DNA of 32,000 bases from contig CP060232.1 in assembly GCA_023898645.1 (NCBI GenBank), positions 840,001-872,000 of the forward strand. Reading direction: 5' to 3'. Below are positions 1-32,000 of this stretch, in pieces. Numbering within the stretch: the first letter of the stretch is position 1; every line of letters begins with the position of its first letter. The translations under genes were made by a program, and so were the position numbers. The notes beneath the pieces are model-generated. The model made no database searches, was not told where the DNA came from, and saw only the letters and a program-made list of their open reading frames with translations. Source of the stretch: Candidatus Saccharimonadota bacterium. GTDB lineage: Bacteria; Patescibacteriota; Saccharimonadia; Saccharimonadales; Saccharimonadaceae.

Positions 1-14465: not shown

Positions 14466-15428
14466 ATGGCTGGCATGATAGAAAAAGTTGGAGCGGTACT
14501 TGCATCAGCAACACTACTATCCGGGTGCGGTTCAAATATAGTCAATGCTTTAAATCTGACCCCCGCATATACAGAAATCAATCTAGATAGTCTACCCGAA
14601 ACGCTGCCCGATGCCGTCACACAACAGATTCCTAACGTTGTCGCACTCACCGACAACATTCCATTCCTTTCTCAAACAGAATATTGCTCTGGAGTACGCG
14701 TAGACCAACGCGACTATTTAAGCGCGGGCCATTGCGACTACCAGCTTGCAAGTAATGCGCTAACACTTTGCGTAGACATGTCTATCAGCAGTCAATCAGC
14801 AATCACCGCAGACGGCGAATCAATCCCGGTTATTAAAAAAGCCGGAACCTTTACTGGCGACACCAGCGGAAAGGTTAACATCGTCCTCAATAACGCTCCA
14901 GAAGATGCTCTCCTTGTTGAAACGGCATACGAGCCTCTTCCTTACTCAACACCGACACACTTTAGAGATTCTTCTTCGGAAATTTCACCCGGAACGCCGC
15001 TATACCTCGTTAATTACGAGCCGACAGCAGACAATAGACTACGATCGCCCTACGCGAAAGACCTATACGCTAACGAACTACAGGCAGGCCTCAACAAACC
15101 AGCAATCTTCGGTGCTATCGCTTTAAAACAGTTTTCAGACGGCACAACTATGGCTATCGCGGGCATCAAATCATACAGCATGCCACCAGAGACTGATGCA
15201 CGCGGGGGATCAAGTGGTGGCCCCGTCTACGACGCAGCTGGCAATCTAGTCGGCACAACTATCAATCTCTTTAATTACTCGTCACTTCCAGAAGTAGAAA
15301 ACGACCTTGGCGTAACTTTCAAGAACTCTTCTAACGAAACTGGGGTTAACGTATTTCTCATACAAGACTCAACGCCATCGCTCATCGATGATCTGCAGGC
15401 GAAACAACAGCCGACCGATGGCTGTTAA
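14466..15428 (+). CDS. Lipoprotein, trypsin/chymotrypsin-like (S1-type) serine peptidase
   Basis: Lipobox ASATLLSG-C-GSN. His motif YLSAGHCDY. Ser motif DARGGSSGGPVYDAAGNLVG (GDSGGP-like). Confidence 0.7.
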   Translation: MAGMIEKVGAVLASATLLSGCGSNIVNALNLTPAYTEINLDSLPETLPDAVTQQIPNVVALTDNIPFLSQTEYCSGVRVDQRDYLSAGHCDYQLASNALTLCVDMSISSQSAITADGESIPVIKKAGTFTGDTSGKVNIVLNNAPEDALLVETAYEPLPYSTPTHFRDSSSEISPGTPLYLVNYEPTADNRLRSPYAKDLYANELQAGLNKPAIFGAIALKQFSDGTTMAIAGIKSYSMPPETDARGGSSGGPVYDAAGNLVGTTINLFNYSSLPEVENDLGVTFKNSSNETGVNVFLIQDSTPSLIDDLQAKQQPTDGC

Positions 15429-15875
15429 TTAGTCATTTTTAATTCGCAACTGCTTAGTCAGGGCAAACGTCGATAAAATACCGACAAATTCTCGTAACAT
15501 ATCCGTATCGCGTACATTGCCTTCGGTCGTATTAACATGCCAGACAAACTTCTCATTACTTGAAAGTGTCAGGTAATCAAGAGGCTCATAAAACAGTTCT
15601 TGTCCGCACGTCTCTCGCCGATCATCAGCTTCCACCACTTGGATAGGTTGACTATCTTCACGACGCACTACGAAATCCCGGCCCGCACGTTCAGTCTCTA
15701 CGACAATCCGTCGTGGATTATATATTTCGCCACTATTGATAAGTAGATTTTCATCTCTTGTCGGCACGCTTAAAGGTATGGTCGCCAAGCTCAGCTCAGC
15801 AAGGTTTTTGTGTATGTGAGTGAAGCTGTGAACAGACAATTCATAACTAGCAGCATTTTTCATAATGGATAACAT
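15429..15875 (-). CDS. Hypothetical protein (148 aa from the ATG at 15875; ORF open to a TTG at 15902)
   Basis: ORF-track frame 15429..15902. No family recognised and no SD before either ATG (15875 or 15863). The stop abuts the protease stop (convergent). Confidence 0.5.
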   Translation of the reverse strand: MLSIMKNAASYELSVHSFTHIHKNLAELSLATIPLSVPTRDENLLINSGEIYNPRRIVVETERAGRDFVVRREDSQPIQVVEADDRRETCGQELFYEPLDYLTLSSNEKFVWHVNTTEGNVRDTDMLREFVGILSTFALTKQLRIKND

Positions 15876-16012
15876 CGTGACACAATATATATAAGAAGTC
15901 AATTATGTGGGCAGATATCTATTTTATCCTTAAAATATGATATAGTAGGCTCATCGTTGCCCACATCCGTCGGGCAATCGTAGCTTGATAAACCAGCTGA
16001 AAGGCTTAAAAC

Positions 16013-16465
16013 ATGGATATGAAGCGAAGCTTTTACGTAACCGACTCGAAAATCAGTGCAGTTTCGTGGTCACACGACCTACACCCTTTGACGCGACTAC
16101 AGATCAGAATCGCGAACATCGACGGCGTTCAGAAGGTAGATGCTCCAGTTTTTTACATCGACATGGCCACTAATGATTTTGTCTGGAAGTATTCCGTCGA
16201 ACGAAAGACCACGGCGACGTGGCGCTCCATTGTGACGGCTCTTGCGGCCGCGCATGAAGATTTTTTTCGTACATGCGCACCGTCAGACTATGACGCCGTC
16301 GTAGATTTCGATGTCGATACAGCCAACTTACTAACCGGAATATACGGCAAGTTCTATCGTGCCTGCACACAATCAACCATCGATTGGCAGTCACAAGAAC
16401 CAACCGAAGACGAGCCGTACATATTAGTAGGTGAGTGCGGACACTTTGCCGTTCGACTTTCATAG
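16013..16465 (+). CDS. Hypothetical protein (150 aa)
   Basis: MDMKRSFYVTDSKISAVSWSHD... No family recognised. It is divergent from 15429-15875 across a 110-bp region with a 9-bp inverted repeat, and is followed by a terminator. Confidence 0.55.
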   Translation: MDMKRSFYVTDSKISAVSWSHDLHPLTRLQIRIANIDGVQKVDAPVFYIDMATNDFVWKYSVERKTTATWRSIVTALAAAHEDFFRTCAPSDYDAVVDFDVDTANLLTGIYGKFYRACTQSTIDWQSQEPTEDEPYILVGECGHFAVRLS

Positions 16466-16485
16466 CTGGTTCACGTCAGGCAACC

Positions 16486-16515
16486 GCCGCCCTCAGGGGC
16501 GGCCTTGTCTTTTCT
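16486..16515 (+). terminator. Rho-independent terminator
   Basis: GCCGCCC (16486-16492), loop UCAG, GGGCGGC (16497-16503), then CUUGUCUUUUCUU. Confidence 0.75.
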
Positions 16516-16588
16516 TGACAAAGTTGCTTTCTTGCATACAATTATTCGTTGTGCCATGCTAAAGAGATGGGGTGCGGCATATAAATAT

Positions 16589-18889
16589 ATGACAAAGAAT
16601 CTAGTTATCGTCGAGTCGCCAGCCAAGGCAAAAACGATCGAGAAATATCTCGGTCGTGATTTTGTTGTCTTGTCTTCTATTGGTCACATCCGCAGTATCG
16701 TCAAAAAGACCACAGACGGCACGCCGCCAATCGACGTCAAGAATGACTTCAAAACTCAATACGAAGTCGACCCAGAGAAGAAAAAAGTTATTACAGAACT
16801 AAAAAAGGCCGTTAAAGTTGCCGACACCGTCTGGCTTGCAACCGATGAAGACCGCGAAGGAGAGGCTATTGCCTGGCATCTTTGCGAAGTCCTGAAACTT
16901 GATCCTGCTACAACGAATCGGATCGTATTTCACGAAATCACAAAGACCGCCATCGAAGAGGCTGTTAAAAATCCTCGTACCGTTGATATGCATCTGGTGC
17001 AAGCACAACAAGCTCGACAAATCCTCGACCGCATCGTCGGTTTTGAGCTCAGTCCGGTCGTATGGCAAAAAGTTCCTGGTGGTAAATCTGCCGGTCGCGT
17101 CCAATCGCCAGCAGTTCGTTTACTTGTCGAACGTGAGCGCGAGATTACTGCGTTCGAAGGCTCGTTCCAGTTCAAGGTCACTGCGATATTTATGCAGGGT
17201 AAGGATGAGATAAAAGCCGAGTTACCACAACGTTTCAAAACTGAAGAACAAGCTCAACAATTTCTTGAGAGTCTGCTCGACGCCACCTTTACGGTTACTG
17301 ATATTGCCACTACGCCAGGTACACGCAATCCGACGGCACCGTTTACTACAAGTACTCTCCAGCAAGAAGCAAACTCGCGCCTCAGTTTCGGAAGCAAGGC
17401 AACCATGGCCAGCGCGCAAAAACTCTATCAAGCCGGTAAAATTACATATATGCGTACCGACAGCGTCAATCTGTCAGGGCAGGCTATTGCAGCTATCAAA
17501 GATTTCATTGTTAGCAAGTACGGCGCCGACTATAGTCAGGTTCGTCAATTTAAAACCAAGTCATCTGGCGCCCAAGAAGCTCACGAAGCCATCCGTCCAA
17601 CAGACATGGGCCTAGAACAGGGCAGTTCTAACGAATACGATCAAAAATTATACAACCTCATACGAAATCGTACACTCGCCAGCCAGATGGCACCTGCCAG
17701 GCTCGAGAAAACTACCATCACTATCTCTATCAGCTCATCAAAAGAAACATTCGAAGCTAAGGGCGAAGTAATCTTGTTCGACGGATTCCTAAAGGTCTAC
17801 GGTACAAATAAAAAAGAAGACGACATTTTGCCAGCAGTAACGAAAGGCGACTTGTTGCAATTAAACGAAGCAACCGCAAAACAAACCTTCGCACGACCCC
17901 CAGCACGATTCACTGAAGGTAGTTTGGTTAAAAAGCTCGAAGAGCTCGGAATTGGACGCCCGTCAACTTATGCAACTATTATCGATACCATCCAAACTCG
18001 TGGCTACGTACTGCGTGGCGAGGGAGAAGGCACAGAACGCGATACAATTGTCTTGTCTTTGAAAAACGATACGGTTAACAAAGAAGTGATCCAAGAAAAA
18101 ACCGGCGCCGACAGAGGCAAACTGGTACCGACTCCAGCCGGTGAATTGATTGCCGATTTTCTAGGCGAGCATTTCGAACAAGTTGTCGACTACGATTTCA
18201 CAGCCAAAGTAGAAGAACAATTTGACCAGATTGCGACTAATAAACTAGCGCGAAATGCCATGCTAAAGGCATTTTACACGCCATTTCACAAACTCATCGA
18301 ACAATCTGGCGGCATTGACCGTAGCAAAGTAGGGCAGTCGCGTACCATAGGTACCGATCCAAAGACCGGCAAGCTCATCACCGCCCGCTTTGGCCGCTTC
18401 GGTCCCATGCTACAACTTGGCGAAGCAACCGACGACGATAAGCCACAGTTCGCACCCATGCCAACTGGCGCGAAAATTGAATCCGTCACATTAGAGCAAG
18501 CTCTCGTAGCCTTTCAGCTGCCACGTCTTGTAGGCACAACCTCCGACGGCAAAGAAATCAAAGCTAACATCGGCCGCTTCGGTCCCTATATCCAAGTCGA
18601 TAAATTATTCGTGAGTATCAAACCCGAAGATCCGCACGATATCACGCTCGAAAAAGCCCTTGAACTCTACGAAGCTAAACTCAAGGCTGAAGCAGAAAAA
18701 AACATTGCCGACTTTGGTGATGGCGTTAAAGTTCTCAACGGTCGCTGGGGGCCCTATGTTACTGACGGCAAAAAGAACGCCAAGATTCCGAAAGATACTG
18801 ATCCAAAATCAATCACTCACGAACAAGCAAAACAGATGTTAGATGAAGCTCCGACCTCTAAAAAACGATTTGCGCGTCGCAAGAAATAA
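16589..18889 (+). CDS. topA: DNA topoisomerase I (type IA) with Cys-free C-terminal GxxGPY repeats and a Lys-rich tail
   Basis: Toprim LVIVESPAKAKTIEKYLG and TDEDREGEAIAWH. Active-site region GKITYMRTDS. C-terminal repeats: ARFGRFGPMLQLG, NIGRFGPYIQV, LNGRWGPYVTDG. The protein ends KKRFARRKK. The ATG at 16589 is preferred; the ORF-track start at 16505 lies inside the preceding terminator. Confidence 0.95.
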   Translation: MTKNLVIVESPAKAKTIEKYLGRDFVVLSSIGHIRSIVKKTTDGTPPIDVKNDFKTQYEVDPEKKKVITELKKAVKVADTVWLATDEDREGEAIAWHLCEVLKLDPATTNRIVFHEITKTAIEEAVKNPRTVDMHLVQAQQARQILDRIVGFELSPVVWQKVPGGKSAGRVQSPAVRLLVEREREITAFEGSFQFKVTAIFMQGKDEIKAELPQRFKTEEQAQQFLESLLDATFTVTDIATTPGTRNPTAPFTTSTLQQEANSRLSFGSKATMASAQKLYQAGKITYMRTDSVNLSGQAIAAIKDFIVSKYGADYSQVRQFKTKSSGAQEAHEAIRPTDMGLEQGSSNEYDQKLYNLIRNRTLASQMAPARLEKTTITISISSSKETFEAKGEVILFDGFLKVYGTNKKEDDILPAVTKGDLLQLNEATAKQTFARPPARFTEGSLVKKLEELGIGRPSTYATIIDTIQTRGYVLRGEGEGTERDTIVLSLKNDTVNKEVIQEKTGADRGKLVPTPAGELIADFLGEHFEQVVDYDFTAKVEEQFDQIATNKLARNAMLKAFYTPFHKLIEQSGGIDRSKVGQSRTIGTDPKTGKLITARFGRFGPMLQLGEATDDDKPQFAPMPTGAKIESVTLEQALVAFQLPRLVGTTSDGKEIKANIGRFGPYIQVDKLFVSIKPEDPHDITLEKALELYEAKLKAEAEKNIADFGDGVKVLNGRWGPYVTDGKKNAKIPKDTDPKSITHEQAKQMLDEAPTSKKRFARRKK

Positions 18890-18994
18890 CCCTATTAATA
18901 CATATTTATATTGACTTTGCTGAAATTAAGTCTAGTATTATCTTACTAGTCTCCACCTGTGAGGCTCGAATTCCCTCGAAAGGGGGTGAATAAT

Positions 18995-19186
18995 ATGAAG
19001 GTAGTCGGCACAGTAGTCGGTGTCGTCGGCGTCCTGTTGCTCGTTGCGGCAGTCGTCGTCGGTTTGCCGGTCGTCTCGTCAGCGCTTGCGCTCAGCTTCT
19101 CGACCGTATGGTCGTGGGCAACACTGCAATCGCTCGTCGGTGGCGTCCTCGGCGTGCATCTGGCCAGGTGGGGTTTCGATCACTGA
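18995..19186 (+). CDS. Small Gly/Val-rich membrane protein (63 aa)
   Basis: AAGGGGGTG RBS 6 nt before the ATG at 18995. MKVVGTVVGVVGVLLLVAAVVVGLPVVSSALALSFSTVWSWATLQSLVGGVLGVHLARWGFDH. Two hydrophobic spans. Confidence 0.55.
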   Translation: MKVVGTVVGVVGVLLLVAAVVVGLPVVSSALALSFSTVWSWATLQSLVGGVLGVHLARWGFDH

Positions 19187-19281
19187 TATCGAATTCACCA
19201 CCGCACAGACCCTAGGAAGTCAGCCCAGCTGATACTCCGATCGTCCAACCTCATAACAACTCAACATCGCCCTAGAGGAAA

Positions 19282-19330
19282 CCGCTTCGAGACAATATCG
19301 TCTTGGCATGCTCCTCGGGGCGGTTTTCAT
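19282..19330 (+). terminator. Rho-independent terminator
   Basis: CCGCUUCGAG (19282-19291) pairs with CUCGGGGCGG (19314-19323): 10 bp including two U.G pairs that are valid only on the plus strand. UUUUCAUUU follows. Confidence 0.65.
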
Positions 19331-19395
19331 TTGCTTTATTATAACGTTTATGATAAAATAACTACCAAGCCAACACTACTATCGTTAGGATAATA

Positions 19396-19662
19396 ATGGC
19401 AAGTACATTTAAACCTCGCAACTGGCGAAGCACAGGCCTCAAGATAGTGAGCAACTGTCTGTATGCGTTCGCGATACTGGCCGGTTTCGCAGCCATGTAT
19501 CCCGCATACTCTCTTTACGATCAAGTCGAACGCTCGCAATACATTGCAGCACCGGCCTCCGGACTACTGACTATCGTCATCGCCCTACTGCTTGTCGGCA
19601 TGGGATATGTCGCCGGTCAGGCATACGAGTTTCTTGAGAAAAAGCGTAACACCGACCAGTAA
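19396..19662 (+). CDS. Small two-TM membrane protein (88 aa)
   Basis: MASTFKPRNWRSTGLKIVSNCLYAFAILAGFAAMYPAY...LLTIVIALLLVGMGYVAGQAYEFLEKKRNTDQ. A strong terminator follows. Confidence 0.6.
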   Translation: MASTFKPRNWRSTGLKIVSNCLYAFAILAGFAAMYPAYSLYDQVERSQYIAAPASGLLTIVIALLLVGMGYVAGQAYEFLEKKRNTDQ

Positions 19663-19684
19663 GACACGCGAGGTCATTCATCAC

Positions 19685-19733
19685 AGCCCGCCTCATAGAG
19701 CCCATCTCTAAAGAGGCGGGCTCTATTCTTTTT
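19685..19733 (+). terminator. Rho-independent terminator
   Basis: AGCCCGCCUC (19685-19694) pairs with GAGGCGGGCU (19713-19722), then CUAUUCUUUUU. Confidence 0.8.
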
Positions 19734-19873
19734 ATATATTATAAATTTTATGCCATATTATAATGCTTTTGTTTAGTTATGCACAAAATAAACAGAGAAA
19801 TTAAAAAGTCTGAAAACATTCTTTACTTAATGCGTCTATTTCATGCTATAATCGACGAAAGTACGAAAAATGT

Positions 19874-19902
19874 TTGACATTATAAAAAATATGTTTTATA
19901 AT
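19874..19902 (+). promoter_or_regulatory. Consensus sigma70 promoter (TTGACA, 17 nt, TATAAT)
   Basis: TTGACA at 19874-19879 and TATAAT at 19897-19902. A second extended -10, TGCTATAAT, lies at 19844-19852 in the same 230-bp AT-rich leader. Confidence 0.7.
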
Positions 19903-19962
19903 GATAACAAGAACTTAATAATATCCAAATACTGAGGTGAGGCAGAGAGGACTACCCGTAAT

Positions 19963-21027
19963 ATGAGCCAGGCTCCAAGCAAGACAACTACAGAGACAAC
20001 AACCGTCGATATCGACGGTGCTGTAGAAGCAATTCTCGGTGCAATCGAACAGGAACGTGAGAGAGAGATCATCACGCGCCGTTTCGGTTTGTACGATCGT
20101 AAAGAAACTCTTGAGCAAATCGGTGAATTGCTTGGTATCACTCGTGAGCGTGTTCGCCAACTCGAAAAAGCTATCCTCGTCCGCCTAAAAATCGCTAGTA
20201 CGGAGGGTAAAATCCCTGCTGTTCAGACTGTCGAGAAGGCGATCGTTCGTGAACTAAGTGAGATGGGACGCCTAGCCACTGTCAACAACCTGGCCGACGC
20301 ACTACTTGACGGCAAAGCTACGCCACTTTCTCGTGCCCGTGTCGCATTTGCTGCTACTCTAGCGCCGAAACTAACAGTCGTCGATGAAAACGACAACTAT
20401 CGTGCCTCTGTCTGCATTGCCGAATATGGCGAAGAAAAGAAAATCCGCGAGCAAGTTGATGCTGTCGTTGCTGCTGTCAAAAAACACGGCGAACCATTGA
20501 CTATCGAGCAGCTTCATGAGCAGCTAGACCATGAACATCCGTCTCATGTACGTGCCCTTGCCACCGTTAGCAAGCATTTGTCTAACCTAAAAGACATGTG
20601 GGGCCTCAACAAATGGCCAACTGTTAATCCAAAGAATATTCGTGACAAGATCTACGTTATCTTGGCCGAAAACGGCAAGCCTATGCACTTTTCTGAAATT
20701 GCCGACTCTATCAAAGGCAGTAACTTTAGTCGCAAAAACGTCACCACCCAGGCTATTCACAACGAACTCATTAAAGACAAACGATTCGTCTTGATTGGCC
20801 GTGGCATTTACGCACTCGACACTTGGGGTTACAGCAAAGGCACAGTTGCCGATACAATTGCAGACATCTTGAAAAAGAGTAAAGAACCTCTACACCGTGA
20901 CGAAATCGTCAAGCGTGTACTAAAAAGTCGCCAAGTCAAAGAAACAACCATCTTGCTCAACCTGCAGAGCAAGCCGCAATTCAAACGAGTAGCAAAAGCT
21001 ACATACGCACTTGCTAACGAAAAGTAG
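19963..21027 (+). CDS. Sigma-70 region-4-like HTH protein with C-terminal winged-helix (HARE-HTH-like) repeats; not a complete sigma factor
   Basis: N-terminus: EREIITRRFGLYDRKETLEQIGELLGITRERVRQLEKAILVRLK resembles sigma70 region 4.2. I see no region 2. The C-terminal segments IRDKIYVILAENGKPMHFSEIADSI...FVLIGRGIYAL and VADTIADILKKSKEPLHRDEIVKRVL...FKRVAKATYAL resemble HARE-HTH/RpoE-delta N-domain repeats (from memory). Confidence 0.7.
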   Translation: MSQAPSKTTTETTTVDIDGAVEAILGAIEQEREREIITRRFGLYDRKETLEQIGELLGITRERVRQLEKAILVRLKIASTEGKIPAVQTVEKAIVRELSEMGRLATVNNLADALLDGKATPLSRARVAFAATLAPKLTVVDENDNYRASVCIAEYGEEKKIREQVDAVVAAVKKHGEPLTIEQLHEQLDHEHPSHVRALATVSKHLSNLKDMWGLNKWPTVNPKNIRDKIYVILAENGKPMHFSEIADSIKGSNFSRKNVTTQAIHNELIKDKRFVLIGRGIYALDTWGYSKGTVADTIADILKKSKEPLHRDEIVKRVLKSRQVKETTILLNLQSKPQFKRVAKATYALANEK

Positions 21028-21074
21028 CATAAGCTTGCTAACAGGGGCGTTAGGTGGGACAATGGTTAAGTAAT

Positions 21075-24000
21075 ATGGAAGTAATCTCCTGGATTATCAA
21101 TCTGATACTTTCCTGGTACGTATGGATACCAGCCGTATTAATACTTGGCTATTTGACGTGGCGAAATTATCAACAAATCGACGCCGTCAGGGCAATCGAG
21201 AGTACACTTCTTATTCTCGAAATCCCAAAGGCGAACGATAAATCCGAGCTCGCTGCCGAGCAGCTATTTGCGAGTCTGCATGGCATCCTACGCGACAAAG
21301 ACGAGCTCAAACAAACCGGCGGGATTCAAGAGCACCTTAGTTTCGAGATAGCATCGGTCAATGGCCAAATTCGTTTCTACGTCTGGGTACCGACAGCTCT
21401 TCGTAGCTTTGTCGAAGGTCAAATTTATTCACAATATCCAACCGTCCAAATTCACGAAGCCGACGAGGACTACGTTGCCCACGAGCGCGACCACAGCGTC
21501 GTCTATACGAGCGACATTACACTAACGGGCAGTGAATTTCTTCCGATAAAGACTTTCCAAAGTTTTGAGGTCGACCCCTTAGCTGGTATCACTGGTACAC
21601 TCGCCAAACTCGAAACAACCGGAGAGGAACTCTGGGTACAGGTGCTTGTGCGACCAATCGCGGATGACTGGCATAAATCAACAGAGCGCTGGATCAAGAA
21701 CGTGAAATCGGGTGGGGGAGGCTTCATGAGCGCCCTTAGCGAAGGGAAGGGATTCGACGCAAAATGGTTCCTAGGCCTACTTGAAGCATTATGGCGTCCG
21801 CCAGAACAAGGAGCAAACGGCAAGCCCGAGACTCCCGAACTTTCAGATCGTGACAAAACCCGCATCAGCGAAGCAGAAACAAAGGCAACAAAATTAGGAT
21901 ATCAAGTAAAAATCCGATTGGTGTATCTTGGTGAAAGTCAGACCAACGCCAAATTACAGATGCAGGCAATCGTAGGTACGTTTAAACAATTCAACAGTAC
22001 CAATCTTAATGGCTTCAAGATGACCAATGCCAGCTTCCGCAAAGAAGACCTAGAACGCTATCGAGCACGCTTATTTGCTGACAAAGGCTACATCTTAAAC
22101 ATCGAAGAAGTCGCCAGCGTCTTTCACTTACCGCATACCAATGTGGAGACGCCAAATATCGTCTGGGCATCTTCCAAAACCGCCGAACCGCCTGCAAAGC
22201 TACCCGTATTGACGGGTGATGATGCAATTGATGAAAACATCAGTGCCTTTGGATTGACGAATTTCCGCGGCATCAACCACCAGTTTGGCATGCTACGCGT
22301 TGATCGTTCGCGACACATGTACATCATCGGTCAAACTGGGGCAGGTAAGTCCGGCACACTCGCACTATTAGCACTCAGTGATATTTTCCATAATCAAGGG
22401 TACGCCATCATAGACCCGCACGGTGACTTTGCTGTCGACAATATGAAATTTATCCCTGCGTCACGTTTGAAAGATGTCGTTTATTTCAACCCCGCCGACA
22501 CGGCGTATCCGCTTGGGTTTAACCCCCTTGAAGTAACTGACCCCAACATGAAATCGAACATTAGCTCCGAAGTTATCGGCGTACTAGAACGTATGTTTAG
22601 CAATAGCTGGGGGCCACGTCTCGAGTATATTCTGCGGTATACCATCTTGGCCCTCCTTGACCGACCAGAGACAACCATGCTCGATATCACGCGTATGCTG
22701 ACAGACAAAAAATTCCGCAAAGAAACGCTCTCATACTGCAAAGATACCGTCGTTCTACAATTCTGGAACATAGAATTTAGTAGTTGGACAGAGAAGTTTC
22801 AAGCAGAGGCAATCGCTCCGATCCTCAACAAAGTCGGCGCCTTTACGGCTAATCCTATCATCCGTAATATCATCGGTCAGCCCAAATCAACCTTTAACAT
22901 CCGCCAGATGATGGACGAAGGCAAGATTTTAATTGTCAACTTATCGAAAGGCTTGCTCGGCGAGGACAACTCAAGTGTACTTGGAGCATTCTTGGTGACC
23001 AAGATTCAATTGGCGGCCATGAGCCGTAGCGACATCCCAAATATCGAAGACCGCCGTCCATTCTACCTGTATGTTGACGAGTTTCAGAACTTCGCGACCG
23101 ATTCGTTTGCCACAATTTTGTCCGAAGCCCGCAAATACGGCTTGAATCTAACCGTGGCGAATCAATATATTTCACAGATGAGCGAAACTGTTCGTGATGC
23201 CGTTTTTGGCAACGTAGGTACCATGATTAGTTTCCGTGTATCTGCCGACGATGCGCCAATCCTGTCTAAGCAATTCGAGCCACAGTTTGAGGCAAATGAC
23301 CTCTTGCAGATGCACAATCGAAACTTCGTCATAAACATGGTCATCAGGGGAGAGAAGGCCCCTGCCTTTAGCGCACGTACACTCCAGTTGCCACCAGCAC
23401 AAACAGACAACTCTGCGGTTATTATCGAACACACACGAGCAAACTATAGCCGTAAACGAGAAGACGTAGAGCAGGCTATCAATAATCTCATACAGCCACC
23501 GGAGCATTTGCAACGCAAAGGTCCCGGCAATCCAAAAACACCCGCCCAGGCTAAACAGTGGCCAATTGATGAAGGCGCAAAACCTGTAGCTTCGGCAACA
23601 AGGCAGCCCGCAAGTACTGAGCCAAATCGACCAAAATTCATCATAGAGACGCCACAGGGAGAAGCGGCCGTCGCTAACAGAGTCGAAACAACACCAAGGC
23701 CAACTCTAGGTCCCAAACCAGTCACTAGGGTAGAGGATGATGATAAATCCAAGGAAGTACCACCAAAATCTGCTGATGAACCAAAAGAAGAGCAACCCGT
23801 AAAGAAAAAACGCACCCGTAATCGTCGCAAAAAATCTCAAGCAAAAGAAGCCGACGACAACCAAAAAGACGACGCTAGCAAGAACGCAAAGACCGAGCAA
23901 ACGTCAGAACCAAAACCTGACACACGCGAACGTGAAAAGAAATCCGATACGCAGCCAGAACGTAAACAAAGCCGAGCCGACGAGCGGCAGCCACGAGTCG

Positions 24001-24104
24001 CCGCTGCTACTACAAAACCGGAACCGATAAAATCAGAATCAAAGCCATCACCATCGGAAAAGCAAAAAGACGACGGTACTCTGGGACTGCTCAAAATCCG
24101 CTAG
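21075..24104 (+). CDS. Membrane-anchored TraD/TraG/VirD4-like (type IV coupling protein-like) P-loop ATPase with an unassigned N-domain and a Lys/Glu/Pro-rich tail
   Basis: N-terminal TM segment (ISWIINLILSWYVWIPAVLILGYL). About 400 aa that I cannot assign. Walker A HMYIIGQTGAGKSG. Walker B RRPFYLYVDEFQNFAT. TraD/TraG-C-like LSEARKYGLNLTVANQYISQM. The last 230 aa or so are low complexity (..KKKRTRNRRKKSQAKEADDNQKDD..). A GTG at 21054 is an alternative start. Confidence 0.8.
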   Translation: MEVISWIINLILSWYVWIPAVLILGYLTWRNYQQIDAVRAIESTLLILEIPKANDKSELAAEQLFASLHGILRDKDELKQTGGIQEHLSFEIASVNGQIRFYVWVPTALRSFVEGQIYSQYPTVQIHEADEDYVAHERDHSVVYTSDITLTGSEFLPIKTFQSFEVDPLAGITGTLAKLETTGEELWVQVLVRPIADDWHKSTERWIKNVKSGGGGFMSALSEGKGFDAKWFLGLLEALWRPPEQGANGKPETPELSDRDKTRISEAETKATKLGYQVKIRLVYLGESQTNAKLQMQAIVGTFKQFNSTNLNGFKMTNASFRKEDLERYRARLFADKGYILNIEEVASVFHLPHTNVETPNIVWASSKTAEPPAKLPVLTGDDAIDENISAFGLTNFRGINHQFGMLRVDRSRHMYIIGQTGAGKSGTLALLALSDIFHNQGYAIIDPHGDFAVDNMKFIPASRLKDVVYFNPADTAYPLGFNPLEVTDPNMKSNISSEVIGVLERMFSNSWGPRLEYILRYTILALLDRPETTMLDITRMLTDKKFRKETLSYCKDTVVLQFWNIEFSSWTEKFQAEAIAPILNKVGAFTANPIIRNIIGQPKSTFNIRQMMDEGKILIVNLSKGLLGEDNSSVLGAFLVTKIQLAAMSRSDIPNIEDRRPFYLYVDEFQNFATDSFATILSEARKYGLNLTVANQYISQMSETVRDAVFGNVGTMISFRVSADDAPILSKQFEPQFEANDLLQMHNRNFVINMVIRGEKAPAFSARTLQLPPAQTDNSAVIIEHTRANYSRKREDVEQAINNLIQPPEHLQRKGPGNPKTPAQAKQWPIDEGAKPVASATRQPASTEPNRPKFIIETPQGEAAVANRVETTPRPTLGPKPVTRVEDDDKSKEVPPKSADEPKEEQPVKKKRTRNRRKKSQAKEADDNQKDDASKNAKTEQTSEPKPDTREREKKSDTQPERKQSRADERQPRVAAATTKPEPIKSESKPSPSEKQKDDGTLGLLKIR

Positions 24105-24150
24105 TCTGATAGCCGTGATACAATAAAACAAACATAAGCAGCTATTTTTC

Positions 24151-24456
24151 ATGGATCAACAATCAATACAATCACTCCTAGGCGGCTCAGAGTCACAAAA
24201 CCAGCAGCAGCTCGTTAATCAGCTGATAGATAAAGTGCAGCCGCAATTGCAGCTGCTAATCACCATCAGCATCGTACTGTCTATCATAATCGTCGTCTTG
24301 ATGCTTGTGAATTGGCTTTACAAATGGCGTGTCGAACGAGCTATATTACGCATGGACAAAAATCTGCAAATACTCGTCGACAAGCATGTTGATGTGTCTT
24401 CGAACGAAAAGGGTGGCACAAAATTTACACCCGAAAAGCAAACAGAACAAAAATAG
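24151..24456 (+). CDS. Small single-TM protein (101 aa), Gln-rich N-terminus
   Basis: MDQQSIQSLLGGSESQNQQQLVNQL...LLITISIVLSIIIVVLMLVNWLY... No obvious SD. Its stop codon lies inside the left copy of the AAAAATAGAAC repeat. Confidence 0.5.
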   Translation: MDQQSIQSLLGGSESQNQQQLVNQLIDKVQPQLQLLITISIVLSIIIVVLMLVNWLYKWRVERAILRMDKNLQILVDKHVDVSSNEKGGTKFTPEKQTEQK

Positions 24457-24459
24457 AAC
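24444..24459. repeat. Left copy of the direct repeat GAACAAAAATAGAAC (AGAAC-AAAAAT-AGAAC)
   Basis: The 15-mer at 24445-24459 is identical to 25157-25171. Confidence 0.9.
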
Positions 24460-24530
24460 ACTTTCTAGTTGTTCCTGAAGGCCTACCAGATATCATACGC
24501 TTGTAGATATAAGCTTTGGGAGCGTAATCT

Positions 24531-24549
24531 ACCCCTGTTCGACCCCTGT
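24531..24549. repeat. ACCCCTGT x2 direct repeat, 11-bp period
   Basis: ACCCCTGT at 24531-24538 and at 24542-24549. Confidence 0.85.
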
Positions 24550-24973
24550 AAATATAAAGTTAGGTGAATGGGCAATAATACATATAAATGCGCACAGACA
24601 AACGACAAACGAGAACATAAACAAATAAGCAGGGCAGAAAGTAGGGCAAACACAAAAATATACACAGAACGAAATGAAATAAGGCCAAAATACATATGTG
24701 CACGTTCACGATCAATACAGTGTCTTAACGTCGCACAATATATCTTTTACGACATAAAGTTTATAAACATAAGATGATTCACTATGCCTTTATATTAACC
24801 TCCAATAGGGGGGTCTGCTCGTATAAACACCTAGACGTAACTATACTCGCGTGTTTACATGTGTATGTCGCTCTACGTGTATAACATTAACGGCCTGCCA
24901 ATGACCTGATCCTGGGAGTTAGTTATCACGGGCGTCATACGTCGCTTTTCACAACACCCTACATAGTGAGACG

Positions 24974-25005
24974 CATTTGACTTTGCTTAAAATACATTTG
25001 ACTTT
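24974..25005. repeat. CATTTGACTTT x2 direct repeat, 21-bp period
   Basis: Identical 11-mers at 24974-24984 and 24995-25005. Confidence 0.85.
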
Positions 25006-25149
25006 TAGGTTTTTCCACAGTCTTGTAATTATTTCCAGTAGATTTTCGTCTCCTCTTTTTTCGCCTGCCTCCCCTACTTTTCACGCAGTATTTGCTTTTT
25101 TGTTAATTTGATATGTTAATATAGTTTTTTTCATATTGCGCATATTTAC

Positions 25150-25171
25150 AAAAATAGAACAAAAATAGAAC
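25150..25171. repeat. AAAAATAGAAC x2 tandem repeat (11-bp period); right copy of the 15-bp direct repeat
   Basis: AAAAATAGAAC occurs at 25150-25160 and 25161-25171. A third copy lies at 24449-24459. Confidence 0.9.
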
Positions 25172-25209
25172 TTACGAGAGAGAGGTGAAGGGAGTATGTC
25201 GCATCAAAA

Positions 25210-26151
25210 CTATCGATAAAACGCCTCGCCTGATACGCGGACATCTATATACTTTGGCGTAATATGATGCTTGTTGAAATAGTGAATGGCATTGAGCATA
25301 TCCTCTACCTGCTCCCCTACTGGACGGTCTAGTGAGAGTTTAACTGGGTACTTATGCCCTTTCACTACTACTTCGATTTGATGCGTAGTACCCGCTGGGA
25401 TGATTGCCTCGCTGATAGTAAGGTTAGAGGCGCGCGCCAGAGTTACGGTCCTACCAACGAAGCGCAAGAACTGGCTGCTTGCAATCGTCGCTCCTGCTGC
25501 CTGCGGAATACTGCTATTATCTATGATTTTTACAGTGGGATTGTCGAAATAATTAACCTTGAACGACACTCCATCTTGATCAACGTAATACTGCGTCTGT
25601 CCTATGAGCCAACCTGCAATTGGCCGTCGGAAGAGTAGATCAAACTGGGTAGTAGCAAACCCTGACGCGCCACCTACCTCAGCATCGGCAACTTCTGGCA
25701 CGGATTGTGACAAATATTTTGACAATTCATTTATATTGAGTGCAAAACGTAATCTTTCAATCGGATGAATGGCAAAATAATCGTTTATTGCCTTTTTGTA
25801 GCGTGACTCATCAATAGATATACTATCCGTGGCGGTAACATTTACACCAGCCGTAAAGTCGTACAGTAACCACGTCAAAAAGCACGACGCAGCGACTACG
25901 ACGACAAGTGCAGTCATAATCATCCGCCTGTGAGCCGTCAAATGATGAACATGTGCTCTTGGCGAGCGAAGATCGCCGGTCAACTCACCTGCACTTTTAA
26001 CTTGGAAAGACATACTGCCAACTAGCGTACGGTTGCGCCGAAACATTTTTTGTCCATTGCGTTCAGCCGTATTTTGCTGCTCCAATTGTTCAGCGTTCAG
26101 TCGCCGACGCTTCGGAAGTTCATTACTCTTTTTTGCCCACGGAAGTTTCAT
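25210..26151 (-). CDS. ftsQ: Cell division protein FtsQ (basic N-terminal tail, TM, POTRA)
   Basis: Position after murG. Single TM (MIMTALVVVVAASCFLTWLLY) followed by a POTRA/FtsQ-like domain. Sequence similarity is weak, so the call rests mainly on architecture and synteny. Confidence 0.7.
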   Translation of the reverse strand: MKLPWAKKSNELPKRRRLNAEQLEQQNTAERNGQKMFRRNRTLVGSMSFQVKSAGELTGDLRSPRAHVHHLTAHRRMIMTALVVVVAASCFLTWLLYDFTAGVNVTATDSISIDESRYKKAINDYFAIHPIERLRFALNINELSKYLSQSVPEVADAEVGGASGFATTQFDLLFRRPIAGWLIGQTQYYVDQDGVSFKVNYFDNPTVKIIDNSSIPQAAGATIASSQFLRFVGRTVTLARASNLTISEAIIPAGTTHQIEVVVKGHKYPVKLSLDRPVGEQVEDMLNAIHYFNKHHITPKYIDVRVSGEAFYR

Positions 26152-26154
26152 TGT

Positions 26155-27309
26155 TTAACGTTTCCGCGCGGCGCTCATTATTATAGTAGCCAGGTCTCGG
26201 GCCGCGTCAGGACGAGCCAAGCGGTGTAAATTATGCTCTAATTTTTTACGTAATACGGTGTCACTCAGCACACGGCTGACGGCTGTAACTAACGACGCGT
26301 CCCCAGGCTCGTTGAACATATCCTCGTCTAGCAGATAAACTGCTTGCATGTCTACGTATAGCTTGGCGTGCTTTACTTGCCATGTCAGACGTTTACTTGG
26401 CACAACAATCGTCGGCCTCGTTAATGCAGCCAGCTCAAGTAGCGCCGTTGCACCTGCTCTCGTCACAACGACGTCCGCAGCACCAAGTAATTCCGGTAGA
26501 CCGTGTGAAATGAAAGCCTCCAATTTAAACCTTCGGTCATTTTGCGGAGTCAGGCTACGAAGCTCGTCATAATTCGCCGATCCCGCCACAAGCACGACAT
26601 TAGTCACGGCCAATAATTCGTCAAGGTGAAGCGCTACGGCATCGTTAATTTGCCGCGCCCCTTGTCCGCCACCAATAAACACCGTCAGTGGACGACTTGA
26701 ATCAAAACCAAGAGATTTTTTTACAGCCTGACGCTTCTTATCAGTGAGAGGCCGATACGCATTATCGATTGGAATGCCGACATACGAGGTCTTTTTAGCA
26801 GGATAGTTGTAATGATCTAACGAGACACCCGTGGCAATTCGTTTTGCAAATGGAGCGAGCAATCTATTCGTCAAACCAGGATGCGCGTCGCTGTCATGGA
26901 TTACTACGGGAATACGCAGTATCCACGCCGCCAGGCCCACGGGTAGGCATACGTATCCACCCTTTAAAAATACGACATTTGGTCGCCATATAAGCAAATT
27001 GAGAAAACTTTGACACAGACCGACTGCAACGAGAAACAAATCACGAATGTTAAGAAATACTACCGATGGGACTAATAAGTGTTGTAATTTTGACAAATGT
27101 TGATATCGCCTGAACTTCCCTCCCCATACGGTCTGGACACGAATATTTGGATCGTATTCAGCCATTATTTTGCGTGCTTCAGTCACGAAATGACGATCGC
27201 ACCAAAAACGTACAATCAATTCAGGATGAGTCTGGCGCAGTTCACGCAGGACGGCGACGACCGGCGTGACGTGACCGCCCGACCCCCCGCCGACGCTGAG
27301 AATCTTCAT
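26155..27309 (-). CDS. murG: UDP-N-acetylglucosamine--N-acetylmuramyl-(pentapeptide) pyrophosphoryl-undecaprenol GlcNAc transferase
   Basis: MKILSVGGGSGGHVTPVVAV (G-loop), FIGGGQGAR, VVTRAGATALLELAAL. The ATG at 27309 has a better-spaced G-rich RBS than the ATG at 27315. Confidence 0.9.
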   Translation of the reverse strand: MKILSVGGGSGGHVTPVVAVLRELRQTHPELIVRFWCDRHFVTEARKIMAEYDPNIRVQTVWGGKFRRYQHLSKLQHLLVPSVVFLNIRDLFLVAVGLCQSFLNLLIWRPNVVFLKGGYVCLPVGLAAWILRIPVVIHDSDAHPGLTNRLLAPFAKRIATGVSLDHYNYPAKKTSYVGIPIDNAYRPLTDKKRQAVKKSLGFDSSRPLTVFIGGGQGARQINDAVALHLDELLAVTNVVLVAGSANYDELRSLTPQNDRRFKLEAFISHGLPELLGAADVVVTRAGATALLELAALTRPTIVVPSKRLTWQVKHAKLYVDMQAVYLLDEDMFNEPGDASLVTAVSRVLSDTVLRKKLEHNLHRLARPDAARDLATIIMSAARKR

Positions 27310-28534
27310 AGCCATTCCCCCCTAGTTTACTACCGAATACCGTGTAACGCGACAGTTGAAATGCCAAACCGAGCGCAGCTGCAATAAATACCATGCTAGT
27401 ACCGCCAAAACTAAGAAGTGGCAGCGTAATACCCGTAAGAGGAATAACCCCTGTCATAGCACCAACATTCAAAATCACGTGCGCTCCCAACCATCCGAAG
27501 ACGCCCCCTACAACAATTCGCTCACGTACATCCGACAAGTTATCTGCCACTCTTAAAAGTCGCATCAAAAGAGCCGTAAATAGTCCTAATATCGCAACGA
27601 GTCCAACAAATCCGAACGTCTCACCCATAATGGCAAAAACCGAGTCATTAATTGCTTCTGGCAAATACCCGGTTGCCTCGACACTATTGCCTATACCCAC
27701 GCCAAACAGACCGCCCGATCCGATTGCCATTTTTGCATGCGCTATATGATAATCACCGGCACCAACAACCGAACTACTATCACCGTTTAAAAATGTCAAA
27801 ACACGATCAATTCGATGTGGCGCAATCAAAATAAAGAACACTCCGGCCAACAGCGACACGCCTAAAAGCGAAAGTCCTATCTTATATTTCAGCCCAGAAA
27901 CGTATAGCATTGCCGCAATCATAATTACGAGGGTAATACCCGTACCCATGTCTTTTTGTATCCCGATTATAAATATTAGAGCAGTTCCAACTAGAACGCC
28001 AAGCGGTACAAGTGTTTGCGACCAATCGTTTATAAGCCCCTGCTTTACTCGTACACCTAAAAAACCCGCTAAGTATATCAATATTCCAAACTTTAAGAAC
28101 TCAGCAGGCTGCAAACTGCCGAGGGGGCCAAGACTAAACCATCGACACGCGCCAAGACTACATTGCGCGATTGCACTAACGTGTAATAAATTTCCAAAGA
28201 AAACCAACAATACACACGCCGCAAAACCAGCAACAACAATCTTACCTGAATGCCTTAAAAGTATTTTAAACGGTAATGAAGCAACAACGACAAAGGCTAC
28301 CGTCGCCAAAAAGAGACTAATTGTCTGCTTTATGAAAAAGTACGTTGAACTGTAATAGTCTGTACCATACGAATTATTTAATACATTAGCCCTCTGCGGA
28401 CCAATTGCATACATAATAATCAAGCCCAGTAGCATCAAAAGTCCCATATAAAGCGCAATATGACGGTCAGGATTATGCCGACGAACAAACGGAGCATCAG
28501 CGACACGCTGTGAAAGTTGCCGTCGTAAACTCAC
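27242..28534 (-). CDS. ftsW: FtsW/RodA/SpoVE-family peptidoglycan polymerase / lipid II flippase
   Basis: About 10 TM segments. GSGGLFGVGIGNSVEATGYLPEAINDSVFAIMGETFGFVG. GTG start at 28534, 8 nt after GGGAGGG, overlapping the mraY TAG by 1 nt. The ORF-track start at 28600 lies inside mraY. Confidence 0.88.
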   Translation of the reverse strand: MSLRRQLSQRVADAPFVRRHNPDRHIALYMGLLMLLGLIIMYAIGPQRANVLNNSYGTDYYSSTYFFIKQTISLFLATVAFVVVASLPFKILLRHSGKIVVAGFAACVLLVFFGNLLHVSAIAQCSLGACRWFSLGPLGSLQPAEFLKFGILIYLAGFLGVRVKQGLINDWSQTLVPLGVLVGTALIFIIGIQKDMGTGITLVIMIAAMLYVSGLKYKIGLSLLGVSLLAGVFFILIAPHRIDRVLTFLNGDSSSVVGAGDYHIAHAKMAIGSGGLFGVGIGNSVEATGYLPEAINDSVFAIMGETFGFVGLVAILGLFTALLMRLLRVADNLSDVRERIVVGGVFGWLGAHVILNVGAMTGVIPLTGITLPLLSFGGTSMVFIAAALGLAFQLSRYTVFGSKLGGNGYEDSQRRRGVGRSRHAGRRRPA

Positions 28535-29559
28535 TATATATGCCCTCCCGCAAGTGCTAATAGTACGCCAGCGAACGCGGCAACCGCACCAATAACCCAA
28601 AAACGCATCGTCACCTTAGTTTCCGGCCAGCCAATAGCTTCAAGGTGATGATGAATGGGTGCTGAAATAAATACTTTTCTATGAAAAACACGCTTACTAA
28701 ATATCTGCACTAAACTAGAGCCGGCCTCAAAGACAAATACGATACCTATAACGGGTAGCAAGAACAAGGTATTCGTCATCATAGCCACAACACCGAGTGA
28801 AGTACCGAGCGCGAAACTACCGACGTCACCCATGAAAAAACGTGCCGGGTAAATGTTAAACCATAGATACGCCAACAGAGCTCCGAGTACAGTAAAGCAA
28901 AAACCAGCTAACAAGAAGTGTCCTTGTAGCGTTGCAATGACACCGAATGCGCCATATGCAATCGTTAGCAACCCGCCGGCCAAACCGTCCAGCCCGTCAC
29001 TAATATTAACCGCATTGCCCGTAGCGACAACAGCAAAGGCAAAGAGTGGAATCATCCACCAACCCGCAATCCAATTGCCAAGAAACGGTAAATGAATGCT
29101 GTCGTATCCAAGCTTGACCGAGAAATACCAGCCTAGTGCTAATCCGAGGACAGTAATCATCGTAAACTTAACACTTGAACGCAACCCAGCAACTCCCCCT
29201 CCCCGTCCTTTAATATTAATCACGTCATCAAGTAGACCAACAGCCCCGCCGCCTACAAGCGCCGCAAGCGGTAGCCAAGTCTGCGCACGATCAAAGTTAA
29301 ATAATACCGTGATCATTGAAACTGCGGCTATAGCTATCACACCCGCCATCGTCGGTATATTACGCTTGAATTTATCTTCATGGAGTTTCGTAAAAACTTT
29401 GAGCATCTCGCCCGTTGTGCTGGTTTTACGCTGTTTTTTCCAGAATTTATAACGATACGCCAAATACGTATAGATAGGCGTCAACAGCATCGCCAAAATA
29501 AACGTAAGAAAACAAAGAAGAAAGGTCACTGTCAATTCATTAATGGGTTGATACGTCAT
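28534..29559 (-). CDS. mraY: Phospho-N-acetylmuramoyl-pentapeptide transferase
   Basis: NAVNISDGLDGLAGG, FMGDVGSFALG, SAPIHHHLE. Confidence 0.95.
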   Translation of the reverse strand: MTYQPINELTVTFLLCFLTFILAMLLTPIYTYLAYRYKFWKKQRKTSTTGEMLKVFTKLHEDKFKRNIPTMAGVIAIAAVSMITVLFNFDRAQTWLPLAALVGGGAVGLLDDVINIKGRGGGVAGLRSSVKFTMITVLGLALGWYFSVKLGYDSIHLPFLGNWIAGWWMIPLFAFAVVATGNAVNISDGLDGLAGGLLTIAYGAFGVIATLQGHFLLAGFCFTVLGALLAYLWFNIYPARFFMGDVGSFALGTSLGVVAMMTNTLFLLPVIGIVFVFEAGSSLVQIFSKRVFHRKVFISAPIHHHLEAIGWPETKVTMRFWVIGAVAAFAGVLLALAGGHI

Positions 29560-29563
29560 TCTT

Positions 29564-31303
29564 TTAGCCTTTCGGTTGGAGCTTTAAATAATCGATTAAC
29601 CAGTTTGATACGTCGGTAAATATTGGCGCTGCATCGTGCGCGCCCTGAAGGTTTTTACCCTTGCCGGACACCTGCACCATTATGACATACCGCGCTACAT
29701 TATCTCCGCCAAATCCAATATAAGTACCCACCGTTTGTGTAAATGAATACCGCCCATTCACAAGCGCCTGAGACGTGCCCGTCTTACCACCAATCTGATA
29801 ACCAGCAGGGTCGACTGCACCGTTGTCGCGCCTATCAACCTCGAGCATTTTTTTCACTTTTCGCGACGTGTCCGGATTGACAACCTGGTGAGATATCTTC
29901 GGATTGGCTGCCGTAAGATTGCCGTCATTGTCTACAGTGCCAGCAATGACAGTAGGCTCATAATAAACACCTCCATTAATTATCGAGCTGAACGCTGACG
30001 CCATCTGAATCATCGTTATGTCCATCCCCTGCCCAAATACCATGTTTGAATAGCGCACTGCATTTCCTTGTACGCTGTCTGGGGAAATAATAATCCCCGG
30101 CGATTCGCCAGTAAGTTCAATACCAGTCAATCGTCCAAATCCAAATCGATTATGAAAATAATCATAAATCGTATCGCGTGCTTTCTTAGTGATATGAGAA
30201 CCATCACCAAGACGTTCCGCAATAGTCACCATGCCAGTGTTTAACGAATCTGTCAGTGCTGTTTGCATGGTCTGAGTACCAAGGGCTTCCGTAGTGGAGG
30301 CGTTCTGAATAGTTGTCCCGTCCACCTGAATAGTGCCTCTGTTATAAAAGGTGGATGACGGAGTAATGATATTTTTATCGAGACCAGCTGAAATTGTCAA
30401 TGACTTCACTACGGAACCAGCCTCATATGGTGCCGATATGATAGCATTTTGATACACGCTTTCGCTTTTCACCCTACCATAATCAGTGGGGTTATACGTA
30501 GGCAAATTCGCCATTGCCATAACCCTGCCAGTCTGCGGATCCATAACGACAGCACTGCCGTTTGTCGCACCCGTGCGCTTCAAGCCAGCAGCCAATGCTT
30601 TTTCGGTATACGACTGGATGTTACGATCAAGTGTCAGAGCAATATTTTGACCGTTTTTTGCAGGTATATCGACGTTCTGATTGCCAATCGTAAGCGGTAC
30701 GCCACTAACGTCAGTAACAGATTTTAATAATCCGTCCTTTCCTGTTAACTGATCATTCAACGCTCCTTCAATACCATACTGTCCATCTCCATTGGCATTC
30801 ACAAACCCCAATGTTTGTGCCGCTAGACTTCCCTCTGGGTAGACTCTTTGTGACTGCTCCTGAAACCCAATTCCGGTAAAATTCTCTTTTTTTATTGACT
30901 CCGCCTGTCGACGTGTCAAAGCAGTTCCAAGTATCTGATACCTAGTGTCTTTCCGACCGAGAAGCGAATCAAGATTTGGCCTAAGGTTGCTTCCCGCCAA
31001 ACGTCGAATCGTACTAACAACCTTGCCGGGATCCGAAACTTCAGTCGGATCGGCAAACATCGTATATACCGTCTGATTAATGACCAGAGGCACAGGCGAA
31101 GATCCATCAAGCCCATAAATAAGTCCACGTTTCGCAGGAATAATTAATGGCTTTATCTGTTCAGCGTCAGATTGCTTGACATAATAATCGTGTTTCATGA
31201 TTTGCAAATAAAACAAACGACTGACAAATATAAACATTATGCCAAGTAAAAGTACGGCAAGAACTTTTGAACGACTACCTTTATGAAACGCCAACGGCTG
31301 CAT
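29564..31303 (-). CDS. ftsI: Penicillin-binding protein 2/3-type transpeptidase (FtsI)
   Basis: N-terminal TM plus dimerisation domain. SxxK (GSVVKS), SxN (DSLNTG), KTG (GGKTGTSQ). Confidence 0.92.
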   Translation of the reverse strand: MQPLAFHKGSRSKVLAVLLLGIMFIFVSRLFYLQIMKHDYYVKQSDAEQIKPLIIPAKRGLIYGLDGSSPVPLVINQTVYTMFADPTEVSDPGKVVSTIRRLAGSNLRPNLDSLLGRKDTRYQILGTALTRRQAESIKKENFTGIGFQEQSQRVYPEGSLAAQTLGFVNANGDGQYGIEGALNDQLTGKDGLLKSVTDVSGVPLTIGNQNVDIPAKNGQNIALTLDRNIQSYTEKALAAGLKRTGATNGSAVVMDPQTGRVMAMANLPTYNPTDYGRVKSESVYQNAIISAPYEAGSVVKSLTISAGLDKNIITPSSTFYNRGTIQVDGTTIQNASTTEALGTQTMQTALTDSLNTGMVTIAERLGDGSHITKKARDTIYDYFHNRFGFGRLTGIELTGESPGIIISPDSVQGNAVRYSNMVFGQGMDITMIQMASAFSSIINGGVYYEPTVIAGTVDNDGNLTAANPKISHQVVNPDTSRKVKKMLEVDRRDNGAVDPAGYQIGGKTGTSQALVNGRYSFTQTVGTYIGFGGDNVARYVIMVQVSGKGKNLQGAHDAAPIFTDVSNWLIDYLKLQPKG

Positions 31304-31316
31304 AAATCAATTATAC

Positions 31317-31691
31317 CTAGCGAGCATAATCCGTAGCCGCTGGAGCAACCATGGCTTTCGCCACTTTAGATTTCTGCACCGACTCCAAAGCTGTCAACCG
31401 TGCATTTTCTACCTCTAAATCACTTTTCTTCGTAGAAAGACTTGCAATCTGGTTGTCTATTTTTTGCGCTTCGTAATCATAGCTTGTTGCGCGTGTTGCT
31501 TGCGTTAAATATACCAAGCCCAACACGGTAACCATCATAGCGACTAGTATAGTGTGCATCACCGGTCCTAATTTAATGCTTGAGACAAAAGCTACCGTAT
31601 TTTGATTGCGGTTCCATCCGCCTCCACCGGCGGTCGAAAGTGATGCTCGTCTGCGGCTAGAGTAGAATTGTTGAGTTGTTTGGTATGACAT
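31317..31691 (-). CDS. ftsL: FtsL-like cell division protein (TM plus coiled coil)
   Basis: Position between rsmH and ftsI. TM segment MHTILVAMMVTVLGLVYL, then a heptad-like stretch QKIDNQIASLSTKKSDLEVENARLTALES. No SD before the ATG. Confidence 0.65.
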   Translation of the reverse strand: MSYQTTQQFYSSRRRASLSTAGGGGWNRNQNTVAFVSSIKLGPVMHTILVAMMVTVLGLVYLTQATRATSYDYEAQKIDNQIASLSTKKSDLEVENARLTALESVQKSKVAKAMVAPAATDYAR

Positions 31692-31905
31692 GTGGTGGAT
31701 TCTCGTATTCTATTTATTTTTGTTTTCGATAGGCTTGCGCTGCAGATTCTCATTAGGATCGGCTGCGCAAGCCGGCGATATGTTTCCATATCGCCTACTT
31801 GCTTTCAGGCTATTTGAATCGAACGGCGACTTTTGTGTCGACCGATTCGTTTCTCACCGGTATATGGATTGGCATGTGGTGATGCCTCCTCTTTGTTTTT
31901 TTGTT

Positions 31906-32000
31906 TTATATTTTCACTGCTGCGCGTAGCTTTGCACTACGTGCACGCGGATTGGAAACGTCATACGTTGCTCCGTCGATCGGTTTTTTGGTCAGAATCT
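31906..32000 (-). CDS. rsmH: 16S rRNA (cytosine1402-N4)-methyltransferase RsmH, C-terminal 30 codons (gene runs off the window)
   Basis: Hand translation of the minus strand from 31998: ILTKKPIDGATYDVSNPRARSAKLRAAVKI*. The NPRxRSAKLR ending is typical of RsmH, and the position upstream of ftsL fits. Confidence 0.7.
   Translation of the reverse strand, partial: ILTKKPIDGATYDVSNPRARSAKLRAAVKI

Follow-up and report, generated by a model that had tools for sequence, protein, structure and literature searches.

The question raised by this locus is what is housed in a non-coding gap of 753 bp (24457-25209) on which genes converge from both sides. The window, the whole stretch of DNA analysed, comprises 32,000 nucleotides of a Saccharibacteria chromosome; coordinates of the gap, its features and its neighbours are given within the window, and all others refer to the chromosome. 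In the list of open reading frames the gap is flanked by a plus-strand ORF of 101 amino acids and a minus-strand ORF of 313 amino acids and contains no ORF of more than 70 amino acids, bearing out the non-coding convergence zone of about 750 bp proposed in a preliminary description. That description had the dcw genes ending with ftsQ at 25210, where ftsA and ftsZ would be expected to follow. The end point stands, while the name ftsQ comes from position, the 313-aa protein having no match in Pfam or NCBIfam even at E ≤ 10; ftsA and ftsZ are indeed absent from the gap and are encoded 80 kb away, at 944.3-946.6 kb. For the gap itself a replication terminus or recombination site, a partition or initiator-binding array, the scar of an integrated element and a long-hairpin RNA had been suggested.

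The repeats and compositional features listed in the preliminary description were all recovered in place. The 15-mer GAACAAAAATAGAAC at the two edges (24445 and 25157) is really part of an exact direct repeat of 16 nt, AGAACAAAAATAGAAC (24444-24459 and 25156-25171); exact repeats of at least 15 nt arose in none of 500 dinucleotide-preserving shuffles (mean 9.2, maximum 13). Its core, AAAAATAGAAC, is present three times in the zone and four times in the entire 1.13-Mb genome. The (A)CCCCTGT pair (24528 and 24539) has a period of 11 bp and the CATTTGACTTT pair (24974 and 24995) one of 21 bp. The purine-rich, T-poor block has a pyrimidine-rich counterpart (25020-25130, 71% pyrimidine), and the imperfect inverted repeat between the two aligns at 28 of 44 positions. 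It had been argued that the repeats would lose their significance if relatives did not share them; they are conserved in relatives, so this objection falls. All the conserved blocks are single copy in the genome, with no other copies detected by nhmmer. Missing from the earlier list was the most conserved element of the zone, a 28-bp palindrome at 24728-24755.

Table 1. Features of the predicted dif locus and its surroundings (window coordinates).
Feature	Position	Strand	Remarks
Sigma70-region-4/HARE-HTH protein gene	19963-21027	+	Pfam; reads toward dif
VirD4/TraG-like ATPase gene	21054-24104	+	Pfam; reads toward dif
Small membrane ORF, 101 aa	24151-24456	+	Stop codon within left bracket repeat
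Left bracket repeat AGAACAAAAATAGAACA (GAACA-N6-GAACA)	24444-24460	+	Half-sites 11 bp apart
(A)CCCCTGT boxes, two	24528-24549	+	11 bp apart; G-rich strand is minus
Purine-rich, T-poor tract with AGTAGGGCA (24640-24648)	24590-24700	+	72% purine, 10% T
Predicted dif-type Xer core ACGTCGCACAA / TATATC / TTTTACGACAT	24728-24755	.	11-6-11 imperfect palindrome
dif right flank: GATGATT (24773-24779), AGGGGGG (24806-24812)	24773-24812	+	Conserved
TTCACAACACC box	24948-24958	+	Conserved across genus
CATTTGACTTT boxes, two	24974-25005	+	21 bp apart
DnaA box TTTTCCACA	25011-25019	+	Followed by G
CTCCCCTAC then TTTTCACG	25069-25085	+	CTCCCCTAC G-rich on minus strand, pointing to dif; genus-conserved
Third TTGAC-type box ATTTGCTTTTTT, then GATAT..TAATATAGTTTTTTT	25090-25131	+	Conserved in genus and order
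Right bracket repeat, tandem AAAAATAGAAC, two copies	25150-25172	+	Contains 16-mer AGAACAAAAATAGAAC at 25156-25171
Purine/G-rich tract	25176-25196	+	Right bracket to ftsQ-like stop codon; most order loci
ftsQ-like gene, 313 aa	25210-26151	-	Last of dcw cluster; murG, ftsW, mraY, ftsI upstream

The palindrome has the form of a dif site, and from its sequence and context the zone is very probably the chromosome-dimer-resolution locus of the Saccharibacteria chromosome. Two inverted arms of about 11 bp, complementary at 8 of 11 positions, flank a 6-bp centre in a core of about 28 bp that is almost invariant across the 22 loci of the genus and resembles published dif sites, such as that of Thermococcus kodakarensis quoted in PMC11840125. 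A search of 151 genomes of the order Saccharimonadales, representing 71 families, with a 24-mer pattern found the site in 122, exactly once in 121 of these and twice in the other; the reversed control pattern gave no hits in the order-wide search. The order consensus is GTCGCACAA-TGTATA-TTTTGCGAC. The site was also found in 31 of 115 other Patescibacteria, in the form GTCGCACAA-TGTATC-TT[A/G/T]TGCGAC, and in the phylum variant GTCGCACAA-TGTATC-TTGTGCGAC the 9-bp arms are perfectly inverted. Kept across relatives as a single copy per chromosome, it is unique in this genome, where the runner-up match carries five mismatches. Full-text literature searches pairing dif with Saccharibacteria or Patescibacteria returned no paper.

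The genome also encodes the proteins that act at such sites. Its sole tyrosine recombinase, the product of a Phage_integrase-family gene at 1,000.9 kb, 136 kb from dif, belongs to the Xer family, scoring 248 bits against XerD, 242 against XerC and 233.7 against archaeal XerA, above the NCBIfam XerA_Arch cut-off of 220 bits. FtsK is complete, with 4TM, alpha, beta and gamma domains, and polar motifs converge on the site. Of the 49 copies of GGGNAGGG, 44 follow one polarity rule (permutation p ≤ 0.0005): between about 0 and 861,744 they are plus-strand copies and from 867,118 on they are minus-strand copies, independently of the strand of the surrounding gene. In five complete genomes from five families, this one and four others, GGGNAGGG switches strand exactly at the candidate dif. 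The change points of GGGNAGGG and AGGGGA polarity bracket the site and cumulative gene-strand bias peaks at 864,104; the polarity of GTAGGG is weaker than that of GGGNAGGG, and an unbiased scan of 8-mers for polar motifs yielded many weakly skewed G/T-rich words and no decisive one. GGGNAGGG is likely to be the FtsK guide motif. By analogy with the established Xer/FtsK pathway, the single Xer-family recombinase would bind both arms of dif, the GGGNAGGG motifs on both chromosome arms would point at dif and steer FtsK there, and FtsK would activate strand exchange at dif during division, so unlinking dimeric chromosomes.

Around the predicted dif lies an array of DNA motifs, spanning 560-730 bp and conserved across the order in motif position relative to dif and in synteny. 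It is enclosed by the bracket motif, also described as GAAC-N7-GAAC, of which there are two copies around dif; the two repeats have no copy elsewhere in this genome. The left bracket is kept in about all genus loci and the right bracket is invariant in the genus. Across the order, 17 of 21 loci have the left bracket, as TG[A/T]ACAWWWT[A/G]CGAACAT, at 172-208 bp to the left of dif, and 20 of 21 have the right bracket, oriented like the left one, at 333-495 bp to the right of dif. In most loci the brackets fall 0-70 nt past the 3′ ends of both convergent genes, and their motif is similar to the dif half-site (TTTT[G/A]CGAAC and TTTT[G/A]CGAC, respectively). Left and right copies are identical within some families, yet different between families. 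The (A)CCCCTGT boxes are kept throughout the genus and are often directly preceded by an inverted ACAGGGGT copy; TTTGACTTTT boxes are a further motif of the array alongside these and the brackets. A purine-rich tract with (A)GTAGG(G) is present left of dif in most order loci, and the purine-rich strand on either side reads toward dif. The right flank has the order consensus GATGATWA at +42 and YAGGGGAGT at +64. TTTGAC(T/A)TTT boxes occur two to three times per locus throughout the order (TTTGACWTT has only 31 copies in three regions covering about 98% of this genome), each of the 21 order loci has a plus-strand TTWTCCACA, often fused to TTGAC, at 178-345 bp to the right of dif, and TTTCCCCT[G/A]C and CGTGAAAA recur across the order in either orientation.

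The array was absent near dif in the 20 loci from other classes of Patescibacteria and is therefore dispensable for dif function as such. Its motifs are most likely protein-binding sites that would build a nucleoprotein complex around dif. Such a complex could regulate Xer and FtsK, or could protect dif from transcription arriving from the two converging units. As a universal binder of the brackets, a response regulator of the OmpR/ArcA/WalR type was rejected, with Trans_reg_C absent in the complete genome G027, which has both brackets; the regulator is thus not found wherever the motif is, as an accessory system of the cer/psi type would have it. The neighbouring sigma-region-4/HARE-HTH protein is weakened as a binder of the TTGAC boxes, because it is widespread across the phylum and the boxes are confined to the order. 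Of the 21 order loci, all have this sigma-like gene upstream of dif and 9 have the VirD4-like gene there; murG flanks the site in all 21 and ftsQ-like homologues do so in 15. Among 20 loci of other Patescibacteria, 10 likewise have a VirD4-like gene no more than 3 kb from dif. Homologues of the 101-aa ORF, at 30-47% identity, occupy the equivalent place in 11 of 21 same-genus loci (tblastn, L008-L028).

The location of dif sites at the GC-skew shift point, a usual correlate that lies outside the recombination mechanism, does not hold here. The preliminary description had asked whether the skew changes sign at the zone; cumulative GC skew is instead maximal at 553,278 and GC3 skew, calculated from third codon positions, at 541,818, with the skew minimum at 6,911, adjoining dnaA. 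The predicted dif, at 864,728, is 311 kb or 27.5% of the genome from the shift point, and the displacement is similar in genomes G017 and G118; published dif sites are no farther than about 1.4% of the genome from the skew shift, apart from outliers below 3% (PMC3025954). No second or diverged dif was found near the skew terminus, the best match there (at about 561 kb) having seven mismatches, which is chance level. Of the suggested replication terminus or recombination site, there remain a dif-type site and the convergence of gene orientation and GGGNAGGG polarity, without the skew terminus. The locus is the point at which gene orientation and GGGNAGGG polarity converge, not the fork meeting point as given by mutational skew. 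The same convergence could be taken to mean that the zone is a terminus after all, or a fork trap with the bracket repeats as Ter-like sites, and in G027 the sign change of total GC skew does coincide with dif. However, GC3 skew in G027 is about zero, so that total skew there only mirrors gene orientation. With GC3 skew in this genome changing sign near 542-553 kb for genes of both strands, G017 and G118 displaced likewise, and bracket copies that are direct where a trap needs them inverted, a terminus or trap is very unlikely. An array centred on DnaA, either regulatory or origin-like (datA/DARS-type, or a dormant or plasmid-type origin) and merely beside dif, is also unlikely. The conserved distance of the oriC-type TTWTCCACA from dif in all 21 order loci, the phased AT-rich repeats of the zone and further DnaA boxes upstream of the dcw operon, at 873.6 kb, would favour it. 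The box is of the same type as the four in the oriC upstream of dnaA (9377-9491), but there is one per locus (two in one locus) as against four within 115 bp at oriC. The zone lacks a cluster of DnaA boxes or iterons, shows neither a skew minimum nor any skew inflection, has genes converging rather than diverging, and no Rep-type gene was noticed adjoining it. The proposed partition or initiator-binding array is thereby reduced to a single conserved DnaA box.

Identical direct repeats bracketing a segment would also be expected of an integrated element, for example one exploiting Xer and importing the VirD4-like gene, with the 16-bp repeats as att-like scars; the matching of left and right copies within some families and their difference between families, and the VirD4-like gene that adjoins dif in many Patescibacteria, could be read in the same way. 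Against this, all 22 genus loci and about 20 of the 21 order loci have both repeats and the interior, and the empty site predicted for the closest genomes, with one repeat and the interior gone, was found in none of these 43 loci. Moreover, the interior carries the only dif of the genome, there is no second dif-like site, and the VirD4-like gene is not enclosed by the repeats, making a scar extremely improbable. The TTGAC-type boxes might instead drive transcription of at least one non-coding RNA from the zone, in the form of a long hairpin or of an sRNA lying antisense to the ftsQ-like gene. Such RNAs would account for conserved islands with spacers of variable length between them, for plus-strand TTGACT/TTGACA boxes resembling -35 elements together with TATAAT-like hexamers, and for G-rich and C-rich boxes that could pair. 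We consider this highly unlikely. Searches of the zone with Rfam (gathering and E-value thresholds) and ARAGORN gave nothing but a chance miRNA match (E = 4), single-sequence folding z-scores were -0.05 and -0.06, and RNAalifold on the genus alignment gave an energy of 0 outside the palindrome on both strands, leaving the long-hairpin RNA of the preliminary description without a consensus structure. Pairing of the G-rich and C-rich boxes was no better within than between genomes (-20.4 and -20.1 kcal/mol), so there is no genome-specific covariation. Several motifs are present in either orientation, a pattern more in keeping with protein binding than with RNA, and the spacing from -35-like to -10-like elements is 19-23 nt. 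A sigma-70 promoter was rejected for the TTGAC boxes, the -10-like partner being either at this distance or of a TGAAAA type without a conserved A at position 2. The T-rich right half of the zone may contain promoters or unstructured RNA. The genome search located RNase P RNA and tmRNA at other places and detected no 6S RNA. Precedents for an SMC roadblock or unloading platform exist in Bacillus subtilis, with its XDS sites bound by XerD, and in T. kodakarensis, in the intergenic region around dif. The layout here, in which convergent genes leave a long gap around dif that is rich in AT and A-tracts, matches such a platform (PMC11840125), as does the resemblance of the bracket motif to a dif half-site. 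Yet a search for SMC_hinge, with MukB- and Mks-type condensins outside it, gave no match in five of five genomes, this 99.98%-complete one and four relatives, and other classes of Patescibacteria have dif without the array around it. DNA around dif acting on SMC in this way is therefore hardly to be expected, and neither an OmpR-type regulator nor SMC is a likely partner of the bracket repeats.

A broader proposal, which goes beyond the dif locus and which we regard as possible though rather doubtful, is that an origin-to-dif axis uncoupled from replication organises Saccharimonadales chromosomes, with the order-specific dif cassette serving dimer resolution and division in this layout. In such chromosomes dif, GGGNAGGG polarity and gene orientation would set a short arm of about 25-30% of the chromosome, and forks would meet opposite the origin; one fork would therefore regularly overrun dif by 150-310 kb and would meet most genes there head-on. 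The cassette, with its brackets, DnaA box and TTGAC boxes, abuts the end of the dcw operon and could keep dimer resolution and division working. The bracket repeats may serve as additional Xer-binding half-sites, and the VirD4-like ATPase next to dif may be a second FtsK-like DNA translocase at the locus.

A dif consensus for the phylum, with GGGNAGGG as its likely guide, would provide a way into chromosome segregation in bacteria that are tiny and depend on hosts, and an anchor by which assembled genomes can be oriented and checked. The locus departs from the textbook in two respects. One is that dif lies within a conserved array that includes an oriC-type DnaA box and two bracket repeats, which points to proteins acting at the site. 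The other is that dif, guide polarity and gene orientation are a quarter of a chromosome from the skew terminus, as against less than 3% in the sites surveyed (PMC3025954); if the displacement is true, these chromosomes would offer a natural experiment on the extent to which dimer resolution and gene-strand bias are tied to the actual meeting point of the forks. The recurrence of the VirD4-like gene beside dif also leads to a testable proposal about the 'orphan' coupling proteins of Patescibacteria, to which no role has been assigned (PMC12102498).

In its basic design the predicted system is that of dif/XerCD/FtsK-KOPS in E. coli and B. subtilis, sharing a 28-bp site with two 11-bp arms and a 6-bp centre, one copy per chromosome and an FtsK with a gamma domain. 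The centre of the order consensus, TGTATA, is presumably identical to that of E. coli dif, and GGGNAGGG, the KOPS consensus of E. coli, is here likewise polar and converges on the site. It differs in having one recombinase in place of XerC and XerD, with nearly symmetric arms, and in its distance of 27.5% of the genome from the skew shift (less than 3% for published sites; PMC3025954). The conserved 560-730 bp array around dif is a further difference. A single Xer and a near-palindromic site are shared with XerS/difSL, XerH/difH and archaeal XerA/dif, and the recombinase scores above the cut-off for the archaeal family. The xerS and xerH genes adjoin their sites, whereas xer here is 136 kb away, and the core is 28 bp, unlike difSL of streptococci (31 bp) and difH of epsilon-proteobacteria (about 40 bp); FtsK and polar GGGNAGGG motifs set the system apart from that of archaea.

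The array recalls the accessory sequences of plasmid cer and psi, where about 180-200 bp of flanking binding repeats (for PepA with ArgR, or ArcA) lie beside an Xer core. The minus-strand bracket, TGTTC-N6-TGTTC with an 11-bp period, presumably resembles the direct-repeat format of ArcA and the OmpR family, a likeness that we treat as a lead only. In contrast to cer and psi, the motifs here are on both sides of the core, the site is chromosomal, with FtsK and polar GGGNAGGG, and one complete genome with the motif lacks an OmpR-type regulator. In T. kodakarensis, where the gap between convergent genes that houses dif is likewise AT-rich, A-tract-rich and unusually long, it is the flanking DNA, not dif or Xer, that has a separate architectural function, and this boundary function needs Smc-ScpAB and the nucleoid protein TrmBL2 (PMC11840125); here no SMC hinge was found, and the flank consists of discrete, sequence-specific motifs. 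The type-IV-secretion-related VirD4/TraG-like gene directly beside dif has a parallel in the gonococcal genetic island. That island and similar elements integrate at dif via Xer, whereas the chromosome here has a single dif-like site, the neighbourhood is free of other secretion or relaxase genes, and the arrangement is vertically inherited across the order.

The gap lies in a closed genome (G000; 1,134,346 bp, with the window at C1:840001-872000) and contains all of the repeats listed in the preliminary description. The identical repeat flanking it is present, though its exact length is 16 nt rather than the 15 nt described; none of 500 shuffles gave an exact repeat of 15 nt or more. Three of the four copies of AAAAATAGAAC in the whole genome are inside the gap. 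The purine-rich (72% purine) and pyrimidine-rich (71%) blocks are likewise seen, as is the inverted repeat between them, which matches at 28 of 44 positions. The gene at the end of the dcw cell-division cluster had been called ftsQ, a name given by position only: the 313-aa protein (25210-26151, minus strand) has no match in Pfam or NCBIfam even at E <= 10, and its ftsQ-like identity rests on position and one predicted membrane segment. The ftsA and ftsZ genes, expected at the gap, are encoded elsewhere, adjacent to one another at G000:C1:944345-946570 on the same (minus) strand as the dcw cluster and 80 kb from it.

Features of the gap region, the motif array and the guide-motif switch points (window coordinates unless stated; array positions relative to dif)
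Feature	Position	Strand	Remark
Gap	24457-25209		between two converging gene blocks
Plus-strand block before gap		+	sigma70-region-4/HARE-HTH protein, VirD4/TraG-like ATPase, 101-aa membrane ORF
Sigma-region-4/HARE-HTH gene	19963-21027	+	
VirD4/TraG-like ATPase gene	21054-24104	+	reads toward dif
Minus-strand block facing gap		-	dcw genes ftsI, mraY, ftsW, murG, then 313-aa gene
Candidate dif	24728-24755		strongest conserved island
Left bracket, 17-mer TG[A/T]ACAWWWT[A/G]CGAACAT	-172 to -208		17/21 loci
Right bracket, identical 17-mer pattern and orientation	+333 to +495		20/21 loci
GATGATWA	+42		exact at +42 in 7/21 loci
YAGGGGAGT	+64		core at +63 to +74 in 13/21 loci
TTWTCCACA (DnaA box)	+178 to +345		21/21 loci
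Four DnaA boxes (TTTTCCACA twice, TGTGGATAA, GGTGGATAA)	G000:C1:9377-9491		within 115 bp
Genome G092	dif 119,078		last plus GGGNAGGG 113,067; first minus 129,535
Genome G118	dif 790,070		last plus GGGNAGGG 773,721; first minus 790,603
Genome G070	dif 332,926		last plus GGGNAGGG 332,601; first minus 335,498
Genome G102	dif 117,297		last plus GGGNAGGG 115,435; first minus 125,495
Loci noted for VirD4-like/dif linkage			L133, L139-L143, L145-L147, L149

At the centre of the conserved gap DNA is a putative dif-type Xer site. DNA searches recovered the gap from 21 of 22 genomes of the same genus, with identical gene order on both sides, and in an alignment of 23 loci near-invariant islands alternate with variable spacers. 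The strongest island, ACGTCGCACAA-TATATC-TTTTACGACAT, is an imperfect palindrome of 11-6-11 layout. A scan of 151 genomes from 71 families of the order Saccharimonadales with a 24-nt pattern, at most 3 mismatches being tolerated, gave matches in 122, as a single copy in 121 and as two copies in one; the reversed control pattern gave no matches. The consensus across the order is GTCGCACAA-TGTATA-TTTTGCGAC, and 31 of 115 Patescibacteria from outside it have one copy of a variant, GTCGCACAA-TGTATC-TT[A/G/T]TGCGAC. No second dif-like site was found on searching G000, which encodes exactly one tyrosine recombinase, of the Xer type (XerD 248, XerC 242 and XerA_Arch 233.7 bits, the last passing its cut-off of 220), and an FtsK with the 4TM, alpha, beta and gamma domains all present. 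The sole genome with two copies (G042; 1.2 Mb, 95% complete) carries the cores on separate contigs, at C3:67836 and C15:24602, possibly through mixed strains, contamination or a second replicon.

Independent support for reading the site as dif comes from the polarity of GGGNAGGG, the E. coli consensus for the oriented sequences by which FtsK is guided (KOPS). The genome has 49 copies, 44 of which fit one rule irrespective of the strand of the surrounding gene: they are on the plus strand between about 0 and 861,744, and on the minus strand starting at 867,118. The best split with two change points brackets dif at genome position 864,728 (permutation p <= 0.0005), the second strand reversal being near the origin. 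AGGGGA (165 copies) also switches strand, between 863,346 and 865,070. In four further closed genomes, from four other families, GGGNAGGG switches from plus to minus at the candidate dif; G027, another relative, is not part of this set of five.

The repeats of the preliminary description are parts of an array, conserved across the order, around this candidate site. At 21 loci, representing 20 other families and a second genus of this genome's family, a sigma-like gene reads toward dif from one side, with murG and the ftsQ-like gene approaching from the other. In most loci the bracket motifs, the direct-repeat copies (GAACA-N6-GAACA) flanking dif, are 0-70 nt past the 3' end of each convergent gene. 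Also in the array are TTTGAC(T/A)TTT boxes, TTTCCCCTGC, TATAGTTTTTT, CGTGAAAA oriented either way and, ahead of the ftsQ-like gene's stop codon, a tract rich in purines. The plus strand is purine-rich to the left of dif and pyrimidine-rich to the right, so that on both flanks the purine-rich strand reads toward dif. Elsewhere in G000 there are no copies of GAACA-N6-GAACA and no further copies of the conserved gap blocks. The array is absent around dif at 20 loci from other classes of Patescibacteria and is therefore specific to the order. The bracket resembles the dif half-site (TTTT[G/A]CGAAC versus TTTT[G/A]CGAC), and its G/A position tends to agree between the two within a genome: where dif has the G form, 10 of 24 bracket copies also carry G, versus 1 of about 15 in A-form genomes, as judged by eye and ignoring kinship. 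As a weak lead, this likeness and agreement suggest that Xer itself might bind the brackets.

The DnaA box of the array is of the type shared with the four boxes listed in the table. These sit upstream of dnaA, a minus-strand gene, in the interval that separates it from a probable rpmH and at the GC-skew minimum, and the region is likely to be oriC. Two further matches to the box occur in the 600 bp that precede the dcw operon, at about 873,623 and some 1.6 kb past the window end; with the box at window position 25011, DnaA boxes are thus found at both ends of the operon.

A VirD4-like gene within 3 kb of dif and reading toward it is seen at 9 of 21 Saccharimonadales loci and at 10 of 20 loci from other classes of Patescibacteria, where the chance expectation, by our own estimate from about two such genes per genome (PMC12102498), is roughly 1%. 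This suggests that the gene and dif are functionally linked or that the block of genes is very old. The sigma-region-4/HARE-HTH gene is often part of the block, commonly ahead of the VirD4-like gene, and full-length homologues of its product are found in about 60% of sampled Patescibacteria. Against the RNA polymerase delta subunit the protein scores 41.5 bits, just under the cut-off of 42. Its sigma-region-4 segment contains TRERVRQLE, a motif matching the residues of sigma-70 that contact the -35 element.

Other readings of the gap fare less well. The preliminary description had raised a long-hairpin RNA; Rfam and tRNA searches of the gap gave no match, no consensus fold was found on either strand outside the palindrome, genome-specific covariation was not found, and folding z-scores are about 0, so that a structured RNA was rejected. 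The scar of an integrated element, suggested by the att-like flanking repeat, was rejected as all 43 loci examined are occupied and none shows an empty site. A replication origin, despite the DnaA box, is contradicted by that box being single, by the converging genes and by a skew minimum at 6,911, beside dnaA. As universal binder of the brackets an OmpR-type regulator was discarded, since G027 has no such protein yet carries both bracket motifs. A boundary for SMC of the kind described in Thermococcus (PMC11840125) is probably not involved: the SMC hinge (PF06470), the one condensin domain searched for, was found in none of five genomes (G000, 99.98% complete, G001, G002, G003 and G025).

The candidate dif does not coincide with the skew shift point. 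The preliminary description had proposed checking whether the skew changes sign at the gap; cumulative GC skew instead peaks at 553,278, leaving an offset from dif of 311 kb (27.5% of the genome), and GC3 skew (third codon positions) is maximal at 541,818. Across the 565-864 kb stretch the skew of genes, whichever their strand, is that of the chromosome's minus-leading half; yet plus-strand genes make up 67% of the coding bases there, head-on to the inferred direction of replication (with crude gene calls, long ORFs only), and GGGNAGGG has a plus:minus ratio of 10:1. Gene orientation, GGGNAGGG polarity and dif thus converge together, at this distance from the point at which GC and GC3 skew shift. 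In G017, of the same genus, the skew switches between 240 and 290 kb against a dif at 98.5 kb; in G118, which belongs to another family, it does so at 515-540 kb against a dif at 790 kb, these genomes being related and hence not independent samples. GC3 skew in G027 is about 0 and uninformative for the offset. Measured from dnaA, or from the other GGGNAGGG switch point, as the origin, the short arm to dif takes up 25-30% of the chromosome in each of G000, G092, G118 and G102. A published survey puts dif no further than 1.4% of the genome from the skew shift point, its outliers staying below 3% (PMC3025954). An ordinary symmetric skew has been described for a Saccharibacteria genome (PMC6031116), which agrees with the present skew data taken alone.
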